Shown piece by piece: positions 1 to 64,000 of a stretch of DNA of 64,000 bases. The notes below the pieces were generated by a model. That model did not search any database and was not told where the DNA came from. It was given only the letters and a program-made list of their open reading frames with translations. Location of the stretch: the sequence record PQ182779.1. One strand, 5' to 3'. How positions within the stretch are numbered: position 1 is the first letter of the stretch; every line of letters begins with the position of its first letter. Both the position numbers and the translations under genes were made by a program.

Positions 1-2
1 TG

Positions 3-1232
3 CGCCACTACAGCGATATCCGTTTACCACCAGATTTGAAAACGTCTTTGCTGGAAGATGATCGTCCAGAGCAAACGTATCTGGAACCGGATTATCGTCA
101 ACTGACCGTGATGTCGATTGCTCTGAAAGCAATGGTGCCGATCTGGAGTGAGTTCTTGGCGTTGGAATCCGCAATGGCAGAATCCAACAAAGAGATCTAC
201 GCACAACAGCTTTTACGTCGAACTGAAATCTATGAATCACAGGCGATGGAACGTTTCCGTGAGTTCGTAGATGCGGTGGTTTCGGGGACGACACCAGGTA
301 TGAAGAATATCATCTTTGGGATCGGTTCAGCGGATATCCCCGAGTGGATGCTGGCGTATCTCGTGGTGAGTCGGTTGTCAGTGATTCAGTTGAGTCATGA
401 TGATGACGATGATCAAGTCGAAACCGTTAACCTGATCAGTAAGATGTGGAGCGCGATCAAAACGCAGCTTCCAAGTGACGGCGGACGGAGCGGCAAGGAT
501 GACGTCAGACCAAAGACCATGGTCAAAGATTCAGGCGGGGAAGAAGATAACCTATCTACGGCGGAAAGTTATAAAGTCAGGGAAAGTATTTCTGACGGCG
601 AACGTATCGCGTTTGATTATTGGGCGAAAGAACTGCGGGCGAAAGCCAGTCGTATTCTCGGTGATGACTACGACCAAGCGTTACTTTTCTCGGTGATTGC
701 GCGTAATAAGTCCAGGAAGTTTTTCAACCCGAACGAAGCGCAACTGAAGTTGGTGGCAGTGACGTTACATCAACAGGTTGTTACGCGTTCTATTCCGCAT
801 ACGGAGCGCAGCGGAGCGATTGATCTGATCTCCATTGCGCAGGTCTATCTTTATCAAAACGGGTTCGCGGCGTTGGCGGACTTAATTGGTGCCACGCAGA
901 AAGAAAGAATCCAAAACATCTTCAATGCAGGACAAATCAAAGAGGAGCAACTGAATGTCTTCAATGAAATTTATCCATATCGACGCTATTCAACTTTAGG
1001 GTCTGCCCGCTCTAAAGCCATGCTAAAAACCCCCGGCGAAATCGCCGTTAACGCCTTCTATAATGAATTTGCGAACAACTATTGGCAACGCGACGTCGTT
1101 GCTGAGATTGCAAACGAAAGTACGATGATTGAAGATAATCATCGCGGATTAATGGTACCGCCTAACTTTAAACAGTTACTGGCTGAGTTCATTATCTTCA
1201 TTAAGACGCGTTCTACCATTGCTAAACCTTAA
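3..1232 (+). CDS. Non-virion RNA polymerase specificity (sigma-like) subunit, phiKZ gp68-like; 5-prime truncated by the window edge
   Basis: Frame is open from position 3 (the track start at 36 is an internal TTG). It is first in the gp68-gp69-gp70-nvRNAP-helicase order typical of phiKZ-like phages. Assignment is mainly by synteny. Confidence 0.65.
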   Translation, partial: RHYSDIRLPPDLKTSLLEDDRPEQTYLEPDYRQLTVMSIALKAMVPIWSEFLALESAMAESNKEIYAQQLLRRTEIYESQAMERFREFVDAVVSGTTPGMKNIIFGIGSADIPEWMLAYLVVSRLSVIQLSHDDDDDQVETVNLISKMWSAIKTQLPSDGGRSGKDDVRPKTMVKDSGGEEDNLSTAESYKVRESISDGERIAFDYWAKELRAKASRILGDDYDQALLFSVIARNKSRKFFNPNEAQLKLVAVTLHQQVVTRSIPHTERSGAIDLISIAQVYLYQNGFAALADLIGATQKERIQNIFNAGQIKEEQLNVFNEIYPYRRYSTLGSARSKAMLKTPGEIAVNAFYNEFANNYWQRDVVAEIANESTMIEDNHRGLMVPPNFKQLLAEFIIFIKTRSTIAKP

Positions 1233-1260
1233 TACCAAACTACCGAAAAGGAACCTGTAA

Positions 1261-2784
1261 ATGAAACCGACTGTAATTAGTGCATTCTTCTTCACTACTT
1301 CTAATTACGATGACCAATACGGTAGCTCATTCACGACTCATTTCGACAATGGCGTGAAAGACCGTCTTGTCAAAGCAACCGATCGCGGCAGAAACATCAG
1401 CTCGATTTCGTTATCAGCAGCTGTTAACGATGCGATCAGCATGACTGCAAAGCGCGGTTCAATTATTGATATCCCCGGGGGTTGGGGTGAGAAACGTTTG
1501 AGTTTCATTATCACGTTCCTGATCTCTGACTATGCGGGATCTACCCAACGTCAGGTACTGACCGGGTTCACCGATTATAACGGCGTCAGCATGGTCAGCG
1601 GTGAACTGGATGACCAAATGGATCTCTTCATCAATAACTCCATCATCATCCGTGACACCGTTCTCGATACGGGCCGTGGCCGTATTCTGCGTCCACGAAT
1701 TGAATCCTCTGAGTACGTTATCCGTGGTCGGGGTCGTAACGAAGGCCAGCGCGGTCTTCGCCGTGACCGTGGCGAGCGTTTAATTCGTCCGCACGATATC
1801 TTCAATGACGTAGGTATCCAGGATTATCAGCGTTACCATTCCGGCGGCGATCAGATTATTGATACCCGTGCTGATCTGGTGGGCGATATCAAGATGGGTT
1901 CTCGTCGTGAGAATAATGCGGCGGACTACATCTCGACGGTGTTGAAGGCGGGTGTACTGGCGGAGACAATGGAGCAGCCGAGCTGGAACCCCGACTCTGC
2001 GTTAGCAGGGGAAGAGATGTCAAAATCGGAACTGGCGGCAGGAGCAGTTAACCTGAGCAAAACAGAAGATAACCCACTCTTTGCACAGTTCCTGCAAGAA
2101 TGCGACTTCTATCAAGAAGGCGTCATTCGCCTCGAAGACTTAGCGCGGATGGTAGATTGGCCAGAGACTTATCGTGGTCAGCCCGTCACGCAGTTTATCA
2201 ATCCGAAACAGGTCGAAGAGCGTGGTTATAAAAGCTACGAACGTGGACGTGGGAACAACCTCGGCGGTGCAGGTGTTGATGCGGTAGCAGTTCGTATCAT
2301 CTCTCAGGCCGTACCTTCTATCCTGATGACCAACCACATCTCTGATGCCATGATCGCTTTCAGTAATGATAACGATATCGGAGAAATGCAGGTTGAGGTC
2401 TGGGGTGAACGTCCGTTGATTCCGGGTTCGAACGTCTCTGGTGCGGTGAACGCGGTTCGTCAGTTGATTGAGTATCAAGTAGCGAATCCCATTTCTCATA
2501 ATGGTCAGATGATCGTTACCTGTACGATCGACTGCTCTGCGATCACGGACATTAAAATCAATCTGTCGTTAGACGGCCAACCGGAAGAGCTTTACGTTAT
2601 TCCGATGTATTGCGATGGCCTTATCTCACCGCAGAAAACCGATGACTACGATCTGGCATCTAAGATCGTCACTGACTTGCAAAGTACGATCACCGAATTG
2701 GCAGACAGTCAATTCTCCATGGAAGAAAACCGTATCGATGACGCGTTGACTGGTTTCAGTTGGGGCGGGAACGGCCGTTTTTAA
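1261..2784 (+). CDS. picA: Probable phage-nucleus protein import factor (PicA/Imp1, phiKZ gp69-like)
   Basis: 507 aa with RBS AAGGAA upstream. It sits between the gp68-like and gp70-like genes upstream of the nvRNAP subunits, the known position of PicA. Sequence homology not verified. Confidence 0.55.
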   Translation: MKPTVISAFFFTTSNYDDQYGSSFTTHFDNGVKDRLVKATDRGRNISSISLSAAVNDAISMTAKRGSIIDIPGGWGEKRLSFIITFLISDYAGSTQRQVLTGFTDYNGVSMVSGELDDQMDLFINNSIIIRDTVLDTGRGRILRPRIESSEYVIRGRGRNEGQRGLRRDRGERLIRPHDIFNDVGIQDYQRYHSGGDQIIDTRADLVGDIKMGSRRENNAADYISTVLKAGVLAETMEQPSWNPDSALAGEEMSKSELAAGAVNLSKTEDNPLFAQFLQECDFYQEGVIRLEDLARMVDWPETYRGQPVTQFINPKQVEERGYKSYERGRGNNLGGAGVDAVAVRIISQAVPSILMTNHISDAMIAFSNDNDIGEMQVEVWGERPLIPGSNVSGAVNAVRQLIEYQVANPISHNGQMIVTCTIDCSAITDIKINLSLDGQPEELYVIPMYCDGLISPQKTDDYDLASKIVTDLQSTITELADSQFSMEENRIDDALTGFSWGGNGRF

Positions 2785-2812
2785 ACGATAAGATTCTCTT
2801 TGAGGAAAAGAA

Positions 2813-4066
2813 ATGAACAAGAAAAAGTTGACTACGATCTATCGCGAGATTCTTACCGCGTTAGGTTTTGAGGTGGATGAGAAGGGCGGCGTCTATTTCG
2901 AAGCATTGGGCGTCAGAGCACCTTTCACCATGAACAAACGTCAGTTGGTTATTCCGACCGACGAATGGCTGAAAAATCCGGATTGGGAAAATACTATCCC
3001 GTTCCACCCGCTATCCGAAAACACCCAACGGAAAAAGTCCGAAGTACTGGAACGTTTGACGCTCTGTGTTTGTAACCGACTCTATCAGGTTGGGGCAACG
3101 ATGATCTGTTTCCTGACCGAACTGGCCGCGGACACAGATCGCCATGCAAAACTGACGCCGGAGCAACGCGACTATCTTCGCCTCTTACCGGAAGCCGATA
3201 AACGTACGGTTGAAGATACCCGTAAATTGATGATGTCGAAGTTGACCTTTAAAGGCGATAACGCGTTTATCAACATCTTCATCAAACGTGGCGGCGTATG
3301 GAAAGGCGAAGAGTATTCTCGCGTGGCGGTAACCACCTTCCCGATTGCGGACCAGGAGAATAACGAAGATAAGAAAATCTTCGATGTCACCTTCCGCGTT
3401 CGTGACCGTGCAGCGCTGTTTAACCTGCTCCGTCACATCTTCCCCAACTTCGATAAATCGATTGACGAATACAGCTATGGTAGTCGTTCATCGGTCGCGC
3501 CGAATTTCCATTCGCTGATGATGGCGTTTGCAAATCTGGCGTTTGATCTGAATAAGGTCACGAAAGTATTCCAGGAAGACTTTGAAGAAATGAAAGGTCT
3601 GTTGATCGGAACGAACTGGGTTAAGAACATGGCGGAGCTGACGGAGTATCGTAATGACATTCCGCCGCTGGAAGGTAACGAAGGCGAAGCGAACGAAGAC
3701 GAGCTGGCAAAGCCTAAGGCTAAAGCGGAAAACCGCGAACGTATTCGTGAAGAACGCGAACAACGTCGTGAAGTTTCCTCTGGTCGCCGGCAAGTACTTC
3801 GTTCAACGGATGAGCGTCGTGATGAACCGCGTAGTTTAATCGGCGGAAGTCGTAACGATCGTCGTTACGATGATGATCGCCGGGGCGGTGGTTTACTGCG
3901 TCGTGTTTCTCATGACGACCGGGACGATCGTGACTACGATGATGACCGTCGTGGTTCACGTCCTCGTTCCTTGCTCGACCGTTACGATGATCGTGACTAC
4001 GACCGTCGCGGAAGCGGATTCGGAGAACGAAGCGCGTTTGGTTCTCGCAACCGTTTCCGTCGTTAA
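2813..4066 (+). CDS. Conserved chimallivirus protein (phiKZ gp70-like) with Arg/Asp-rich low-complexity C-terminal tail
   Basis: 417 aa, RBS GAGGA, syntenic position; the last ~110 aa are R/D/G repeats. Confidence 0.6.
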   Translation: MNKKKLTTIYREILTALGFEVDEKGGVYFEALGVRAPFTMNKRQLVIPTDEWLKNPDWENTIPFHPLSENTQRKKSEVLERLTLCVCNRLYQVGATMICFLTELAADTDRHAKLTPEQRDYLRLLPEADKRTVEDTRKLMMSKLTFKGDNAFINIFIKRGGVWKGEEYSRVAVTTFPIADQENNEDKKIFDVTFRVRDRAALFNLLRHIFPNFDKSIDEYSYGSRSSVAPNFHSLMMAFANLAFDLNKVTKVFQEDFEEMKGLLIGTNWVKNMAELTEYRNDIPPLEGNEGEANEDELAKPKAKAENRERIREEREQRREVSSGRRQVLRSTDERRDEPRSLIGGSRNDRRYDDDRRGGGLLRRVSHDDRDDRDYDDDRRGSRPRSLLDRYDDRDYDRRGSGFGERSAFGSRNRFRR

Positions 4067-4076
4067 GACATAAAAC

Positions 4077-4101
4077 CGAGAGAGGGCAAATGCCCTCTCT
4101 C
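4077..4101 (+). terminator. Intrinsic terminator-like hairpin
   Basis: GAGAGAGGGC-AAAT-GCCCTCTCTC directly after the gp70-like stop, with a T-rich tail. Confidence 0.7.
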
Positions 4102-4120
4102 AATCTGTTCTTTTAAGGAG

Positions 4121-4351
4121 ATGAAAATGCGTCAATCAAAAGAAGATTCGCAGATGAAACTTATCCTCGACGACGTCGAGGCACAAGTTAATCTCTACCG
4201 AACAACGATCGATAATCACTTACATCGTTTGGTGGTATCGGCGGCTGAACGGGGTTATCTCAACGAAGAAATTGCTGCGTTTCTGGAAATACCGGTCGGT
4301 GCTGTAGACAACTTTCTTAGCTACTCACCCGATGTTTTCGAACCCAATTAA
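4121..4351 (+). CDS. Small HTH-like protein
   Basis: RBS AAGGAG; segment RGYLNEEIAAFLEIPVGAVDNFL resembles a helix-turn-helix and the 18611..18955 product. Confidence 0.6.
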   Translation: MKMRQSKEDSQMKLILDDVEAQVNLYRTTIDNHLHRLVVSAAERGYLNEEIAAFLEIPVGAVDNFLSYSPDVFEPN

Positions 4352-4442
4352 TTCGTTATAAACGAGAAGAGGTTTTCGCCTCTTCTCTTTATTTTTTGTT
4401 TTCTCATTTTCAACGGCTGGGTCTAATGATATAGAAAACCTT

Positions 4443-4793
4443 TTAATTCGTCGGCAGAGACGACGTATACCGCGTGTATATCTGCTCGATTTTATTAATT
4501 GAAGGGAAGATGAGCAAATCAAACTTTTCCCCGAATTGATCAGGTGATGTCATGTTGTTAGCACGAAGATAAGGGTAAAAGTATTGTGGTTGCGTTACCT
4601 TCGCTACGTCACGGAGGAAAGCGTAGAACCTTCCTTTATACCGTGCCCGCTCCATTCCCGTGGGACGGTAAGTTTCGCCGTTCCCTGGGTCTTGAAGGAA
4701 CAGTAAATGATCTTCAACACAATTCAGCCAACTTTCCGTGTAGTATTGAGGTTGTCCTGGGTTCCTCAATTTCGTTATTAAAGGTTCTGCCAT
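4443..4793 (-). CDS. Conserved hypothetical protein, opposite strand, upstream of nvRNAP beta
   Basis: 116 aa ORF filling the gap, RBS-like GGAG upstream on the minus strand, convergent terminator at ~4365-4395. Confidence 0.7.
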   Translation of the reverse strand: MAEPLITKLRNPGQPQYYTESWLNCVEDHLLFLQDPGNGETYRPTGMERARYKGRFYAFLRDVAKVTQPQYFYPYLRANNMTSPDQFGEKFDLLIFPSINKIEQIYTRYTSSLPTN

Positions 4794-4822
4794 AACAAGG
4801 TTTCTCCAACTGACTTAAAGAA

Positions 4823-4830
4823 TATATCAC
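4823..4830 (+). promoter_or_regulatory. Early (virion RNAP) promoter motif TATATCAC
   Basis: One mismatch to the phiKZ early consensus TATATTAC; AT-rich context ~80 nt upstream of the nvRNAP beta gene. Confidence 0.55.
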
Positions 4831-4910
4831 TCTATTGAAGGCTGTTTAGACACTGAGTCTAAATCTATTTTTAACTATCGTGAAAGAAGCATAAAGGGGT
4901 TTAGTCTGTC

Positions 4911-7181
4911 ATGAGAGAAAAGTTACCTAATGAACATCAAATGGATGTTGATCTGATAGGGACAGCCACTCACCTCGGACCCTGGGCAGTTTGTACATCG
5001 CCTTCTCGTTTGGTTATGCTGGCATCGCAGATACAGCAAAAACTGATCACAAAAGGGATCAATCGACCCCGCTTTTTCGTGGGTGTTGAGAAAGAGTATG
5101 CCGAATATACTTTCGGTTGTCGCGTTCAGTTCCCTGCGGAAGTGATTGCGGTAATCGACAAGTTTGAGGTGGGTCGAGGTTCCGAGAGTTTTAAAAGTAA
5201 CCCGAAAAAGATTGTTATCGTACGTAACATGGAAACGCGTGAATACGACTACCTGGACTACGATACCTATTGTTCTCATCACACTAGCTTCGGCTTTGAA
5301 TTCGTCCCGGTCATAGAGAATCAAAAACTCATGCGGCCTGGCGAGATTCTTCAGCGAGGAGTTCGACTCAATCGTTCTCCGGGGGTAACGCCAGACGGCG
5401 ATTACATTTATTCTACCCGTACCAAAACAACCTTCCAAAGTCATCACGCTGTGACCGAAGACGGTTTTCTGGTGTCAGAAGAATGGTGTAAGGAGAATCA
5501 GACCACGGGCTTTGGCGAGGTCACGATTATTGTTCCTAAAGGTAAGTATCCGATCAATACCTACGGGAACAGTAAACGTTATCGTCCTCTTCCGTTACCG
5601 GGTGAGCAGATTCGTAAAGACGGACTCTTAATGGCGCTGCGCGAATATGACGACATGTTAGGTTGTGTCGAAATGACTGCGGAAGCTATGGAAGATTACG
5701 ACTACTATTTCGATGAGAAATATTTTATCGAAGCAGGCGTTGAGAATGCGCGAGTCGTTGATATCGACCTGTGGATGTCTGATGGGGATAAACTTGATGC
5801 CATGCCGGAGTTCACCGGGAAAGAATACGGTGAAGATGATGCGATCACACGTCTCTGGAAAGCGAAATTGCGTTACATGGATGCGATCGTCAAAGTCTAT
5901 CGTCAACTGCGTCGTGAAGCAGGGCAAGGAAAGGAACCCGCGTTGTCGAAGAAACTTCATCGACTTATCACCGATGCAATTGTCTTCACTTCGGCCCCGG
6001 AAGGAAAACGACGTTTCCGTTTAAAGAAACAGAGCATCCCTACGCTGTACGTGAAGATCTCTTTCATGTACGACATCACCCCCACTATCGGTTATAAGCT
6101 CTCGACTGACTATGGCATGAAAGGCGTTATCTGTGCGAAGAAACCTCGTGCTAAAATGCCGCGTTATGAAGACGGAACGACTGCTGACCTGATCGTTGAT
6201 GGTTTCAGTATTGCAAACCGAATGAACCCCAGTATGTTCATCGAGCAGTATTGTAATTACATCGCCGAGCAGCGGGTGGAGAAACCGATTCGTGCCATGC
6301 TGAAGGAGAGTAAGAGTAAGGAGACGTATCTCGAATGTTACGAATTACTTCGTCGTTATTATCGGGCGGCGACGCCTGTTTATCTCGATAAGATTGATCA
6401 GCAAAACTGGTCGTTTGATCGGATTAAACAACACGTTGATGCCGTGGCAGAAGATGCGATTTTCGCCTATATGCCGCCGTACACACCGGGCCTTGGGGCA
6501 GAACAATGTCGTCGCTTACGTGAGGCATTCCCTGAACCGGTTGAGCATGTTACCTGGATCAATGATCTGGGCGAACGTGTTACCAGTACGAAGCCAACGA
6601 TGATCGGGGAAATCAAGGTCATTGTCCTTGAGAAAACCGGCCATGACTGGGGTGCAGTGGATATCGCTAAACGACAGGTGCATGGTGTTCCTACCAAGCC
6701 TTCCGGTCGTGAGCGTTTCAACTTACCTTTCCGTAAAATCCCGTTCCGTCTCTTCGGTGAATCGGAGATTCGAAACTATGTTGGTATCGTTGGCGGGAAG
6801 TGGGCGGCTGATATGCTGGATCGTGCCAATAACCCGAAAGCGCAGGAATACCAATGGAGTAAGATTATCTCTGCGGAAAACCCTGTTGATCTCGATTTCT
6901 GTATTGACCGTAACGAGATCCCGCTGGGTAACAGCATGGCGCTGAACTATCTGAACAATACACTCTATTGCTCAGGGGTGAAAATGGCGTACATGAACGT
7001 GGATAACATTACCCCAGTGGAAGAAGAGAAAATCCGAGCGGCAACCCGAACCAAGCCGGGTTACAGAGACGATTTCTCCGACATTCCTGAAATAGAAATC
7101 AACTACGATGAAGACCCGGAACTGGAAGATGAGTTTGAAATTCCAGAAGAAGATAACGACGCGCTCGAAGAGGATGAATAA
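4911..7181 (+). CDS. Non-virion RNA polymerase beta subunit, C-terminal part (phiKZ gp71-73-like)
   Basis: Divergent beta motifs GYKLSTDYGMKGVI (cf. GDKxxGRHGQKGV), SIANRMNPSMFIEQ (cf. SRMNxGQ), RLFGESE (cf. RFGEME); uninterrupted ORF. Confidence 0.9.
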   Translation: MREKLPNEHQMDVDLIGTATHLGPWAVCTSPSRLVMLASQIQQKLITKGINRPRFFVGVEKEYAEYTFGCRVQFPAEVIAVIDKFEVGRGSESFKSNPKKIVIVRNMETREYDYLDYDTYCSHHTSFGFEFVPVIENQKLMRPGEILQRGVRLNRSPGVTPDGDYIYSTRTKTTFQSHHAVTEDGFLVSEEWCKENQTTGFGEVTIIVPKGKYPINTYGNSKRYRPLPLPGEQIRKDGLLMALREYDDMLGCVEMTAEAMEDYDYYFDEKYFIEAGVENARVVDIDLWMSDGDKLDAMPEFTGKEYGEDDAITRLWKAKLRYMDAIVKVYRQLRREAGQGKEPALSKKLHRLITDAIVFTSAPEGKRRFRLKKQSIPTLYVKISFMYDITPTIGYKLSTDYGMKGVICAKKPRAKMPRYEDGTTADLIVDGFSIANRMNPSMFIEQYCNYIAEQRVEKPIRAMLKESKSKETYLECYELLRRYYRAATPVYLDKIDQQNWSFDRIKQHVDAVAEDAIFAYMPPYTPGLGAEQCRRLREAFPEPVEHVTWINDLGERVTSTKPTMIGEIKVIVLEKTGHDWGAVDIAKRQVHGVPTKPSGRERFNLPFRKIPFRLFGESEIRNYVGIVGGKWAADMLDRANNPKAQEYQWSKIISAENPVDLDFCIDRNEIPLGNSMALNYLNNTLYCSGVKMAYMNVDNITPVEEEKIRAATRTKPGYRDDFSDIPEIEINYDEDPELEDEFEIPEEDNDALEEDE

Positions 7182-9148
7182 TGCAAGTTGTGTGGGCAGA
7201 AGACATCGTACACTGGACCGAGGAAGAACTCTGGAAAAAGGAACACGACCATGATCGATTTCGTTTAGTCTTCAGTGATGGCGAGATCATTACAGATTGG
7301 TCGCAGACGATTGTTAGTTGGTATTTCTGGGAGGTATTTCGAGACTACCCTGACGCACAAATCAGTATTCGTCATCATCTCTGGGATGACTTTGATTCGC
7401 CGGGGTTGGAATTAAAAATCCTCAACCGCATGAAGGAGGTTGTTCTCGAAGCGTATCCGCATGAAGACATTGAAAACCTACAGGCTGCTATCTATCGCGG
7501 CAATAACCGGTTACACAATGCCTTCACGACGCGCGGCGAGGCGTATATCGATACCGTTGATGTTCTGACGTTATTGGATATCTACGACCGCCCTGAGATC
7601 CAGAATGCGCTCTATAACATGGAACCGAGCCCTGGCGGGGTCAACCGTGCATACGGGGTGATTTCCCGTGTGATTGCCACTGACCCCTTCTTACAAGGGA
7701 ACAGCATGGCGCTGGCCTGTCACATCGGTCAGACGAAAATGGCGCAGTTCCATCAGGTCATCGGGAAACGAGGGTGGTGTTCTGAAGTTGATCAGAGCAT
7801 CTTCCCTAACGTCGTCAATGCGGGGTTCTTTGAAGGGATACATCGGGCCAGTTTCTTCGCCATGATCTCCAGAGACGCCTCTAAAGCGCTCCAGGCGACG
7901 GACGATCCTGTTAAGCAGACGGAGTATTATAACCGTGAGCTGCAGCTCTTTACGTACGTTGTGAAGAGCATTTGGATGGGGGATTGCGGAAGTACGGAAA
8001 CGATCCCGTGGACGGTGAAGAAAAACGAACTGGATAATATCTTACCCGGTAAGTTTTATCTCACTGAAACAGGACAACTCAAAGCCATTAAGGCAGGAGA
8101 CGTCTTCCTGGTAGGGAAAACGATTCAACTGCGGAATGTGGCGTGTTGTTGGCATCCTGATGACGGCGTAGTCTGTAGCACCTGTATGGGCCAGTTGGCG
8201 CGATCCGTGCAACGAGGCACTAACCTGGGACATGCCGCAACCGTAACCCAGAACGAAAAGGTCTCTCAGGACGTTATCTCGACGAAACACCTTCTGCGCT
8301 CTGCTGAGACGGAAGGTTTTGAAATCGATCCGTTCTATAAGGACTATATGGTCAATGCGTCGGATATTTCTGAGCTGATGCTGTCTGAGGCGATCTGGAA
8401 TCATCATGTGGAAATCGAAATCGATATGGCGTATCTGCCACGTCTTTCCGATATTCATGCGATGACCGAGTTCAGTCAGAATGACCTCCGCCGTATTTCA
8501 GGCGTAGAAGACGTCATGATCATCGTTCACCAAGGCGATGTCAAAGGGACTATCAAGGAAGAATTGATCGCTACAAGTCATTCGTCTTATAAACCGTTCT
8601 TAACCGCTGCCTTTATTCAGCACATGAAGGATTACGGTTTCCAGAACTTAGGGCGTAAGATTCGGGTTGATCTGAAAAACTGGGACCCTTCAGAAAGTAT
8701 TCTGAAATTCCCGGAACGTCATAGCTCGACGCTCGAGATGATGATGGAGTTAAAATCCAATATCTTCATGTCGAGTAAGGAATCGAAAGAGCGGTTACGG
8801 TATGACTTAACCGACCCTGACATTCTGGCGATGGCGTTGAAAGACATTTCGGAAATGACGAACCGTAAGTTCTCGGTTAACCTGGCGATTGTGGAAATTG
8901 TCCTTTACGCCATGATGTCGCGTGATCCGAAGAATGGCGATTTCCGTTTACCGAAGAAAGGGACGGGACGTTACTTCGCTACGAAATCCGATATCATGTC
9001 TGGACGGAGTCTCTCGGTGAAATGTGCTTACGAGAAGCAGTATCAAAACATGCTCTCTCCGGGCTCGTATGACCCGATTAAAGAGAACCATCCCTTCGAC
9101 TATCTGTTGTTGGATGTCGATAAGGAAATGCGTTTAAAACGTATCTAA
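7181..9148 (+). CDS. Non-virion RNA polymerase beta-prime subunit, C-terminal part (phiKZ gp74-like)
   Basis: Bridge-helix-like KQTEYYNRELQ, zinc-site DCGS and CSTCMG, trigger-loop-like EKVSQDVISTKH; stop/start overlap with the beta gene. Confidence 0.9.
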   Translation: MQVVWAEDIVHWTEEELWKKEHDHDRFRLVFSDGEIITDWSQTIVSWYFWEVFRDYPDAQISIRHHLWDDFDSPGLELKILNRMKEVVLEAYPHEDIENLQAAIYRGNNRLHNAFTTRGEAYIDTVDVLTLLDIYDRPEIQNALYNMEPSPGGVNRAYGVISRVIATDPFLQGNSMALACHIGQTKMAQFHQVIGKRGWCSEVDQSIFPNVVNAGFFEGIHRASFFAMISRDASKALQATDDPVKQTEYYNRELQLFTYVVKSIWMGDCGSTETIPWTVKKNELDNILPGKFYLTETGQLKAIKAGDVFLVGKTIQLRNVACCWHPDDGVVCSTCMGQLARSVQRGTNLGHAATVTQNEKVSQDVISTKHLLRSAETEGFEIDPFYKDYMVNASDISELMLSEAIWNHHVEIEIDMAYLPRLSDIHAMTEFSQNDLRRISGVEDVMIIVHQGDVKGTIKEELIATSHSSYKPFLTAAFIQHMKDYGFQNLGRKIRVDLKNWDPSESILKFPERHSSTLEMMMELKSNIFMSSKESKERLRYDLTDPDILAMALKDISEMTNRKFSVNLAIVEIVLYAMMSRDPKNGDFRLPKKGTGRYFATKSDIMSGRSLSVKCAYEKQYQNMLSPGSYDPIKENHPFDYLLLDVDKEMRLKRI

Positions 9149-9155
9149 GGTGAAA

Positions 9156-9187
9156 GAAGGAGGGGTAATTCCCTCCTTCTTTTTTTG
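9156..9187 (+). terminator. Intrinsic terminator
   Basis: AGAAGGAGGG-GTAATT-CCCTCCTTCT followed by a long T run. Confidence 0.8.
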
Positions 9188-9213
9188 TTTTATCTACGGT
9201 ATTTTTACACTAA

Positions 9214-11397
9214 GTGAGTAATTCCTATAGAGACCTATACCTAGAGAAAAGAATCTACGAGATTCGATTATCACCTGTGAGGGCTAAGACATTGGATCTA
9301 CGTATCACGCAATATAGCCACTACTTTTCCGTTTTTGCCTATACCGCCAAAGGCCGACAATTCCGTCGACAATTCACTGAGCACTTTATTGAGAAAAACT
9401 TAGTGAAGAAACGTGGGCGATTCCGAATGGAACCTACCAAGGTTTACGCACGCCGAGACCTTGAAACGGAAGAGACGTGTTTCCACATCAACACACTGGA
9501 ACGCTTTAAACAGGAAGCGGAAAAATACCAATGGAATGGCTGCACGTTTGAAATCGATGTTGTCCCGATGTACGAACCGGTGAAGTTTGAGTTTGAGATG
9601 GACTTCACGCCGTGGGATAACCAGGTGCCGATTATTGAATTCGGTTCGGGTCCCGGTATCCAGAAAGCGATCACCGCAGAGCCTGGGTTCGGTAAGGCTC
9701 AGACGCTTTCTTCTAAGATCAGAGTCCCTGACGGTTGGTTAACCATGGGCGAGATGAAAGTCGGGCAACAGGTCGTGACACCTAAGAGGCGCCTCGCTTC
9801 TGTCATAGGGGTCTTCCCGCAGGGCGTGACTGACGTCTGGCGTATCCACTTTGCTGATGGGCGGTATACCGATGTTAACCCGGAACATCTCTGGTCAGTA
9901 CGAGAAAACGAGGAACAACAAGATAAAGTTATCACGACCCGCGAAATAAAAGACCGGCTAGGGGAAAGTTCTTTCTCTGTGCCGCTCATTCTCGGTCAGA
10001 CTTTACCTGCCGACTTCCGAATGGTAACAGAGACCTCGCAGGACGAAATGGAGTTTACGGTTAGTTTAGGGGGCCTTGAATTGTTGGAGGCAATACAATA
10101 TACCGCACGGGCTTATGGTGGCCTTGCCTACTTAGATGAGGCAAGGGACACATTACGTGTCGATTTCACCCAAGAGCGGTTAGCTATTACTTCAATCGAA
10201 GAACGCGAGCCTGAGGCCACTCAGTGCATCATGATTGATGACCCTGAACATCTCTACATCACCGATGACTATATCGTGACCCATAACACGGCTTGTTCAT
10301 TGGCGATGGCAAAGAATAACGGAACCCGTTTTGCGGTGGTAACACTCGGCGGCTACGAGGATCGATGGATACCGGAGTTTTACGCTAAACTCAATCTCAA
10401 GCCGGAAGAGGTTCGTTCGTGCTGCGGTTGTGTAAAGCTCTATCGTTTATTACGGGAAGCGAAGACTACCGGTATTGATAATGTTAAGGCGATTTTCATT
10501 TCCACAGCCACGTTGAGGGACTTTTACAAGAACTGGAATAATGGGAGAGTGGTTGGGACTGATTGCGAAGATATCAATCCGAGAGATCTCTGGGAGTTTC
10601 TGGGGATAGGTCTGGTTATCATTGATGAAGCGCATAAAGAGATCCATGCGAACTTTGTCTCTGATCTCTATTCGCATGTTCCGAAAAAGATCTACTTGAC
10701 CGCTACGTTATTGGCTAAGATGGATTTTCAACTTTTCATCTACGAAACCTTCTTACCGAAAAAACTGCGGCGAAATGGCGGGCAACCAAGTAGGTATATC
10801 GATCTGGTGAAAGTCCAGTATAATCTGAAGGATTGGCAGAAAGCGAAAGTCGTCGGAGGTCAAGGGTCGTACAGTCATACGACGTACGAAGCCTGGATCA
10901 TGGCAGACAGGCAACGAGAGCAACGGTGGCAAGAATCGCTTTTTGACTACACCAAGGATAACTGGTTAGAGAAGAGGAAAAGGGAACATAAGCTGTTAAT
11001 CTTCTCGGCGACTATTGAGATGTGCCAGCGCCTGGCCACGTTCTTCAGGAAACGTCTCCCGGAACTGGTAATCAACTCCTTTACATCAGGAGACGATTAT
11101 CAATTGTTACTGGATTCGGATATCATTTTCAGTACGATTGGTAAATCCGGTACCGCGGTGGATATCCCTAACTTGACGCAAGCCTATCTGACCGTTGCGA
11201 TTGACTCACCGAACGCGAACGTTCAGGCGTTAGGACGTTTACGTGAACTCAAAGGGGAGAAGAAATTCCCACAGAGTTATCATTGCTTTGTTTGCATGAA
11301 CATTGATAAACATCTCGACTACTGGCGGAGTAAAGAGGTACTCTTCCGGGGAAGGGTATTGAGCACACGTACCGCACACTTGAATCAGATCATCTAA
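9214..11397 (+). CDS. SF2 (UvsW/DEAH-like) helicase, phiKZ gp75-like, intein-containing
   Basis: Walker A AEPGFGK/T split by an intein, Walker B IIDEAH, motif III LTATL, motif VI QALGRLR; exact start codon uncertain. Confidence 0.9.
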   Translation: MSNSYRDLYLEKRIYEIRLSPVRAKTLDLRITQYSHYFSVFAYTAKGRQFRRQFTEHFIEKNLVKKRGRFRMEPTKVYARRDLETEETCFHINTLERFKQEAEKYQWNGCTFEIDVVPMYEPVKFEFEMDFTPWDNQVPIIEFGSGPGIQKAITAEPGFGKAQTLSSKIRVPDGWLTMGEMKVGQQVVTPKRRLASVIGVFPQGVTDVWRIHFADGRYTDVNPEHLWSVRENEEQQDKVITTREIKDRLGESSFSVPLILGQTLPADFRMVTETSQDEMEFTVSLGGLELLEAIQYTARAYGGLAYLDEARDTLRVDFTQERLAITSIEEREPEATQCIMIDDPEHLYITDDYIVTHNTACSLAMAKNNGTRFAVVTLGGYEDRWIPEFYAKLNLKPEEVRSCCGCVKLYRLLREAKTTGIDNVKAIFISTATLRDFYKNWNNGRVVGTDCEDINPRDLWEFLGIGLVIIDEAHKEIHANFVSDLYSHVPKKIYLTATLLAKMDFQLFIYETFLPKKLRRNGGQPSRYIDLVKVQYNLKDWQKAKVVGGQGSYSHTTYEAWIMADRQREQRWQESLFDYTKDNWLEKRKREHKLLIFSATIEMCQRLATFFRKRLPELVINSFTSGDDYQLLLDSDIIFSTIGKSGTAVDIPNLTQAYLTVAIDSPNANVQALGRLRELKGEKKFPQSYHCFVCMNIDKHLDYWRSKEVLFRGRVLSTRTAHLNQII
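9697..10287 (+). mobile_element. Class-3 mini-intein (197 aa) in the helicase Walker A motif
   Basis: Begins AQTLSSKIRVPDGW, block B PEHLW, block F QCIMID, ends THN followed by Thr+1; removal restores GFGKT; no intact LAGLIDADG pair. Confidence 0.9.
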
Positions 11398-11410
11398 GTA
11401 AAACACATCG

Positions 11411-11439
11411 ACTGAGAGAGGTTTTGCCTCTCTCAGTCG
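11411..11439 (+). terminator. Terminator-like hairpin after the helicase
   Basis: GACTGAGAGAGG-TTTTG-CCTCTCTCAGTC. Confidence 0.7.
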
Positions 11440-11512
11440 TGCGCCTGTGTAATTATTTTGTTATCGTTAAAATAGTAAGAAGTTAATTAACCAGTGAAGT
11501 TGGTTTAAAACA

Positions 11513-11520
11513 TATATTAC
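11513..11520 (+). promoter_or_regulatory. Early promoter motif TATATTAC
   Basis: Exact match to the phiKZ early consensus in AT-rich DNA ~55 nt upstream of the GNAT gene. Confidence 0.65.
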
Positions 11521-11574
11521 CTTAATAGAGCTAACAGGAAGCTCTGTAAGCGATTTCATTTTCAGGGGAATAAA

Positions 11575-12057
11575 ATGACTCGTCCAAAACTAATAAAAAG
11601 CGTAGAGACTATCACGGAACGTTTTAAAGAGGATTTCGTACAAATTAACGACAGCAGTGAGATTTATCGTTTGTGTCTGGAGCACGAACTCTATTTGTAC
11701 AAAGGGAAAATGTTAGAGGCGCTCTACGACCAACGGCAAGGAGAGATTCCATGCCGAGCGATTTTCTACCGGGGAGACGCTGTTGTGGTATTAATACCGG
11801 GGGAGCGAGGGAACAAACGAGTCTGGGAAGGAATGCTTTACGTGAGGTCTGGTTATCGGGGAACCGGCTTAGCAGTAGAATTGGTAAAAGCGATTATGCC
11901 AGAGGCAGAGGATAAAGAAGTCTATTGGCATCCATGGGACTTGCAAAGCTGCGGCTTCTTTACGAAATTAAAACGAGAAGGAATTTTAAACGAGACGCAC
12001 TTCGACGACAAGGCGCGGGCCATGTTCAAAGCCGCCAACCTGGTTCGCCGCTGCTGA
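11575..12057 (+). CDS. GNAT-family acetyltransferase-like protein
   Basis: Motif A LYVRSGYRGTGLAVELVKA; RBS AGGGGA. Confidence 0.7.
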   Translation: MTRPKLIKSVETITERFKEDFVQINDSSEIYRLCLEHELYLYKGKMLEALYDQRQGEIPCRAIFYRGDAVVVLIPGERGNKRVWEGMLYVRSGYRGTGLAVELVKAIMPEAEDKEVYWHPWDLQSCGFFTKLKREGILNETHFDDKARAMFKAANLVRRC

Positions 12058-12509
12058 TCGCCCCGCCGCCTATTCACATATACCGAACGGCAATCTCTCT
12101 CCTGACGGAAGGAGGGAGAGTTTTATTTCTTTCTATCGAAAGATTCTTTAGTATCGTTAATTCAAGGATTAAATAAACTAAGAAATAAATATTCCTAATC
12201 TATTCTCTCTAACGTTCGAATAGAGGAAATTAAAATTTTACTACTTTTATTATTATGAACAAAATTGAAACCGGCAAGAAGAGAGGAGTGAAGGGAACGA
12301 GAGCGAGAGTAGTGTAGTAGACTCACACTCGTAGAGGGGGAGGATACGGAACGGAGCGAGATCGAGTAGACTGAACGACATCCTTGCCGGTTACTGGGGT
12401 TGACCTATTCTTTTAGAGTAATCATTTTTTAAATACTATTTGATTAAATATTTACCGGAGTCCGTGAGGGACTTCGTTTTATGCTCTTAAAATACCAAAA
12501 GGAGGAGAA

Positions 12510-13190
12510 ATGACCGAAGCTCAGTTGTACGTACAAGATTGCTTAAAAACGTTGATTACATTATTTCATCTGACAGGACCGAAATACGAAACCGTAGACG
12601 AGAGTCGATTCATTCTCAGTAACGGGTGCTGTTATCAGGTTCGACAAGCGCTGAGTGTCGCGCTCCTGAAGAAAGGCTATAGCGCCGTCTGGAATGACCA
12701 CGGCTGGCACGCCTGGATTGAGGTCGATGGGAAAGCCTTCGATTCGCTCCAACCCCTGGGCTATAGTACCAGTGTCAGCGAGTATTGGTTGGTCGGTGAG
12801 ATGTTCCCGAATATGGATGTGGAACACGATGGTTCAGGGCACGTAGTGGATTGGGATAAAGTGGCACTCTCTCCCTACGCTCGTTTAACTGTAGCACTCA
12901 AAGCGTTTGTGCGGTACTACGGGTTGGCGGTAGAACCTCAAAGACGAAAAGCAAATCGTTACAAGCTCCGGCGGTTTCAAAGGCGTTTAGAAAAGAGACA
13001 GAAGGCAGGTACCGATGTCGTCGTGACGACCTATCCGATCTCCAGTCCGAACGCGTACTTTACTGACTCGATTGAACCTGTGGATAATGGTCGGGTATTG
13101 TTACCGTATCCGTATCGATTGAGTCATCGGTTTTGGATGTCACGGGTAAAAGACCTGAAGAAAAGAAATCTCCCTATTTGGCAACGTTAA
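12510..13190 (+). CDS. Hypothetical protein with transglutaminase/papain-like Cys-His-Asp signature
   Basis: Strong RBS AGGAGGAG; SNGCC...HAWIEVDGKAFDS pattern. Confidence 0.55.
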   Translation: MTEAQLYVQDCLKTLITLFHLTGPKYETVDESRFILSNGCCYQVRQALSVALLKKGYSAVWNDHGWHAWIEVDGKAFDSLQPLGYSTSVSEYWLVGEMFPNMDVEHDGSGHVVDWDKVALSPYARLTVALKAFVRYYGLAVEPQRRKANRYKLRRFQRRLEKRQKAGTDVVVTTYPISSPNAYFTDSIEPVDNGRVLLPYPYRLSHRFWMSRVKDLKKRNLPIWQR

Positions 13191-13292
13191 CCATTTTCTT
13201 TGTTTAGAGGTATCTTTGGTCGGGTTTGAAGAGAAAACCGCTGAGGATGGATTCTGTGAAGCATTTAACGATAATGAGAACAGGAGAAGAAA

Positions 13293-13736
13293 GTGGGTAT
13301 TTTATATTTGCGGAAAGGGGATTTGTTTGAGGAAGAGGCTGAGGTCGTAAAGGTCGTAACCGTAAATTGCGTAGGGGCAATGGGTGCTGGAGTTGCCTTG
13401 ACATGCAAGCAACGCTACCCTGAGGTCTACGCGCGGTATAGAGCGCAGTGCGATAAAGCCCAATGGAAACCAGGGAACGTCTGGTATACGGAAGCGAACG
13501 ACGGGACGCGACTGCTACTGGCGGCGACTAAAGACCATTGGCGTTACCCCTCTCGGTACCTGTGGGTAGAAGCCTGTTTAAAACGGATCGCGGTCTTTGT
13601 AGAACGGGAACAGGTCAACACGCTTGCATTAACGCATTTGGGCTGTGGTAACGGTAAGTTAGATCCGGTCATCGTGAGGAGGATGACAGACGATGAATTG
13701 GGTGCAGCCTTAGTTGATGTTCATTTGTATTTTTAA
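13293..13736 (+). CDS. Stand-alone macrodomain protein (Poa1p/DarG-like ADP-ribose hydrolase)
   Basis: VTVNCVGAMGAGVA and HLGCGNGKLD macrodomain motifs; GTG start with AGGAG RBS. Confidence 0.85.
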   Translation: MGILYLRKGDLFEEEAEVVKVVTVNCVGAMGAGVALTCKQRYPEVYARYRAQCDKAQWKPGNVWYTEANDGTRLLLAATKDHWRYPSRYLWVEACLKRIAVFVEREQVNTLALTHLGCGNGKLDPVIVRRMTDDELGAALVDVHLYF

Positions 13737-13745
13737 GGACGAAGG

Positions 13746-14111
13746 ATGAAAGTCACGATCGATATTACCGCTAACCAAACTCGACCGATGTCAGGGTTCC
13801 TGAATGCGCCTCTGAGCATCGATCAGTTAGTTTTAGATAAGTACTACCTTATTGCAGTGAAAACGCCCTCAGAGATTCCTGAGGGTTATTTAACGACCGC
13901 TAATGACTTCTTCGAAGAAAAGCGGTTGATCGAAGAATGGAAACGACGGAATAATGTTGTTTATCAATCGGGACACCTTAAACATATCCGATTAGTTAAA
14001 ATCATCGGGTACAGTGATCAGGGTTTTCCGATCGGATTGCTCAGCGAAGGGAAAAGTCAACCCTTAGCTACTATCCCTGACGAATACTTCAACAGACTCA
14101 TTAAACACTAA
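13746..14111 (+). CDS. Hypothetical protein
   Basis: 121 aa, RBS AAGGA, operonic spacing. Confidence 0.7.
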   Translation: MKVTIDITANQTRPMSGFLNAPLSIDQLVLDKYYLIAVKTPSEIPEGYLTTANDFFEEKRLIEEWKRRNNVVYQSGHLKHIRLVKIIGYSDQGFPIGLLSEGKSQPLATIPDEYFNRLIKH

Positions 14112-14123
14112 AAGGAAAATAAC

Positions 14124-14369
14124 ATGTCACTGAAAGCCATTGAGAAAGAACTCCAGTCCATTGCACAGTTTGATGAGCAGAGTTGTAAACTCTATCGTAC
14201 CCGTATCAAAGAAGCCTTACGGGAGAGCAGAATGTTACCAGTTGGGTTACGGGCAGCGTCTGTCGTTAACCGTACGTTCCTGCGTATGATTGGTCAATCC
14301 AGTATGCGGGACTTAACCGAGAAAGGGGTCTTGGTTAATCTCCGTGCGATGGAAAAGGAATTAGTTTAA
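14124..14369 (+). CDS. Hypothetical protein
   Basis: 81 aa, RBS AAGGA. Confidence 0.7.
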   Translation: MSLKAIEKELQSIAQFDEQSCKLYRTRIKEALRESRMLPVGLRAASVVNRTFLRMIGQSSMRDLTEKGVLVNLRAMEKELV

Positions 14370-14705
14370 TCTTTTTCCACGTATTTTCTTTATATGTGAA
14401 TCAAAGGTCGTTTTACTGGTCACTTTGAGGGTAGTGGTAAAAATAAAGTTTTGGGGGAAAGGGGGTGGTTTTAAATAATGCACCAATCCGAAACAGTTAG
14501 CTATTACGTACTGCAGGTACCTTCCTTAGAGAGAGTGAACACAGTGAGCTCTCGGTTAAGGTAAAGAGGTACCGTAAGGGAGTAATGCTCCTTCAAGTAA
14601 TCTGATTGAAATGAAGATTACGCTGGTAGTTAACGATACGAACAATTGACCTGGAGAGAGAGTATAAGACTCTCCTCTGGGATTATGTCTCTTGAGGAGG
14701 AAAAG

Positions 14706-15380
14706 ATGAAGAAATCGTTGAGCATTGAGGAGTTAGTGAAATGGACCAATACACAGACTGACCTATTAACTTTAACAAAGACTATTGTTGAACGATTGGA
14801 ATTTCAGCATAAGCTGGGTCATGCTAACCCTGAGATAGATAAGATGCTTGCGGAAACAAAAGCGATCTTAGCAGAGATCAAAAAGCTGAATATTGGCGTG
14901 GGGTTTTTATCCGGTATCCCACAAAAGAAATTAGCGGAGATGTACGAACTCTCTTCGGCCAGGATTTCTCAGATTATTAAAGAGTTAAAAGGCCCTAACA
15001 TTATCGATTCTGAGCACAAAGAGATAGAATTCATTCTGACTGAACTCCCTTGTTATTCAGCCGGAAATTGGCAGATGGCTATCGTTCCCCCAGAAAACTA
15101 TAAGGCTCTGGGAGGTTTTCATACGGATGATCAAGACTTCTTAGTCGAAAGGGGTTTAAAGGAGTTTCAAAATATTCCGTTTGAGGCATTTGGTTTCAGG
15201 GAAACTCACCGTCTACAACAGAGCGACCTTTTCCGTGATAACATCCAGATTATCAGGGATGCAGCAGAAAGGTTGTTCTCGGACGAGAAAGACCCTACAG
15301 AGAGCGTCGTGATTAAAGGTGATTTTGCTCACAACACTCAAAGATGGATGTTTTATGTTTCATTGAAGGAAACAGAGTGA
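14706..15380 (+). CDS. HTH (sigma-70 region 4-like) DNA-binding protein
   Basis: Likely start at ATG 14706 behind GAGGAGG; IPQKKLAEMYELSSARISQIIKEL helix-turn-helix. Confidence 0.65.
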   Translation: MKKSLSIEELVKWTNTQTDLLTLTKTIVERLEFQHKLGHANPEIDKMLAETKAILAEIKKLNIGVGFLSGIPQKKLAEMYELSSARISQIIKELKGPNIIDSEHKEIEFILTELPCYSAGNWQMAIVPPENYKALGGFHTDDQDFLVERGLKEFQNIPFEAFGFRETHRLQQSDLFRDNIQIIRDAAERLFSDEKDPTESVVIKGDFAHNTQRWMFYVSLKETE

Positions 15381-15475
15381 TCAAACGCCACTAAAAGTCC
15401 ATTAGCGCTAATAACTCAGTAGTTATAACGCCAAGGACATTTTTTCAACGAAAAAAAATATTAGAGTAAAGACAA

Positions 15476-15826
15476 ATGACTAAAGTAAGAACGAAAGATA
15501 TCACTCTGGGGACACCCGCAGGTAACTTTGACTTCTACAACCCGAGTACGTTAGAAGAACTCGTTCCAGGAGACAATGTTATTTACATCAACAAAAAAGA
15601 AGGCGATGGTTTCATGATGATCCCCTTCCAAACGTTAAACGAGGAGACTTTTGAACATTGCATTAAAGCCGTCGTTTACAACGAGTACGGTGTTTCAGCC
15701 GTCTTTTACAAGGTCATTGATAACAGTAACGGGGTAATGGTTCTTCAGCCGTACTTTGAACGAGACGGTACTGAGTTAGTCATTAACCGTTACGGTAGCG
15801 TAGAGAAGTCTACGGCAATCAATTGA
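15476..15826 (+). CDS. Hypothetical protein
   Basis: 116 aa co-oriented ORF. Confidence 0.65.
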   Translation: MTKVRTKDITLGTPAGNFDFYNPSTLEELVPGDNVIYINKKEGDGFMMIPFQTLNEETFEHCIKAVVYNEYGVSAVFYKVIDNSNGVMVLQPYFERDGTELVINRYGSVEKSTAIN

Positions 15827-15851
15827 ATTTTGAAGGGCAAAGGGAAAATAA

Positions 15852-16193
15852 ATGACCAAAGAACCTTATTTGGAATTTAACCGATTAACTCAGGAGGATC
15901 ATTACACTGCTCGTTTTGAGTTAATCGTGAATCGGCTTCAAAAGGATCTCTTACGTTTAAAGAAAGAAGACCCTCAGGACATCGACCAGTATACACGCTT
16001 TATTCAAGAATCTGAAAAAGCCGAAGGATTACGCCTCTTTATCGATTGGCTACGGAAAAGTAAAGAGGGCTGGCAGGATGACAGTATCATCCTGTACCAT
16101 TCGCTGGACAGAGCCACTTTTAACGCCCGGTGGGCAAAAGGAGTGTTAGAATTTATTAGACGCTACCGAGAATTTGATATACGGGAAAAATAA
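15852..16193 (+). CDS. Hypothetical protein
   Basis: 113 aa, RBS AAGGGA. Confidence 0.7.
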   Translation: MTKEPYLEFNRLTQEDHYTARFELIVNRLQKDLLRLKKEDPQDIDQYTRFIQESEKAEGLRLFIDWLRKSKEGWQDDSIILYHSLDRATFNARWAKGVLEFIRRYREFDIREK

Positions 16194-16237
16194 AAAATAC
16201 CCCTCGATAAAATTCATTACTTAACGGAGGAATTGAA

Positions 16238-16585
16238 ATGTACGGAATCAATCGATACAAAAAGGGTTACGTCGTGATGTACAATAAATATCAGTTGTCG
16301 ATTAACGACCTGCCCATGGACAGAAAGGTCACGAGCTACGACGACGAATACCGTTATACGCATGAAACTGATCAATTTGGTTGTCGGACTTTCTCGGTGT
16401 ATGAGACCGCAGAAGACGCTCAGCGCCACGCTGACGCTTTAAACGAGAAAGAACAGGAATTACTGGCCAAAGAAAGGGGACGTCTCTTAGAGCGTAATGG
16501 ATCGCTGAGTAGTGCATTTAAACCCGTTGTCTTAGGGATTTTCATCGGTACGCTTTTTGGTATTGCTTTAGGGTTATTGGTTTAA
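16238..16585 (+). CDS. Hypothetical protein with C-terminal membrane anchor
   Basis: RBS GGAGG; hydrophobic tail VVLGIFIGTLFGIALGLLV. Confidence 0.75.
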   Translation: MYGINRYKKGYVVMYNKYQLSINDLPMDRKVTSYDDEYRYTHETDQFGCRTFSVYETAEDAQRHADALNEKEQELLAKERGRLLERNGSLSSAFKPVVLGIFIGTLFGIALGLLV

Positions 16586-16597
16586 AGAGGGGACGAC

Positions 16598-17236
16598 ATG
16601 AGTCGAGTGTTGAATACAACTTTTCGGTACACGGATAAGAAACAATCGATTATCGGTGAAGTAGGTAAACACGGGGAGTTGGTAAAAGCCACTATCTTCT
16701 TTGGTGAGCGCGCAATTGTGAGCTTAACCTGCGATATGCACAAAGTACGTGACTTCGACGGGTTAATGGCGATTAATACCCAAGGGGAGTTGTCGCAACT
16801 GATCGGGATTTATTTCCACGGGAACTTATACCCCTATAGCTGGAAGACCTTAGCGGACGATATCGTCAAGTTGATTCACAAAGGAGTTGAGAAAGGGCGA
16901 AGTGCGAGAGTTATTTTCTCCTCGTTAAAGTACGTTGACGCGTTACCCGAAAAAGGAATAGAAGTTCCTTACTTGTTGGGCGGCAAGACAAAGGTGTTTC
17001 GCGTTAATTATTTCGGAAGTGCTTTTGTTGACGGGGAATTGGCGAATAAAGCCTTAGGGACAGATCGGCGTTTTATTGAAAAACAAGGTAGAGTAATAGC
17101 CAACCAATTGGGTAAAGGCGAGGGTTTTGTGAAGTTTGTTTCAGGGAAAGGAAACGCCATGATTGGTGACAAGAAGACAAAGGCACAGTTAGTCAGTAAA
17201 GCAGAGAATCATCCTGTTTTAGTTCCCATTAATTAA
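16598..17236 (+). CDS. Hypothetical protein
   Basis: 212 aa, RBS GAGGGG. Confidence 0.7.
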   Translation: MSRVLNTTFRYTDKKQSIIGEVGKHGELVKATIFFGERAIVSLTCDMHKVRDFDGLMAINTQGELSQLIGIYFHGNLYPYSWKTLADDIVKLIHKGVEKGRSARVIFSSLKYVDALPEKGIEVPYLLGGKTKVFRVNYFGSAFVDGELANKALGTDRRFIEKQGRVIANQLGKGEGFVKFVSGKGNAMIGDKKTKAQLVSKAENHPVLVPIN

Positions 17237-17262
17237 ATCCATTTTGTTCAAGGAGACAGTCA

Positions 17263-18531
17263 ATGTCCTTACATGCTTTCCGCGAAGAATCAGTAGAACT
17301 TCTAGCACCTTGGGAAGAAGCAGTCGAAGAAGAAACTAATGCTGAATTATCTTCTCGTACTGCGATTTTTCATGAGCTATTATTGAATTACCCACCGCTT
17401 AATGAAGCATCTCGCGCTAAAAAGTACGAAGAAATTAAAGAATTCCACCGCCTGATTTTTAAAGGACTTTACCCCACTGTAGAACGTATTAGCGAAAACT
17501 TAAATAATCAGGTATTACTAATGCGTTTCTTTCAACTACTTGAAAGGGAAGCGGTACGTATTTATACGTTCATTAACTACGAACGTCCTTTTGGTGACGC
17601 AGTCTTTCAATTTGAAATGGAAGTACTGAAACTTTTCTTGGACAAAATGAATCAGTACGGAATCTATACTGAACCATTTAGCCACAGGAGCTTCTTTATC
17701 TTTCGTGATGATAAAATTGTAGGTGCTTGCCAGATGGAAGATAATGGTAGCCAACAACAATTTTATTACGTTGGTGACTTTTCGATCGGGAAAATCCTCA
17801 AAGATATTTTCAACAGCTTCCAAAATAAAGAGAAGAATATTACTATTCGTCGGCTCTGTTTAACGGGTAACAATGATGTTCAAAGTCAGTATAAAACACT
17901 GAAACAACGGCGCACAGTTACCGATCCAAAAGCCTTTTGGCCCTTCGCACCCAAATCACCTCGTGAGATGGCAGCCGAGTTTGAAGCCAGTGACTCGAAC
18001 GTACTGATTCTGTACGGCGAGCCAGGGTTAGGTAAGAGCCAATATATCGCCGAGATGATCAAGTGGAAAGACGAGAACTCTTACGGTACCGTATTTGTTT
18101 GCGACGATAACCCGGTATTTAAATCCCCACGGTTTACACCTTACGTTCACGACATGCCAAGTAACAGCTGGTTAGTGACTGAAGACGCCCATGAAATGAT
18201 CGAAGCACGTGATATGGGTAACAGTCTGATGGCTGGGATACTGAATGCTGCCGAAGGGATCACTTCTGGTAACGTCAAATTCATTATCTCAACTAACATC
18301 ACGTCGTTAAAAGACGTTGATCATGCCCTGTATCGCCCAGGTCGTACTTTACGCGTCATCCCGTTCAAAGCGTTAACAGCCGATCAAGCCAATGCCGCTC
18401 GCGCTGCGATAGGACATCCTCCGATTGATTTCGGTAACGTGTCCAAACTCAGCTTAGCGGAAGCATTAAACTGGGAAGCGTATCAGGCGCTGCAAAGCGA
18501 GATCAAACAGGGCGGCTTTATCGGCCGTTAA
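17263..18531 (+). CDS. AAA+ ATPase (paralog 1)
   Basis: Walker A GEPGLGKS, Walker B-like WLVTED, sensor STN, DHALYRPGR arginine finger. Confidence 0.85.
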   Translation: MSLHAFREESVELLAPWEEAVEEETNAELSSRTAIFHELLLNYPPLNEASRAKKYEEIKEFHRLIFKGLYPTVERISENLNNQVLLMRFFQLLEREAVRIYTFINYERPFGDAVFQFEMEVLKLFLDKMNQYGIYTEPFSHRSFFIFRDDKIVGACQMEDNGSQQQFYYVGDFSIGKILKDIFNSFQNKEKNITIRRLCLTGNNDVQSQYKTLKQRRTVTDPKAFWPFAPKSPREMAAEFEASDSNVLILYGEPGLGKSQYIAEMIKWKDENSYGTVFVCDDNPVFKSPRFTPYVHDMPSNSWLVTEDAHEMIEARDMGNSLMAGILNAAEGITSGNVKFIISTNITSLKDVDHALYRPGRTLRVIPFKALTADQANAARAAIGHPPIDFGNVSKLSLAEALNWEAYQALQSEIKQGGFIGR

Positions 18532-18571
18532 CCGTAGGGGCGGGAATTCCCGCCCCATGTCTATTTACGTA

Positions 18572-18579
18572 TATATCAC
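18572..18579 (+). promoter_or_regulatory. Early promoter motif TATATCAC
   Basis: Follows a GC hairpin (18536-18556) and lies ~30 nt upstream of the RBS-supported ATG at 18611. Confidence 0.55.
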
Positions 18580-18610
18580 TTACGTAGATACCCTAAGGAG
18601 TCCAAATGAC

Positions 18611-18955
18611 ATGGCACGCAAAACGAAGTTTAATAGTCTCGATCGCCAAACGTATCGTTTAGGTCGCCAGATCGAACGTGAGCGGTTATTTCCTGAATTC
18701 AGTGCAGAGCTCTCTCCTACAGTCTTAAGGGCACGTGGGCTTTCTGATGAAGAAATAGCCCATGTTTTAGAATGCCCCGTAGGAGACGTTGAGAAAGTGA
18801 TTGAATTTGACCGCCATACTGCTGCAGTGAGTGCAGGGTCGGATAAAACGCTTGTGAAGGAATTAGCGTCGGTTGACAAAGCGCTCGCTGAGATGGAAGT
18901 ACAACTCAGTATTTTGGAAACCGGGATGAGACCCCCAAGTAGGAAAAAGAAATGA
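18611..18955 (+). CDS. Small HTH-like protein with C-terminal coiled coil
   Basis: Start revised to ATG 18611 (TAAGGAG RBS); RARGLSDEEIAHVLECPVGDVEKV. Confidence 0.65.
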   Translation: MARKTKFNSLDRQTYRLGRQIERERLFPEFSAELSPTVLRARGLSDEEIAHVLECPVGDVEKVIEFDRHTAAVSAGSDKTLVKELASVDKALAEMEVQLSILETGMRPPSRKKK

Positions 18956-19032
18956 TTATACTGACCATTGAAGATGTCATCTGCGAAAAGTGCTACGGGA
19001 GTATTTTCTCTGGTGGTTGTACTTGTCAATAA
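18952..19032 (+). CDS. Possible 26-aa cysteine-rich peptide (MIILTIEDVICEKCYGSIFSGGCTCQ)
   Basis: ATGA overlap with the upstream stop and fills the gap to the next RBS; too short for the ORF track. Confidence 0.35.
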   Translation: MIILTIEDVICEKCYGSIFSGGCTCQ

Positions 19033-19059
19033 CTAACTTTGTTTAATAAGGAAATCTAA

Positions 19060-20229
19060 ATGGCTAATGAAAGTAAAAACAATGTTTTGACTAAAGATTT
19101 TACGTCAAATGCACGCGCCGATTCAGGTAAGCTCAAAGAAGAAATGATGGAATTTTTCGATATTTACTGCCGGATAAATGTTGAAGGTCGAAGTAACGGC
19201 GACCCTGTTAAAAAGGCGATCAAAATTTTCTTGGGGGTCAATAATCGCCCTATGGGTTTCTCAAGGAAAGGGTTTTGGTTAACAGGGAATGCACGCGACT
19301 TAGGGAAAAGTGTTGAGGAACTGCTTTCCAATCAGTTACGTAATTACTTCTCGAAATTCGACACTTTTGTTTACACCGAAATTATTCCTGGGGCATTCCT
19401 TCTCGCTAACCTACGAGGAGAGATTGTAGGGATGCTCTATTTTGGGTCTGGTGTCTCAGAAAACTTTGTATTCTGTTACGGGCCTGACGATCTCTGCCAA
19501 GGGTTCGGGGAAATCATCAGTACGTTCTTCACGGCCCGCTTACCGGAAACGGTTTCTCGTTTGTCGCTGAATGCTGGCGGTAATGTCGTTGCGCGGAACA
19601 AACGACTGCAAGATAAAAATGAGATAAAAGACTTTAAGGGATTCTGGCCTTATTTCTCATTATCCCCTGCGGAATTGGCGGAAGCGTTTGATAATTCAAA
19701 CAACAATGTTTTAGTCCTTTACGGTGCACCAGGGTTAGGTAAGAGCCAGTTCATTCGTGAAATGATACGGTGGAAAAATGAACAAAAAAATGATAACGTC
19801 GTTGTAGCGGATACTGCGGACGTACTCAATTCGCCATCTATTGTTCCGTATATCCATGATTTGGATGACGGTACTTGGCTCGTCACCGAAGACCAGCTAG
19901 TTATGTTGGAGCGTCGCGAAAACGGTAATAGCTTAATGTCCGGTTTATTAAACGCCGCAGAGGGGATCACTTCCGGTAATGTCAAGTTCATTATCTCAAC
20001 TAACTTACTTAACCTCAAGTCAGTCGATAATGCAATTATTCGCCCCGGCCGTTTGTTTAAAGCCCTGTCATTCAGAACGTTAAATGAAACCGAAGCTGCG
20101 AAGGCGCGGAGCGCGGTTGATCTCGAACCGGTAGATTTCGCTGGTCGTGAGAAAATCACGTTGGCGGAAGCATTAAACTGGGAGACCTTCATCGAAACTG
20201 AAAGTATGATCAAAACAAGTTTTATTTAA
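19060..20229 (+). CDS. AAA+ ATPase (paralog 2)
   Basis: Walker A GAPGLGKS, WLVTED, LNAAEGITSGNVKFIISTN shared with paralog 1, IIRPGR. Confidence 0.85.
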   Translation: MANESKNNVLTKDFTSNARADSGKLKEEMMEFFDIYCRINVEGRSNGDPVKKAIKIFLGVNNRPMGFSRKGFWLTGNARDLGKSVEELLSNQLRNYFSKFDTFVYTEIIPGAFLLANLRGEIVGMLYFGSGVSENFVFCYGPDDLCQGFGEIISTFFTARLPETVSRLSLNAGGNVVARNKRLQDKNEIKDFKGFWPYFSLSPAELAEAFDNSNNNVLVLYGAPGLGKSQFIREMIRWKNEQKNDNVVVADTADVLNSPSIVPYIHDLDDGTWLVTEDQLVMLERRENGNSLMSGLLNAAEGITSGNVKFIISTNLLNLKSVDNAIIRPGRLFKALSFRTLNETEAAKARSAVDLEPVDFAGREKITLAEALNWETFIETESMIKTSFI

Positions 20230-20241
20230 TTTGGAGGTAAA

Positions 20242-20529
20242 ATGATTGTTTATACCAAACATCTCTTCAAAGTAGATTCCCAGGTCAGCGAAAAAGGGAA
20301 TGTCGTCACGATTGAAACCGATAACGCGTTCCACGCGATTGATCTTATTAACGTTGATGCGATGTCATTCTCGGTAGAAGACGGCCTGGAACCCTATCAA
20401 AAACTCCTGTTGATCGTTAACGGGTCGACGATTGAATTCCGTCACCGTACCGAAACCGGGTTTAATCCGATGGTGAAAACGGGTTTCCAGAAGTTATTTA
20501 AACAGCGTTTTAATGCTGCGCTTCGTTAA
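20242..20529 (+). CDS. Hypothetical protein
   Basis: 95 aa, RBS GGAGGT. Confidence 0.75.
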   Translation: MIVYTKHLFKVDSQVSEKGNVVTIETDNAFHAIDLINVDAMSFSVEDGLEPYQKLLLIVNGSTIEFRHRTETGFNPMVKTGFQKLFKQRFNAALR

Positions 20530-20557
20530 TCAAAGTTTAACGTTGTGATTATTCTTT

Positions 20558-21010
20558 GTGCAACTCTCAATTAGGATTCGTACGTACATGATTACCGAAG
20601 AACAAAAGATCAAGATTCAACGCGTCATTCTGAAAACCAAAGGCTTAGCCGAAAGTACAGGTTATCTCCCTGAAGTGAAATTCGTTGAGACCCTGGAAGA
20701 AGCCGAACAGTTAGCTTTCGCGGCCAATGCTCGTATCCTTTTGTCTAATCGCATTCATTCCCATGGTGATCGTTTTGATGCAAAAGAGTTTGTTTCTCTT
20801 TTTGGTCAAGGTGCTCGCGCGCTGGATGTCGCAAAAACAATTGACCGTGTTTGTAAATGCGGGTTAGGTACAGTGCGTGTTCACATCGCCATGAAGGGCA
20901 AAGTTGGAGCCCGTACCAACGCGATCAAAATCTATGTCGAAGTTGACTGGGATCATTTTGATCAGCAGGAATATTTGTTCTCCTGCAAAAACGTACTGAT
21001 GGCCGAATAA
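20558..21010 (+). CDS. Hypothetical protein
   Basis: 150 aa ORF; true start may be the internal ATG (MITEEQ); terminator hairpin 21016-21044 follows. Confidence 0.65.
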   Translation: MQLSIRIRTYMITEEQKIKIQRVILKTKGLAESTGYLPEVKFVETLEEAEQLAFAANARILLSNRIHSHGDRFDAKEFVSLFGQGARALDVAKTIDRVCKCGLGTVRVHIAMKGKVGARTNAIKIYVEVDWDHFDQQEYLFSCKNVLMAE

Positions 21011-21067
21011 TTTACTGGGTAGGGGCTTCGACCCCTACCTACCCTTATTTTGTTTTAGGAGAATAAC

Positions 21068-21646
21068 ATGTCAGAATTAATTTCATTAGGAAAATTTGTT
21101 GCTGCGTTTAACTTGGCCGGAAAAGTTTCTGCTTCCACTGCCAAACACATTCTTATCACGGTTACCCATATCTCGCCCCCTGGAACGAACATCGTTGACC
21201 TGGACGTAGAGAATGACGCTAAAAACATCCTTGGGTTTGATCTCCCTTTTAATTACGAACTCAACGAAACACTCGACGAACTTTATGCCGCCGGAGTGCG
21301 TCAAATCAAAGCATATACGCTGGAAGATAAAGCGCGCAATATTACGCGGTTATCTATTACTCCGGTAATGGAAAGTTTTGACTGCGAAGTGTACGTCGCC
21401 TGGATGAAAGATATTTTAGTCGAGTACGCTTATAAGCTACTCCCGGATTTCGATTCTTTAATGGCACAAGTCCACCAACGTAATCTGCCGGATGATGTTG
21501 ACGGTGATCGGTACGAACCGGCTGTTAATGTCGCAGGGTTTCGCTACATTGCGAGAGCTTTTGGCTTCCAGTGGATTTTGGCCAGCCGTATGGATTTAGG
21601 CGGTCATTACAGCGGGGTGGTTTTACGGTTGGCTATGGTAGATTAA
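21068..21646 (+). CDS. Hypothetical protein
   Basis: 192 aa, RBS AGGAG. Confidence 0.7.
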   Translation: MSELISLGKFVAAFNLAGKVSASTAKHILITVTHISPPGTNIVDLDVENDAKNILGFDLPFNYELNETLDELYAAGVRQIKAYTLEDKARNITRLSITPVMESFDCEVYVAWMKDILVEYAYKLLPDFDSLMAQVHQRNLPDDVDGDRYEPAVNVAGFRYIARAFGFQWILASRMDLGGHYSGVVLRLAMVD

Positions 21647-21653
21647 TCTGCCA

Positions 21654-21690
21654 AAAAGAAAGGGTACGCCCTTTCTTTTTTTTTTATTTT
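21654..21690 (+). terminator. Intrinsic terminator
   Basis: AAAAGAAAGGG-TACG-CCCTTTCTTTT plus a long T run. Confidence 0.8.
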
Positions 21691-21706
21691 ACGTCGTTAA
21701 CTAGTT

Positions 21707-21713
21707 TATGAAC
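21707..21713 (+). promoter_or_regulatory. Recurrent TATGAAC motif (candidate nvRNAP promoter; TATG is the phiKZ late consensus)
   Basis: Same 7-mer at 12254, 24247, 26532 and 29471 (TATGAAT at 28393), each in T-rich intergenic DNA at the head of a transcription unit. Confidence 0.5.
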
Positions 21714-21748
21714 AAACTTTATTTTCACTCTTATCGTAAGGAAATCAA

Positions 21749-22516
21749 ATGGCTAAGTTACACGAAGTATTGGCAGCAGAACCCACTCGCACCAAACAAG
21801 TGCAAGTCCTGATCGAAGACGCCAGTAAAAAATTCAATAAATCGGCTGAATATTTCAGCGGGTTTGATAAAACCCTGAAACTGCACGAAGACAACGACGC
21901 CAACGCCGCGATCGAAAAAAGCGAAAGTACCAGCAAGGCAGTGATCACCACTGTTGCCGAAACGCTGCAGTACCTCTTCGAATATTTCGCCACCGCAGAA
22001 GACCTTCGCCTGCAAAAAGCCCTGACCAATCAGGTAGCGAAAGCAGACATCATGTTCAAAGGCGAAGTCCTCGTTTCTGGAGTGCCGGTAGATGAACTCC
22101 TTGGCCTGGAAAAACGCCTGGCGGAACTGCGCAAACTGATCGCCGCTGCCCCTACTCTGGATTCGTCCAAACAATGGGAACGCGATAGCAACAGCACCTA
22201 CGGATTCCGTACCGTGACGGACGAAGTCACGACGAAAACCGAGAAAGTGCTCACTCCGGTTATCCTGGCGCCGGCTACCGACCACCACCCTGCACAGGTG
22301 AAAGAATCGGAAAGTACCGTCGTAATCGGTAGCTTCACCCGTAAAAGCTATTCCGGCGCCTGCACCCCGATGCAGAAAGCCAACGCACTGCGTGATATCG
22401 ACGAACTGATCGTTGAAGTCACTAATGCACGTATGCGTGCAAACTGCACCGAAGTTGTTCAGGGTTCTATCGGCGAAGTACTGACCAACGTGATTCTGAA
22501 AAACTTCACTGCTTAA
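21749..22516 (+). CDS. Conserved ~255-aa coiled-coil protein of unknown function (MAKLxxxxA... family, recalled as DUF7873-like)
   Basis: RBS TAAGGA; strongly C-ending codon usage suggesting high expression; motifs VPVDELLGLEK and PATDHHPAQV resemble a widespread phage/bacterial family. Confidence 0.7.
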   Translation: MAKLHEVLAAEPTRTKQVQVLIEDASKKFNKSAEYFSGFDKTLKLHEDNDANAAIEKSESTSKAVITTVAETLQYLFEYFATAEDLRLQKALTNQVAKADIMFKGEVLVSGVPVDELLGLEKRLAELRKLIAAAPTLDSSKQWERDSNSTYGFRTVTDEVTTKTEKVLTPVILAPATDHHPAQVKESESTVVIGSFTRKSYSGACTPMQKANALRDIDELIVEVTNARMRANCTEVVQGSIGEVLTNVILKNFTA

Positions 22517-22605
22517 TGTGTTAGTAATGGGTATTCTCACGAGTACCCATTGATAATAAAGATTGAGGCCAACCTTATCTTTATTGTTAGTCCGTGTTGC
22601 AGGTG

Positions 22606-22686
22606 TGATGACCCCACTGGAAGTTCGACTCTTTCTTCTCCCACCAAACTATGGGAGAATGGCGGAATTGGTAGACGCAGTCATCA
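22606..22686 (+). ncRNA. Circularly permuted tRNA-like RNA 1 (YrlA/Y-RNA-like topology)
   Basis: TGATGAC/GTCATCA closing stem; T-arm GGAAG-TTCGACT-CTTTC; acceptor TTCTCCC-A-CCA...GGGAGAA; D-arm GCG-GAATTGGTAGA-CGC, in the order T, acceptor, D. Confidence 0.75.
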
Positions 22687-22760
22687 ATGCACCCATAATG
22701 CTACTCGGATGGTTAGTGTTAACTTTATCTTATCGCCTCACACGCTTAAAGATAAAGAGT

Positions 22761-22957
22761 AGACAGTAAAATAGCGGACTGAACTTTCTTTCTTTTACGG
22801 AAAGAATTCTAGAGGTCGCGGATTCGAATTCCGCTCTGCCTACCTGGACACATTCACAGAGTGTTTCTTGGAGGCAGATAGCTCAGCCGGTAGAGCACTA
22901 GATTATAAAATAAAACTTCCAATCTTATTCTTAGATAGGTCGCGCTAAATTCTGTTT
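22761..22957 (+). ncRNA. Circularly permuted tRNA-like RNA 2 with long bulged terminal stem
   Basis: TCTAG/CTAGA stem; T-arm GCGGA-TTCGAAT-TCCGC; acceptor TCTGCCT/AGGCAGA closed by a hairpin; D-arm GCTC-AGCCGGTA-GAGC; ends pair AGACAG/CTGTTT and TAGCG-GACT/GGTC-G-CGCTA. Confidence 0.75.
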
Positions 22958-23068
22958 ATAGCTGAATGGCTATGGGCGGTGTTGGGGATGGTTATATCCT
23001 TACCTCCGCCCTTCTTACCACAAAAGTTTCTTTTTCAAAGAGATCACTTTTTGATAAATAAATTATTC

Positions 23069-23107
23069 GAGAGAGGAGGGAATTCCCTCCTCTCTCCTAT
23101 GCTTTTT
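23069..23107 (+). terminator. Terminator-like hairpin closing the protein + RNA unit
   Basis: GAGAGAGGAGGG-AATT-CCCTCCTCTCTC then CTATGCTTTTTT. Confidence 0.75.
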
Positions 23108-23155
23108 TACGGTAAACTGTTTTAATGTAGAAGACACTTTTTAATTGAGGAATTT

Positions 23156-24043
23156 ATGGATAACTCAACCGTTGTCATTATTTTGACGTTGAGCCATAGG
23201 CTCCGTAAATCAATGACTACACTGGCTAATGAGAATAGCGATTGGATGATTCTCTCCCATTGTCTATTGGAATGGTCGGTGCAACAATTTGTTTCACGTA
23301 AACCGGTAGAATTGATCCCTATCTTCAAAGATCTCTACGAACGCTTTCTCAAAGAGCACGAAGAGGAATTCTTTAAGGTTCGGATGGGTTACGGGTTACA
23401 AAAAGCAGAATGGAAAGACGACACGGTTTGGTTACACTTTGCAAATCGTGACCCTAAACATTTCCCGGATTGGACTATTATTAACGGATTGAAGATTCCC
23501 GACGTTAATGATAAGACGATAGAGGGTGTTGTAGTTTATCATCCGAAAGACTCCGCGGTGTATTATAGTGAAGTCAGTCGAATGCCAAGGCACGCAGTAG
23601 TACAAACAGAAGAATTTCTTCGCCTGGGTATCCACAGTAGCAAAGTCCTTCAGAACGCTTTTGATGCTACCCCTATCAATTTACTGGCGTCACGATTCTT
23701 GTTAGTGAATGACCATGAGAAATGCTGGGCAGTTTCAAAAGGTTTCTCTATGTGGTGGAAAGACACTCGTCAAGGTTACCCTACGGTTACTGAAGATCAG
23801 AGCGACGACTACGGACAGGAAAGAAAAACCAAACCGGTTTGGCGTGATAAATTCGCCGAGTCTCGTCAGAAGCCAAAAAGTAAAAATCCGAATAACCCTG
23901 ATTACAAGCGAAGAGTGAAAGTAGGTAAGAAAGAGTACCAAAACGCTTTCAAATGCTCTCAGGGAGAATCTATTCAACCAAGAGAAGTTTACGCCCGTTG
24001 CTATTCTAAACGACCAGAATGGGCAGAGTGGAACTTTATTTAA
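23156..24043 (+). CDS. Hypothetical protein with basic C-terminus
   Basis: 295 aa, RBS GAGGA. Confidence 0.7.
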   Translation: MDNSTVVIILTLSHRLRKSMTTLANENSDWMILSHCLLEWSVQQFVSRKPVELIPIFKDLYERFLKEHEEEFFKVRMGYGLQKAEWKDDTVWLHFANRDPKHFPDWTIINGLKIPDVNDKTIEGVVVYHPKDSAVYYSEVSRMPRHAVVQTEEFLRLGIHSSKVLQNAFDATPINLLASRFLLVNDHEKCWAVSKGFSMWWKDTRQGYPTVTEDQSDDYGQERKTKPVWRDKFAESRQKPKSKNPNNPDYKRRVKVGKKEYQNAFKCSQGESIQPREVYARCYSKRPEWAEWNFI

Positions 24044-24065
24044 TTCCCTTCAGGAGGGACAGGTT

Positions 24066-24221
24066 ATGAAAAAGCATCACGAATACGAATGCAAAAATTG
24101 CTTGACCTCTCCAACGGATAAGCAGTTAAAAGAATTTAAACTGCAAGATAAACCGCTACTCTGTAAGAATTGCGGATCGGATGATTTCCAGCAAACTCCT
24201 TTACCTGAAGACTCGAATTGA
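24066..24221 (+). CDS. Small zinc-ribbon protein (51 aa, CKNC...CKNC)
   Basis: Manually translated: MKKHHEYECKNC...LCKNCGSDD; RBS GGAGGG; absent from the ORF track because it is under 60 aa. Confidence 0.75.
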   Translation: MKKHHEYECKNCLTSPTDKQLKEFKLQDKPLLCKNCGSDDFQQTPLPEDSN

Positions 24222-24249
24222 TCAAAAAATACTCTACTCAGTCATTTAT

Positions 24250-24600
24250 GAACCCAACCTTCAGGTTCCTTTTCACGGTAGTAAACCCCCTGTCGTTGCG
24301 AATGAACGCCAAGGGAATCACAACAACACTTTTATCTCAATGCGGGCTGGCTGGTAAGATAAACAGGTGATTCCTTTTCAAGGTTCTTTCCATGAATGGA
24401 GAGACGACGACACTTCTTCACCGACGCAGACGCCTAGCTAATTCAGGCGCCTGTCTTTTTACAATAGATGATATCTACAGATAAGGCTGACCTTAAATCG
24501 GCATAATTCAACTTACTCCTACTGTGGCCCGGAATCCAAAGATAGGAAAGCTGAAAGTTTGTAGATGTCATCGCCCCTTTTGAGGGGCTGACTTGCAACT
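24250..24600 (+). ncRNA. Candidate structured non-coding RNA/leader
   Basis: ORF-free, starts at TATGAAC; 15-bp helix 24467-24481/24558-24572, 11-bp helix 24311-24321/24367-24377, 8-bp helix 24291-24298/24405-24412. Confidence 0.45.
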
Positions 24601-24750
24601 AACTTAATCTTAAACCCTTACAGGTAGCACGAAACAAAGGCGCCTCTTTATTCCGTGACATGATTAATGCACATGTTGGGCCAACTTGTCAGCCTCTCAA
24701 ATTCACTGTGGCGGTTATGCCGCTTGACACCCATACTTTCCTTAAAGGGA

Positions 24751-25614
24751 ATGCAAATGAAGAAACTTGCTTTTGCCGTGTTTTCGGTAGCGTTACTTTG
24801 CATGAGTGCTGGCGTATCCGCGGCCGATGGCAAAATTGTTATTACCACCGGTCAACAAGGTTTAACTTATAACGCCGTTTATGGCGTAAACTTAGCTAGT
24901 GCTCTAAGCGAGTACGGTTACCAGACTTCGGTTGTCCCTTCTAAAGGCTCGCTCGATAACCTTGATCGTGTAGCCTCTGGAGAAGCCACTATCGGGTTTA
25001 CCCAAGCTGATGCTTATCAGTTCTGGCGTTCGCGTCATGCCAACGAAGCACAGAACGTTGATATCATTGGCGAACTGGCCAGTGAGTGCGTCTTTGTCGC
25101 CGTCAAGAAAGACGGTAAGGTCACCGGTAAAGGTGATCTAAAAGAAGGCACTAAAATCGCTGTAGGTGAACCTACCTCTGGATCTTACGCTTCGTGGCAG
25201 TATCTCCAGACGTTGGAGAAAAACTACGCGAAAGTTGAAACGTATGCCAAAGGCGGTATCCGTTCCCTGGCTAAAGTGAATACTGGCGAATACGACGCGT
25301 TCCTTTGGGTTTCTGCACCTGACCGGAATAATAAATTCCTGGACGCAGCCATGCAAAAAGATTCGGGGCTCGAGATCATTGATTTCAACTCCTGGAATGC
25401 TGATGCAAAACTGCCGAACGGTAAAGCGGTGTACACGATCGAAAAAGCAACAACCGACTCGGGTATCCTTTTCAATTCGACCGTAAAAGTCCCTTGCACG
25501 AAAACCCTGGTGGTAGCGAATACCTCAGGCGACAGCGACCAGTTCCTTGAAGATGCCTCTACAATTCTTCTGAAGAACTCTGCGCGCGTTCAGGGTACAA
25601 CGTCAGGAAAATAA
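24751..25614 (+). CDS. TAXI-family TRAP transporter solute-binding (periplasmic) protein
   Basis: Signal peptide MKKLAFAVFSVALLCMSAGVSA; SKGSLDNLDRVASGEATIGFTQAD and IAVGEPTSGS motifs; start revised to 24751/24757 (AAGGGA RBS). Confidence 0.8.
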   Translation: MQMKKLAFAVFSVALLCMSAGVSAADGKIVITTGQQGLTYNAVYGVNLASALSEYGYQTSVVPSKGSLDNLDRVASGEATIGFTQADAYQFWRSRHANEAQNVDIIGELASECVFVAVKKDGKVTGKGDLKEGTKIAVGEPTSGSYASWQYLQTLEKNYAKVETYAKGGIRSLAKVNTGEYDAFLWVSAPDRNNKFLDAAMQKDSGLEIIDFNSWNADAKLPNGKAVYTIEKATTDSGILFNSTVKVPCTKTLVVANTSGDSDQFLEDASTILLKNSARVQGTTSGK

Positions 25615-25617
25615 GTT

Positions 25618-25782
25618 ATGCTGAAAAAGATCGGCTGGTTAATATTACTGGCCGTCATCTTTTTGGTGTTGTTTCGAATGGCAGGTGTATTGATTGATAT
25701 TGTCCTGCTTATTATTCTCGCTGGTGCAATTGCCATTTATGTGCAGCTTGCTTTCAGAAAGAAAAAGAAACAATCGAGCTGA
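25618..25782 (+). CDS. Small two-TM membrane protein (54 aa)
   Basis: Manually translated MLKKIGWLILLAVIFLVLFRMAGVLIDIVLLIILAGAIAIYVQLAFRKKKKQSS; 3 nt after the TAXI stop. Confidence 0.75.
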   Translation: MLKKIGWLILLAVIFLVLFRMAGVLIDIVLLIILAGAIAIYVQLAFRKKKKQSS

Positions 25783-25834
25783 CGGTATTTTACAAAGGGT
25801 ACATTTATGTGCTCTTAATAAAAGATCGTTTTTT

Positions 25835-25910
25835 GGGTCCATAGCTCAGTGGTTAGAGCAGGCGACTCATAATCGCTTGGTCGCAGGTTCAAAACCTGCT
25901 GGACCCACCA
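25835..25910 (+). tRNA. tRNA-Ile2 (CAT)
   Basis: Canonical 76-nt cloverleaf with CCA; body closely resembles E. coli ileX-type tRNA rather than Met. Confidence 0.9.
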
Positions 25911-25915
25911 TATTT

Positions 25916-26000
25916 GCCCAGGTGGTGAAATCGGCAGACACAAGGGATTTAAAATCCCTCGCTTTATCGCGTGCGGGTTCGAACCCCGCCCTGGGCACCA
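25916..26000 (+). tRNA. tRNA-Leu (TAA)
   Basis: Long variable arm, loop TTTAAAA, CCA end. Confidence 0.95.
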
Positions 26001-26005
26001 TCTAC

Positions 26006-26079
<74 letters not shown>

Positions 26080-26160
26080 CTTCATTATTATTCATCCCAC
26101 AGTTTTTGTTGGTCTTCCTATTTCGGTTTAGACCGCTAACTTGTATAAGGTAAAAGTAAA

Positions 26161-26502
26161 ATGAATGACGTAACATTTGCACACAGTCAAGAAGACATTG
26201 ACCATATTTCTTATCGTCTTCCTTTAGCCTCTGATCGAACGATTAACGATCCGGCTTATTTGATTAAGTCGAAAGACGTTTTCGATATGATCAGGGGAAC
26301 AGAAGAACTTAATAAGATTGAGAGTTCGAATAATATACGAATAATACACCACTCTCAGATTTACCAAGGACCTTGGAGAGACCAATTTTTATCACTGATC
26401 AATGCAGCCGCTAAACGCAATGGTTGGAATACCGTCACCCAATATGGCGGACAAATTCTTTTGGTTGCTGATATCTGGTTATCTGTAGGGAAATTCCGGT
26501 AG
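26161..26502 (+). CDS. Hypothetical protein inside the tRNA cluster
   Basis: 113 aa, RBS AAGGT. Confidence 0.65.
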   Translation: MNDVTFAHSQEDIDHISYRLPLASDRTINDPAYLIKSKDVFDMIRGTEELNKIESSNNIRIIHHSQIYQGPWRDQFLSLINAAAKRNGWNTVTQYGGQILLVADIWLSVGKFR

Positions 26503-26699
26503 GCAATCAAAATTTAAGTAATTCAATATATTATGAACAAAGATTGTAACTTTCTCTCCGGAATGTTAAGACAACAATCAACCTGTTCAAATATTGCGCA
26601 AGTCTCAGAGGGAAACCATACGCCCTGAGAAGAAACTAATAGTGCTCCTTGGCCCGAGAGTAAAGAATGCAGCGCTGAAATAATCGGGTCCCAAATTCA

Positions 26700-26783
26700 G
26701 GGGAAGTTCCAGAGTGGTCAAATGGGTCAGACTGTAAATCTGCTGCTTCGGCTTCGGTAGTTCGAATCTACCCTTCCCCACCA
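26700..26783 (+). tRNA. tRNA-Tyr (GTA)
   Basis: Loop CTGTAAA, long variable arm, CCA. Confidence 0.95.
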
Positions 26784-26790
26784 GTTTTAT

Positions 26791-26865
26791 AGAAGCGTAG
26801 CCAAGCGGTTAAGGCCCCGGGCTTTGATCTCGGTACCCCTAGTTCGAATCTAGGCGCTTCTGCCA
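26791..26865 (+). tRNA. tRNA-Gln (TTG)
   Basis: Loop CTTTGAT, acceptor AGAAGCG/CGCTTCT, CCA. Confidence 0.9.
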
Positions 26866-26870
26866 TTAGC

Positions 26871-26946
26871 GCAAGTATAGCTCAGTCGGTAGAGCGATGT
26901 CCTTCCAAGTCATAGGTCGCGAGTTCGAACCTCGCTGCTTGCTCCA
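26871..26946 (+). tRNA. tRNA-Gly (TCC)
   Basis: Loop CTTCCAA, U73, CCA; one T-T mismatch in the anticodon stem. Confidence 0.9.
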
Positions 26947-26954
26947 GATACAAT

Positions 26955-27055
26955 GTTCTCGTAGCTCAACTAGGTAGAGCGCCTGCATCGGCGGCCACTG
27001 CGCCGCCCACTGCTTAGCAGGAGGTTGCCGGTTCAAATCCGGAAGGGAACAACCA
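26955..27055 (+). ncRNA. Atypical tRNA body with a 30-nt hairpin insert replacing the anticodon loop
   Basis: D-arm GCTC-AACTAGGTA-GAGC, anticodon stem CCTGC/GCAGG, insert ATC-GGCGGC-CACTGC-GCCGCC-CACTGCTTA, T-loop TTCAAAT, ends ACCA. Confidence 0.75.
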
Positions 27056-27063
27056 AACAAAAA

Positions 27064-27138
27064 GGTGCTATCGTCTAGTGGAAAGGATACCTCCCTGTCA
27101 CGGAGGAGACCGGAGTTCAATTCTCCGTAGCACCGCCA
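27064..27138 (+). tRNA. tRNA-Asp (GTC)
   Basis: CCTCC-CTGTCAC-GGAGG, G73, CCA. Confidence 0.95.
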
Positions 27139-27144
27139 AATAAT

Positions 27145-27218
27145 GACTCTTTAGTTCAGTTGGTTAGAACGGCAGCCTGTTAAGCTGTAGGTCCCAGGTT
27201 CAAGTCCTGGAAGAGTCG
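27145..27218 (+). tRNA. tRNA-Asn (GTT), CCA not fully encoded
   Basis: GCAGC-CTGTTAA-GCTGT; acceptor GACTCTT/AAGAGTC. Confidence 0.9.
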
Positions 27219-27227
27219 CATTTTAAT

Positions 27228-27317
27228 AGAGAGTTGGATGAGCGGTTTAAGTCGCTCCCCTGCTAAGGGAGTGTATCCGAAAGGGTACCGAGAGTTCGAA
27301 TCTCTCACTCTCTGCCA
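27228..27317 (+). tRNA. tRNA-Ser (GCT)
   Basis: CTCCC-CTGCTAA-GGGAG, long variable arm, G73, CCA. Confidence 0.95.
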
Positions 27318-27570
27318 AATAATGACATCTTGCTTAGACTAAAGGTAGGGGTTAACCAGGCGACTTAATGTTGCGGAGAGTTAATCTTGACCTAAGGCAA
27401 AAGTTGACCTCGGCATGCTGAGGGGGATGTCTCCTTGTTATCCCTACGTAAATCATCGACGAATAAATGAGCCGTTAAATACGACCCATTTAAGCATAAT
27501 TGCATCTCGGCTAAACACCGGGCGCTGCTGGTGTAGATGATACTCATTGAGTGCTAGGGAACCTATTCAA

Positions 27571-27678
27571 TGATAGGCTAGCTTAAAGGTAAAGCGCGGG
27601 CATTAGGCCCCCTCTCATACGAGGGGCGCCTTAACATGGGAGCCTGAGATAGCCGTTCGATTCGGTACCTATCAACCA
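27571..27678 (+). ncRNA. Atypical tRNA body with a 40-nt hairpin insert replacing the anticodon loop
   Basis: Perfect acceptor TGATAGG/CCTATCA plus A-CCA; D-arm GCTT-AAAGGTA-AAGC; stem CGGGC/GCCTG; T-loop TTCGATT. Confidence 0.8.
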
Positions 27679-27682
27679 AAGT

Positions 27683-27832
27683 TGGACTTAAAAGAGATAG
27701 TGCGAGTTAATGGGTCGCACAACGCCACTAGGCGAGACACCGGAGTCAGTGGTGGCGCTAGTAGAAGAAGTCAGTTACCGGTATGCGGCCGCAACAAATT
27801 AACTGATACCCATTCTACACTTTTAAAGTCCA
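27683..27832 (+). ncRNA. Candidate 150-nt multi-branched, pseudoknotted RNA domain
   Basis: Closing helix TGGACTT-AAAAG/CTTTT-A-AAGTCCA enclosing three hairpins with complementary loops. Confidence 0.5.
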
Positions 27833-27904
27833 CGTAACCTTTACAATACTGCTCTAGTCAAGTGATATTGTTTACAGAGAGTGCAGGTTCGACTCCTGCT
27901 CGGT

Positions 27905-28345
27905 AGTAGAGGCTCGGTAGGAAGGGAGTTCGGAATCGTATCCGAATGATTTGTCCGATAAGCAATAACTTATTGGTAACTCTCGTGAGACAAAGACTTC
28001 GGCGACCCGCCGGTTAAACGCGCCGCGGAATCGGCCGAGGGGTACTAATTATGACGCCTGTCATTTTCGGCGGCCTACGCCTTAGAGCGAAAATAGGCGG
28101 CCACAGACCATAGACCTCAGCCGGGGATTCCGGCGAAAGAGGTGCAAGGAGCCGGCAAAAATGTCCGGGGGCGTCACCCTATTCGATCCATTTCTCCAAC
28201 GTAGAAGGGATCGGGTATTAAAAATATGGAAATTAAGCTAACTCGTATAGCCGAGAATAAACATGTTTCGGTGGCGACCTTAACATGAAAAGGATGATGT
28301 GCGATAAGTCATTTATGAGCTAAACACTGAGATCCTTTTGACGAT
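27905..28345 (+). ncRNA. Candidate large structured RNA containing an RNase P S-domain-like module
   Basis: ORF-free GC-rich stretch; TGACGCC/GGCGTCA helix enclosing GCCACAGACC-[hairpin]-TGCAAG-...GGCAAA. Confidence 0.5.
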
Positions 28346-28356
28346 AAGTCAGTACG

Positions 28357-28392
28357 AGAGAAGGTCGAAAGACCTTCTCTTTATGCTGTTTT
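28357..28392 (+). terminator. Terminator ending the tRNA/ncRNA array
   Basis: AGAGAAGGTC-GAAA-GACCTTCTCT then TTATGCTGTTTTT. Confidence 0.8.
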
Positions 28393-28430
28393 TATGAATA
28401 AAGTAATAGTCAAAAAAAAGGTGGTCTACC

Positions 28431-28589
28431 ATGAGCTTAATCTTCACAGTTCTTTCCGTTGTTGTTATCGCACTGATTGCAATTTTTGTCTACCGTAAGC
28501 ACAAAGACAAAATGGATCCTACCCTGGATAAGGTCGCTGATAAGTTTGATGAAGTCAAAAACAAAATCAATGACAAGTTGGGTAGCTAA
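28431..28589 (+). CDS. Small single-TM membrane protein (52 aa)
   Basis: Manually translated MSLIFTVLSVVVIALIAIFVYRKHKDK...; RBS AAGGTGG; preceded by TATGAAT. Confidence 0.75.
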   Translation: MSLIFTVLSVVVIALIAIFVYRKHKDKMDPTLDKVADKFDEVKNKINDKLGS

Positions 28590-28591
28590 TT

Positions 28592-29455
28592 ATGCCATTA
28601 AGATCAAAGGTACTTAGCTGGAGTAGACCCAGTAATGAAGGGTTAGTGAACAAATTTTTTGGCGCGAAAGTAGAGAGGATGGATATTCCCAATGAAACCG
28701 AAAAGGCGCTATTCTTTCTGCTAAAAAATAGCGATAAGCTTAGTCAAACTTTCGGTAATCCTCCCTGGAACAAAAATCATCTGGTAATTGACAAAAATAA
28801 CAAACTTTGGTCTCATTTGACGTTAGATAATAAGGTACCCACAGACTTCGAAGCTGCGTTAGAACGTACCTACAATGAGACCAAACATTTCGCGGTGGAA
28901 GGCGCGAAAAGACTGAAACAGTACGCCGAATCTATTCATGCAACGCGAGACAAAATAGAAAAGGCATATTCCGAGGGTAAGATTCCTGACCCCAATAAAG
29001 CCATTATTGACATCTACGGAAAAGTGAAAAACCCCGCTGCTGGTTTACATTATTCTAAACCGTTGTTCGGAGGGTGTACGATTAAAGTAGCGCAAAACGG
29101 AAAAATTGAAAGATCTAATACGTTTAATAGTAACGTATTAGGGGTGGTATTATCACCGGAAGAAATTGCCAAATGCGTTTCTGTAGCACTGGAGATCCTG
29201 AAGACCAGCTCTGTTTTTGTTGAAGACTGGGATAATTTGAAATTTTTTGACGAGCCAGGAATTGATAGCGATGCGGGAATCTGGCAAAGCGACAAAGTAG
29301 ATATCAATAACGAAGAGATTTGTTCTATTGGCGTCGCAGTAGATGTAGAAGGTAATGGACTGACCGCTGAGTTAGTTTACCTGACCCCAATTCGCTGCGT
29401 CCAGCAGGCCGTTGTCGATTTTTTTCGTCTAATAAATGATTCAATTAAAAAATAA
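28592..29455 (+). CDS. Hypothetical protein, possibly a processed virion head protein
   Basis: 287 aa; N-terminal RPSNE/GLVNKFF resembles S-x-E maturation sites of phiKZ-like head paralogs. Confidence 0.5.
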   Translation: MPLRSKVLSWSRPSNEGLVNKFFGAKVERMDIPNETEKALFFLLKNSDKLSQTFGNPPWNKNHLVIDKNNKLWSHLTLDNKVPTDFEAALERTYNETKHFAVEGAKRLKQYAESIHATRDKIEKAYSEGKIPDPNKAIIDIYGKVKNPAAGLHYSKPLFGGCTIKVAQNGKIERSNTFNSNVLGVVLSPEEIAKCVSVALEILKTSSVFVEDWDNLKFFDEPGIDSDAGIWQSDKVDINNEEICSIGVAVDVEGNGLTAELVYLTPIRCVQQAVVDFFRLINDSIKK

Positions 29456-29473
29456 CGGTGGTTTCTTTTCTAT

Positions 29474-29612
29474 GAACAGCACCATCTGTTAACCGAATCG
29501 CGATGCCAGCGCGGTAGCTTCGTCTGAGAAATCAGCGTGGCAACAATACGACTTTGCTTGTCGTGAGACATTCAAATAATCGGGCTAAGGGGAGGGCGGA
29601 AGCTCTTCCCTT
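29474..29612 (+). ncRNA. Candidate small structured RNA
   Basis: Begins at TATGAAC; helices CCGA/TCGG, TGCCA-GCGC/GCG-TGGCA, CTGA-GAAA-TCAG, ACGAC/GTCGT; ends in hairpin 29587-29612. Confidence 0.4.
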
Positions 29613-29638
29613 TATGCCATCAATTCAGGAGAGAAATT

Positions 29639-30115
29639 ATGGAATTTGTTTTATTACTGGGCCCTGAAGATCCGGAAGCTATCAAGTATGAAAAAGAACT
29701 TTTAGACATGTTTCATGTCATGGATAAAAATGAAGCGACTTTATGGAAATCGAGAAGTAATCTCGACATCCTGACTAACGAGTTAAAAACAGAAAAACTT
29801 ATTGATCGTTGGACTGATCAAACTAACATTCTTCTGGTAATAGATAAAGAGAATGTCGTAGGGTTTGTTGAGTATATACCACCTGTCGTAAACGGAAGTG
29901 TTACATGGATGTCGATTAATTATCTGTACATCAAACGACATTATCGAAAAATGGGCTACGGGAAGGCACTGGTAAAACAAGTTAGAATGTTTGCTAAGCA
30001 CCTCTCAGTTGACCAAGTTAGTCTCTCTGTCCACGTCTCTAACGTAAATGCCCAGAAATTCTATGAGTCTCAGGGTTTCCTGGAGCAGACCAAATACATG
30101 TGCGTGAAACCTTAA
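29639..30115 (+). CDS. GNAT-family acetyltransferase
   Basis: LYIKRHYRKMGYGKALVKQV, LSVHVSNVNAQKFYESQGF; RBS AGGAG. Confidence 0.9.
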   Translation: MEFVLLLGPEDPEAIKYEKELLDMFHVMDKNEATLWKSRSNLDILTNELKTEKLIDRWTDQTNILLVIDKENVVGFVEYIPPVVNGSVTWMSINYLYIKRHYRKMGYGKALVKQVRMFAKHLSVDQVSLSVHVSNVNAQKFYESQGFLEQTKYMCVKP

Positions 30116-30124
30116 GGAGGAAAT

Positions 30125-30394
30125 ATGTTCGTTAAGAACGCAATCAGTATTTTCGTGGGTTTGCAGATTAATTCTGTATTATCTACTGCCATTACTAACC
30201 CATTGAAATTTGAAAATCCCAACTTACTTTTTAAACCGATAGTTAGTGACGATTGCTTTTGCCACTCTTTCACGGTCAGAACAACTCCGAGAATAAATGA
30301 CATTCGGTTTGATTATCAAATAGAGAGCCTAAACAATGAACATGACCGAACACTTACTTACGCGTCATTACGACGTAAACCGTTACCCGACTAA
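30125..30394 (+). CDS. Hypothetical protein
   Basis: Strong RBS TAAGGAGG; overlaps the next ORF by ~59 nt. Confidence 0.45.
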   Translation: MFVKNAISIFVGLQINSVLSTAITNPLKFENPNLLFKPIVSDDCFCHSFTVRTTPRINDIRFDYQIESLNNEHDRTLTYASLRRKPLPD

Positions 30395-30846
30395 CTGGTT
30401 AACTGAAGATACCTTAACCGTCCCGTTATTTGGTTTCGACCATAAACTGAGAGGGTATCAAGTTTACACGCCAGGGGCACCTAAGAAAACAAAGAATCCA
30501 AAAGAAGCGCGATACTTTACGAGACTTCTTGGTAATGTTGGTGTTTTTGGTTTAGAAATTAGAACTGAAACCCGGTCCCGTATTCTTAACGGAGTCTGTC
30601 TTTAAATCAGCCAGTCTTCATGTCCTGGGCTTAAATAGCTGGAGCGCATTAGGTTCTGACCTTTCCCCTCAACTGAAACAACAACTATTATTACTCCCTT
30701 ACGAATTTGTTTGTTTGGGGGACGATGATAAAGCAGGTGAGAAGTTTAGTCGTAACTTCCGCAGAGGGTCGACTAGTCGTGATTTAGACGAACTAACAGA
30801 AGAAGAAAGACTTTCTGTAGTTAAACCTTTTCTTGAGAGAAAATAA
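30336..30846 (+). pseudogene. Small TOPRIM/primase-like gene split by a +1 frameshift near 30556-30562
   Basis: Frame 0 gives VPLFGFDHKLRGYQVY...RYFT...GVFGLE; the +1 frame continues ELKPGPVFLTESVFK...CLGDDDKAG to TAA 30844-30846, overlapping the next ATG. Confidence 0.8.
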
Positions 30847-31118
30847 TGAAAAATATTTTATATACCATTGTTTGTGTGCTATTATTAGGTGCGGGCGCAT
30901 TGTCTTTTATGGGTTTACGTGATACCGACGGGGCTAAACGAATACTTGAAAATAATGGCTATACTGAAGTAAAAGTTTCGGATGACTTTACTTTAGGCTG
31001 CGCCAAAAATGAAATTTATCGCACTCACTTCGAAGCGTTATCACCCGCCGGTAAATTTGTAACAGGGACAGTTTGTAAAGGGATTGTCAAAGGTTCAACA
31101 ATTCGTTTCGATGACTGA
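30846..31118 (+). CDS. Small exported/membrane phage protein
   Basis: N-terminal TM segment; GAKRILENNGYTEV...GTVCKG...STIRF pattern common in myovirus small proteins. Confidence 0.8.
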   Translation: MKNILYTIVCVLLLGAGALSFMGLRDTDGAKRILENNGYTEVKVSDDFTLGCAKNEIYRTHFEALSPAGKFVTGTVCKGIVKGSTIRFDD

Positions 31119-31159
31119 ATTACCGAGTGGAGACCTAGGTCTCCACTCGGTTTTATGCA

Positions 31160-31167
31160 TATATCAC
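31160..31167 (+). promoter_or_regulatory. Early promoter motif TATATCAC
   Basis: Directly after a perfect hairpin (31122-31151) and ~35 nt upstream of the next gene. Confidence 0.55.
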
Positions 31168-31200
31168 TGTAAGGAATAACGTAATCTGGAGGATTAAATT

Positions 31201-32079
31201 GTGAACGATAAAATTTATTTCGTTACAATACTTGTCAAGCAGTTCAGTAAATTGCTCTATGAAATCGAAACTCAGCTTTTATTAGCACGTATATGTTCGA
31301 CAGAATCGGTTAATAAGAAACAATTACAAATAACAATACGGAGAGCAGAATGGTACTATCTATTACTCGTTAGACTGCGGGGGTTCAGTTACGGACTTAC
31401 TGGGAGATTACTGGGCGTAGGCCCTCAGGCGGTTAGAGAGCGCACATTGAAAGGCGCGCGGTTCTTCTGTAATTCAAGGTTCCCGAGAAACCGAGAAAAA
31501 CAAGATCTCTTTTTTGCACTTATTGCTGTACATGTTTATTTCGAAGAGGGTCAACTCTCCGATGCAATGGAACAGTTTAAAGAAGACCAGAAACTGTTAA
31601 AAGGTTATCAGGATGCTTATTATTCCATCTGGCCGATGTATAATGCCCCAAACACCTTTAGCAAAACAAAAGAAGAATTACGCGATAAATCTACAGTGAT
31701 GGAAGAATTGGAAAAGATTTATCATGATAAAAAGTCTGCTGTTGGGAAAGCTATAGCAAAAGGCGAAATAACTAATATAGTTAAATTAGATATTACGAAA
31801 GTACGTCGAATGTTTGCTACACTGGCCAGAGCTAAAGGCGCAACGTTTGCAAAGATCGGATTGGCTTTAGACATCACTAATGAACGTGCTCGCCAACTGG
31901 ATGCATTCGGGTACCGAGATTTTAAATATCCGCATTATATCGATGAGAAGGGTATCGAACGAAGAATTAATGAGGTCAGTAATCGGAACCGTAAAGAAAG
32001 TTTATGTTCTGAAACTGAATTGAACGAAGAAGGCGCCCTGATAAAAAGCTATTTCAAAAAATTAAATGAGGTAAAATAA
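31201..32079 (+). CDS. Protein with two sigma-70 region 4-like HTH repeats
   Basis: RLRGFSYGLTGRLLGVGPQAVRERT and RAKGATFAKIGLALDITNERARQLD; GTG start, GGAGG RBS. Confidence 0.65.
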   Translation: MNDKIYFVTILVKQFSKLLYEIETQLLLARICSTESVNKKQLQITIRRAEWYYLLLVRLRGFSYGLTGRLLGVGPQAVRERTLKGARFFCNSRFPRNREKQDLFFALIAVHVYFEEGQLSDAMEQFKEDQKLLKGYQDAYYSIWPMYNAPNTFSKTKEELRDKSTVMEELEKIYHDKKSAVGKAIAKGEITNIVKLDITKVRRMFATLARAKGATFAKIGLALDITNERARQLDAFGYRDFKYPHYIDEKGIERRINEVSNRNRKESLCSETELNEEGALIKSYFKKLNEVK

Positions 32080-32615
32080 TGAACACTGTCCTGACAGAAG
32101 ACCAAGTTAAGAAACATGTTGAACTCGCCGCGAAAAGATTTTTATCTGAGAACGTCACTGCATGTAATTTTTATTACACCAACATGTACGACTTTAAGTT
32201 CCAGTCGACGTCTGTACCAACCCCAGGTGAAAAGACACCCTGGGAAAACTTTCTTTACTACCTTAATCTCATCGGCGTCAAAGGTTTCAGTTATTGCTTT
32301 GACCGCAATGAACTTTACTTTATCAGCCCGATCATTAGCGAAGCTCCGTCACATCGAGTTAATACAACCGCGATAGTTACGATACGGGAACTATTCACCG
32401 AACCGTATCTTCGTAATTGTGCCGCGAGCCATTTCGATATCTCAGAACAGCAGCGGCTATTCTACAAAGAGTTCTGTCCACAGCGCTACGCTTCTGCGAC
32501 CGAATTTGCTCACGCTCTCGGTGAAAGGTTTGATACCTTAACGTATTTCGAAGCGCTTAAAGCGGCCAGTCTCTATCGAGATCTTGGCATTACTTCCATC
32601 GAGTACAGTGGCTAA
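32079..32615 (+). CDS. Hypothetical protein (paralog of the next gene)
   Basis: KHVELAAKRFL...CNFYY...FLYYLNLIGVKGFSY...LYFISPII is similar to the next ORF. Confidence 0.75.
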   Translation: MNTVLTEDQVKKHVELAAKRFLSENVTACNFYYTNMYDFKFQSTSVPTPGEKTPWENFLYYLNLIGVKGFSYCFDRNELYFISPIISEAPSHRVNTTAIVTIRELFTEPYLRNCAASHFDISEQQRLFYKEFCPQRYASATEFAHALGERFDTLTYFEALKAASLYRDLGITSIEYSG

Positions 32616-32689
32616 GTTTCCGGTCAAAGTGAAATTTATTTTTCATTTAGTGAATATAAACAAACTAAACTAATATTAAGGAATTTAAA

Positions 32690-33235
32690 ATGCGGATTAA
32701 ATTAACTGAAGTCGTAATCGAAAAATATGTTGAAGCGTGTGCAAAAATATTTTTGGGGTCAGAGATTAAAGATTGTAACTTTCTTTACAGTAAGGGTATT
32801 GAATACAAATTTTGTCCGACGCACACGTATCGTGAAAACAATGAAAATGAACATTGGGGTCACTTCTTAAAATTTTTAGAAGCACTTGGCGTCCAAGCCT
32901 TTAGCTATGGCATCAATGACGGAACGTTGTATTTTGTCGGACCTATCATCACTGAGACTAGTAGCTACGATACTGACGCGCTGGCGGCGAGTGTAATTAA
33001 GGAACTTTATTCCGACATTATCGATTCTATTTTGCCCCTTAAACCTGAATACGTTAACGACCCGGATGCAGGTAAAGTTAATTTTAAAACCTTCAACGTG
33101 AAAGACTATGAAAACATTGATGGCTTAACCATCGACATGGTTCGTACGTTTGAACATTCAAGTTACGCTAACTGTAAAAAGTTGGCTGAAATAATTTTAG
33201 AACTTGGCATGGTTAATTTCGCCGTTAGAATTTAA
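32690..33235 (+). CDS. Hypothetical protein (paralog of the previous gene)
   Basis: KYVEACAKIFL...CNFLY...FLKFLEALGVQAFSY...LYFVGPII. Confidence 0.75.
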   Translation: MRIKLTEVVIEKYVEACAKIFLGSEIKDCNFLYSKGIEYKFCPTHTYRENNENEHWGHFLKFLEALGVQAFSYGINDGTLYFVGPIITETSSYDTDALAASVIKELYSDIIDSILPLKPEYVNDPDAGKVNFKTFNVKDYENIDGLTIDMVRTFEHSSYANCKKLAEIILELGMVNFAVRI

Positions 33236-33276
33236 ACACTCCCTCCCACCTACTTCAGTCAATAGGGGTTCTATAA

Positions 33277-33618
33277 ATGAAAAGAATACGTTGTTCAATC
33301 ACAACCGACAGGCACTATAAACTGTCCTACAAAAACTCCCCTAAAAATAAAAAGAATGATTACTTCACTGAAATTAATCTTGAATCTCAGATTGATGATG
33401 AAAGTAAATCATCTATCAATAAATCTCTGAGATCAATTACTGATGTTGATTTCATTCCTTACGTAGAGAATGAAGACAATAAAATGTCGTATCTTATTCT
33501 TTCTCACAGTGAATTTAAAAAGTTATTTTTTAAATCAATGCGCGCCAGTTATCTAAGCCGCAGCGAAGAGAAAGTTGAAATCATCCCTGGGTTTTACTGC
33601 ACAGTCAAAAACATTTAA
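33277..33618 (+). CDS. Hypothetical protein
   Basis: 113 aa AT-rich ORF. Confidence 0.6.
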   Translation: MKRIRCSITTDRHYKLSYKNSPKNKKNDYFTEINLESQIDDESKSSINKSLRSITDVDFIPYVENEDNKMSYLILSHSEFKKLFFKSMRASYLSRSEEKVEIIPGFYCTVKNI

Positions 33619-33630
33619 AAGGAAAAGAAA

Positions 33631-34014
33631 ATGAAAAACATTTTTATCGCATTGATTCTCTCCGCCATTTCCGCCACCTCCTTTGCAGCAGAAGGGTACA
33701 ACTCCCCTGATGTTAAATATGCTAAACCGTGTGTCGCGGAAGCCAAACAAAAAGCGGCGATCATGCTCAAGACATACGCGGCGATGGGAGAATGGAATTA
33801 CGATCAGGTTGATAACCTTCCCCCAGCGTTCCCTAAAGCGTTCAATAACCCGGTTCGTCCAGAGCAATACATTCACCCTATCGAGTTTACCGCGGCCGTC
33901 TCACGATTCAATGATACGCGTATACGGGTCATGTACGCTAACTCTTCGACCACTGACCCTTCTCTCTGTGTTTTCATGGGAATTGAATTCCTTGATCTGA
34001 CAGACGCAAACTAA
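33631..34014 (+). CDS. Secreted/periplasmic protein
   Basis: Sec signal peptide MKNIFIALILSAISATSFA; two Cys; RBS AAGGA. Confidence 0.75.
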   Translation: MKNIFIALILSAISATSFAAEGYNSPDVKYAKPCVAEAKQKAAIMLKTYAAMGEWNYDQVDNLPPAFPKAFNNPVRPEQYIHPIEFTAAVSRFNDTRIRVMYANSSTTDPSLCVFMGIEFLDLTDAN

Positions 34015-34021
34015 TATAAGT

Positions 34022-34050
34022 TTCCCTACTGCCACTAGGCAGTAGGGAAA
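34022..34050. terminator. Bidirectional terminator between convergent genes
   Basis: TTCCCTACTGCC-ACTA-GGCAGTAGGGAA. Confidence 0.75.
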
Positions 34051-34073
34051 CTATCCGCTATATTCTTTTTTTG

Positions 34074-36038
34074 CTACGTGTATTGCGGAATGGCTTCAAG
34101 TGACCAAGCTTCCAGGGCTACCGCCTCCTCTTTCACACCAAGTATTTGGTTCACTTGTTCTTCCGACCAGGTTAAGATATCAAGTGTTCGACTACTGATG
34201 TTAGGTTCCGATGTCTCCAAATAGAACTTAAAGACATAGGTTTGGGCGCTTTGGTTAATACGGTCGATACGACCGATAGCCTGTTCCATGATGTAATCGC
34301 GGAATGGCGCGTTGATGGCTAAAATAACGTTCGCTGCAATCAATGGAACCGAAGTAGATAAACTTTGATAGGTTGCAATCAATGGGTTAATACTACTATC
34401 ATCAAAGAATCGCTTCACTTGTTTAGTTAAATCCTCACCTTCCCCGTAAACGGTTACAGGTTTGAATCCTTTCGACACCAGATAGTTTTCTGTCATTTCT
34501 ACCGCTTTCACGTAGCTAGTAAAAATGATAGTTTTCTTCTCTGCCGCTTTAATGTATTTAGGAAGATCACACTCCGCGATTAAAGCAAGTGTAACTTCTT
34601 CTCTGCGCTTCCCTACGACGTTACCTAAACACTCACCACGAACTTTTAACGGTAAATATTTGATCACTGATTTATAACTGCGGAAATTCTTTAATTCTTC
34701 CCCGCGCAGCAAAGGCTCGATTAAATTCTTTTCAAACTTATTACAGAACATCATCTCTTCTTTCACCATTTGGTAATCGGTGGTTTTAGAGATTTGCTCG
34801 ACAAAACGTCGGTATTGTTTTAATTGAGCTTCTTGTTCTTTAGTCTTAACAGTACGAGCATATTTGTCTACGCCAGAATAGTAACCTAACTTAACTTGCG
34901 GCTCAAGTTTTTTCCAATACTCAATCCGCTCCAGAATATAGTCTTTCATGTCCATTTTCAACGTAGACAATAAAAACCTATCCGGGTCTTTCAGTTTGAT
35001 TGGAACATTCTCGATGATTGGGTTGGTTTTAACAATTTCCACTTTAAACATGACATTGCCCATACGATGACGTATGATGTCAAAACATTTCTTACTTGAC
35101 TTCCCGTATAGTTTCTTAAAGGCTTCCATGGCCTCTAACGTCATCATCTTATCAAACGTCGCCAGCATTGGGATAGCTTCTGAACCATACGCTTTGATCG
35201 GTGTTGCGGAAGCCCATAGCGTTGTAACGGGTTGTATACGCTTACAAAATTGTAAAATATCTTGAGTGCGCTGAGAACTAAGCTCATTCAGTTTGTGAGA
35301 TTCGTCGAGTATTAATGCAATTTTCTTACCAGTGAATCGCCCAGAATCTTCCAGTAATTTACCAATGGCTTCCATATGGTAGATTAAATACTTCGGTAAT
35401 GTTCCCGAGGGCAATGATCCATCTCGTGCCTGAACCCAGTACTCAGGCGTCTTTTTATAATCATTTTGCATCGCATCTTCCCAGACACGATAAATAGACG
35501 CTTTTAATGATACCATGATAATGATATCAACATTGAGCATTTCTGCGATCATTAACGAAGACAAGGTTTTCCCGGACCCAGTATTCATAGCCATACAGTA
35601 ACCGCTGAGCTGCCATTTAGGAACAACAGTATCGTAATGATCGATGAATTCCATTTGATGGCGCAGCGGGCTTTTGGTAAACAGGCTCAGTTTACTACGA
35701 TCTAGAATAGGGTCGTGATCTACCTGAGTAGACCTCATCCAAGTATTAGTGAGAATACCTTCTTTCACTTGTTTCAATGTTTTCTTCGCAATCATACTTC
35801 GCCCCTGTTTGGCGATAATCTGATCGAGAATGTAAACAAACTCTACCGCGAAGAAACTGTAAAATTCGATACTGTAAGGCGTAATCTTAGTGAACATACT
35901 TTGTTCGATACGAGAGGTACGCCAGGTATTATAGATTTCATTCAGTGCGTCCTTAGAACGAATAGCAGTGATCTTAATCTTTCCGTTCGCTTCTTCTACT
36001 TCAACCATTCCAAACGCGGCTTTGGCAAAATTAAACAT
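34074..36038 (-). CDS. SNF2/DEAD-like SF2 helicase
   Basis: Walker A MNTGSGKT, ILDESHKL, SATP, QAIGRIDR. Confidence 0.9.
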   Translation of the reverse strand: MFNFAKAAFGMVEVEEANGKIKITAIRSKDALNEIYNTWRTSRIEQSMFTKITPYSIEFYSFFAVEFVYILDQIIAKQGRSMIAKKTLKQVKEGILTNTWMRSTQVDHDPILDRSKLSLFTKSPLRHQMEFIDHYDTVVPKWQLSGYCMAMNTGSGKTLSSLMIAEMLNVDIIIMVSLKASIYRVWEDAMQNDYKKTPEYWVQARDGSLPSGTLPKYLIYHMEAIGKLLEDSGRFTGKKIALILDESHKLNELSSQRTQDILQFCKRIQPVTTLWASATPIKAYGSEAIPMLATFDKMMTLEAMEAFKKLYGKSSKKCFDIIRHRMGNVMFKVEIVKTNPIIENVPIKLKDPDRFLLSTLKMDMKDYILERIEYWKKLEPQVKLGYYSGVDKYARTVKTKEQEAQLKQYRRFVEQISKTTDYQMVKEEMMFCNKFEKNLIEPLLRGEELKNFRSYKSVIKYLPLKVRGECLGNVVGKRREEVTLALIAECDLPKYIKAAEKKTIIFTSYVKAVEMTENYLVSKGFKPVTVYGEGEDLTKQVKRFFDDSSINPLIATYQSLSTSVPLIAANVILAINAPFRDYIMEQAIGRIDRINQSAQTYVFKFYLETSEPNISSRTLDILTWSEEQVNQILGVKEEAVALEAWSLEAIPQYT

Positions 36039-36141
36039 GATCTGACCCTTCGTGATAAATTGATCTCATAACAAAAAATACGCTTCTCTATTATCCTATT
36101 GACCCAAGATGAGGTCTTAACAAACAAAAGGTAAATAGAAG

Positions 36142-37125
36142 ATGAACCATCAAGCAAAAATCGTCAGTAACGACGCTATCGTCGTTTTCTTTTCACTGAG
36201 CGAATTAGCAAAACAGCTTCCGCTCTCAATCGGTACACTTACTTCCCTGTTTAAAAATTTGCGTAATAACGCAAACAGTAACCTCGCTTACGTTTCGGTA
36301 TTAGGTCGAGAAGAGACGGTAACACGTAACGGCCAGGAAAATTTCTACCCTGATTTAGAAAGAACCATTTTCACCTTGGTCCCTTCTAGCCTGATGCCAG
36401 ATTTATCCGGAACGGTTTATTCCGTGAAACTCACATTGTTAAATCGGCATACGCCGTATCAGCACCTCGAAGATTATGTTCGTGGGTTAAAGGAAGGCGA
36501 GTACCAATTCTTCCCGCGTATTACCGTAGACGGTAAATACCTTTACCCTACAGAACTTGGCGATCAGGATCGTGCTGAGCCTACAGGTGCTATTAACGTT
36601 ATCGGGTTTGATTTACTCTATAGCCCCGCCCCTACCAATGTGATTAACTGCGAAGACACAGAACCAAAAGACGGCCTCGCGGAGAAACTCGCAGAGTGCT
36701 TTGGGTTCGAAACTGTACCCGATATCAGTAAATATCAATCGAAACCTTTTTCGGTGCAACCGCTTACGCCGAACGAACACGTGGACAACGACTTTACTTC
36801 CCCGCCGGTTTATGACAATGCGAAGTTTAATGATCTTCTTAAACGCGCTGAACTTATTCCGCTTACTGGTCAGGGAAAAGAAGTCATTATCAACGGGAAC
36901 GACCCGAAAGATGTTGAGTACATCGCAACGCTCTGTCAACGACTTAACGGTGAAATCAGCCTTTCTGTTGATAAAGAACTGAAAGAGAAGCTGTCAACGA
37001 ATTTGATGGATGTGAACGCACTATTAACCGAAATTCTGGAATTGATCTCACCGGTTCATCTTAGCGCAGAGCAGAAGAGCGTGTTGTTTGATCTGGTCAC
37101 ACTTGACTATCAGTTAAAACGTTAA
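36142..37125 (+). CDS. Hypothetical protein
   Basis: 327 aa, divergent from the helicase, convergent terminator 37131-37164. Confidence 0.75.
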   Translation: MNHQAKIVSNDAIVVFFSLSELAKQLPLSIGTLTSLFKNLRNNANSNLAYVSVLGREETVTRNGQENFYPDLERTIFTLVPSSLMPDLSGTVYSVKLTLLNRHTPYQHLEDYVRGLKEGEYQFFPRITVDGKYLYPTELGDQDRAEPTGAINVIGFDLLYSPAPTNVINCEDTEPKDGLAEKLAECFGFETVPDISKYQSKPFSVQPLTPNEHVDNDFTSPPVYDNAKFNDLLKRAELIPLTGQGKEVIINGNDPKDVEYIATLCQRLNGEISLSVDKELKEKLSTNLMDVNALLTEILELISPVHLSAEQKSVLFDLVTLDYQLKR

Positions 37126-37173
37126 TAAAACCCTCTACTCCTCGCAGACGCGAGGAGTAGAGGGGCTATGTCA

Positions 37174-37812
37174 TTAACCGCTGATTGCCTTCACGAATTC
37201 AATCAGACGCTCACGGTAATCCGGTTTAGCGAATTCTGCCGCTCGTGCCAGGTTGTAACGCTGAATGATAGTTTTACGCACTGCGGGGGTAGCAAAGGCG
37301 CAAACCATATCGACGAACGCAATGTATTTGTCGAGTTGTTTATCACCCTTCGCTAAAAGGCTCAGTCGACGGAAACGCATATTAGGCGCAAAGGCCCCGT
37401 CTTCATATTTGCGAACCAGCGCAAAAAGACGTTTCATGCAGACCGCAAAATCCGCAACATTGTCCAGATTAACCAGTTGCTCCAGTGTCCGATAGAGCAC
37501 GCTCTGATTTTCTTTCAGTGAAGATTCAGTCTGCGCTTTTTCCGGTGCCATTTTCAGAACGTAGTCTTCGAGGTGTGCAATGATCAATTTGACCGCATCA
37601 CTTTCCCCGGCGTAAACATCGGCCGAAGTTTTAGCCGCAGTTTCAGAGACCGTGCTTACTTTCACACTTCCGCCTACCGCAGACTCAGTTGCCACGGTTG
37701 CTGCAACAGGAGCGTTGTCGTTCTCACCCGAAGCAGTCGTTTCTGCTACCGCATCTGCTGCGTCAGAGAGTTCCTGAGATTTCTTTTGGATTTTATCAAA
37801 CTTATTGGCCAT
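37174..37812 (-). CDS. Conserved hypothetical protein
   Basis: 212 aa, low-complexity N-terminus, operonic with upstream minus-strand genes. Confidence 0.75.
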   Translation of the reverse strand: MANKFDKIQKKSQELSDAADAVAETTASGENDNAPVAATVATESAVGGSVKVSTVSETAAKTSADVYAGESDAVKLIIAHLEDYVLKMAPEKAQTESSLKENQSVLYRTLEQLVNLDNVADFAVCMKRLFALVRKYEDGAFAPNMRFRRLSLLAKGDKQLDKYIAFVDMVCAFATPAVRKTIIQRYNLARAAEFAKPDYRERLIEFVKAISG

Positions 37813-38188
37813 GGCCTTTTTCCTTCATCATTTGAACGTTAGGGACCGTAATACCCTGTTGGGAAAGTTGTGCCTCTAACTCTTTCGTTTCTTCCGATTT
37901 AGCATTGACTTCTCGTTCACGCCACCGAATAGAAGTGTTGATTTGCTTTTCAACCATATCATTAGGTTGACTCACCCAATCTGTAAACGTAAAGTTGAAG
38001 TAATCTTTAATCTGGTGCGTGTGATATTTTTCGAGTAACTCATCCCATTTCCCTTTGTTTGCAGCCGCTTCGGGTTCATGCATCGCAATAAGAGAGAAAG
38101 GGACTTTGGCATCTACTGCTTCAGAGTAAATCCCGTTATCGAGGTCGTACGCCCTGCGCAACGCCACTTTGGCGGAAAGGTTCCCCAA
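37802..38188 (-). CDS. Conserved hypothetical protein (possibly baseplate-hub associated)
   Basis: 128 aa immediately downstream of the 574-aa gene; the function is a guess from the pairing. Confidence 0.55.
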   Translation of the reverse strand: MGNLSAKVALRRAYDLDNGIYSEAVDAKVPFSLIAMHEPEAAANKGKWDELLEKYHTHQIKDYFNFTFTDWVSQPNDMVEKQINTSIRWREREVNAKSEETKELEAQLSQQGITVPNVQMMKEKGHGQ

Positions 38189-38205
38189 TCCGCCTGTCTT
38201 CTCAA

Positions 38206-39930
38206 TTAACCCTGAGCCTCGCTGGCCGATACCTTGGATAGCAAACCGGTCAGACCTAACGTCATTAAATTCGTCAGTGGCTCCGACCCCGCTTCCGTAA
38301 TCTTGTGTTGCGCAAGGATAAAAAAACCCACAGCAGGGTTAAACGGAACAATAATTGTCGCTTCCCCGGTCTTCGAGAGATAGAATTTACCACAAGCCGG
38401 GCAATTGACGTTAGGGAATCCAATGATAGTGCAGATGGCGTCATTGATGAAATCATTGATTGCCACGATTAAACCGTCACTGGCTTCGAAGTCACCCGAA
38501 ATATAACGCATGATATCGAGGATAGCATGGGAATCGGTAACAATCCCGTAGTTATCCGGGTTACCTTTTTCGTTGGTGTTCGGGATACGAATCTCACGAA
38601 TGAAGTGCATGAACCGCGCTGTCTCTTCCGTGTTAAGGATTGACTTCATGCTCTGACCACGACGATAGTCATCGGTGATATCATCGCGTAGCGTTTCTGT
38701 TAACGCACGGGAAACCGAAGTGATATATTCCCGACCTGAAGTTAAGTACTCTTCGATCGTTGGTGAACGGAAGGTGAAAGTACGTTTGTTCCATTCCCAT
38801 TTCTGGGTATTGAGGATTTGGAACTCTTCCTTATATTTCTTCAATTCTTCCAGCGTTGTCTTATGACTAATCCCTTTGGCCATCTGACGGATTTGAACTT
38901 GTGTCAAACGCGACTCATCAACGAAACGCATACGGAGAAGGTTTGCTTTGACGTGACTCACACCACGGCAGCTCGGGCACGGAATGGCGATCTCACAACC
39001 GTCCGGGAATGCTGCTAATGCCATTCCCCAGATCAGACTGTCGATATCGAAGAAGTCAATAACCTCTTTTAATTCCATCGGCGATTTCGCAATCGGAATG
39101 TTGGCCTCTACAACGAGTTTCAACGCGGCGTCAACGAGAATCTCGTCAAAGATCAAACGGTCATTGGCCCCGATCGCCCCGAAGACTTCCAGTCCGAGCT
39201 CTTCACGTGAAAAGGCTAAGGCACGGTCGATATCCGCTAAGAATGCAGCCGACGGTGCACGGAGTTTCACCCAGAAACCAGAGTGCCACAGTGGTACCGT
39301 GACAGGACGACCCAAGTTAGTCCCGGCCGTGAACATATCGATTGCATCAATACCCGAAATTTTGGTAGCCGGTTGATCAAAGATCTTATACGCACTGCGG
39401 TAATCACAAAGCGGGATCGGTGTCGCCGGGTTCTCGATCTGAGTCTTCCACTTTGCTCCGTTACGGATCGCCGCTTTCAGAAGACCGTTTCCGGGATACG
39501 CTGAATCCGTCGCGTTACGAGTCGAGAGAATCCATTCAAGGTCTTCGTTAGTGACGTTATTCAAACTTTCTTCAAACGTCTCTGCGTCAGCACGCGTCGT
39601 GGGTAATACACTTAACGCTGCAATGCCGCGTTGATTAGGATCGATCCTGACAAAGATAGGGCGAGTCGGATCAATCACGATTTTATTCGGTTCGACGTCA
39701 AAGAGAAGATGTTCTTCTTCTTCTTTCTCTTCCGTCTCTTCTTCCGGTTTGGTTTCTTCTTCCGCCGGAGTGACAGTGTCTTCCTGAACAGTCTCATCGG
39801 AGACTGCTACCGGCGCTTCCTCAAACACGTCGTCAGTGATAACGTGTTTGGTGACCGGAATACCTACACCCGTGGTAGGAATAGTAGGGGTTTCTTCAGT
39901 ACCGGACTGTTCGTTTTCAAAATCAGACAT
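38206..39930 (-). CDS. Conserved chimallivirus protein, possible baseplate hub assembly factor
   Basis: 574 aa, acidic N-terminus, CPSC and CPAC zinc-like motifs. Confidence 0.55.
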   Translation of the reverse strand: MSDFENEQSGTEETPTIPTTGVGIPVTKHVITDDVFEEAPVAVSDETVQEDTVTPAEEETKPEEETEEKEEEEHLLFDVEPNKIVIDPTRPIFVRIDPNQRGIAALSVLPTTRADAETFEESLNNVTNEDLEWILSTRNATDSAYPGNGLLKAAIRNGAKWKTQIENPATPIPLCDYRSAYKIFDQPATKISGIDAIDMFTAGTNLGRPVTVPLWHSGFWVKLRAPSAAFLADIDRALAFSREELGLEVFGAIGANDRLIFDEILVDAALKLVVEANIPIAKSPMELKEVIDFFDIDSLIWGMALAAFPDGCEIAIPCPSCRGVSHVKANLLRMRFVDESRLTQVQIRQMAKGISHKTTLEELKKYKEEFQILNTQKWEWNKRTFTFRSPTIEEYLTSGREYITSVSRALTETLRDDITDDYRRGQSMKSILNTEETARFMHFIREIRIPNTNEKGNPDNYGIVTDSHAILDIMRYISGDFEASDGLIVAINDFINDAICTIIGFPNVNCPACGKFYLSKTGEATIIVPFNPAVGFFILAQHKITEAGSEPLTNLMTLGLTGLLSKVSASEAQG

Positions 39931-40351
39931 TGACAGTTTCCTTTTGGTTAATGCGTTTTTCTACAATCTCCGCGATCTCTGCCATCGGCGCAATTACGTC
40001 TTCAGTGATCATTGAAATAAATTCAGCAGCACGTCCAACCAAATCGGCGAAGTGCTCTTCTTCCTTTTTACCCGGTGTCGCAACCAGCGTTTCGAAATCG
40101 GTTTTCAGTTCTTCGAGCGTCGTTCGAATAGAGGGTGCTTTCTCTGCTATCTTCTTGATCTCTTCTTTCCCTTTCAGGATTTCCCCTAAAGAAAGAGTTT
40201 TTTCATCTAAGGCGTCGAACTGCACTACTATAGTGGCGGCTTCGGAGAGTAACTTCGGTGATTTCCGAATAATGTCATTGATGTATTGAAACCCGTGTAA
40301 CTTCATGTAACCGGGCTTTTTAGTGGGTTTCTTCTTACGTGCTTTAGACAT
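39923..40351 (-). CDS. Hypothetical coiled-coil protein
   Basis: Likely start MSKARKK at 40351 (GAGG RBS); overlaps the next start. Confidence 0.7.
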   Translation of the reverse strand: MSKARKKKPTKKPGYMKLHGFQYINDIIRKSPKLLSEAATIVVQFDALDEKTLSLGEILKGKEEIKKIAEKAPSIRTTLEELKTDFETLVATPGKKEEEHFADLVGRAAEFISMITEDVIAPMAEIAEIVEKRINQKETVNV

Positions 40352-40429
40352 GTCATTTGCCTCAGTTAGAAAAAGATTTTCATTCAAATTACGCTTACTG
40401 TGAATTAAAATTTACATAAGGGCTCAATA

Positions 40430-41269
40430 ATGCTGATCGACAATTTACTCAACTATCTGACACGTACGGTGTCAGAAGCCAGAGTTTCAACATATAAAGT
40501 TGTACTGCCGTTTTTGTATCGTTTAGACCCGGGTACGTTCGAGCTACAATTTAACCAGTTTACCACCTACCTCGATGAGTTTACGACGGTAGACAACGTC
40601 ACGCAATTCGATCAGATCGTCACCGACCTGTTGGCAGAAGGCATTGAGGAGTTCGGTCTATATCTAAGCGACGACCAGCCGCTTTACGGTAAACTCGAGC
40701 TCCTCGCAAAGATCTGTCAAGCGTTATACCACGTCGATTCGCATGAGGATCTTCAGTCGGTTAAATACGCATTAGAAATCGCTGAAGACCCCAAAGAAAA
40801 AATCGCCGAAGTACTGCACGTGGTGGACAATACACTTGACCCTAATCAGATTCTTGAACTCACCGCCGAAGTTTCACCTTCATTGCTTTATCGCCTCCGA
40901 GATTATCTCAACGAAATGACCTATCGTTTCCCCGAAGACGATTCGATTGACACTGCTCTGGTTGAAAGAACAAAGAACGCCCTGAATTTCTACGGGATCG
41001 AACGAGCAGTGCGTTTCTTCAAAGACGGCGGTAGTGTAGGTGAGCCATTAACTAATTTCCTGGATTATTACTTTTCAGAGGAAAAGAATACACCGGAGGT
41101 TATCGGTAAGTTAGCAGTTTTCTCTGCGATTGCTGCTGGTATTCCGAACGATAAAATCAAAGAGCGTATTGGTGAAGAACTGCCGCATTATTTCATCGAC
41201 CCGAAAACGCTATTAACAATTTCAAGAATTGTGACTAAATTACCACTCCCGGAGTTTGACCATGCTTAA
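40430..41269 (+). CDS. Conserved protein upstream of vRNAP (phiKZ gp79-like)
   Basis: 279 aa; synteny with gp80-like gene. Confidence 0.6.
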   Translation: MLIDNLLNYLTRTVSEARVSTYKVVLPFLYRLDPGTFELQFNQFTTYLDEFTTVDNVTQFDQIVTDLLAEGIEEFGLYLSDDQPLYGKLELLAKICQALYHVDSHEDLQSVKYALEIAEDPKEKIAEVLHVVDNTLDPNQILELTAEVSPSLLYRLRDYLNEMTYRFPEDDSIDTALVERTKNALNFYGIERAVRFFKDGGSVGEPLTNFLDYYFSEEKNTPEVIGKLAVFSAIAAGIPNDKIKERIGEELPHYFIDPKTLLTISRIVTKLPLPEFDHA

Positions 41270-42629
41270 ACGCGATTATTTATTAACTGCTTTGAACTAC
41301 GGCAGTTTCCTTTATAAAGGATGGGTCATCGATGCTTTTGGTATCGTCAACTACCCGGAGAAAGACCCTGAGCGCAGACCGAACGGGAAGTACCCGCTTT
41401 ACTTTAAAGATGAACCCCGGCGCGAAGATTTCGAGGAATACCCCTTTCAACTTTTCCAGGAAGACGGTCAAGTAGTCTTCTTTAATCCCTTCAGTAAAGA
41501 ATGGGAAGTCCTTCAAGGTGCTGAACCAGGTATCGCCCCCTTCCGGTTCAAAGACAAAATTGATTTAGAACCAGGCGACCTCGTCAACGTAAAAGAGAAA
41601 GTCACTACGCTTGTAGGGAATGTCATGGTTAACCAAACGGTACTTTGTTACCCTTTCAAAGACCGTATCCCTTTTATAGCGGGTGAGATCAAAATAGGCA
41701 AGATTGAAGATAAGATTGCTGAACTGTTAGAAACACCCCCGGAAGACCCCAGTGAACGCGATCCACAGAAGATCTACACCGATGAACTGGAAAGTAAATA
41801 CTATCCGGCCGCTTTCTCTTTAACGGGCTGGTGTCAGCTCGCAACACCCGCTGCAACACCCTACACGATCGTTACTGCTCCTGACATGGCAAAACGCCGT
41901 ACGGCACTGTACGAACAGTATAAGGACCAACTTGACGATCCTGCGATTGTCGCCAAAATCATGTCCGAACTGATCAAGTACGATATCGAATTCCAGTCAC
42001 AAGACCCCGAGAAAGGATTCCTGAGACCCGGTTCTAAAGACTTCGATGTCGTCCGTGCTAAGGCTTATATCTCCCACGCTATCGAATACGATTTTGAAAA
42101 CCGAAACAAAATCACGGTTATTCAAAACCCGCTGTCAGAGCAATGGGATATCAATAAACTTCCGGAGATGGCGAACTCCCTTATCGACGGTTCCTTCAAC
42201 CGAGGCGCTATGACCGCCTTAGGGGGCGAGGCCGCTAAGTTCATTGGTCGCTTCTTCATGAACACGGCTATTGCAGAAGACGATTGCGGTTCCAGACTTG
42301 GGCTGGAGCACACGGTAACGAAAGAGAATGAGGAAGGTTTTCATTGGTCTTACTTCTTTGATGAGAAGAACGTACTCACTCTCATGACGCCAGAGATCGC
42401 TGCTGCCTCACACGGGAAACGTTATTTGTTCCGCTCACCGCTTTTTTGCCACACGACCGACGGTAACTTCTGCGTGAAGTGTATCGGGAAACGTTTCGAG
42501 AATACGAAGACCGCTTTAGGGGCATTGGCTACGGAGGTCGGATCGATAATTATGGGTATCCAGATGAGTGCGATGCATGGAAGGTCATTAAAGGTGGAGA
42601 AGTTTGACTGGAAGAGTGCATTGAAGTAA
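41256..42629 (+). CDS. Virion RNA polymerase beta-prime subunit, C-terminal part (phiKZ gp80-like)
   Basis: SFNRGAMTALGGEAAK, EDDCGS, RSPLFC...CVKCIG zinc site, MSAMHG end. Confidence 0.9.
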   Translation: MTMLKRDYLLTALNYGSFLYKGWVIDAFGIVNYPEKDPERRPNGKYPLYFKDEPRREDFEEYPFQLFQEDGQVVFFNPFSKEWEVLQGAEPGIAPFRFKDKIDLEPGDLVNVKEKVTTLVGNVMVNQTVLCYPFKDRIPFIAGEIKIGKIEDKIAELLETPPEDPSERDPQKIYTDELESKYYPAAFSLTGWCQLATPAATPYTIVTAPDMAKRRTALYEQYKDQLDDPAIVAKIMSELIKYDIEFQSQDPEKGFLRPGSKDFDVVRAKAYISHAIEYDFENRNKITVIQNPLSEQWDINKLPEMANSLIDGSFNRGAMTALGGEAAKFIGRFFMNTAIAEDDCGSRLGLEHTVTKENEEGFHWSYFFDEKNVLTLMTPEIAAASHGKRYLFRSPLFCHTTDGNFCVKCIGKRFENTKTALGALATEVGSIIMGIQMSAMHGRSLKVEKFDWKSALK

Positions 42630-42676
42630 ACCCGCAATAGAAAGACGGTTCTTTGTCGATACTAAAGACACAATCG

Positions 42677-42708
42677 CTACTGGAACCCCGTTAAGGGTTC
42701 CAGTAGCC
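42677..42708. terminator. Bidirectional terminator between convergent genes
   Basis: GCTACTGGAACCC-CGTTAA-GGGTTCCAGTAGC. Confidence 0.75.
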
Positions 42709-42738
42709 TCTCTGTGCCGTTACTTTTCTTTTTTGATA

Positions 42739-44475
42739 TCAATCCTCAAGTTCAATTCCCTTCGCCTTACAGAAGCGCTGAAGCATCTGTAATTGAGTAG
42801 GCGCTTTACAGAGCTTTGTCACAATTTCGACGGAGTTGACCCTCCCTGCACACAAGTTCAACCCTGCCCGTCTTTGTTCCTCGAAATCGACCCCAATGAT
42901 TTTACACATCGCTCGTTTCGTGGTTTCTTGCGACAGGTTCATCCATACCCCAGTAGAAGGATAGGAAGACTTAACGTCGATGTCCAATACCCACTTAACG
43001 ATCTTAGTGAATGTACCCGGGTGCTCTTTAAGGACTTTGTTCCCCATCTCTTCGTGAATAAGATGCGCTGCTAACGTAGAGATCCAACCATCGAGTGGAA
43101 CCAGATGCTTGTCGAGCTCTTTCTCCATCTTATCGGACGTACCCGTTAAGACGTACCCTTTCTCTAAGAGATCAAAGTAAAAGTCATCAGCAAGTTTACG
43201 ACCTTGAGAACCGTACGACTGTAGTTCACTGAATCCGCATTGAGCAGGAAACGTAGAACGTAAGTCTTCTGTTTTCTCGTCGAGGAGTTGGGCACCGATG
43301 TTATCGAACATGTTGTAAACGCAGTAGAAAACTTTTTCTTCGCGCTGCATGTGTTTGTGCCAGTCGATCCCGGTGGAACGAACGCCCTTATCGCCTTTCA
43401 ACTTACCAAAACCCAATTCCTTGTACAGAATGTCGCCTAAGGCATAAGAGGGTTCTTTGTTCAGGTGTTTACGAACAGCACGACGAACAGACATCTGGTC
43501 AACCCAGAAGAAGTGCCCTGGAGATTGAACACGGTGCCAACGGTCACATGGGTCTTTTGATTCCCCTACGCCGTTCGCGTCAAAGATCTTCGCTTCGCCT
43601 TCTTTGAGGTTAAAGAACTTAAACTCGTCAGGGATAGAAGGATCATTGAAAACGTACTCACGTGGGATATTCCTCCGGTCTAATGCCTGCATCATCTTTT
43701 TGGTATCGTAAGGCAGGTTCCAAATCGATAGCATATCAGGTTTTAAGACATTGTGGAGAATATTAAAGATCCATTGTACCGCATCAGCTTCGTCAGCGGC
43801 TTCGTAGATTTCGAGGTCAAAATGGTGATGAATCTTTTTATCTTTAAACTGCTTTATCTTCTGATCGACTTCGCGAAGGATAGGGACAACTTCCCTTTCG
43901 TAGCATTGTTTGACTTTCTCAACGAAATCAATACTCGTTCCGATATAGGCTTTAGTGATCGCCTGAAAGACACGGTCACCACAGGACACCGAGATCATGT
44001 TGATACTGTTCGTTCCGTCGACCACGTCAAATTCAATATCGAGATGCGCGACACGGTATAAACTTTTAAGGTGCGGGAATTTCGTCATGTACTGATGTTT
44101 GATCAGAACAGAACTAGTGATATCAGTACCAAAAAGATATGGGTTGCGATTGAGTGTTTTTACGCCGCCTCTACCAGTTTTTAATTTGCGTTGAATATCA
44201 GAGGCTAAGGATGATTGCGTGCACTCGTAACGGCGCAGATTATCAAGGCTTTCCCAAACACGTTTTTCTTTGTACTTACGTTGGCTCTCACGAGTAACGT
44301 AATAAGGACGTTTAAAGTCTTTGATAAAACGAAGATTAGGGACTTGTTCTTTATTTTTAAGATGAATAATTTCTTTAACGACTAATAGGTCGCTTCCAGG
44401 CGTATTGGCAGACTGAACAAAAAAGGAGTTTTTAAACTCATAACCTTCAATGTCATCGCGCTTAATATTTTTCAT
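42739..44475 (-). CDS. Split family-B DNA polymerase, exonuclease/palm-A subunit (phiKZ gp82-like)
   Basis: Exo I LDIEFD, Exo II WNLPYD, Exo III YNMFD, motif A LDIDVKSSYPS; motifs B and C absent, as expected for the split enzyme. Confidence 0.9.
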   Translation of the reverse strand: MKNIKRDDIEGYEFKNSFFVQSANTPGSDLLVVKEIIHLKNKEQVPNLRFIKDFKRPYYVTRESQRKYKEKRVWESLDNLRRYECTQSSLASDIQRKLKTGRGGVKTLNRNPYLFGTDITSSVLIKHQYMTKFPHLKSLYRVAHLDIEFDVVDGTNSINMISVSCGDRVFQAITKAYIGTSIDFVEKVKQCYEREVVPILREVDQKIKQFKDKKIHHHFDLEIYEAADEADAVQWIFNILHNVLKPDMLSIWNLPYDTKKMMQALDRRNIPREYVFNDPSIPDEFKFFNLKEGEAKIFDANGVGESKDPCDRWHRVQSPGHFFWVDQMSVRRAVRKHLNKEPSYALGDILYKELGFGKLKGDKGVRSTGIDWHKHMQREEKVFYCVYNMFDNIGAQLLDEKTEDLRSTFPAQCGFSELQSYGSQGRKLADDFYFDLLEKGYVLTGTSDKMEKELDKHLVPLDGWISTLAAHLIHEEMGNKVLKEHPGTFTKIVKWVLDIDVKSSYPSTGVWMNLSQETTKRAMCKIIGVDFEEQRRAGLNLCAGRVNSVEIVTKLCKAPTQLQMLQRFCKAKGIELED

Positions 44476-44601
44476 AACGGGCTGGTTCCTGAGTCAAACT
44501 TTCAAGGTCTACAGGAATAGATAGCGTCTTCTTTTTGGAGCGTGTCGCTTTCTTGTGTAACCCTTCCTTTATGGTAGCGCTTTCCCCTGAGGAGCCACGA
44601 A

Positions 44602-45906
44602 ATGTTAGATGAAAAAATTACCCGACTCTCACTGCCTGCATTTGAGTCAATTGACTTTCAGGGTTATGACCCTGTTTGTAAGAAATTGGTTATCGCGTTT
44701 GAAGAATTCAGAGAGCGCTTTAATGAAAAGGACGTTAGCGAAAAAGAAATGAATGCGTTCTCTAAAATTATAGAGAAAATTCTTCGCGACAGATTTAAGT
44801 TAAAGGCCCTTGAATTTAAAGTATTCCCACAGACTTTTATCAATGCTTTTGCGCTCCCGCCGGACATCACCAAAAATAGCCCGATGGTGAAAACGTACGG
44901 TGATTGGTTACAAAAAGCGGAAGACGGTAAAAAGGTTTTTAAGGATGGAGTCTCGAGCGCGGTGGCATCAGTGAATCGCTCTAATGCTACGGTTAGTGGA
45001 TTTTTCCAAGAAACCCCGTGTACGGTAGGTATCACGTTGGGCATGGCCAGAAGTAAAGAATTCACTAATGAAGAAGTCGTCGCTGCCTTACTTCATGAAG
45101 TTGGTCATATTTTCTCCTATCTGGAAACGCTATCGTTTACATTCAGCACCTGTTACATTTTGATAGACACAGTTAACAGACTCGAAAAAACAAATAAAGT
45201 CGAGGAGAAAATTAAGATTTTCAAAGACCTTGAAACAAACACAAACATTAAAGTCAGTAACCAAGACTTTATAGCAGAGTGCGAAGACAATGACACTGTA
45301 GCGATGTCAATCTTCTCTGATATTTACAACGAAAGTAAATCTGAATTTGGTTCCAGTATCTACGATATGCGTTCATGGGAATCTCTTTCTGATCAGTTCT
45401 CGTCAAGAATGGGGATGACCGTCCAACTGGCCACTGCCCTTGATAAATTGATGCGGTACAGCCATGACATTTCCTACGAGTCAAATTTCCACTTATGGAC
45501 AGGTAACATACTCAGATGGGTTATTAGTGTCGCCGCAATACTTGTTCACCCTGCGTTCAGTATCTTCATTTTCATTGAACTGCTTTCACTGTTATTTAAC
45601 CCATTTAAACGCGTATATGATCGCCCCGGTGAACGTTTAGAACGGCTCCGCCAAGAGATAGTTCAGCAAATGAAACTTAAAGACATTTTACCTGAACAAC
45701 GAATAATTCTAAATAAAAACCTCGAAACGATTACCAGTCTCATCAAAGGGACCAGCGACAAAGAAGATTATTCCGAAAAACTCTGGTTGTTCTTCTCGAG
45801 TAAGTCACGCGACCAAAAAGAAAAACGTATCTTACTGCAAGATCTCCAAGCCGTGGCGAATAACAATCTCTTCGCTGCTGCGAATTTACTCAACACGTTG
45901 AAATAA
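44602..45906 (+). CDS. Virion structural protein with zincin HExxH motif (phiKZ gp83/84-like)
   Basis: ALLHEVGH plus downstream ESLSDQFSSRMG; N-terminal AFE site; first gene of the head cluster. Confidence 0.7.
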   Translation: MLDEKITRLSLPAFESIDFQGYDPVCKKLVIAFEEFRERFNEKDVSEKEMNAFSKIIEKILRDRFKLKALEFKVFPQTFINAFALPPDITKNSPMVKTYGDWLQKAEDGKKVFKDGVSSAVASVNRSNATVSGFFQETPCTVGITLGMARSKEFTNEEVVAALLHEVGHIFSYLETLSFTFSTCYILIDTVNRLEKTNKVEEKIKIFKDLETNTNIKVSNQDFIAECEDNDTVAMSIFSDIYNESKSEFGSSIYDMRSWESLSDQFSSRMGMTVQLATALDKLMRYSHDISYESNFHLWTGNILRWVISVAAILVHPAFSIFIFIELLSLLFNPFKRVYDRPGERLERLRQEIVQQMKLKDILPEQRIILNKNLETITSLIKGTSDKEDYSEKLWLFFSSKSRDQKEKRILLQDLQAVANNNLFAAANLLNTLK

Positions 45907-45912
45907 GGATTA

Positions 45913-46374
45913 ATGATGAATCGTCAATTCGTCCAAGACATCGTTGAACCGCTGACTAAAGTGGTCGGTGTCGACAAAGTCAGACTTTCTCTGGCGCTGG
46001 CTATCGGTTTGGGGTACGCCTTACCTTTACCTAATGCCGCCGTTGAAAACCCGGCAGTTTGGTACCAGGAACAATACCGTTGGAAGGTCACCCAGTTTGT
46101 TTCTGAATTTAACGAACGTTTCCTGGTGGATATTAATCTGGTACAGGCCGGCGTTCACGAAGTGTGGTTAGGGCGCTACCGTGCCTGTCATGTCCATACC
46201 CAAGCCGAGGTGGAAGCGGTATTGACCGGTAATACGCCTGCTGCGGTATTCCTGGCGCAATACGCAGGTGACGGGATGGACTACTCGGTTGTTGCAAATG
46301 CCGCCTTCTTATTGAAGGACAAGATCACCCCGGTTATTCTCGATATGTCGCGTCCGGGAGCGGCAGTGAAATAA
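45913..46374 (+). CDS. Virion structural protein (phiKZ gp85-like)
   Basis: 153 aa; synteny. Confidence 0.55.
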   Translation: MMNRQFVQDIVEPLTKVVGVDKVRLSLALAIGLGYALPLPNAAVENPAVWYQEQYRWKVTQFVSEFNERFLVDINLVQAGVHEVWLGRYRACHVHTQAEVEAVLTGNTPAAVFLAQYAGDGMDYSVVANAAFLLKDKITPVILDMSRPGAAVK

Positions 46375-46386
46375 GGGTTTAAAAAG

Positions 46387-47406
46387 ATGACCATCACTAC
46401 GTTGGAATATCAGCGCCCGCATTTCCCTCCTGGTCTTCGTTGTCGAATCGCGGAGATGGTCAGTGATAAATCTACGGATACTGAAGCGCAATCGAGCGCT
46501 TCAGTGCTCGATGTCTTTTTACCGAAGATACATTACGTAGATGAGGGACTTGCGTTATTCTTTAGCGCCAAGAAAGCACTCGATAATCTTATCGAACAGA
46601 ATACCTTAATCAATGATTGTCTGGTGTACATGCGAACGGTTCGCCCGCATACGCCGATTGATGACCCGGGTTTAAAAGTTGCGATTCAGGCACTCAATGC
46701 GAAACGCACTGGGTTCACTGATCAATTTTATCGTAACGGTGTTTTGGTTGAAGAGTATTTTTCGGCCGTTAAAACGATCTACATGGATCTCCCTGACCTT
46801 ATTCAAGGAACACGAAGTTTTTCTTCCGGGGTAATCCATCCGTTACTCGATAACGACCCAGAACTCATTGCGGAAACCTTCTCGAATTTAGAGAAATGCC
46901 GCGACCAGAATTATCACAAACATTTTGATTTACATTGCCGTCAGTTACGTAACCGTGACGTCAGCGAATCGCTTCTCCCTACTATCGAAGAAAACTTCAT
47001 CCCAACCTCAGGTAACGAAGTCTGTTGGCCAAACAGTTATTTGACCAATGACCCTATTCAGAACCTCAGAGAGTTTATCCCGGAAGTTATTCGAGAAGGC
47101 GTAGATGAAGTTAAATCCCAGGTTTTGGCGCTTCGTTTCAATATTGTAAAAAACACGCTAATTAAAACTTTACTGGCCGAAGCGAAAACACCGTTACTCC
47201 AAGCTTGGACACGGACAGCCGAACAGATTCGTCTTTTAATGTTCCTTTTGGATACGCACCTTTCTGTCCAAGAGAGCGCTTTAACGATCCAGCGTCAATA
47301 TCTAAAATTACAATTAGACGCAGAGAAAGATACCGCTCTCAAAGCCGTCATTATGATTAAGTTGAAACCCATTTTAAGCGAGAATCAAGACAATGGAAAC
47401 GAATAA
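46387..47406 (+). CDS. Probable virion protein
   Basis: 339 aa; TLE motif near N-terminus; structural cluster. Confidence 0.55.
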   Translation: MTITTLEYQRPHFPPGLRCRIAEMVSDKSTDTEAQSSASVLDVFLPKIHYVDEGLALFFSAKKALDNLIEQNTLINDCLVYMRTVRPHTPIDDPGLKVAIQALNAKRTGFTDQFYRNGVLVEEYFSAVKTIYMDLPDLIQGTRSFSSGVIHPLLDNDPELIAETFSNLEKCRDQNYHKHFDLHCRQLRNRDVSESLLPTIEENFIPTSGNEVCWPNSYLTNDPIQNLREFIPEVIREGVDEVKSQVLALRFNIVKNTLIKTLLAEAKTPLLQAWTRTAEQIRLLMFLLDTHLSVQESALTIQRQYLKLQLDAEKDTALKAVIMIKLKPILSENQDNGNE

Positions 47407-48628
47407 TCAAATTGTGAAGCCGGTACCCGGCGTATTCACGTTTGTCGGTGAGGACGGTAAAAATCTCCGCGATATCGTCATGGAGTTAAATAACCAGTGG
47501 TCATTTTACATGGTGAAACGTGTGGGTGACGATGCGCAACTTGAGGCACTGGAAGAGACACTCGAAGACGTGGAGAAGAACGGTGTTGATCGTGCCAGTA
47601 TGGCGGCAGTGGAAGCTCTGAATATTCTCCCCTTCCCCGATCATTACCCGACTAACTCCTATACCCTGAAGCGTTCCAAAACACAACAGAACGTCGCCTG
47701 TGAAGAGATCATTAAACAGATCGGTCATTCCATTTTAAGCATGATCAAACGGGCGTTAAAATGGGTGGGTGAGAAAATCAAAGCCTTTGGTGAATTTTTT
47801 AACAAGGCAATCGGGAAGGTCAAACGGGAAGAGACTGATGCGTTTCTGAAAAAGGTTGACGAACTGGGCTTCCAATTTAAGATGCGCAGCAAAGAAGAAA
47901 TCGTTAACGACGAAAAGCTTTCCCCTATCGCTGCTGCCATCAACGATAACTACAGCCAATATAGCGCCAGGGCGATCACGGATACAAACTTGCACAAAGC
48001 ACTCGGTGCCTTTATTAGACATCCGGGTAAAATCGTTGACTATCTCGAGACGAACGTGGACCGCCTTGAAGCGTTAGTGAAGGCTGCAGTAACTGGGAAG
48101 TGGGACGAGGGTCACGAGATCACTTCCGCAGAGAGCACCGGGTTTAAGTCAACGGATCTCGAGAAGATCTTTAAGTTGTTGAACGCAGATGGCGACAGCA
48201 CACTGGAAAAAATCAAAAGTGGTTATCAAACATTGGCCGATCTTAAAGAAGTCTCCGTCAATAATGATATTGCTTTTGACAGCACTAAGATCGCCGACCT
48301 TTGTAAACATGCGTACGATAACTTAAAAGTCGAAACCTCCCCGTTACTGTTCAGCGATGCCGATGGCGATCGAATCATTGCAGTTTCAAAACGGGTACAT
48401 GCTTCATTGTCAGCGACCGAGAAGTTAGTTGAGCAGTCGAAGTATAACGACCGTGATAAAACCGTTGTTCAGCAGATCCGTCACGTCAGTGAACATGTCC
48501 ATGAATGTTTGACCATTCTGCAATTTGTGACGGACGTCTCACTGGACTTTTACGATGACAACCGCCGCTGGTTGAAACGGCTTTACATCTACATGGTTAG
48601 TGCACAACCCGAATCTACCGATGCGTGA
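47393..48628 (+). CDS. Inner-head paralog-family protein
   Basis: AVE/ACE sites followed by the amphipathic helix IIKQIGHSILSMIKRALKWVGEKIK typical of this family. Confidence 0.65.
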   Translation: METNNQIVKPVPGVFTFVGEDGKNLRDIVMELNNQWSFYMVKRVGDDAQLEALEETLEDVEKNGVDRASMAAVEALNILPFPDHYPTNSYTLKRSKTQQNVACEEIIKQIGHSILSMIKRALKWVGEKIKAFGEFFNKAIGKVKREETDAFLKKVDELGFQFKMRSKEEIVNDEKLSPIAAAINDNYSQYSARAITDTNLHKALGAFIRHPGKIVDYLETNVDRLEALVKAAVTGKWDEGHEITSAESTGFKSTDLEKIFKLLNADGDSTLEKIKSGYQTLADLKEVSVNNDIAFDSTKIADLCKHAYDNLKVETSPLLFSDADGDRIIAVSKRVHASLSATEKLVEQSKYNDRDKTVVQQIRHVSEHVHECLTILQFVTDVSLDFYDDNRRWLKRLYIYMVSAQPESTDA

Positions 48629-48632
48629 TAAA

Positions 48633-48665
48633 TAGACTGAGAGGCGAATGCCTCTCAGTCTATGC
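48633..48665. terminator. Bidirectional terminator between convergent genes
   Basis: TAGACTGAGAGGC-GAAT-GCCTCTCAGTCTA. Confidence 0.75.
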
Positions 48666-48668
48666 GCT

Positions 48669-51575
48669 TTAGCTACTTACCGTATGGTTTTTAAACAAAA
48701 ACTCAATGTTTTCTTTCACGGCGTATTTACCGTCCTCGGTGTATTCAATCACCCGATCAATGGTAGGTTGAACCGATGCGTCAGAAAGCGTGAAGGTGGT
48801 CATCTCCGTCCCTTGTGCGTACATGTTGATATCAAAGCCGACTACGTTCTCATCGAGCTGTGGTTTCAACAACGTAACCAGTGTTGAGACAGAAACGGTT
48901 TCGTTTCGGATACCATCGTTAAGAATATTCGCGGTCAACGTCTGCAACGCAGCCCGATAGTCCATATCACGATACGCCGTCCCAGTTAAATAGAACTTCA
49001 CGGAAAAGGTCAGTGACGAGTCAATGACTTTCTCCACCCCATCATCAACGACAACCGAAATTGGACCGAAGCCGCGTTTCGGGTAGAGGTAGATATTGGT
49101 TTTCTCCAGGACTGCGTTTCCTAATTCCGCTAATTTCTCGAGTTGCGTATTAGCCAGATTATTTGCTGTCCATTTCAAATCTGTCAAATCCGTATCCTGA
49201 GAGACGTAGGCGTAGTTACCGTCAAAGATCAAGAGATCGATGAGACGAAGCACTGGTCTTGCGGATACGGGAACCGGATTACCACCACTGTCTAAAACAG
49301 GGTCGCCCGCCTTATGTAAGACAATTGGGTTACCCGAACTATCCACTTTTTGATCCCCTGCTTTGTGAGCATAAGAGATCACTGGTTGACCATTTTCAAT
49401 GACAAAGACCGGGACACCGTTTGCATCGTATTCCGGGATGTCTGCGGTGTAATAATCGTAGACGTCACTTGCGTAGGTCTGATATACGTAAGAACCGGCT
49501 ACGTTACGCGCACCGTGCCAGAGTCGCTCTAACGCTGTACCGAATTTCAGCGTAACAAACTCTTGCGAGATCCCTTTCGTGTCGTCAGGGAGTAAAAACT
49601 CACCGAGCAATCCGTCGATCGCCGAATACTGATAACCGTCGTCAACATCACCGCTGACCGCATGTAATAACATAAACTCCGTTTCTAACGGTAATGCCAG
49701 TTTACGCGGTTCTTCCTCAAAGATACTGAAGTTGGTGATAATGAGATTGTTGTCGCTGTCCAGATCGAAGTTGGTTTTAAAGTCAAACGCCCAGACTGCC
49801 GTTTTCCCGGTAATCCCCATAAAGGTTCCGTTCAGATAAGCATAAGCGTTTTCCCCGGCAGGGATAAAGGCCAACTGAACATGACGGTTACTTGCCTCGA
49901 TGTTTAAGTAACTCTGTCCCACTGTGCAAGCAATGGTCAGTCGGTAGCCTGTCGTCGTACGGGTGATGTTGAAACCGGTTGTACTGACATCAATCAGCAG
50001 CGTGGCGTTGTCACGGATAAAACGGCGTTTGGTTTGTTCCGGGTTTTGCAGGTAATACGGTCGTAATGAGAACGCATTCGAACTCGTATCTAATACGTAA
50101 TGGAACGGAGTAAACGCGTAGTTCGCTTGGTTGATTCCGTTGACAAACGTTTCCGGGGTTTTATACAGTACTTCCGGTCGCATGTTATTATCGACCAGTG
50201 ATAACACCCCGTTCGTTAACGAGAAGAGCACTTCCGGCGATAACGTAATACGATCACCGTTATCGTAAACACCCTGGACTTTCGTTAACTTTTCAATACT
50301 GGTTTGAAGCGTCGTCATCGCTGCGGGAATCCCTGCATTGAGAATTGATTCCGGTGCAGTAGGCATATTCGTGGTCGCCAGATAAAGACGATCAACAATG
50401 TCATCTCTGGATTTGACAATATCAAACCCTAACAAATTCAAGCGCGCAGAAATTTGTGCCGGAGTAATAGGGGTATTATCCACACTATTGGAAACGTTAA
50501 AAATACTTCTTTCACGAAGTTCCTCAAACGTCAGACCGTCTGATCCCCCAGTGATCGCTTCTGTCGACGTCCACGCATAAGGGAGGTTAGGGATACTCGA
50601 TGAGTAGTTGTCGAGATCAGGAATCTCGGCGTCTTTCCCCCAGGTGATCTGAAACTTCTCGGTTGCGAAGTTGGTCAGGTCTTCGTAGATCTCGCCTTGC
50701 GTGGTATAAACGTCGATGCGAAGGTTACCGGAGACTAAGCCCGCTGTGTAATAGATAGGCGGAATCGTAACGTTAAGAACCCCGTCGCCTACTTGCAAAA
50801 CCGCCGTGGGAGATGATGCGTCGTAAACCTGAAGAGAGTGCGTAGTGCCAAGTTCTTTCCAATTTCCGCTTGTTCCCTGGAAAACACGGGCGTAGTAATA
50901 TTTGTCAGTGAACGGTACCGCGAAACGAGAGTTACCGTCGGAGATCTGTTCGATGATACTGTTCCTGGCCAACTGGAACATGGGGATTTCAATCTGCAAA
51001 TAAGTTGCTTGATCGCTCGTGGCGTCTTTTAAGAACTGCCAGTTCAGAACGTTATCGGTCAAAGTTTGAATCGGACTGGTCTCGTCGGTGTTGAACACCA
51101 CCTGTAAACCGTCATGCGGAAGCTGTCGAATCTCAATCGGGTAGAGAAGCGTTAACGGATAATCACCGCCTGGTCTGACTTCGGTGTAACGCGGAATCAC
51201 CACGCGTTTCAGGTTGGTGTCAGGAACCTCAATCATGCTGGCGATAATGTCATCGTAGCTCACAGTGTAGCGCATGGTGACTTTCCCCGGTGAACTAAAA
51301 CGGCCGAGGTAATCAACGTCAGAAAGATGGCCATAAAGGTCCATGTAGTTCTGCGCAAGTAAACGATAATGGCGACGGTCTAACGCAAAGTTTTCTTGGA
51401 TATGATAAGCTGCCATCGAACTGCTCGCTTCGAGCAAGTGAATGGCGGGCGCATTTACATCCACTAACGAGTCACCGTTCAATTTGCTCGTCAGGAATTC
51501 GATCCCTACACGCTGAAAGGATTCCGGGTTAATCGGTGCGCGCGCTAACGCCGCACTAACGTCGTAATCAGACAT
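48669..51575 (-). CDS. Baseplate wedge-like structural protein (phiKZ gp87-like)
   Basis: 968 aa, beta-rich; ITGGSDGLTFEELRER resembles baseplate-J/gp6 GG.D.E...LR.R motif. Confidence 0.75.
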   Translation of the reverse strand: MSDYDVSAALARAPINPESFQRVGIEFLTSKLNGDSLVDVNAPAIHLLEASSSMAAYHIQENFALDRRHYRLLAQNYMDLYGHLSDVDYLGRFSSPGKVTMRYTVSYDDIIASMIEVPDTNLKRVVIPRYTEVRPGGDYPLTLLYPIEIRQLPHDGLQVVFNTDETSPIQTLTDNVLNWQFLKDATSDQATYLQIEIPMFQLARNSIIEQISDGNSRFAVPFTDKYYYARVFQGTSGNWKELGTTHSLQVYDASSPTAVLQVGDGVLNVTIPPIYYTAGLVSGNLRIDVYTTQGEIYEDLTNFATEKFQITWGKDAEIPDLDNYSSSIPNLPYAWTSTEAITGGSDGLTFEELRERSIFNVSNSVDNTPITPAQISARLNLLGFDIVKSRDDIVDRLYLATTNMPTAPESILNAGIPAAMTTLQTSIEKLTKVQGVYDNGDRITLSPEVLFSLTNGVLSLVDNNMRPEVLYKTPETFVNGINQANYAFTPFHYVLDTSSNAFSLRPYYLQNPEQTKRRFIRDNATLLIDVSTTGFNITRTTTGYRLTIACTVGQSYLNIEASNRHVQLAFIPAGENAYAYLNGTFMGITGKTAVWAFDFKTNFDLDSDNNLIITNFSIFEEEPRKLALPLETEFMLLHAVSGDVDDGYQYSAIDGLLGEFLLPDDTKGISQEFVTLKFGTALERLWHGARNVAGSYVYQTYASDVYDYYTADIPEYDANGVPVFVIENGQPVISYAHKAGDQKVDSSGNPIVLHKAGDPVLDSGGNPVPVSARPVLRLIDLLIFDGNYAYVSQDTDLTDLKWTANNLANTQLEKLAELGNAVLEKTNIYLYPKRGFGPISVVVDDGVEKVIDSSLTFSVKFYLTGTAYRDMDYRAALQTLTANILNDGIRNETVSVSTLVTLLKPQLDENVVGFDINMYAQGTEMTTFTLSDASVQPTIDRVIEYTEDGKYAVKENIEFLFKNHTVSS

Positions 51576-52750
51576 TAATTGTCTCCTGATTTCGTGAGGT
51601 CAAGGGTATCCCAAACATTAGACTGATAACCGGTATAAGTGTCATCGGTGTCGTTAGGGAGTGCGTTATAGTCGTAGTTAGGAACAGCGTAATTGTTCGC
51701 CATGATTAAGTCGTAAATTGGTTTCTCGATAAACCAGCAGAGTTCTCGAGTATACGGATGAATGAGAGGGTAGCAATAATAGTTCAGGTATTCTCGTTGA
51801 TCAGGAGTGACACGATAATAGTTGTTACTCTTCACCGCGATGTTACTTTTGTTTAAACTGGTTTCATTGATGATACGCAGATCTGGGTTAAACATGGCCA
51901 CGACTTTATTAAATTGACGAATCAATAACGGGTCGTCATAAATCGCACCGTAAGCGTCAAACTGAATGGAAATCAGATCCGTACTGCGGTCGTAGTTATC
52001 GTCCGCATCAAAGTTCATGACACCGCCACGTGGGTTAGTGATAGGGAACGCATAACCGGTGGCCCCAATCTGTTGAACAAAACGGCGACCGGGGTCCAAT
52101 ATCAGACGATAAATACGTGTGGTGTAATCCATTCGATTACGGTAAATATTTCGGCTCCACGGTTTCATCTTTTTGGTGCGAATATTTTCCATATAGCGTT
52201 CCCAGACATCGAAGAGTCTGAGAACCGGGGAACCGTCAACGTTAGCGAATGAAGCTGTCAATTGATAGTTACCACGGATGTTGTAATAACCGTCCGCCAT
52301 CCCCCATTGTTCACCGGCAATCCCTTCATTACTGGTGTATTTACCAATGGCGTTGTCAGGGAAACCTGAAACGCTTTTTAAGGTATTCGTTAAAACGCAC
52401 ATGAAAGGGTTACGCGGATTGACCAGCTTACAACTGTAATCAAAGTTAGGATCGCTTGAGCCCACAGGGTCGAGGATCGCACGAATCGCACGCGGATACG
52501 TGATCTCGTCAGTGGAAATCAAATCGGTCAGCGTCCTATCTTGTGTAACGTTGTCCCTGTGTAAGTTCAGGTCTGGACGAGTAAAAAATGTGAGACCTAC
52601 CTGATCTCGTTGCGCCGGAACGACCTGTCCTCTTGCTCGATAATTTAACCCGAACAACATTTCATAGGCCGCAGCACGACGAGAACCCAGACCACCCGCA
52701 CGAAAAACGAGGTCCAGGTTGTCTTGCATGATTTGGTTATATGAAGCCAT
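51575..52750 (-). CDS. Tail-tube-fold baseplate protein (phiKZ gp88-like)
   Basis: 391 aa; coupled to the gp87-like gene; synteny. Confidence 0.65.
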   Translation of the reverse strand: MASYNQIMQDNLDLVFRAGGLGSRRAAAYEMLFGLNYRARGQVVPAQRDQVGLTFFTRPDLNLHRDNVTQDRTLTDLISTDEITYPRAIRAILDPVGSSDPNFDYSCKLVNPRNPFMCVLTNTLKSVSGFPDNAIGKYTSNEGIAGEQWGMADGYYNIRGNYQLTASFANVDGSPVLRLFDVWERYMENIRTKKMKPWSRNIYRNRMDYTTRIYRLILDPGRRFVQQIGATGYAFPITNPRGGVMNFDADDNYDRSTDLISIQFDAYGAIYDDPLLIRQFNKVVAMFNPDLRIINETSLNKSNIAVKSNNYYRVTPDQREYLNYYCYPLIHPYTRELCWFIEKPIYDLIMANNYAVPNYDYNALPNDTDDTYTGYQSNVWDTLDLTKSGDN

Positions 52751-52785
52751 TACTCCACTCCTTTATTTAACACAGAGGAAACTAG

Positions 52786-54027
52786 ATGAAACTGTCAGTA
52801 GAAAGTATTGCCATTCCTACTATGAATGCAGTGATGAATGCAGTGAGTAGTAACTGGAAGGCAGAAGCCAAAAAAAACAGAGCCAGTGATATTTTTTCTG
52901 ATTCACTCATTGAATACACCCAGCCGACCCGTATTGAGCCGCTCACGTTAGTAGAACAAAATCTCTGGCGTGAACCGTATATGGAAGATCTGATGCAGAC
53001 CCTGCTCAACATCTTCTCCGGGTATTACATGCAGGCTGTCGCCCTTGCTGCCGAAATCAAAGGGATCTCGGTAACCAAACGTTTAGAACGTTTTAATCCG
53101 AAACGTGATCCGTTGAACAACCTCGCTGACGCCGTCATAGGTGCCGTCGCGCTTGAGGACGGTACCAAGTTTGGTTTGCCGTCTTTAGAGAACATGAATG
53201 TCTTGGCCAAGGCCAATCAAGTCGGGGCCATTAACTGGTCGGTTCATAGTACCGAGGCAATGCGCGTCGGTCACAACCCTAATCCGATGAGTAATGAGGG
53301 TATCGACGAACAAAACGACAAACCAGCCCGCGGCGCTAAACCGATTTCCGCTGAACTGGTGTCGAAAGAAACTCTCCAGGCGTTACGTGACAACAGTAAC
53401 CTGGCAGTGGGTAAAATGCTCGAAGTCACTGTGGCAGTTGACGAGAGTCAAATAAAAGTTCCGGTCAACGTTCGTCTGCAGACTGTCCCGGTCCCCACGC
53501 GCAGCATGACTCTCTTCCTGACCGCTGGCGCCCAGAACCGCAGCCTCAAAGAACGCTGGTACGAATTCAAAGCGGATAAACTGACTTTCTTCGCTGACCT
53601 GATTGGCGTCCGCGATCTGTTAGACGAGCACCGTAAAAACATCATTAAAGATGAAACCGGCCTTTACCTGAAACAGATTCAGCAGAAGCGTAAGAACACC
53701 CTGGCTGGTCTGATCTCCGGTCGTCCGTCCGTTGCCTCCGCTTCAAACATCGTGGTCATCACAGAGGAACAGCGCGTAATCCTGGAACGCGAACTGAACA
53801 TTAAACTCTCCACTTTAGCAGGTCGCCGTACGCTCGAACGTAACTCCGGTATTATGTTATTGGTCGTCGTTGATCGGAGTTTCGAACAAGTTGAAATCTT
53901 CCACCGCGGGATTGAAGGGTCTACTGAGCTGTCAATCAACGCCATGAAAAATGCCTCGAAGAATACCGGGCCAGACGTCATGAAGATTTTCGAGATGTAC
54001 AAATCAATGAAAGCGCCTACTTTCTAA
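52786..54027 (+). CDS. Major inner-head protein (phiKZ gp89-like)
   Basis: 413 aa; SVE/ALE/SLE/STE/SNE processing motifs; synteny. Confidence 0.7.
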   Translation: MKLSVESIAIPTMNAVMNAVSSNWKAEAKKNRASDIFSDSLIEYTQPTRIEPLTLVEQNLWREPYMEDLMQTLLNIFSGYYMQAVALAAEIKGISVTKRLERFNPKRDPLNNLADAVIGAVALEDGTKFGLPSLENMNVLAKANQVGAINWSVHSTEAMRVGHNPNPMSNEGIDEQNDKPARGAKPISAELVSKETLQALRDNSNLAVGKMLEVTVAVDESQIKVPVNVRLQTVPVPTRSMTLFLTAGAQNRSLKERWYEFKADKLTFFADLIGVRDLLDEHRKNIIKDETGLYLKQIQQKRKNTLAGLISGRPSVASASNIVVITEEQRVILERELNIKLSTLAGRRTLERNSGIMLLVVVDRSFEQVEIFHRGIEGSTELSINAMKNASKNTGPDVMKIFEMYKSMKAPTF

Positions 54028-54041
54028 GGGAGAGCAAAATC

Positions 54042-54947
54042 ATGTTGAAAGATTTTTTCAGATCACTGGTCCCTAACTTCGAGCGCTCGCGCATTATCGA
54101 AGAATATGAGCTGGCCAGAAAGAGCCTTATTGAAGAAACTCTGCCGCCGTATAAAACAGCCGCAGAGAACAAACTCTTCATCGGGAACAACCCGTTTAAA
54201 TCACCAGCGATCAAACGTATCAACGCTTTGTACGTTCGTGAAACGGGCGCGCGTTCTAATTTCGTGAATTCACTGGCGATGGTTATCAGTAACCTGGCTG
54301 AGGGGATGCCGAATTTAGAGGCCGCTTTAGATTCGTCGTTTAAAACCGAAGCCATTATGAAAAATGGTCTGACGTACAACAAAATCTCATTGATGCGCGT
54401 TGTCAGTCTGATCAATTTCTTCAGTCTCTACTCGCGCCGGGTACTGCTGTACACTTACGGTAAAGAGATTCCGGAGCTGGGTAAAGATTATGGTGCTACG
54501 GTTGAACCGTTTACCAAAGGCGAAGTGAAATGGCTCGAAGATCACCTAGTGAACTTCTGCCGTTGTGCGAAAGTCTTTGCCCAACCTATGCGCCAGGTTC
54601 TGAACACTCTTGAGTCTGTGCCTGATATCGTTTACGATCCGGGTAAAGAAGACGACGTGAATGCGATGGTCGGGAAACAGAAAGTCGACCCGCTGCGCAT
54701 GGGATTCGTTCCTGTTGTCTCTGACATCATCTGGTTCATCGGTTCCCATTACGTTGAGTACCAGGCCGAGAGCTTCAAACGTGCCAAAGAAGAACGCCGA
54801 GCACTGGAACTTCGTCTGGCACAGATGATGGCAGCAAAACAAGGTCAAGGCGACGCTGCACAGGATAAAGTCATTGAAGTCACCGAACAACGGCTCCGTG
54901 ACCTTAACTATAAGATTTCCAAATGGGAACGCGAATACGGAGTGTAA
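54042..54947 (+). CDS. Inner-body/head protein (phiKZ gp90-like)
   Basis: 301 aa with C-terminal coiled coil; synteny. Confidence 0.7.
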   Translation: MLKDFFRSLVPNFERSRIIEEYELARKSLIEETLPPYKTAAENKLFIGNNPFKSPAIKRINALYVRETGARSNFVNSLAMVISNLAEGMPNLEAALDSSFKTEAIMKNGLTYNKISLMRVVSLINFFSLYSRRVLLYTYGKEIPELGKDYGATVEPFTKGEVKWLEDHLVNFCRCAKVFAQPMRQVLNTLESVPDIVYDPGKEDDVNAMVGKQKVDPLRMGFVPVVSDIIWFIGSHYVEYQAESFKRAKEERRALELRLAQMMAAKQGQGDAAQDKVIEVTEQRLRDLNYKISKWEREYGV

Positions 54948-54952
54948 GTACG

Positions 54953-55480
54953 ATGAACATTCAGTCTTACCAATTCAGTCCGATTGGCTTCCGCTCCCCC
55001 CTCTATGAGGGGGGTAAAACCGAACCTGAGCCGGATGACCTGATTACTACCGCATGGGAAACGTTGACGACTGACCCGAAAGGTGACGCCAGTTCCTGGG
55101 AGTTTCGCCGTAAGGTTATTAACCGGGCGATGGATCTGTTCCGTTTCTTCCCTGAGTGGTTACAGGCGCAAGAAGAAAACCCAAAACTCACACCCCATAT
55201 GCGCGCCTTTTTAGAGGATACACTTTCCTTTATTAATACAGGCCGCCGCCGGATGGCAATCGTCTCTCGCGCTTACTGTCTACAGGCAGAACGAGAGTTA
55301 CCGAACAAACCAAAATATCGTCGTGGTCGTTCAACGCCAAAACTTAAAATGATGTTGAATATCGACGGCAAAGATTATATGTATCATTGGTTGAAGCACG
55401 ATAACGGCTTTGAAGACCTCTTGGCGACCGTCAACGTCATCTTCGGCGAAATAAGTCACGTCGCCGGTAGTAGCCGGTAA
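54953..55480 (+). CDS. Conserved hypothetical protein (phiKZ gp91-like)
   Basis: Start revised to MNIQ at 54953, just after the upstream stop. Confidence 0.6.
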   Translation: MNIQSYQFSPIGFRSPLYEGGKTEPEPDDLITTAWETLTTDPKGDASSWEFRRKVINRAMDLFRFFPEWLQAQEENPKLTPHMRAFLEDTLSFINTGRRRMAIVSRAYCLQAERELPNKPKYRRGRSTPKLKMMLNIDGKDYMYHWLKHDNGFEDLLATVNVIFGEISHVAGSSR

Positions 55481-55506
55481 ACCTACCTCTCCAGGAGAAT
55501 TTGTAA

Positions 55507-57777
55507 ATGAAATTATCTTACACTCAACGTGTTCTTTCACGTAAAGCAAGCCCAGCGCTTGAAAATGAGAACACGGAAGAAGTCGTCGATCAAGCAGTTA
55601 TCGATGCCCAGCCGTCTGAAGATATTCCGGTATCCGATGACGTCACCGTTGATGAAACGGTTGTTAGCGAAGACCCTGCCGAAGAAGTTGTGGAAGAAAC
55701 CACCGTAGAAGAGCCAGTAGCGACTGATGTCCCGGTTGATGGTATTGAGCCGATCGAACCCCCGCAGGTGGTTCCGGTAACTGACTCAGGCGAAGCCACA
55801 GTTGATCAGGTTGAAGCCATCGCCGCAGGCGACCCAGAAGCAGCTGCTGAAGTTGTTGCAGAAGTCGACAACGCAGAAGGTGGTGACACCACTGCTGAAG
55901 AAGTGATCGAGGAAACAGAAGAAGTCGAAGCGGAAGCACCGGCGGAAACCGACGAAGTCGATGTCACCCCAGAAGCCACCGAAGAACTGACCGAAACCGA
56001 AGAAGCTCCAGTTGACGTTGCTGACGTCACTCCAGAAGGCGAAGTCCCTTCAAGTGACGAAGTGGTTGGCGATACCGAAGAAGTTGTGGAAGAAGTTTCC
56101 TCTGAAGATTGCGCGTGTGAATCTGACGGCACTAATCCGCCGAATGAAGGCGGTACCGGTCCGGGTGAACAGCATCTCCCGTCTGAACAGGTTGCAGTCG
56201 ACGAAGGTAAAGGCGAAGAAGTTAAACCCGTCCAGGAAAAACCGGTAGACGAAGGCACCGGCGAATCCGATATCGAAGTCGACCAGGAAAAACCTGCCGC
56301 AGAAGGTAAGGGTGAAGAAACTCTGCCGTGCGAAAGTGAAGTGGTGGACGAAGGTAAAGGCGAAAACACGCACGACGGCGAAATTGTTTCCGCTGAAAGT
56401 GCTGAGGTCGTAGAAGAGCAGGTTGTTGACGCGCCGTCTGAAAACACTCCGGAAGAAGTTGCCGCTGTTGTGGAAGGCGAAGTCCCGGTAGTTGAAGAAG
56501 TCGTCACTGAGACCCCGGAAGCAGAGACCCCGGCAGCAGAAGCACCGGCAGAAGGTGTTGTCGAAGCGGTTGCGGAAGAACCCGTTGATCTGTCACCAGA
56601 TTCCGACGACGGCGACCTGGTGATTGAAGATTTCACCACCGGCACCGAAGACGAAGAAGGTATCCTGACCGAAGCGCTGGACACCTATCCTCAGGTGGTT
56701 GACGTCCTGGAAAAATCCCTCGACGGTAAGGGTGTTTCTGTTGAAGCCATGATGATTCTGAACATCTTCATGAAACGCGACGGTAACCCACTGCAGTCTG
56801 ATGTCTCCCTGGAGAACTACAACTTCACTTCTCGTACCCAGACTCGCTTAGCGGTTGAGTCAATTCAAGAAGACATGAAATCTTGGGCGGCGCAGGCTAT
56901 CGAATTCGTGAAAAAGGCGATCGGTAAAATCCGTGAATTTCTTCACCAGCGTTTTAATCAAGTAGGTATTCTCCAACGCCGTGCCGATGCGCTGAAAGAC
57001 GTTGACATGGGTATTCCCGGCGGACAAGAAGTTCACGGTGATTTTTTACAATCAGTCCAAGTAGAAGGGAAAATACCGGATAACTGGACTCGTGAACTCG
57101 ACGATTTTGTAAATCAGTATAAACAGATTTCGAAATTCCGCCAGGCCGCGGCGGAAGCGTCCGCTAAGGTAGTGGGTGCTGTTAAGACCGATATCCTTGA
57201 TGTCCTGGTTAAAAATTCTGACAAGCAAGTAAGTGTCGAATCGGTGTATGAAAAAGCCGAGAGTCTCTTTAAAGGGATTGTTCAGAATGGTTATTTTAAA
57301 GCTCAAAATAACTCAGGTTTCCCGAGCTTTAAATCTCCAGAACTTATCGGGGATATCCAGTTGGAATTCCTCTTTGGGGCAACCGGTGGTGACGGGGCGT
57401 GGAATGAACCAACGTTCAAGGTCAACAAACTGGATTTTGAACCGGTCACTACCGCCAGATCTTTGAGTGGCCGTGAAATTCATTCTGTTTCTTTGGATGT
57501 TCGTTCCATCTTGAGCGAAGTTGAAACTAAGTTCTTTGATGAAGCGTACCAGAGTGAAATTACCGGTTCTTTCGATGAGATGACTCGTATCGGTAACTTG
57601 AACGATAATACTAACGGCAGCCATAAAGCAGAGTTAGCCGCTGTCCGTAAAATGCTGATGGCCAGTAACCGTTTCGCTATTGAGGTTGTTAGTACCACAA
57701 CCAACGTCGCAATTCGTGTTGCTAAAGGTGCGATTGAATACGCCGAAGCTTCTGTTAAAGTTAAAGCAGCAGCGTAA
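55507..57777 (+). CDS. Inner-head paralog protein (phiKZ gp93-like) with very long acidic propeptide
   Basis: ~400 aa E/D/V/P/A-rich N-terminus, then SVE...SLE...AVESIQEDMKSWAAQAIEFVKKAIGKIREFL; RBS AGGAG. Confidence 0.8.
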   Translation: MKLSYTQRVLSRKASPALENENTEEVVDQAVIDAQPSEDIPVSDDVTVDETVVSEDPAEEVVEETTVEEPVATDVPVDGIEPIEPPQVVPVTDSGEATVDQVEAIAAGDPEAAAEVVAEVDNAEGGDTTAEEVIEETEEVEAEAPAETDEVDVTPEATEELTETEEAPVDVADVTPEGEVPSSDEVVGDTEEVVEEVSSEDCACESDGTNPPNEGGTGPGEQHLPSEQVAVDEGKGEEVKPVQEKPVDEGTGESDIEVDQEKPAAEGKGEETLPCESEVVDEGKGENTHDGEIVSAESAEVVEEQVVDAPSENTPEEVAAVVEGEVPVVEEVVTETPEAETPAAEAPAEGVVEAVAEEPVDLSPDSDDGDLVIEDFTTGTEDEEGILTEALDTYPQVVDVLEKSLDGKGVSVEAMMILNIFMKRDGNPLQSDVSLENYNFTSRTQTRLAVESIQEDMKSWAAQAIEFVKKAIGKIREFLHQRFNQVGILQRRADALKDVDMGIPGGQEVHGDFLQSVQVEGKIPDNWTRELDDFVNQYKQISKFRQAAAEASAKVVGAVKTDILDVLVKNSDKQVSVESVYEKAESLFKGIVQNGYFKAQNNSGFPSFKSPELIGDIQLEFLFGATGGDGAWNEPTFKVNKLDFEPVTTARSLSGREIHSVSLDVRSILSEVETKFFDEAYQSEITGSFDEMTRIGNLNDNTNGSHKAELAAVRKMLMASNRFAIEVVSTTTNVAIRVAKGAIEYAEASVKVKAAA

Positions 57778-57877
57778 ATAGGTTAATCATACTTCCAAAC
57801 CTACCGTCCCTGGTGGACGGTAGGTTTGTATGACTTTTCTTCCTAATACGCCTTCTCCTGGGAAAGGAACACTTAAA

Positions 57878-59308
57878 ATGACCAAGATTAAAAACGTCCT
57901 CGCACGACGTCCACAAGTCTCGATTGAGTCCGCCGTTGTAGAACCAGAAAAACAATCCGTCGAATCGTTCGACGAACGTCCGATTGGCTTCGACTCTGAT
58001 GAAAGCGAACTACCCGACGAAATTGATAGCGCTATTGATCCGGTAGATGCCGATATCATGGGTTTGACGTCTTTGACTGAAACCACGAATAAATATCAGG
58101 CAATTTACGACACCATCGCGCCAGAGATCAATGCAGGACAATCTCTCTCTACCGAAGCAGCTGTGATCCTGAATATTTTCTCGAACAGCGTTGGTATCCA
58201 AACTGCCCGCGCCTTTGTTGCCAATGAGTCTGCGTCGCATATCTCGCCGCACGAATCAAAAGTTGCACTGGAAGGGATTAAAGAAGTCCTTCGTGAATGG
58301 TGGCAGAAATTCTCCGCCTTTCTGAAAGAAGCCCGTAGTCGGTTCGGCCACTGGCTTGAAAACGCATTTAACGGCGCTGAACAACTCAAGAGTTTAGCTG
58401 AACAACTAAAAGAAAAAGTGACCCACGCCAGACCCGGCTCTGGTGACATTGAATTCTCTGAGAAAGGCAAACTACTCATTGAAGGCAACTGGCCTAATGT
58501 TCCAAATGAAATGATGCGCCTGGGTCGTATCTCCGACATGGTATTGAACAATGTCATCGAGGACACCTACAGTAACGCACAGGCGGTAGCAAGCGCAATT
58601 GGTAGCTACCAGCCGGGCGGCGAAGCGTCGTTCAATCAATTGTTTAAAACGCTCGCCGAAAGCGTAAAACATCCGTCCGAAGCGATTGCAGGTGAACTCA
58701 CCATTCGTTTACCAGGCGACGCTAATGAAGTGTTACTCAAAGGCGACGATTCTGTTAATGCCGTCGTTGAAGCGTCCGAACCTTTCTTAGGTAACGCGCG
58801 ATTAGCGGCAGTTGTGGTCACCGTTAACCCGACAGAAAATCCGATCGAAGGAATCAGAGCGCTGGAAAAGGCGTATAAGTTCTCCAAGGTTATCGTAGTC
58901 GATCTGTCGGCAGAAAATAAACTTTGGAACTCACGTAACCACCAGGTTGAGGACAAAGAAGTCTCACGCTGTTCCCCGACAGATGCCGCGAAGATCGCAG
59001 ACGGCGCCTTGGCGGTAGCGAACGCGATGTTAAAACTGAAGAACTCGGGAAGTAAGAAGTCCCAAGTCGATCGCGTCGTTGATCAGGCTGGCCAGAACAT
59101 CGCTAACATGAACATTAACGAAACCAGCGAAGGCGGCGGCAGTATTTCCTCAGCGTTACGTTCCATCGTTTCTACCGTTGCAAGTATGCCATCCTCAGTG
59201 ACCAGTAGCTTAGTGAGTTTCTTCGGTTCCACTTCGCGTGCTGCGTTGAAATACGCTAATGCTTCCATTGAAGGTGAGAAGCAAGACGAAAACGAAAAAC
59301 CTGTTTAA
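57878..59308 (+). CDS. Inner-head paralog protein
   Basis: Start revised to MTKIK (AAGGA RBS); STE, ALEGIKEVLREWWQKFSAFLK signature. Confidence 0.8.
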   Translation: MTKIKNVLARRPQVSIESAVVEPEKQSVESFDERPIGFDSDESELPDEIDSAIDPVDADIMGLTSLTETTNKYQAIYDTIAPEINAGQSLSTEAAVILNIFSNSVGIQTARAFVANESASHISPHESKVALEGIKEVLREWWQKFSAFLKEARSRFGHWLENAFNGAEQLKSLAEQLKEKVTHARPGSGDIEFSEKGKLLIEGNWPNVPNEMMRLGRISDMVLNNVIEDTYSNAQAVASAIGSYQPGGEASFNQLFKTLAESVKHPSEAIAGELTIRLPGDANEVLLKGDDSVNAVVEASEPFLGNARLAAVVVTVNPTENPIEGIRALEKAYKFSKVIVVDLSAENKLWNSRNHQVEDKEVSRCSPTDAAKIADGALAVANAMLKLKNSGSKKSQVDRVVDQAGQNIANMNINETSEGGGSISSALRSIVSTVASMPSSVTSSLVSFFGSTSRAALKYANASIEGEKQDENEKPV

Positions 59309-59333
59309 TAACCCGCTATAGCCGGGAGGTAAA

Positions 59334-60563
59334 ATGCAAGATCAATTTAGCGCTCCTTCTCTTGAGGAGGAGATCACCGCTGCCGAAGGCAGTGTTGAAG
59401 CCCGCCGTGATCTTGATGAGATTGATTCTGAAATAAGCGAAATACGTGAACGCGAAGAACTGGGTCAACGTTATTTGACCCAGGAAGAACAGAAGGGGCG
59501 GTTGCAAATCGCCCCTGAGGAAATTACCAAAGAAGAAATGGATATTATCCTCGCATTCACTGAATCCCTTGCTGAAGGCACCGGTGCACAGTACGCCGCC
59601 GTGATGCCTTCTTCAGAATCGGCGTTATCGGGTCACCCTGCATTAGAGTCACTGAATTCATTGCTTTCGGAGCTCTTGAAAGCCGCCGCTGCTTTACTCG
59701 ATACGCTCTGGGGAAAACTCACAGATTATTGGGAACACCACCGTATTCGTATTCGCGGTATGATTAACCTCTCCACCGCCATTCGTAATATGGCAGAAGA
59801 GAAGATCGGTCGACCCTACTCTAATAAGAAATTGTCGATTATTTCCGGTAAAACAATCCGTCACCTTTCTGTTGGCAATAATACGGTTAAGGATTTCGGT
59901 GCTGCCCGTAAGCAGTATAGTACCCTCCAAAAAACCATATTGGATATTCTCAAAGGGTGGTGTAAGGACGTCGCTGACCAAGGTGAAAAGTCTGTTGAAA
60001 AAATCACCAGTGAAGGCCACGAGAACGTACTGAACGCAATTGAGCACCAGAACGAACTCGCTAAGGAACTCTGGAAAAAACTCCCACGTGAACTCCAGGC
60101 GCCACTCTCGCTCTTAGGGGGTGTTTCGTTAGTCGTAGACCGAACGGATGTTGTGGCCGCTTCTACGCTGGAACTCGCAAAAGAACTCCAACGACAGAAA
60201 GTGACTATGATCTCCGACCCAGATTATATCGATAAAGAAAAGATCGCCTTTACGCCTTTCCAACCGCAAGAGGTAATCGATTTGATGGACGACGTGAAAT
60301 CGGTTGGGTTATCGGTACTCGGTTTTATCGAGGATCAACACTTCACTGGGTTAGAGCGTCGCGTGAAACAATTCACGAAAGACGCGTACCGGAAACTAGA
60401 CGGTCTTCAGGAACCGAGGAACGTTCGGCTAAGTACCCTGATCGATTATCCGATCGCTTATAGTCGCTGGGTCAAAACGCCGGCTGTAGAACTGTCGAGT
60501 TTACTGCTCGATGTTTCCCGCACCTTGCAACAGCTTGCAAAAGAGTCACTATTAAAAGCATAA
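59334..60563 (+). CDS. Inner-head paralog protein
   Basis: RBS GGAGGT; SLE, SSE, ALESLNSLLSELLKAAAALL signature. Confidence 0.8.
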   Translation: MQDQFSAPSLEEEITAAEGSVEARRDLDEIDSEISEIREREELGQRYLTQEEQKGRLQIAPEEITKEEMDIILAFTESLAEGTGAQYAAVMPSSESALSGHPALESLNSLLSELLKAAAALLDTLWGKLTDYWEHHRIRIRGMINLSTAIRNMAEEKIGRPYSNKKLSIISGKTIRHLSVGNNTVKDFGAARKQYSTLQKTILDILKGWCKDVADQGEKSVEKITSEGHENVLNAIEHQNELAKELWKKLPRELQAPLSLLGGVSLVVDRTDVVAASTLELAKELQRQKVTMISDPDYIDKEKIAFTPFQPQEVIDLMDDVKSVGLSVLGFIEDQHFTGLERRVKQFTKDAYRKLDGLQEPRNVRLSTLIDYPIAYSRWVKTPAVELSSLLLDVSRTLQQLAKESLLKA

Positions 60564-60591
60564 ACAGAAGGACCGTTAGGTCCTTCTGTTA
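60564..60591 (+). terminator. Intrinsic terminator
   Basis: AACAGAAGGACC-GTTA-GGTCCTTCTGTT then ATTTTT. Confidence 0.8.
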
Positions 60592-60643
60592 TTTTTGACT
60601 TTTTATCAGTTTAATTTGACACGTCGTTCAATAAGGAAACACT

Positions 60644-61543
60644 ATGTCTATTGTTATTCACTTTATCGCCGCTCCCTTTGAACAATCGTTTTCCTACGAA
60701 GGTACCATCGAGGAATTCCAAAGGGGGATTTACACTATCCGTAATTTGGTCAACGTCGACAAAGCCGGGGAAAACATCTTTAACGTTACTCCGTCAGGTA
60801 TCTCCACTGAGTTTGGTGTGAGTGGGTCGGCGCTGTACAAGAAACTGTTCGACCTGGTCAGTAAAGCTGATCCTCGTCTTCTTCGAATTAAGAACGACCA
60901 GTTCGAAGGAAACACCAGCGTAGATAACGGCCTTTATACGTACCAGTTCAAAGTTGGCGGGATCGATTCATTTACCTGTCAAGTCAATTCGCAGAACTCT
61001 GTCGATCATGTCCTGAATTATATCAGAGGTTCTCGAGCGATGTTTGAGATCTTTGAGCAATTCCTGATCTCCGTTCGTAACGATTTCCCTGCGGACACCG
61101 CTGTGCCCCCGGTACCAAAAGAAGCACCGGCAGCAGAACCTCTCTTCATTCCTGAGACTGAAGTCGCGCCTCGTGTGCCGGTGGAAGTAAAAAACGGTCG
61201 CCCTGTTGTCGCCGCTCAACGCGAAGAGAAAATGCAGGAATTAGGGATTCTGGTTTGTCGGATCGGAAACCCTATCATTGAAGTTGTGCTGCGTTCCCCT
61301 ATCGCACATCGTCTTCAGACCACTGCATTCGCTGAGACACTAAAAGGGTATCTCGATCAGAACGGTGTCCTCACCACGGCCGATAACGGACGTCGTCTGT
61401 TGGCAGTCTCTGAGACACAAGCGTCCCGTTTCGAGGACCTGATTCGTTCCGCAGTACAGGACCACAACGCGCTGGAAGGCACCGAGTTTGGTCGGGAAGA
61501 ATATCTCCCAGGAAAAGAAGTCCCAGGCCGTATCTACCTCTAA
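60644..61543 (+). CDS. Hypothetical protein in the structural cluster
   Basis: 299 aa, RBS AAGGA. Confidence 0.7.
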   Translation: MSIVIHFIAAPFEQSFSYEGTIEEFQRGIYTIRNLVNVDKAGENIFNVTPSGISTEFGVSGSALYKKLFDLVSKADPRLLRIKNDQFEGNTSVDNGLYTYQFKVGGIDSFTCQVNSQNSVDHVLNYIRGSRAMFEIFEQFLISVRNDFPADTAVPPVPKEAPAAEPLFIPETEVAPRVPVEVKNGRPVVAAQREEKMQELGILVCRIGNPIIEVVLRSPIAHRLQTTAFAETLKGYLDQNGVLTTADNGRRLLAVSETQASRFEDLIRSAVQDHNALEGTEFGREEYLPGKEVPGRIYL

Positions 61544-61611
61544 GAAACCCGGAATGCAAGGCTTCTGGCCTTGCATTCCTATGACTTTTTCGGGCCCCAG
61601 AGGGAAGAATA

Positions 61612-63153
61612 ATGCCACGTTTCACATATGAGTTACCTGACGTTGACGTCATGATTACCCGCCCAATCGTGATGGCGGTCACTCGCTCGATCATCGGTGT
61701 AACCGGTATGCCCGAAGACACCTTTATCGAATACGCGGGCGATGAGCGAGGAATCCCCACTTGGCGAACCACGCTCAATCAACAAGAATGGGATCCTACC
61801 GATACCGCAAGGTTTGGGTTCTACGGGAAGGTAAAGGTTGCCTACAGCGAGGAACCGGAACCGGATAACATTCTAACCAGTGCGTACTATTACCCGGACA
61901 ATAACATTGTCTGGGCAGATCCCAAAATCAACACGTACCTGACCACCTTCCGTGAACCGGTCAAAGCACGCCTGACGTTTACTTACCGAACTAAAGATAA
62001 AAACGAAGCCAAGAATTGGCAAAGTAGAATGCGTAAACTAATGCGCAACCATTTTATCGACCAATCGTTCTACGCCGATTTCAATTACGTATTACCGTAC
62101 ACACTGTTTGACTTCTTCGATCTCTTTTACAAAATGCGAGAAAGAGTCGAAGGTTACGGCGACAGCTTTAGCGAGTGGTTCAAACAAGGACTACTGGCTG
62201 ACAACACCGTACTGGTTACGCAAGGGGCTGAAAAACCTCAGTTCGTTTTCCGTGAGACTCAGCTCGATATCTTAGGGAACTTTGAGTTTGATACCCCACC
62301 CATTGAAGATAAGGTCGATGACGGTACCGCGTACGAAATCGAGTTCAGTTATCGATTTGGTTTTGACCGCCCTATCGGCTTTATGATGAAACACCCGTTA
62401 GTTATCCACAATCAAATTGTTCCGAGAACTCACCGGACTCAAACTTCGTGGTATGACGCTGACCCTCTAACGGGTCGCGGGTCAATCAGTTCGACGCGTT
62501 ACCGCAAACTATTCCAGGAGCAGTATTTCTACAAGAATTTAAACAGAGGGAACATTGTCCCTTCGTTTGACGACTGGATGCCGACACAGGTGGCTGCCGA
62601 TACTGCGAACCTGACCCAGTTCCTGATTCAAGTCGATACCACGAACCGGAAGAAGGTCTTGTCGCTCACGGACCTCCCTAAGATGTCTTTCGATCCGCTA
62701 CTGGTCGAATACATGAAGGAAACTCGTGCGTATTTAACCAAACGTACGGGTAGTTGGGTGCATGTCGCCGTCTACCAAAATGACCGTCCTTTAGATCCTC
62801 GTTCAATAACGATTGACGAAGACCTGACTATCTGGGTGGACACAGAACTTGATTTAAGGTCCCTGTATCACGTCAGAATCAGTTTATTTACTCAGTTGAT
62901 GTCATTACAGCCTTTTGCTGTAGATCTTCTTAGAAAACGTCCTGAGTACCTTAAAATGGCCATTGATGGCCTTGACCCAGAGTACGGTAAGAAATATAGC
63001 TACCCGACGGCAAAACCGGGGAGATTGGTATCGAAACTGGACTACGTTGACGCCGCCCGTAATTTGGCCGTCACCGCCAGAAGATTCTACTCGCCAAAAT
63101 ACCGGTACATTCTTCTCCCGACTCAACTCAACACTTTATTCACAGTTCAATAG
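61612..63153 (+). CDS. Virion structural protein (phiKZ gp99-like)
   Basis: 513 aa; synteny after the inner-head paralogs. Confidence 0.65.
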   Translation: MPRFTYELPDVDVMITRPIVMAVTRSIIGVTGMPEDTFIEYAGDERGIPTWRTTLNQQEWDPTDTARFGFYGKVKVAYSEEPEPDNILTSAYYYPDNNIVWADPKINTYLTTFREPVKARLTFTYRTKDKNEAKNWQSRMRKLMRNHFIDQSFYADFNYVLPYTLFDFFDLFYKMRERVEGYGDSFSEWFKQGLLADNTVLVTQGAEKPQFVFRETQLDILGNFEFDTPPIEDKVDDGTAYEIEFSYRFGFDRPIGFMMKHPLVIHNQIVPRTHRTQTSWYDADPLTGRGSISSTRYRKLFQEQYFYKNLNRGNIVPSFDDWMPTQVAADTANLTQFLIQVDTTNRKKVLSLTDLPKMSFDPLLVEYMKETRAYLTKRTGSWVHVAVYQNDRPLDPRSITIDEDLTIWVDTELDLRSLYHVRISLFTQLMSLQPFAVDLLRKRPEYLKMAIDGLDPEYGKKYSYPTAKPGRLVSKLDYVDAARNLAVTARRFYSPKYRYILLPTQLNTLFTVQ

Positions 63154-63164
63154 GAGCACGGTAA

Positions 63165-64000
63165 ATGTCCTTGTTTAACGAAGAAGACGATGCACCGTCA
63201 CAGCCCCTTCCCCAGTTTAAAGCGAACAAAACCCCGTATCGGGATATTGCCATCGATACCGCCTATACGCCCGTAGGAACAATCCTGACGACGATAGAAG
63301 GGAAACGTTGGCCGGTGACGTGGTACAGTCAAATTCTGAACGGCGATAACGCGCCAGCGGGCTTACAGGTTTCTCGTCTTGAAATCAACCAACAGTACAA
63401 GAAGATCAATAACCTTGAACTGAAAGTAACAGAACCTATTCAAGTCAGTCCAGAATTCCGACCAGAAATCCAGGAATTCACTGTTCGTGGTGGAGCGAAC
63501 ATGTACCCGGGCGTACGGCCAAACGTGGGAGACCTTTTCACGGCAACCCTGTTGGACGGACGTGTAGGGATTTTCCAGGTGTCAGCGCCACCGGAGCAAC
63601 GCTCTATCTACATGCAGTCCACGTACCGCATTGAATACGTCATGCGGGATTTCCTTAACGCTGATTACGCAAAGAAGCTCGTTGACAAAACGGTCGAAGA
63701 ATACTTCTTTATTCCCAGCTTCCTGGATTCCGGGATTAACCCCGTTATTTCAGATTCTGCGCATGGCGACTACCAAAGTCTGATGGAATGGCGAGAAAAG
63801 ATCCCGATGTTCCATCTCAGCAAGTTCTACGATAAGGAATACGCCACGCTGACCTTACCGGGTCAAGGACGGAATATCATTTACGATCCTTTCCTGACCA
63901 CCTTTGTAGCGGCGCTCTGGTCCCATGAAAATATCGGCTCGTTTCATGGGATGGCTTTCCTTAACGTGATGGACGGTACTATCAGAGAGATCAAAACCGT
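63165..64000 (+). CDS. Virion structural protein, truncated by the window end
   Basis: ATG 63165 with AGGAG RBS; open to the edge (MSLFNEEDDAPSQ...IEGKRWPVTWYSQ...). Confidence 0.7.
   Translation, partial: MSLFNEEDDAPSQPLPQFKANKTPYRDIAIDTAYTPVGTILTTIEGKRWPVTWYSQILNGDNAPAGLQVSRLEINQQYKKINNLELKVTEPIQVSPEFRPEIQEFTVRGGANMYPGVRPNVGDLFTATLLDGRVGIFQVSAPPEQRSIYMQSTYRIEYVMRDFLNADYAKKLVDKTVEEYFFIPSFLDSGINPVISDSAHGDYQSLMEWREKIPMFHLSKFYDKEYATLTLPGQGRNIIYDPFLTTFVAALWSHENIGSFHGMAFLNVMDGTIREIKT

What the first reader, a model, noticed from the sequence alone, without database searches (positions are those of the whole stretch)
22761..22957. Circularly permuted tRNA-like element 2 on a bulged terminal helix (Y-RNA-like)
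TCTAG (22808-22812), GGTC, perfect T-arm GCGGA-TTCGAAT-TCCGC, acceptor TCTGCCT, A-CC, capping hairpin GGACAC/GTGTTT, AGGCAGA, TA, D-arm GCTC-AGCCGGTA-GAGC, A, CTAGA. The two ends pair as AGACAG/CTGTTT and TAGCG-GACT/GGTC-G-CGCTA with a single-nucleotide bulge, separated from the tRNA domain by pyrimidine- and A-rich linkers. A bulged terminal helix plus a tRNA-elbow mimic is the general Y RNA plan. Its sequence is unrelated to element 1, so the shared topology looks selected rather than a recent duplication (inference).
Basis: partly seen in the sequence, partly recalled or inferred. Interest (0 to 1): 0.8.

Follow-up and report, generated by a model that had tools for sequence, protein, structure and literature searches.

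The report
Permuted tRNA-like RNA beside DUF7873 gene
The element is a real, conserved tRNA-shaped non-coding RNA gene, published for a related phage as a suppressor tRNA; it belongs to an apparently undescribed family that follows one uncharacterised protein gene (DUF7873) in giant phages and in many bacteria.

Summary

A covariance model built only from unrelated metagenome sequences hits 22808-22902 at 69 bits. All 21 core pairs covary, and so does the 15:48 tertiary pair.

The Y-RNA reading is only partly right. The architecture is YrlA-like (Rfam YrlA 37.6 bits, threshold 69). The Ro60-binding motif is absent, and no Ro60/TROVE gene lies within 10 kb.

Instead the RNA sits downstream of a DUF7873 gene (window 21749-22516), on the same strand. 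The same holds in 33 of 57 and 50 of 64 independently sampled DUF7873 loci from phages and bacteria.

The acceptor arm carries N-CC(A/U) followed by the hairpin that caps two-piece tmRNA genes. This suggests cleavage into a nicked tRNA mimic with a free CCA end.

The published "suppressor tRNA-Sup-TTA" annotation is an artefact. Function and protein partner remain inferred.

The parts
21749..22516 (+). DUF7873 (Pfam PF25283) gene, 255 aa; candidate protein partner of the RNAs
   Evidence: Pfam tag on homologs and on this gene. AlphaFold2 model has pLDDT 87.9, with no Foldseek match at E<=1e-3 in PDB or BFVD. The RNA lies downstream on the same strand in 33 of 57 and 50 of 64 sampled loci.
22590..22710 (+). 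Element 1: a second permuted tRNA-like RNA. Core 22608-22684: T arm GGAAG/CTTTC, acceptor TTCTCCC-A-CCA...GGGAGAA, and a tRNA-Leu-like D arm GCGG AATTGGTA GACGC. Terminal helix GTCCG/CGGAU.
   Evidence: Sequence, fold, scanner, R2 37.8 bits. Conserved with compensatory changes in L021 and L023.
22761..22766 (+). Outer terminal helix, 5' strand AGACAG
   Evidence: Pairs with 22952-22957. G22762A in relatives turns G.U into A-U.
22772..22780 (+). Bulged helix, 5' strand TAGCGGACT
   Evidence: Pairs with 22938-22947. RNAalifold recovers the helix on a MAFFT alignment of phage and Burkholderiales homologs, with compensatory changes.
22786..22806 (+). Conserved 7-bp hairpin in the 5' arm (TTCTTTC / loop TTTTACG / GAAAGAA). 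ARAGORN and tRNAscan read it as an anticodon arm.
   Evidence: all six predicted pairs carry both-sides changes across homologs. The loop is 4-7 nt in homologs, so it is not an anticodon loop.
22808..22902 (+). Permuted tRNA-like core: AC-stem 3' strand, variable loop, T arm, 7-bp acceptor arm with A-CC-U and cap hairpin, U8/A9, D arm, AC-stem 5' strand
   Evidence: R2 69.1 bits, E 2e-19. Rfam YrlA 37.6 bits. All 21 pairs covary. Levitt pair is G15:C48 or A15:U48.
22842..22871 (+). Discriminator A, CC, U and the cap hairpin (loop region AUUCACAGAGUGU) closing the acceptor arm; resembles the intervening sequence of two-piece tmRNA genes
   Evidence: Partial beta_tmRNA match, 24.8 bits. Side-by-side comparison with phage permuted tmRNAs. 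N73-CC in 22 of 31 family members. R2 consensus.
22919..22939 (+). Conserved motif in the 3' arm, CCAATCTTATTCTTAGATAGG
   Evidence: Alignable between Klebsiella phages, L021 and Burkholderiales loci.
22938..22947 (+). Bulged helix, 3' strand GGTC-G-CGCTA; bulged G22942
   Evidence: The bulged G is the same in all 8 aligned sequences; its flanking C residues in all, and the other neighbours (T before, G after) in all but L021.
22952..22957 (+). Outer terminal helix, 3' strand CTGTTT
22974..23011 (+). Third conserved hairpin (GGGCGG...CCGCCC) after element 2
   Evidence: Changes on both arms in FBKp24 and Centimanus; their pairing was judged by eye, not counted. A similar hairpin follows element 2 in L021 and L023.
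23069..23106 (+). Intrinsic terminator closing the RNA cluster (12-bp stem, then a T run)

Best explanation
Element 2 is a gene for a structured non-coding RNA of about 200 nt, a circularly permuted tRNA mimic. The T arm, a 7-bp acceptor arm and the D arm form a tRNA-like core with tRNA's tertiary-contact bases. In place of an anticodon loop, the anticodon stem continues into a long stem formed by the RNA's 5' and 3' ends. That stem has a side hairpin, a conserved 3' motif and one bulged G.

It belongs to a family I could not find described. The family lies 30-950 nt downstream of DUF7873 genes, on the same strand, in jumbo phages and in many bacteria. It is often paired with a second tRNA-like RNA or a tRNA. 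This much is shown.

Inferred mechanism:
1. The RNAs are transcribed after DUF7873 and end at the terminator at 23069.
2. The acceptor arm carries N73-CC(A/U) and the same cap hairpin that is removed from two-piece tmRNA precursors. tRNA-processing enzymes (RNase P, 3' trimming, CCA addition) therefore probably open the cap. The product would be a nicked, two-piece tRNA-like RNA with a free CCA end, held together by the acceptor, anticodon and terminal stems (about 0.4).
3. The bulged stem and the conserved 3' motif are the docking platform for a protein, with DUF7873 the prime candidate (about 0.4).
4. The tRNA-shaped end then engages some tRNA-recognising machinery. This would parallel Ro60-Y RNA or SmpB-tmRNA without being either.
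For: Structure:
- The fold matches the description.
- Independent model R2 gives 69.1 bits.
- 96.9% and 96.7% of cells are paired, and all 21 pairs carry both-sides changes. Covariation scores are 0.93 and 0.98, against 0.24-0.25 in shuffles (0 of 500 reach the observed value) and at most 0.22 for slid controls.
- RNAalifold on a plain MAFFT alignment recovers the terminal bulged helix, the side hairpin and the cap.
- The Levitt pair is G15:C48 in 57 sequences and A15:U48 in 22.

Linkage to DUF7873:
- 33 of 57 genome and phage loci and 50 of 64 metagenome loci.
- Every sampled locus whose protein is at least 34% identical to the window's has the element.
- In a pattern search starting from the RNA, the two best-scoring hits have DUF7873 immediately upstream.
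- The Burkholderiaceae locus L023 has unrelated neighbours, so the module there is the gene plus its RNAs.

Processing:
- N-CC follows the acceptor in 22 of 31 members, and C74 in 31 of 31.
- The cap is shared with phage and betaproteobacterial permuted tmRNAs.
- Transcripts of permuted tmRNA genes are cleaved by tRNA-processing enzymes, and their CCA is not always encoded.
- M. smegmatis YrlA, which has a 7-bp acceptor stem, is cleaved by RNase P and receives CCA.
Against: - No expression, end-mapping or binding data were available. Transcription itself is inferred.
- DUF7873 is near-neutral (pI 5.2-8.8) and has no recognisable RNA-binding fold.
- 24 of 57 genome loci, all in the Cytophagales-type clade, lack the RNA.
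- In the precursor, CC is paired with GG. From established knowledge of bacterial RNase P, such pairing tends to disfavour cleavage.
- The discriminator base and the acceptor sequence vary freely. No aminoacylation identity is conserved.
- Alignments A5 and A7 were fitted to the model, which inflates pair counts.
Confidence: 0.6

Rival explanations
1. A true YrlA-type Y RNA. Its stem binds a Ro60/Rsr protein from the phage or the host, and the tRNA-like domain tethers an effector such as PNPase.
For: Same modular plan. YrlA is the best Rfam match (37.6 bits, E 2e-6 in a 1-kb search; 32-42 bits in relatives). tRNA-like tertiary bases and Levitt-pair covariation match what was reported for YrlA. 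The relative FBKp24 encodes RtcB and an RNA 2'-phosphotransferase elsewhere in its genome; RtcB is a gene class linked to rsr in Salmonella.
Against: - The score is below the gathering score of 69.
- The GNCGAAN0-1G motif is absent.
- No TROVE domain lies within +/-10 kb here, nor in 7 other loci.
- None is annotated in FBKp24.
- The 563-aa neighbour of FBKp24's RtcB has no PDB, PHROG or Pfam match.
- Only a small subset of jumbo phages carry TROVE.
- The conserved neighbour is DUF7873.
Confidence: 0.08
2. An ochre suppressor tRNA (tRNA-Sup-TTA) spanning 22761-22844, as annotated in GenBank relatives and discussed in the phiKp24 genome paper.
For: ARAGORN calls tRNA-Stop(tta) at 22761-22844. 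tRNAscan called it in FBKp24.
Against: - Rfam's tRNA model does not reach 29 bits there, while ten other tRNA matches in the window score 39-73 bits.
- That reading needs an acceptor stem with 2 mismatches in 7, has no D arm, and puts C at position 37 (sequence).
- It borrows the T arm of the permuted fold, which has perfect stems.
- In homologs the supposed anticodon hairpin has loops of 4-7 nt with unrelated sequence, and ARAGORN calls no tRNA there.
Confidence: 0.02
3. A permuted tRNA gene that matures into a canonical tRNA. The ends would be cut and ligated (for example by the phage RtcB) into a circle, and the acceptor arm then opened, as in red-algal permuted tRNAs.
For: Gene order and the N-CCA feature fit. 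UUAUAAA follows the anticodon-stem 5' strand (22903-22909) and looks like an anticodon loop. The related phage FBKp24 encodes RtcB and Tpt1.
Against: - The sequence next to the anticodon stem is not conserved as a 7-nt loop in homologs.
- The stem beyond it, its bulge and its 3' motif are conserved, which is unexpected for discarded flanks.
- No splicing endonuclease of the kind that excises and circularises permuted pre-tRNAs in eukaryotes and archaea has been reported in bacteria.
- Burkholderiaceae locus L023 carries the module with no ligase gene nearby.
Confidence: 0.05
4. A tag-less two-piece tmRNA relative that enters ribosomes, or blocks trans-translation.
For: Permuted order and a nearly identical cap hairpin. 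There is a partial beta_tmRNA match (35 bits in L023). A CDS-less tmRNA-like RNA from a mycobacteriophage is reported to inhibit the host tmRNA.
Against: - No tmRNA_permuted (RF04321) match even at E<=10, and beta_tmRNA reaches only 24.8 of 84 bits.
- ARAGORN finds no tmRNA.
- Position 3:70 is G-C, not G.U.
- A full D arm and an anticodon stem are present; the permuted tmRNAs compared here show no D arm.
- Close relatives differ by a 2-nt indel and by loss of the only in-frame stop in the would-be coding stretch.
Confidence: 0.05
5. A decoy or sponge for a host tRNA-targeting defence nuclease or tRNA-modifying enzyme. This is a functional reading compatible with the best structural explanation.
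For: It lies in the phage tRNA region. In L080 the module follows a CCA-adding-type enzyme and an RNA ligase. FBKp24 annotators noted a WapA-like tRNA nuclease about 6 kb upstream.
Against: It has no anticodon loop, so it cannot bait anticodon nucleases. The module also occurs in at least one Burkholderiaceae chromosomal locus whose neighbours are ordinary bacterial genes. No PADLOC match for the neighbouring proteins.
Confidence: 0.15

Closest known systems
YrlA (Rfam RF02553), the tRNA-mimicking bacterial Y RNA bound by Ro60/Rsr
   Same: - tRNA-like domain in the order variable loop, T arm, closed acceptor stem-loop, D arm.
- The anticodon stem is formed by the two ends and continues into a long stem.
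- tRNA tertiary bases, including a covarying Levitt pair.
- Encoded just downstream of a protein gene, sometimes in pairs (rsr-yrlB-yrlA).
   Different: - Score is half the family threshold.
- No GNCGAA Ro60 motif and no TROVE gene nearby; the neighbour is DUF7873.
- The acceptor is 7 bp followed by N-CC(A/U) and a tmRNA-type cap. Salmonella YrlA has a 6-bp acceptor stem and no free CCA end.
- An extra side hairpin and a conserved 3' motif.
Two-piece (circularly permuted) tmRNA genes (Rfam RF04321, RF01850), including phage-encoded ones
   Same: - Gene order T arm, acceptor 3' strand, N-CC, intervening hairpin, acceptor 5' strand.
- Cap sequence CC-UAAG...CUUAGG, with shared loop motifs.
- CCA often incompletely encoded.
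   Different: - The permuted tmRNAs compared here have G3:U70 and no D arm or anticodon stem, and tmRNA carries a tag reading frame.
- This RNA has a full D arm and a 5-bp anticodon stem, G3-C70 and no reading frame.
- It is not detected by RF04321.
Circularly permuted tRNA genes of Cyanidioschyzon merolae and some archaea
   Same: The 3' half lies upstream of the 5' half. The acceptor arm is closed in the precursor, and the anticodon stem is made by the transcript ends.
   Different: Those precursors yield a normal tRNA through a circular intermediate. Here nothing that would restore an anticodon loop is conserved, and the 'flanks' themselves are conserved structure.

Membership tests
YrlA (RF02553) | Reaches the Rfam gathering score (69 bits) | tested here: not met
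   37.6 bits at 22802-22929; only the tRNA-like core aligns. Not listed in the gathering-threshold scan.
YrlA (RF02553) | tRNA-like domain in V-T-AS-D order on a stem formed by the 5' and 3' ends | tested here: met
YrlA (RF02553) | tRNA tertiary-contact bases, with a Levitt pair that covaries (G15:C48 or A15:U48) | tested here: met
   A14 in 85 of 87 sequences; G15:C48 in 57 and A15:U48 in 22. U8, G18G19 and the T-loop TTCGAAT are present in the window sequence.
YrlA (RF02553) | GNCGAAN0-1G motif near the 5' end (proposed Ro60 contact) | tested here: not met
   None in 22517-23155. GNCGAA occurs in 5 of 92 family members, against about 0.08 expected by chance per flank.
YrlA (RF02553) | Encoded within about 4 kb of a TROVE/Ro60 gene, on the same strand | tested here: not met
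   No TROVE among Pfam hits within +/-10 kb of the same locus in KpLz-2_45, nor in L021-L024 and L080-L082. The whole phage genome and the host were not searched with a TROVE profile.
YrlA (RF02553) | Binds Ro60/Rsr | not testable with these tools
   Needs pull-down or a gel-shift assay.
tRNA (suppressor tRNA-Sup-TTA) | Passes the Rfam tRNA model (29 bits) with a canonical cloverleaf | tested here: not met
   No RF00005 match at 22761-22844, while ten other matches pass. Acceptor 5 of 7 paired, no D arm, C37.
tRNA (suppressor tRNA-Sup-TTA) | 7-nt anticodon loop conserved in orthologs | tested here: not met
   The orthologous hairpin has loops of 4-7 nt with unrelated sequence. ARAGORN calls no tRNA there in L021 or L023-L029.
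Two-piece tmRNA (RF04321 / RF01850) | Reaches a family gathering score | tested here: not met
   beta_tmRNA 24.8 of 84 bits, model positions 86-150 only. No RF04321 match at E<=10. Genuine phage permuted tmRNAs score 76-121 bits on these models.
Two-piece tmRNA (RF04321 / RF01850) | Permuted order with N-CC and an intervening hairpin between the acceptor strands | tested here: met
Two-piece tmRNA (RF04321 / RF01850) | G3:U70 alanine identity pair and a tag reading frame | tested here: not met
   G3-C70. A 2-nt indel and loss of the in-frame stop between close relatives. ARAGORN finds no tmRNA.
Circularly permuted tRNA gene | Ends that can be joined to restore a conserved 7-nt anticodon loop | tested here: inconclusive
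   UUAUAAA follows the stem in the window, but the equivalent positions are not conserved in homologs. No junction reads were available.
DUF7873-linked permuted tRNA-like RNA (family delimited here) | Matches a covariance model built without the window's clade | tested here: met
   R2 69.1 bits, E 2e-19, top hit in the window.
DUF7873-linked permuted tRNA-like RNA (family delimited here) | Lies downstream of a DUF7873 gene on the same strand | tested here: met
   The gene ends at 22516 and the core starts at 22808. Family offsets are 31-948 nt.

The most novel reading that the evidence does not exclude
DUF7873 and its one or two downstream permuted tRNA-like RNAs form a previously unrecognised ribonucleoprotein system. 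It would be comparable in standing to Ro60-Y RNA or SmpB-tmRNA, and shared by jumbo phages and diverse bacteria. [quoted passage not shown]
Probability: 0.3. Interest if true: 0.9.

Novelty: new variant of a known kind. Interest (0 to 1): 0.75.

Why it matters
- It corrects a published annotation. The 'suppressor tRNA' of Klebsiella jumbo phage phiKp24 and its relatives is not a tRNA.
- It delimits a large, covariation-supported RNA family that Rfam 15 does not capture.
- It gives a first functional lead for a protein family of about 2,300 clusters at 50% identity (DUF7873) that has no known fold or function.
- The family sits structurally between YrlA Y RNAs and two-piece tmRNAs. It may show how tRNA-derived modules are repeatedly recruited onto protein-binding stems.
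- The bacterial and phage versions offer simple systems for finding what machinery a tRNA mimic without an anticodon engages.

Tried and rejected
- **A Ro60 candidate elsewhere in the phage.** All 431 annotated features of relative FBKp24 were read. The 563-aa gene next to its RtcB was tested and gave no PDB, PHROG or Pfam match, so it was dropped. I had no TROVE seed sequence or profile. A genome-wide and host-wide TROVE search was therefore not done.
- **The DUF7873 fold.** Foldseek against PDB and BFVD found nothing at E<=1e-3. A profile search of PDB sequences gave nothing better than E 0.3. PADLOC, PHROGs and NCBIfam gave nothing.
- **Distant DNA search of 50,697 phage records.** It found only the 13 close relatives.
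- **RNA-side pattern search in viral contigs.** It returned mostly chance hits and genuine phage permuted tmRNAs. This was useful as a control. It also showed that model R1 gives tmRNAs up to 46 bits and tandem tRNAs up to about 52 bits. The counts therefore rest on acceptor complementarity as well as on score.
- **Literature.** No paper mentions DUF7873 or PF25283, or tRNA-like non-coding RNAs in jumbo phages.
- **Promoter scan.** Only weak sigma-70-like matches. The phage has its own RNA polymerases, so this says little.

Full report
**Source and setting.** The window is part of a roughly 300-kb Klebsiella jumbo phage. It is 100% identical to vB_kp_MJ359 over the tested kilobase. The relatives are KpLz-2_45 (Siatvirus), FBKp24 (Maaswegvirus) and Centimanus. 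FBKp24 carries a nuclear-shell-like protein, a tubulin and split RNA polymerases.

The finding lies in a 639-nt gap (22517-23155) between two + strand genes, 21749-22516 and 23156-24043. A strong intrinsic terminator sits at 23069-23096. A cluster of ten tRNA genes starts 2.7 kb further on.

**The observation.** The minimum-free-energy fold of 22755-22965 reproduces the plan: outer helix, bulged helix, anticodon-like stem, T arm, acceptor arm with a cap hairpin, and D arm. Its z-score is -4.18, and none of 200 shuffles folds as well.

Three details need correcting:
- The 5' 'linker' contains a 7-bp hairpin (22786-22806).
- The cap is a coaxial extension of the acceptor stem. CC 22843-22844 pairs with GG 22870-22871, and A22842 is left out.
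- The 3' 'linker' carries a conserved motif.

A strict scanner for the permuted cloverleaf finds only elements 1 and 2 in the window. It finds only those two, plus one dubious hit, in the 307-kb FBKp24 genome.

Among eight related phages the two elements are nearly invariant, while the downstream hairpin and terminator diverge. Every change inside element 2 lies in a loop or linker, or keeps its pair.

**Distant relatives.** The upstream gene is a member of Pfam DUF7873. Fetching loci through that protein gave the following:
- A 264-kb phage contig (L021, protein 62% identical) carries both elements. Element 2 there has compensatory changes in each core stem and in the inner part of the bulged helix, and the bulged G is retained.
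- A 94-kb viral contig (L018, 37%) has a permuted element with entirely different stem sequences.
- A Burkholderiaceae contig (L023) has unrelated chromosomal neighbours. Both elements follow the gene there.
- The window element and the Burkholderiales elements align over their full length.
- RNAalifold on that plain MAFFT alignment recovers the bulged terminal helix, the side hairpin, the cap extension and the cloverleaf arms. Of 46 predicted pairs, 31 show compensatory changes. The bulged G is present in all eight sequences.

**Covariation.** Model R1 was built from 15 cores.
- On 31 hits, 96.9% of cells pair and all 21 pairs show changes on both sides. The covariation score is 0.93, against 0.25 in shuffles and at most 0.18 for slid partners.
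- An independent set of 61 metagenome hits gives 96.7% paired and a score of 0.98.
- These two alignments are fitted to the model, so the counts lean its way. The MAFFT and RNAalifold result and the scanner do not share that bias.
- The tertiary Levitt pair switches between G15:C48 (57 sequences) and A15:U48 (22 sequences).
- Model R2 was built from the metagenome set alone. Its best window hit is 22808-22902 at 69.1 bits; element 1 scores 37.8 bits.

**Linkage to DUF7873.**
- In species-representative genomes and phage contigs, 33 of 57 assessable DUF7873 loci have an element of at least 45 bits, 101-948 nt downstream on the same strand. The 24 loci without one all belong to the Cytophagales-type clade, whose proteins are about 30% identical.
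- In a separate metagenome sample, 50 of 64 loci have a structurally sound element 31-699 nt downstream. One locus has it upstream.
- Starting from the RNA, a pattern search of viral contigs gave two high-scoring hits, and both have DUF7873 immediately upstream. The lower-scoring hits are genuine phage permuted tmRNAs or tandem tRNAs.
- DUF7873 is a single-domain protein of about 250 residues, with about 2,300 clusters at 50% identity.
- Its AlphaFold2 model is confident (pLDDT 87.9) yet matches nothing in PDB or BFVD. It has no defence-system match. No paper in the library mentions it.
- It is not basic, so direct RNA binding is an inference from gene linkage only.

**Comparison with known families.**

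*YrlA.* The architecture and the tertiary features are the same, and YrlA is the best Rfam match. Membership fails on three counts: the score (37.6 against 69 bits), the Ro60 motif, and adjacency to a TROVE gene.

*Two-piece tmRNA.* The acceptor arm is 7 bp and is followed by N-CC in 22 of 31 members. It is capped by a hairpin nearly identical to the intervening sequence of phage and betaproteobacterial permuted tmRNA genes. Those transcripts are cut by tRNA-processing enzymes, and their CCA is not always encoded. Unlike tmRNA, this RNA has a full D arm and an anticodon stem, G3-C70, and no reading frame. It is not found by the tmRNA_permuted model.

*Suppressor tRNA.* ARAGORN's tRNA-Stop(tta) call was discussed as a suppressor tRNA in the phiKp24 paper. 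The call reuses the T arm with a mismatched acceptor stem and no D arm. It fails the Rfam tRNA model. Its 'anticodon' hairpin is not conserved as such.

**What is shown and what is inferred.**
- Shown: the structure, its conservation, its family, and its gene linkage.
- Inferred: transcription, opening of the cap to give a free CCA end, binding by DUF7873, and any downstream function.

The relative FBKp24 encodes RtcB and an RNA 2'-phosphotransferase elsewhere. In L080 the module follows a CCA-adding-type enzyme and an RNA ligase. This places it among tRNA-repair and tRNA genes but proves nothing further.

Noticed in passing
window 22590-22710: Element 1 is a second permuted tRNA-like RNA. Its D arm (GCGG AATTGGTA GACGC) looks to me, from memory, like that of tRNA-Leu; this was not tested. 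It has discriminator A and an encoded CCA. The pair, a Leu-like element followed by a class I element, recurs in L021, L023, L025, L027-L029, L081 and several metagenome loci. The order is reversed in L037.
   Followed up: partly
window 22974-23011: A third conserved hairpin (GGGCGG...CCGCCC, loop region GGTTATATCC) follows element 2. It carries changes on both arms in FBKp24 and Centimanus; that they keep the pairing was judged by eye. A similar hairpin follows in L021 and in Burkholderiales locus L023. FBKp24 annotates a 38-aa ORF over it.
   Followed up: partly
window 22576-22586, 22722-22734, 22919-22931: A pyrimidine-rich motif (CTTATCTTTAT / CTTTATCTTATCG / CCAATCTTATTCT) recurs before element 1, before element 2 and in the 3' arm of element 2. 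Similar words occur at the same three places in L023. A related word, TATCGCTCCATAGC, precedes the element in Cytophagales-type loci. Its role is unknown.
   Followed up: no
window 22526-22551: An 8-bp hairpin (AATGGGTA...TACCCATT) lies directly after the DUF7873 stop codon and is also present in L021. It has no T run, so it is not an obvious terminator.
   Followed up: no
window 26955-27051: Rfam's tRNA model matches a 97-nt stretch (38.9 bits) between tRNA-Gly and tRNA-Asp that ARAGORN does not call. It may be a tRNA with an insert or another tRNA-like gene.
   Followed up: no
L018 5640-5711: In the divergent phage contig the permuted element is followed by a normal-order tRNA-like gene with a 6-nt anticodon loop, which ARAGORN reports as tRNA-???.
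   Followed up: no
L036, L038, L039, L044, L053, L056, L060, L062, L064, L065, L068, L071, L073, L074 (about 40-130 nt after the element): In many non-Burkholderiales loci an ARAGORN-called tRNA follows the permuted element on the same strand. Its identity varies: Met, Gly, Leu, Ile, Val, Arg.
   Followed up: no
L080 2760-6392: In a 120-kb phage contig the DUF7873-RNA module is preceded by a PolyA_pol/CCA-adding-type enzyme and an RNA ligase (PF09414).
   Followed up: no
L011 23261-26199 (FBKp24 173261-176199): FBKp24's RtcB ligase is followed by a 563-aa orphan protein with no PDB, PHROG or Pfam match. In the window's own clade the ortholog is 442 aa and 48% identical.
   Followed up: partly
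L043 3244-4760 (Bernardetia sp. OM2101 chromosome): Here DUF7873 is followed by a terminator-like hairpin and an opposite-strand 457-aa ORF, with no RNA element. All 24 genome loci that lack the RNA belong to this Cytophagales-type clade.
   Followed up: partly
window 17263-18531 and 19060-20229: Two paralogous ATPase-like genes (phrog_14322; annotated as AAA-domain proteins in FBKp24) lie upstream of the module. A gene that FBKp24 annotators called a WapA-like tRNA nuclease lies nearby.
   Followed up: no

Follow-up and report, generated by a model that had tools for sequence, protein, structure and literature searches.

Introduction

Within the tRNA cluster of phage T4 lie two small stable RNAs, C and D (also named species 1 and 2; rnaC/rnaD), the first of which ends in a canonical T arm and an acceptor-like stem. 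Neither is a full cloverleaf and the Rfam tRNA model finds no match in them, the best score being 17.5 bits with the tRNA-Sec model. Irregular tRNAs of the 8/4 and 9/3 types, comprising allo-tRNAs and the 8/4 tRNA-Ser and tRNA-His of phages, possess an acceptor branch of 12 layers (Mukai et al. 2017, PMC5389517); allo-tRNAs combine it with a normal 7-nt anticodon loop and usually with a long variable arm. Irregular 8/4 tRNAs, which bacteria and phages both possess, occur in phage tRNA clusters, and for some of them a non-translational role has been proposed (PMC5389517). YrlA-type Y RNAs (RF02553) join a tRNA-like elbow to a long helix at the place of the anticodon stem; they are circularly permuted, in the order T arm, loop-closed acceptor stem and D arm, with a Ro-binding helix at the flanks, and both ends of the molecule lie in the long stem. 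In archaeal and eukaryotic intron-containing pre-tRNAs an insert of tens of nucleotides occupies the anticodon loop region, and in the tRNA-like domain of tmRNA an acceptor/T module with CCA is accompanied by a long helix that replaces the anticodon arm. Finally, tRNA-Other of Bacillus cereus and similar small RNAs, to the extent that they are cited in PMC5389517, are tRNA-shaped and may be charged, but do not decode.

Here, we describe a tRNA-like gene, el1, in the tRNA array of a Klebsiella phage. Like the T4 RNAs, which are its classical counterpart, it is a small RNA within a phage tRNA cluster, yet it shares no sequence similarity with them, folds differently and has all elements of a tRNA apart from the anticodon loop. 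With the allo-tRNA group it has in common a 12-layer acceptor branch split 8/4, but it lacks an anticodon loop, its variable region comprises 5 nt only, and a C.A mismatch takes the place of the eighth acceptor pair, which sets it apart from allo-tRNAs. The likeness to YrlA is limited to the elbow and the long helix, as the acceptor ends of el1 are free and bear CCA and its arm is closed, and no YrlA match was obtained with Rfam on positions 27560-27690. In contrast to intron-containing pre-tRNAs, el1 has no bulge-helix-bulge, the sequence of its insert is conserved, and splicing would give no valid loop in its paralogue. Compared to tmRNA, it has A-U as its third pair in place of G3.U70, and lacks a tag reading frame and the pseudoknot series. 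The B. cereus tRNA-Other, as far as PMC5389517 describes it, is a chromosomal gene whose anticodon loop is altered rather than replaced and which has no sequence relation to el1. Phage tRNA-like RNAs and irregular 8/4 tRNAs are thus already known, and el1 belongs with these as a variant.

Results

el1 lies at the end of a phage tRNA array

The window, i.e. the whole stretch of 64,000 nucleotides that was analysed, was assigned by megablast to Klebsiella phage vB_kp_MJ359 (PQ182779.1, 100% identity); record coordinates are obtained by adding 62000 to the window coordinates used throughout. Close relatives found by megablast have genomes of ~300 kb and include LPKP23, the KpSz/KpZh/KpLz/KpXa/KpYy series, vB_KpM_FBKp24 (genus Maaswegvirus) and Centimanus. 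According to the phiKp24 paper, the lineage consists of jumbo myoviruses with tubulin-spindle and nuclear-shell proteins, i.e. of nucleus-forming phages. A same-strand array of tRNA genes spans positions 25835-27317 and encodes Met/Ile2-CAU, Leu-UAA, Arg-UCU, Tyr, Gln, Gly, Asp, Asn and Ser-GCU. The gene el1 (27571..27678, + strand; 108 nt including the encoded A-CCA) forms the end of this array and lies within an ORF-poor stretch that reaches a strong terminator at 28356-28381.

When only a short stretch was searched, the Rfam tRNA model RF00005 recognized el1 with 34.4 bits (E 4e-6, gathering score 29); in Rfam searches of the whole window and of 8 kb, it was lost at the filtering stage. ARAGORN missed the gene at default settings and called it with the intron option (-i), and the GenBank record PQ182779.1 annotates it as tRNA-OTHER at 89571-89678. 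The expectation that tRNA scanners would be likely to overlook such a gene was thus borne out by the missing default ARAGORN call and by a GenBank label that says no more than tRNA-OTHER. In the Infernal alignment, the insert is modelled as a 36-nt insertion in the anticodon loop.

A structured insert replaces the anticodon loop of an otherwise intact tRNA body

All features of el1 are encoded on the + strand. The 8-nt acceptor 5' strand UGAUAGGC (27571..27578) faces ACCUAUCA (27667-27674) with seven Watson-Crick pairs, formed by UGAUAGG (27571-27577) and CCUAUCA (27668-27674), and with the mismatch C27578.A27667; the 3' side (27667..27678) continues with discriminator A27675 and CCA (27676-27678). 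Positions 27579..27596, which hold U8, A9, the D arm GCUU-AAAGGUA-AAGC (27581-27595) with G18 G19, and G26, are invariant across the relatives. The anticodon stem is formed by CGGGC (27597..27601) and GCCUG (27642..27646) and contains one G.U pair. Sequence, fold and Rfam alignment place the variable region AGAUA and the T arm GCCG-UUCGAUU-CGGU, with a stem of 4 bp, at 27647..27666. All elbow and tertiary positions are there, namely U8, A14, G18 G19, U54 U55 C56, A58 and A73-CCA.

Because of the extra C27578, which lies between the 7-bp stem and U8 and opposite A27667, and because of the 4-pair T stem, the acceptor branch has 12 layers split 8/4 instead of the usual 7/5, and el1 departs from the canonical combination of a 7-bp acceptor stem with a 5-bp T stem. 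The Infernal alignment flags both the C.A mismatch and the shortened T stem. As such, the acceptor stem, A-CCA end and D arm are as described in the original prediction, whereas the T arm, which had been called normal, is not entirely so.

Exactly 40 nt (27602-27641) separate the two strands of the anticodon stem, where a canonical tRNA has a 7-nt loop with U33 and a purine at position 37. They comprise the 5' joining segment AUUA (27602..27605), which is invariant and has its counterpart in AUC at the same place in el2 (see below), then GGCCCCCUC, the hexaloop UCAUAC (27615-27620), GAGGGGCGCC and the 3' joining segment UUAACAUGGGA (27631..27641), which is single-stranded in the fold and invariant across the relatives. 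In both the MFE and the centroid fold, GGCCCCCUC and GAGGGG(C)GCC form a G+C-rich hairpin (27606..27630) in which C27627 is bulged. The MFE fold of the entire gene is a cloverleaf with this hairpin of 9-10 bp and its 6-nt loop; its energy of -39.1 kcal/mol (z -1.86) is by itself unremarkable, and the hairpin arm folded alone yields -16.6 kcal/mol. Bases, fold and Rfam score agree on an intact tRNA body in which a structured 40-nt insert replaces the anticodon loop, as had been claimed.

The tip of the hairpin had been likened to a CAU anticodon loop presented on an extended arm. This comparison does not hold, as the loop has 6 nt rather than 7 and reads CCAUGC in FBKp24, Centimanus and one metagenome contig, where the would-be U33 is C. 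Furthermore, the arm is ~12 pairs too long and therefore cannot reach the decoding centre. The FBKp24-type tip loop and the 3' joining segment have the motif CAUG in common. A pseudoknot between UCUCAU and AUGGGA, which had also been suggested, can be drawn on paper, and its one G.U pair is G-C in the relatives (27615 U>C); yet it would use up 2 nt of the hairpin stem and leave just 5 nt to span a helix of 9-10 bp, which is sterically not easy. The two changes in the loop could equally represent a swap from U-A to C-G in a pair closing a triloop. We also considered a mini-ORF consisting of an SD-like GAGGGG and AUG-GGA-GCC-UGA, but its stop codon is CGA in FBKp24 and Centimanus, and neither this nor any similar reading of el1 as a ribosome-interacting mimic found support.

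el1 has a paralogue of the same design within the array

Between tRNA-Gly and tRNA-Asp lies a second tRNA-like gene, el2 (26954..27055, + strand), which comprises 102 nt with an A-CCA end, scores 38.9 bits with the Rfam tRNA model and is likewise labelled tRNA-OTHER in the record. Its stem CCUGC/GCAGG encloses AUC, the hairpin GGCGGC-CACUGC-GCCGCC and CACUGCUUA, and its acceptor branch, with an acceptor strand of 8 nt, is of the 8/5 type. With the inserts masked, the body of el1 matches el2 better than any other of 101 unique tRNAs, and we treat the two as paralogues. An isotype could not be derived from body similarity, since el1 resembles no compared tRNA better than el2.

The inserts of both genes start with A-U and continue with a G+C-rich hairpin, a 6-nt loop and a 3' segment of 9-11 nt; with 6 nt, neither of the two tip loops resembles that of an anticodon. 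In each of them loop and 3' segment share a motif, which is CAUG in FBKp24-type el1 and CACUGC, occurring twice, in el2. Position 32 of the insert is A in both, compared to C or U in 9/9 canonical tRNAs of the cluster (25835-27317). In Centimanus, two G.A mismatches at the acceptor/T junction of el2 have become G-C and A-U, and T-loop positions 54/58 are swapped from U/A to A/U. These compensatory changes indicate selection for the fold.

Both genes are conserved while the ordinary tRNAs of the array vary

By blastn, el1 was found at full length and with 97-100% identity in 13 phage records (11 genomes of the Maaswegvirus group), and no match outside these was obtained among 50,697 records; el2 is present in the same 13 records. 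The insert is kept in 13/13 of them, none of which has a normal tRNA in its place. A private, unconserved mutation, which the original prediction had weighed against its own reading, is therefore excluded. The ordinary tRNAs of the array vary, with Gly missing in FBKp24, Asp and Ser in Centimanus, and Tyr and Gln in KpYy_2_45 and one metagenome contig, while el1 and el2 are constant in all 13 records.

Between MJ359 and either FBKp24 or Centimanus, 105 of the 108 positions of el1 are identical (38/40 in the insert), compared to 77-83% identity in flanking coding genes, ~72% in the spacer before el1 and 87-100% in canonical tRNAs. Directly outside the two ends of the gene, U27571 and A27678, the similarity breaks off. 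Of the three differences, one lies in the anticodon stem (27645 U>C), where G27598.U27645 becomes G-C in FBKp24 and Centimanus and the pair is kept, and two lie in the hexaloop (27615 U>C, 27619 A>G). Both strands of the hairpin stem are invariant, the changes in the arm being confined to the loop. To judge from the sequence, all three substitutions are benign. A pattern scan of IMG/VR recovered 3 el1 loci with the same two haplotypes, and a scan of metagenomes added one further variant, 27651 A>G in contig L034, which is the only one seen in the variable region and T arm, as well as unrelated tRNA-like genes. Since only two haplotypes and one single-base variant are available, there is no true covariation support for the arm, and the high identity of el1 could partly reflect recent exchange of a cassette instead of selection.

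These observations bear on the possibility that el1 is a decaying tRNA pseudogene, in which a small palindromic insertion in the anticodon loop is passively carried along in a young clade. The clade is indeed shallow, with its two haplotypes, phage tRNA arrays do gain and lose genes, and the GenBank label is merely tRNA-OTHER. Decay is, however, at odds with a gene that is more conserved than the flanking coding genes, has sharp borders and an intact elbow, acceptor and CCA, and is present in every genome while true tRNAs were lost. It is also difficult to reconcile with the compensatory repairs in Centimanus el2 and with two paralogues of the same unusual plan, which imply either a duplication after the arm arose or convergence. 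We thus regard a pseudogene as very improbable.

Splicing to a functional tRNA is unlikely

The original prediction had offered an intron as one explanation of the insert. In such a case, a protein endonuclease would excise 33 nt (27605-27637 or 27608-27640) and a ligase of the RtcB type would join the halves, yielding either tRNA-Pro(UGG) with the loop AUUGGGA or tRNA-Leu(UAG) with the loop AUUAGGA. On paper this works: if introns are allowed, ARAGORN offers two solutions for el1, namely Pro(UGG), for which 33 nt following nt 34 are removed, and Leu(UAG), for which the intron is placed at 37/38; U33 and G37 are then in position. Given the flanks of el1, though, a valid-looking loop would be expected by chance in ~1 of 3 cases (a rough estimate, not computed), and the call is not improbable because these flanks let several deletions yield the same acceptable loop. 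The paralogue does not lend itself to such a reading: ARAGORN with introns proposes Ser(GCU) or Pro(CGG) for el2, but no single deletion produces a loop with a purine at position 37, where a pyrimidine is left in every case, and in FBKp24 position 33 is C. In the 119-121-nt tRNA-like gene of Erwinia phages described below, UU-ACG-A just ahead of the insert would be compatible with an intron.

The shape of the insert argues against a protein-spliced intron. A bulge-helix-bulge consists of two 3-nt bulges at the splice sites, separated by a helix of 4 bp; in el1, a hairpin of 9-10 bp is instead preceded by 3-4 nt and followed by 10-11 nt. Furthermore, the sequence of the insert is conserved including its single-stranded parts, unlike in protein-spliced introns. 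Codon usage does not favour the products either. T4-type phages commonly carry tRNA-Pro(UGG), and its absence from the MJ359 array would leave a place for a spliced el1; yet among 17,921 codons of 61 window genes, CCA accounts for only 16% of the Pro codons, and CUA is the rarest Leu codon (59/1,586, 4%).

With respect to the enzymes, a genuine RtcB ligase is encoded in the phiKp24 lineage (PF01139, 4e-120). Close copies were, however, located by tblastn in no other genomes than FBKp24, KpSz_1, KpZh_1 and KpZh_LPS_45, and at the syntenic locus MJ359 lacks the gene. A splicing endonuclease was not found among the neighbouring proteins scanned, and such an enzyme is not known from host or phage. 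The joined form is absent from four RNA runs (low-depth metatranscriptome contigs). One unspliced contig from a wastewater metatranscriptome covers 27577-27715 at low depth; it could be DNA carry-over. Our search of the literature brought up no case of a phage tRNA intron that is removed by proteins. Altogether, we consider an intron-containing tRNA distinctly unlikely, and the more specific proposal, according to which el1 is a protein-spliced tRNA-Pro(UGG) and the first case of protein-dependent tRNA splicing in a phage-bacterium system, hardly probable. Self-cleaving ribozymes, riboswitches and group I introns were also searched for, and Rfam returned no match on 27560-27690 at E up to 10. 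A group I intron would comprise ~200 nt or more with a P1-P9 core, as opposed to the 40 nt found, and Intron_gpI gave no match.

The arm resembles a protein operator, with no convincing counterpart among the genomes scanned

A hairpin with a bulge and a hexaloop has the typical shape of a protein operator, and with this in mind we considered whether el1 displays a mimic of a specific host RNA hairpin on its tRNA scaffold, for instance a CRISPR repeat (i.e. an RNA anti-CRISPR) or a piece of tmRNA. The motif shared by loop and tail in each of the two elements would be compatible with this, as would the faint resemblance that el1 bears to E. coli ssrA (CAUG-CGAGGGGCG); the latter is, however, reached by 4% of shuffled sequences, and el1 has no blastn match in E. 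coli genomes. Among 185,579 GTDB species genomes, a scan for the hairpin pattern produced 34 single chance matches, which are in G+C-rich genomes and never form arrays, and we discarded the idea that the hairpin is a widespread repeat or a CRISPR repeat in these genomes. No known protein-binding motif and no CRISPR-repeat-like match was found for the arm. That el1 imitates a particular host hairpin is very improbable.

Two further candidates were dismissed. With ARAGORN -m, no tmRNA was found in 22001-29000, and the likeness to ssrA is not convincing. As an antisense RNA, the 3' segment would have 7 target matches with <=2 mismatches in the window, where 4.4 are expected, and the sole perfect one is el1 itself. 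Duplex energies of el1 with other non-coding regions of the window are unremarkable.

Further tRNA-shaped RNAs surround the array

Two YrlA-like modules are present in MJ359, 5 kb upstream of el1. They lie in an ORF-free stretch of 640 nt (22517-23155) that is 93% identical to FBKp24 and nearly invariant up to ~22900, and each is a circularly permuted tRNA-like module composed of a T arm, a loop-closed acceptor stem and a D arm. In the first (22619-22678), ...UUCUCCC-ACCA is intact and precedes GGGAGAA and a class-II D arm; the second (22818-22896) scores 37.6 bits with the Rfam YrlA model (E 1e-6), below the threshold of 69. A Ro/TROVE partner was not detected among 28 proteins scanned with Pfam. 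ARAGORN places a tRNA-Stop(tta) at 22761-22844, overlapping the second module, and the phiKp24 paper reports a suppressor tRNA. Both are probably misreadings of the overlapping permuted module.

Downstream of el1, positions 27838-28390 are free of ORFs and up to 99% identical over 27991-28260. No Rfam family matches the RNA encoded there, in which hairpins resemble T arms and 18 base pairs show compensatory changes when three genomes are compared. Its vicinity raises the question of whether el1 acts as processing punctuation only, whereby the tRNA body would recruit RNase P and 3' enzymes and thereby give defined ends to its neighbours, the tRNAs upstream and the large structured RNA downstream, with no separate function for the arm. 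Punctuation by tRNA-like structures is well established, as in mitochondrial transcripts and in MALAT1-mascRNA. The spacing in relatives agrees with such a role, as el1 follows tRNA-Asn after 8 nt in Centimanus and the conserved downstream RNA begins 2-3 nt past the CCA of el1 in FBKp24 and Centimanus. In MJ359, though, el1 is kept even though a segment of 159 nt separates it from the downstream RNA. Moreover, any ordinary tRNA could do this job, which leaves unexplained both the 38/40 conserved positions of the insert, unpaired ones included, and the same plan of the arm in el2. Punctuation as the only role is thus unlikely.

Related Erwinia jumbo phages share an NMT1-like gene and the synteny of the tRNA array with MJ359. 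In Asesino, phiEaH2 and Stratton, tRNA-Ser(GCU) is directly followed by the tRNA-like gene of 119-121 nt mentioned above, which is annotated as tRNA-Ile(aat) and in which ~66 nt replace the anticodon arm. Homology between these non-coding RNAs and those of MJ359 was not detected by blastn. MJ359 is a phage rich in tRNA-shaped non-coding RNA, and on our best reading el1 would be one among several such RNAs that it encodes within its tRNA array and nearby.

Discussion

Considering all data, the reading of el1 as a non-decoding tRNA look-alike or decoy fits best. Stated in full, it takes el1 to be a functional, stable tRNA mimic that does not decode and whose conserved arm is the working part, el2 being built to the same design; to this full version we assign a probability of about one half. 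The position and strand of the gene and the single strong terminator at 28356-28381 suggest that el1 is transcribed with the array. Host enzymes would then excise it, RNase P cutting at U27571 and 3' trimming proceeding to the encoded ACCA, as expected of an intact 12-layer acceptor/T stack with a D/T elbow. From its secondary structure, the RNA is predicted to adopt an L shape with an 8/4 acceptor branch. In place of the 7-nt loop, this L would carry an arm composed of an internal loop and the hairpin of 9-10 bp with bulged C and hexaloop, and would not read codons, because by tRNA geometry the arm is too long for this on the ribosome.

The arm would most plausibly be a binding site for a protein, with the tRNA body providing stability, processing and recognition by tRNA-binding factors, and el1 may serve as a decoy, sponge or handle for a host or phage factor directed at tRNA. 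Since the arm itself is under sequence constraint, we take it to be the specific working part. The partner of this conserved arm could reveal a new mechanism of counter-defence or RNA handling, and, if found, would make el1 a natural example of a tRNA scaffold that displays a hairpin.

As a rule, the tRNA arrays of phages are taken for nothing more than a supplement to codon usage or a stock of replacements against anticodon nucleases. That it is the two members predicted not to decode which every relative has kept, whereas ordinary tRNAs were gained and lost, suggests that such arrays in part supply tRNA-shaped RNA for another job. Likewise, the permuted Y-RNA-like modules, the covarying downstream RNA and the analogues in Erwinia phages, taken together, point to a repertoire of tRNA mimics in nucleus-forming jumbo phages. 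For annotation, it is of note that such genes are missed, labelled tRNA-OTHER or assigned to a wrong class, as exemplified by the tRNA-Ile(aat) of Asesino and the suppressor tRNA of phiKp24.

A second tRNA-like gene and the conserved RNA downstream of the array

The 108-nt tRNA-like gene el1 has a paralogue, el2, located on the plus strand at 26954-27055, in which a hairpin module of 30 nt takes the place of the anticodon loop. It occurs in the same 13 phage records as el1, has an acceptor branch of 8/5 and scores 38.9 bits against the Rfam tRNA model; ARAGORN does not call it at default settings.

On the 3' side of el1, a conserved RNA region without open reading frames extends over 27838-28390 (plus strand). 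It contains G+C-rich helices and hairpins resembling T arms, such as GCAGG-UUCGACU-CCUGC at 27883-27899, and it has a strong terminator at 28356-28381. Identity reaches up to 99% across 27991-28260, compensatory changes are found at 18 pairs of the RNA when three phages are compared, and a search of Rfam gave no family match for the region. A segment of 159 nt (27679-27837), present also in one IMG/VR contig, lies between el1 and this RNA; the related phages FBKp24 and Centimanus lack it, and their downstream RNA begins 2-3 nt past the CCA of el1. Within the array, the spacer at 26503-26699, 5' of tRNA-Tyr, shares 95% identity with FBKp24 and Centimanus, far above the 77% of the adjoining open reading frame. 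This difference in sequence conservation suggests that the spacer serves as a promoter region or as a further non-coding element with a function.

Circularly permuted tRNA-like modules upstream of the array

Two circularly permuted tRNA-like modules, with the order T arm, loop-closed acceptor stem and D arm, are encoded on the plus strand at 22585-22720 and 22802-22929. Both lie within one 640-nt stretch free of open reading frames, which is 93% identical overall to that of FBKp24 and almost unchanged up to about 22900. The second module matches the Rfam family YrlA (Y RNA-like) with 37.6 bits, which is below the gathering score; none of the proteins scanned was a Ro/TROVE protein. At 22761-22844 (plus strand), the ARAGORN call is a tRNA-Stop(tta) that has a poor D arm and acceptor mismatches and shares its T arm with the YrlA-like module. 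This is the locus of the suppressor tRNA-Sup-TTA reported for phiKp24, which is probably a misread permuted module.

Irregular tRNA-like genes in other phages and metagenomes

Erwinia phages phiEaH2, Asesino and relatives carry a tRNA-like gene of 119-121 nt directly downstream of tRNA-Ser(GCU) (L014 8358-8476, L022 8359-8478 and L026 2501-2621), in which a stretch of about 66 nt that contains a long hairpin replaces the anticodon arm. GenBank labels this gene tRNA-Ile(aat); the ARAGORN reading is Arg(ACG) interrupted by an intron of 40-48 nt. Further irregular tRNA-like genes occur in Erwinia jumbo-phage arrays (L015 5308-5401, L016 3169-3239 and L019 about 8590-8740). They comprise a tRNA with an 8-bp acceptor, a long variable arm and an AAU anticodon, 71-nt units of acceptor and T arm without recognizable D or anticodon arms, and a cloverleaf with no U33 in its anticodon loop. 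Picked up solely through a D-arm motif shared with el1, two metagenome contigs hold tandem arrays of tRNA-like genes of 112-135 nt (L028 4014-4429 and L029 469-1008). In every gene, a common 40-50-nt hairpin module separates the D arm from an anticodon-like hairpin, and in L029 the sequence UAACAGC comes after the hairpin.

RtcB ligase and other genes

An RtcB RNA ligase is encoded by FBKp24 gp230 (L038 4456-5700; PF01139, 4e-120) and is also carried by KpSz_1, KpZh_1 and KpZh_LPS_45; at the syntenic locus it is absent from MJ359 (record 257451-263097), KpLz-2_45, LPKP23, KpLz_1_41, KpXa_1 and KpYy_2_45. The plus-strand gene at 13293-13736, annotated as a phosphatase, encodes a Macro-domain protein (PF01661, 1e-7), a class whose substrates are ADP-ribose derivatives. 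Centimanus differs from MJ359 and FBKp24 in that its tRNA-Met and tRNA-Leu are separated by an inserted HNH endonuclease gene (L003 2134-2595); this insertion is consistent with cassette turnover within the tRNA array.
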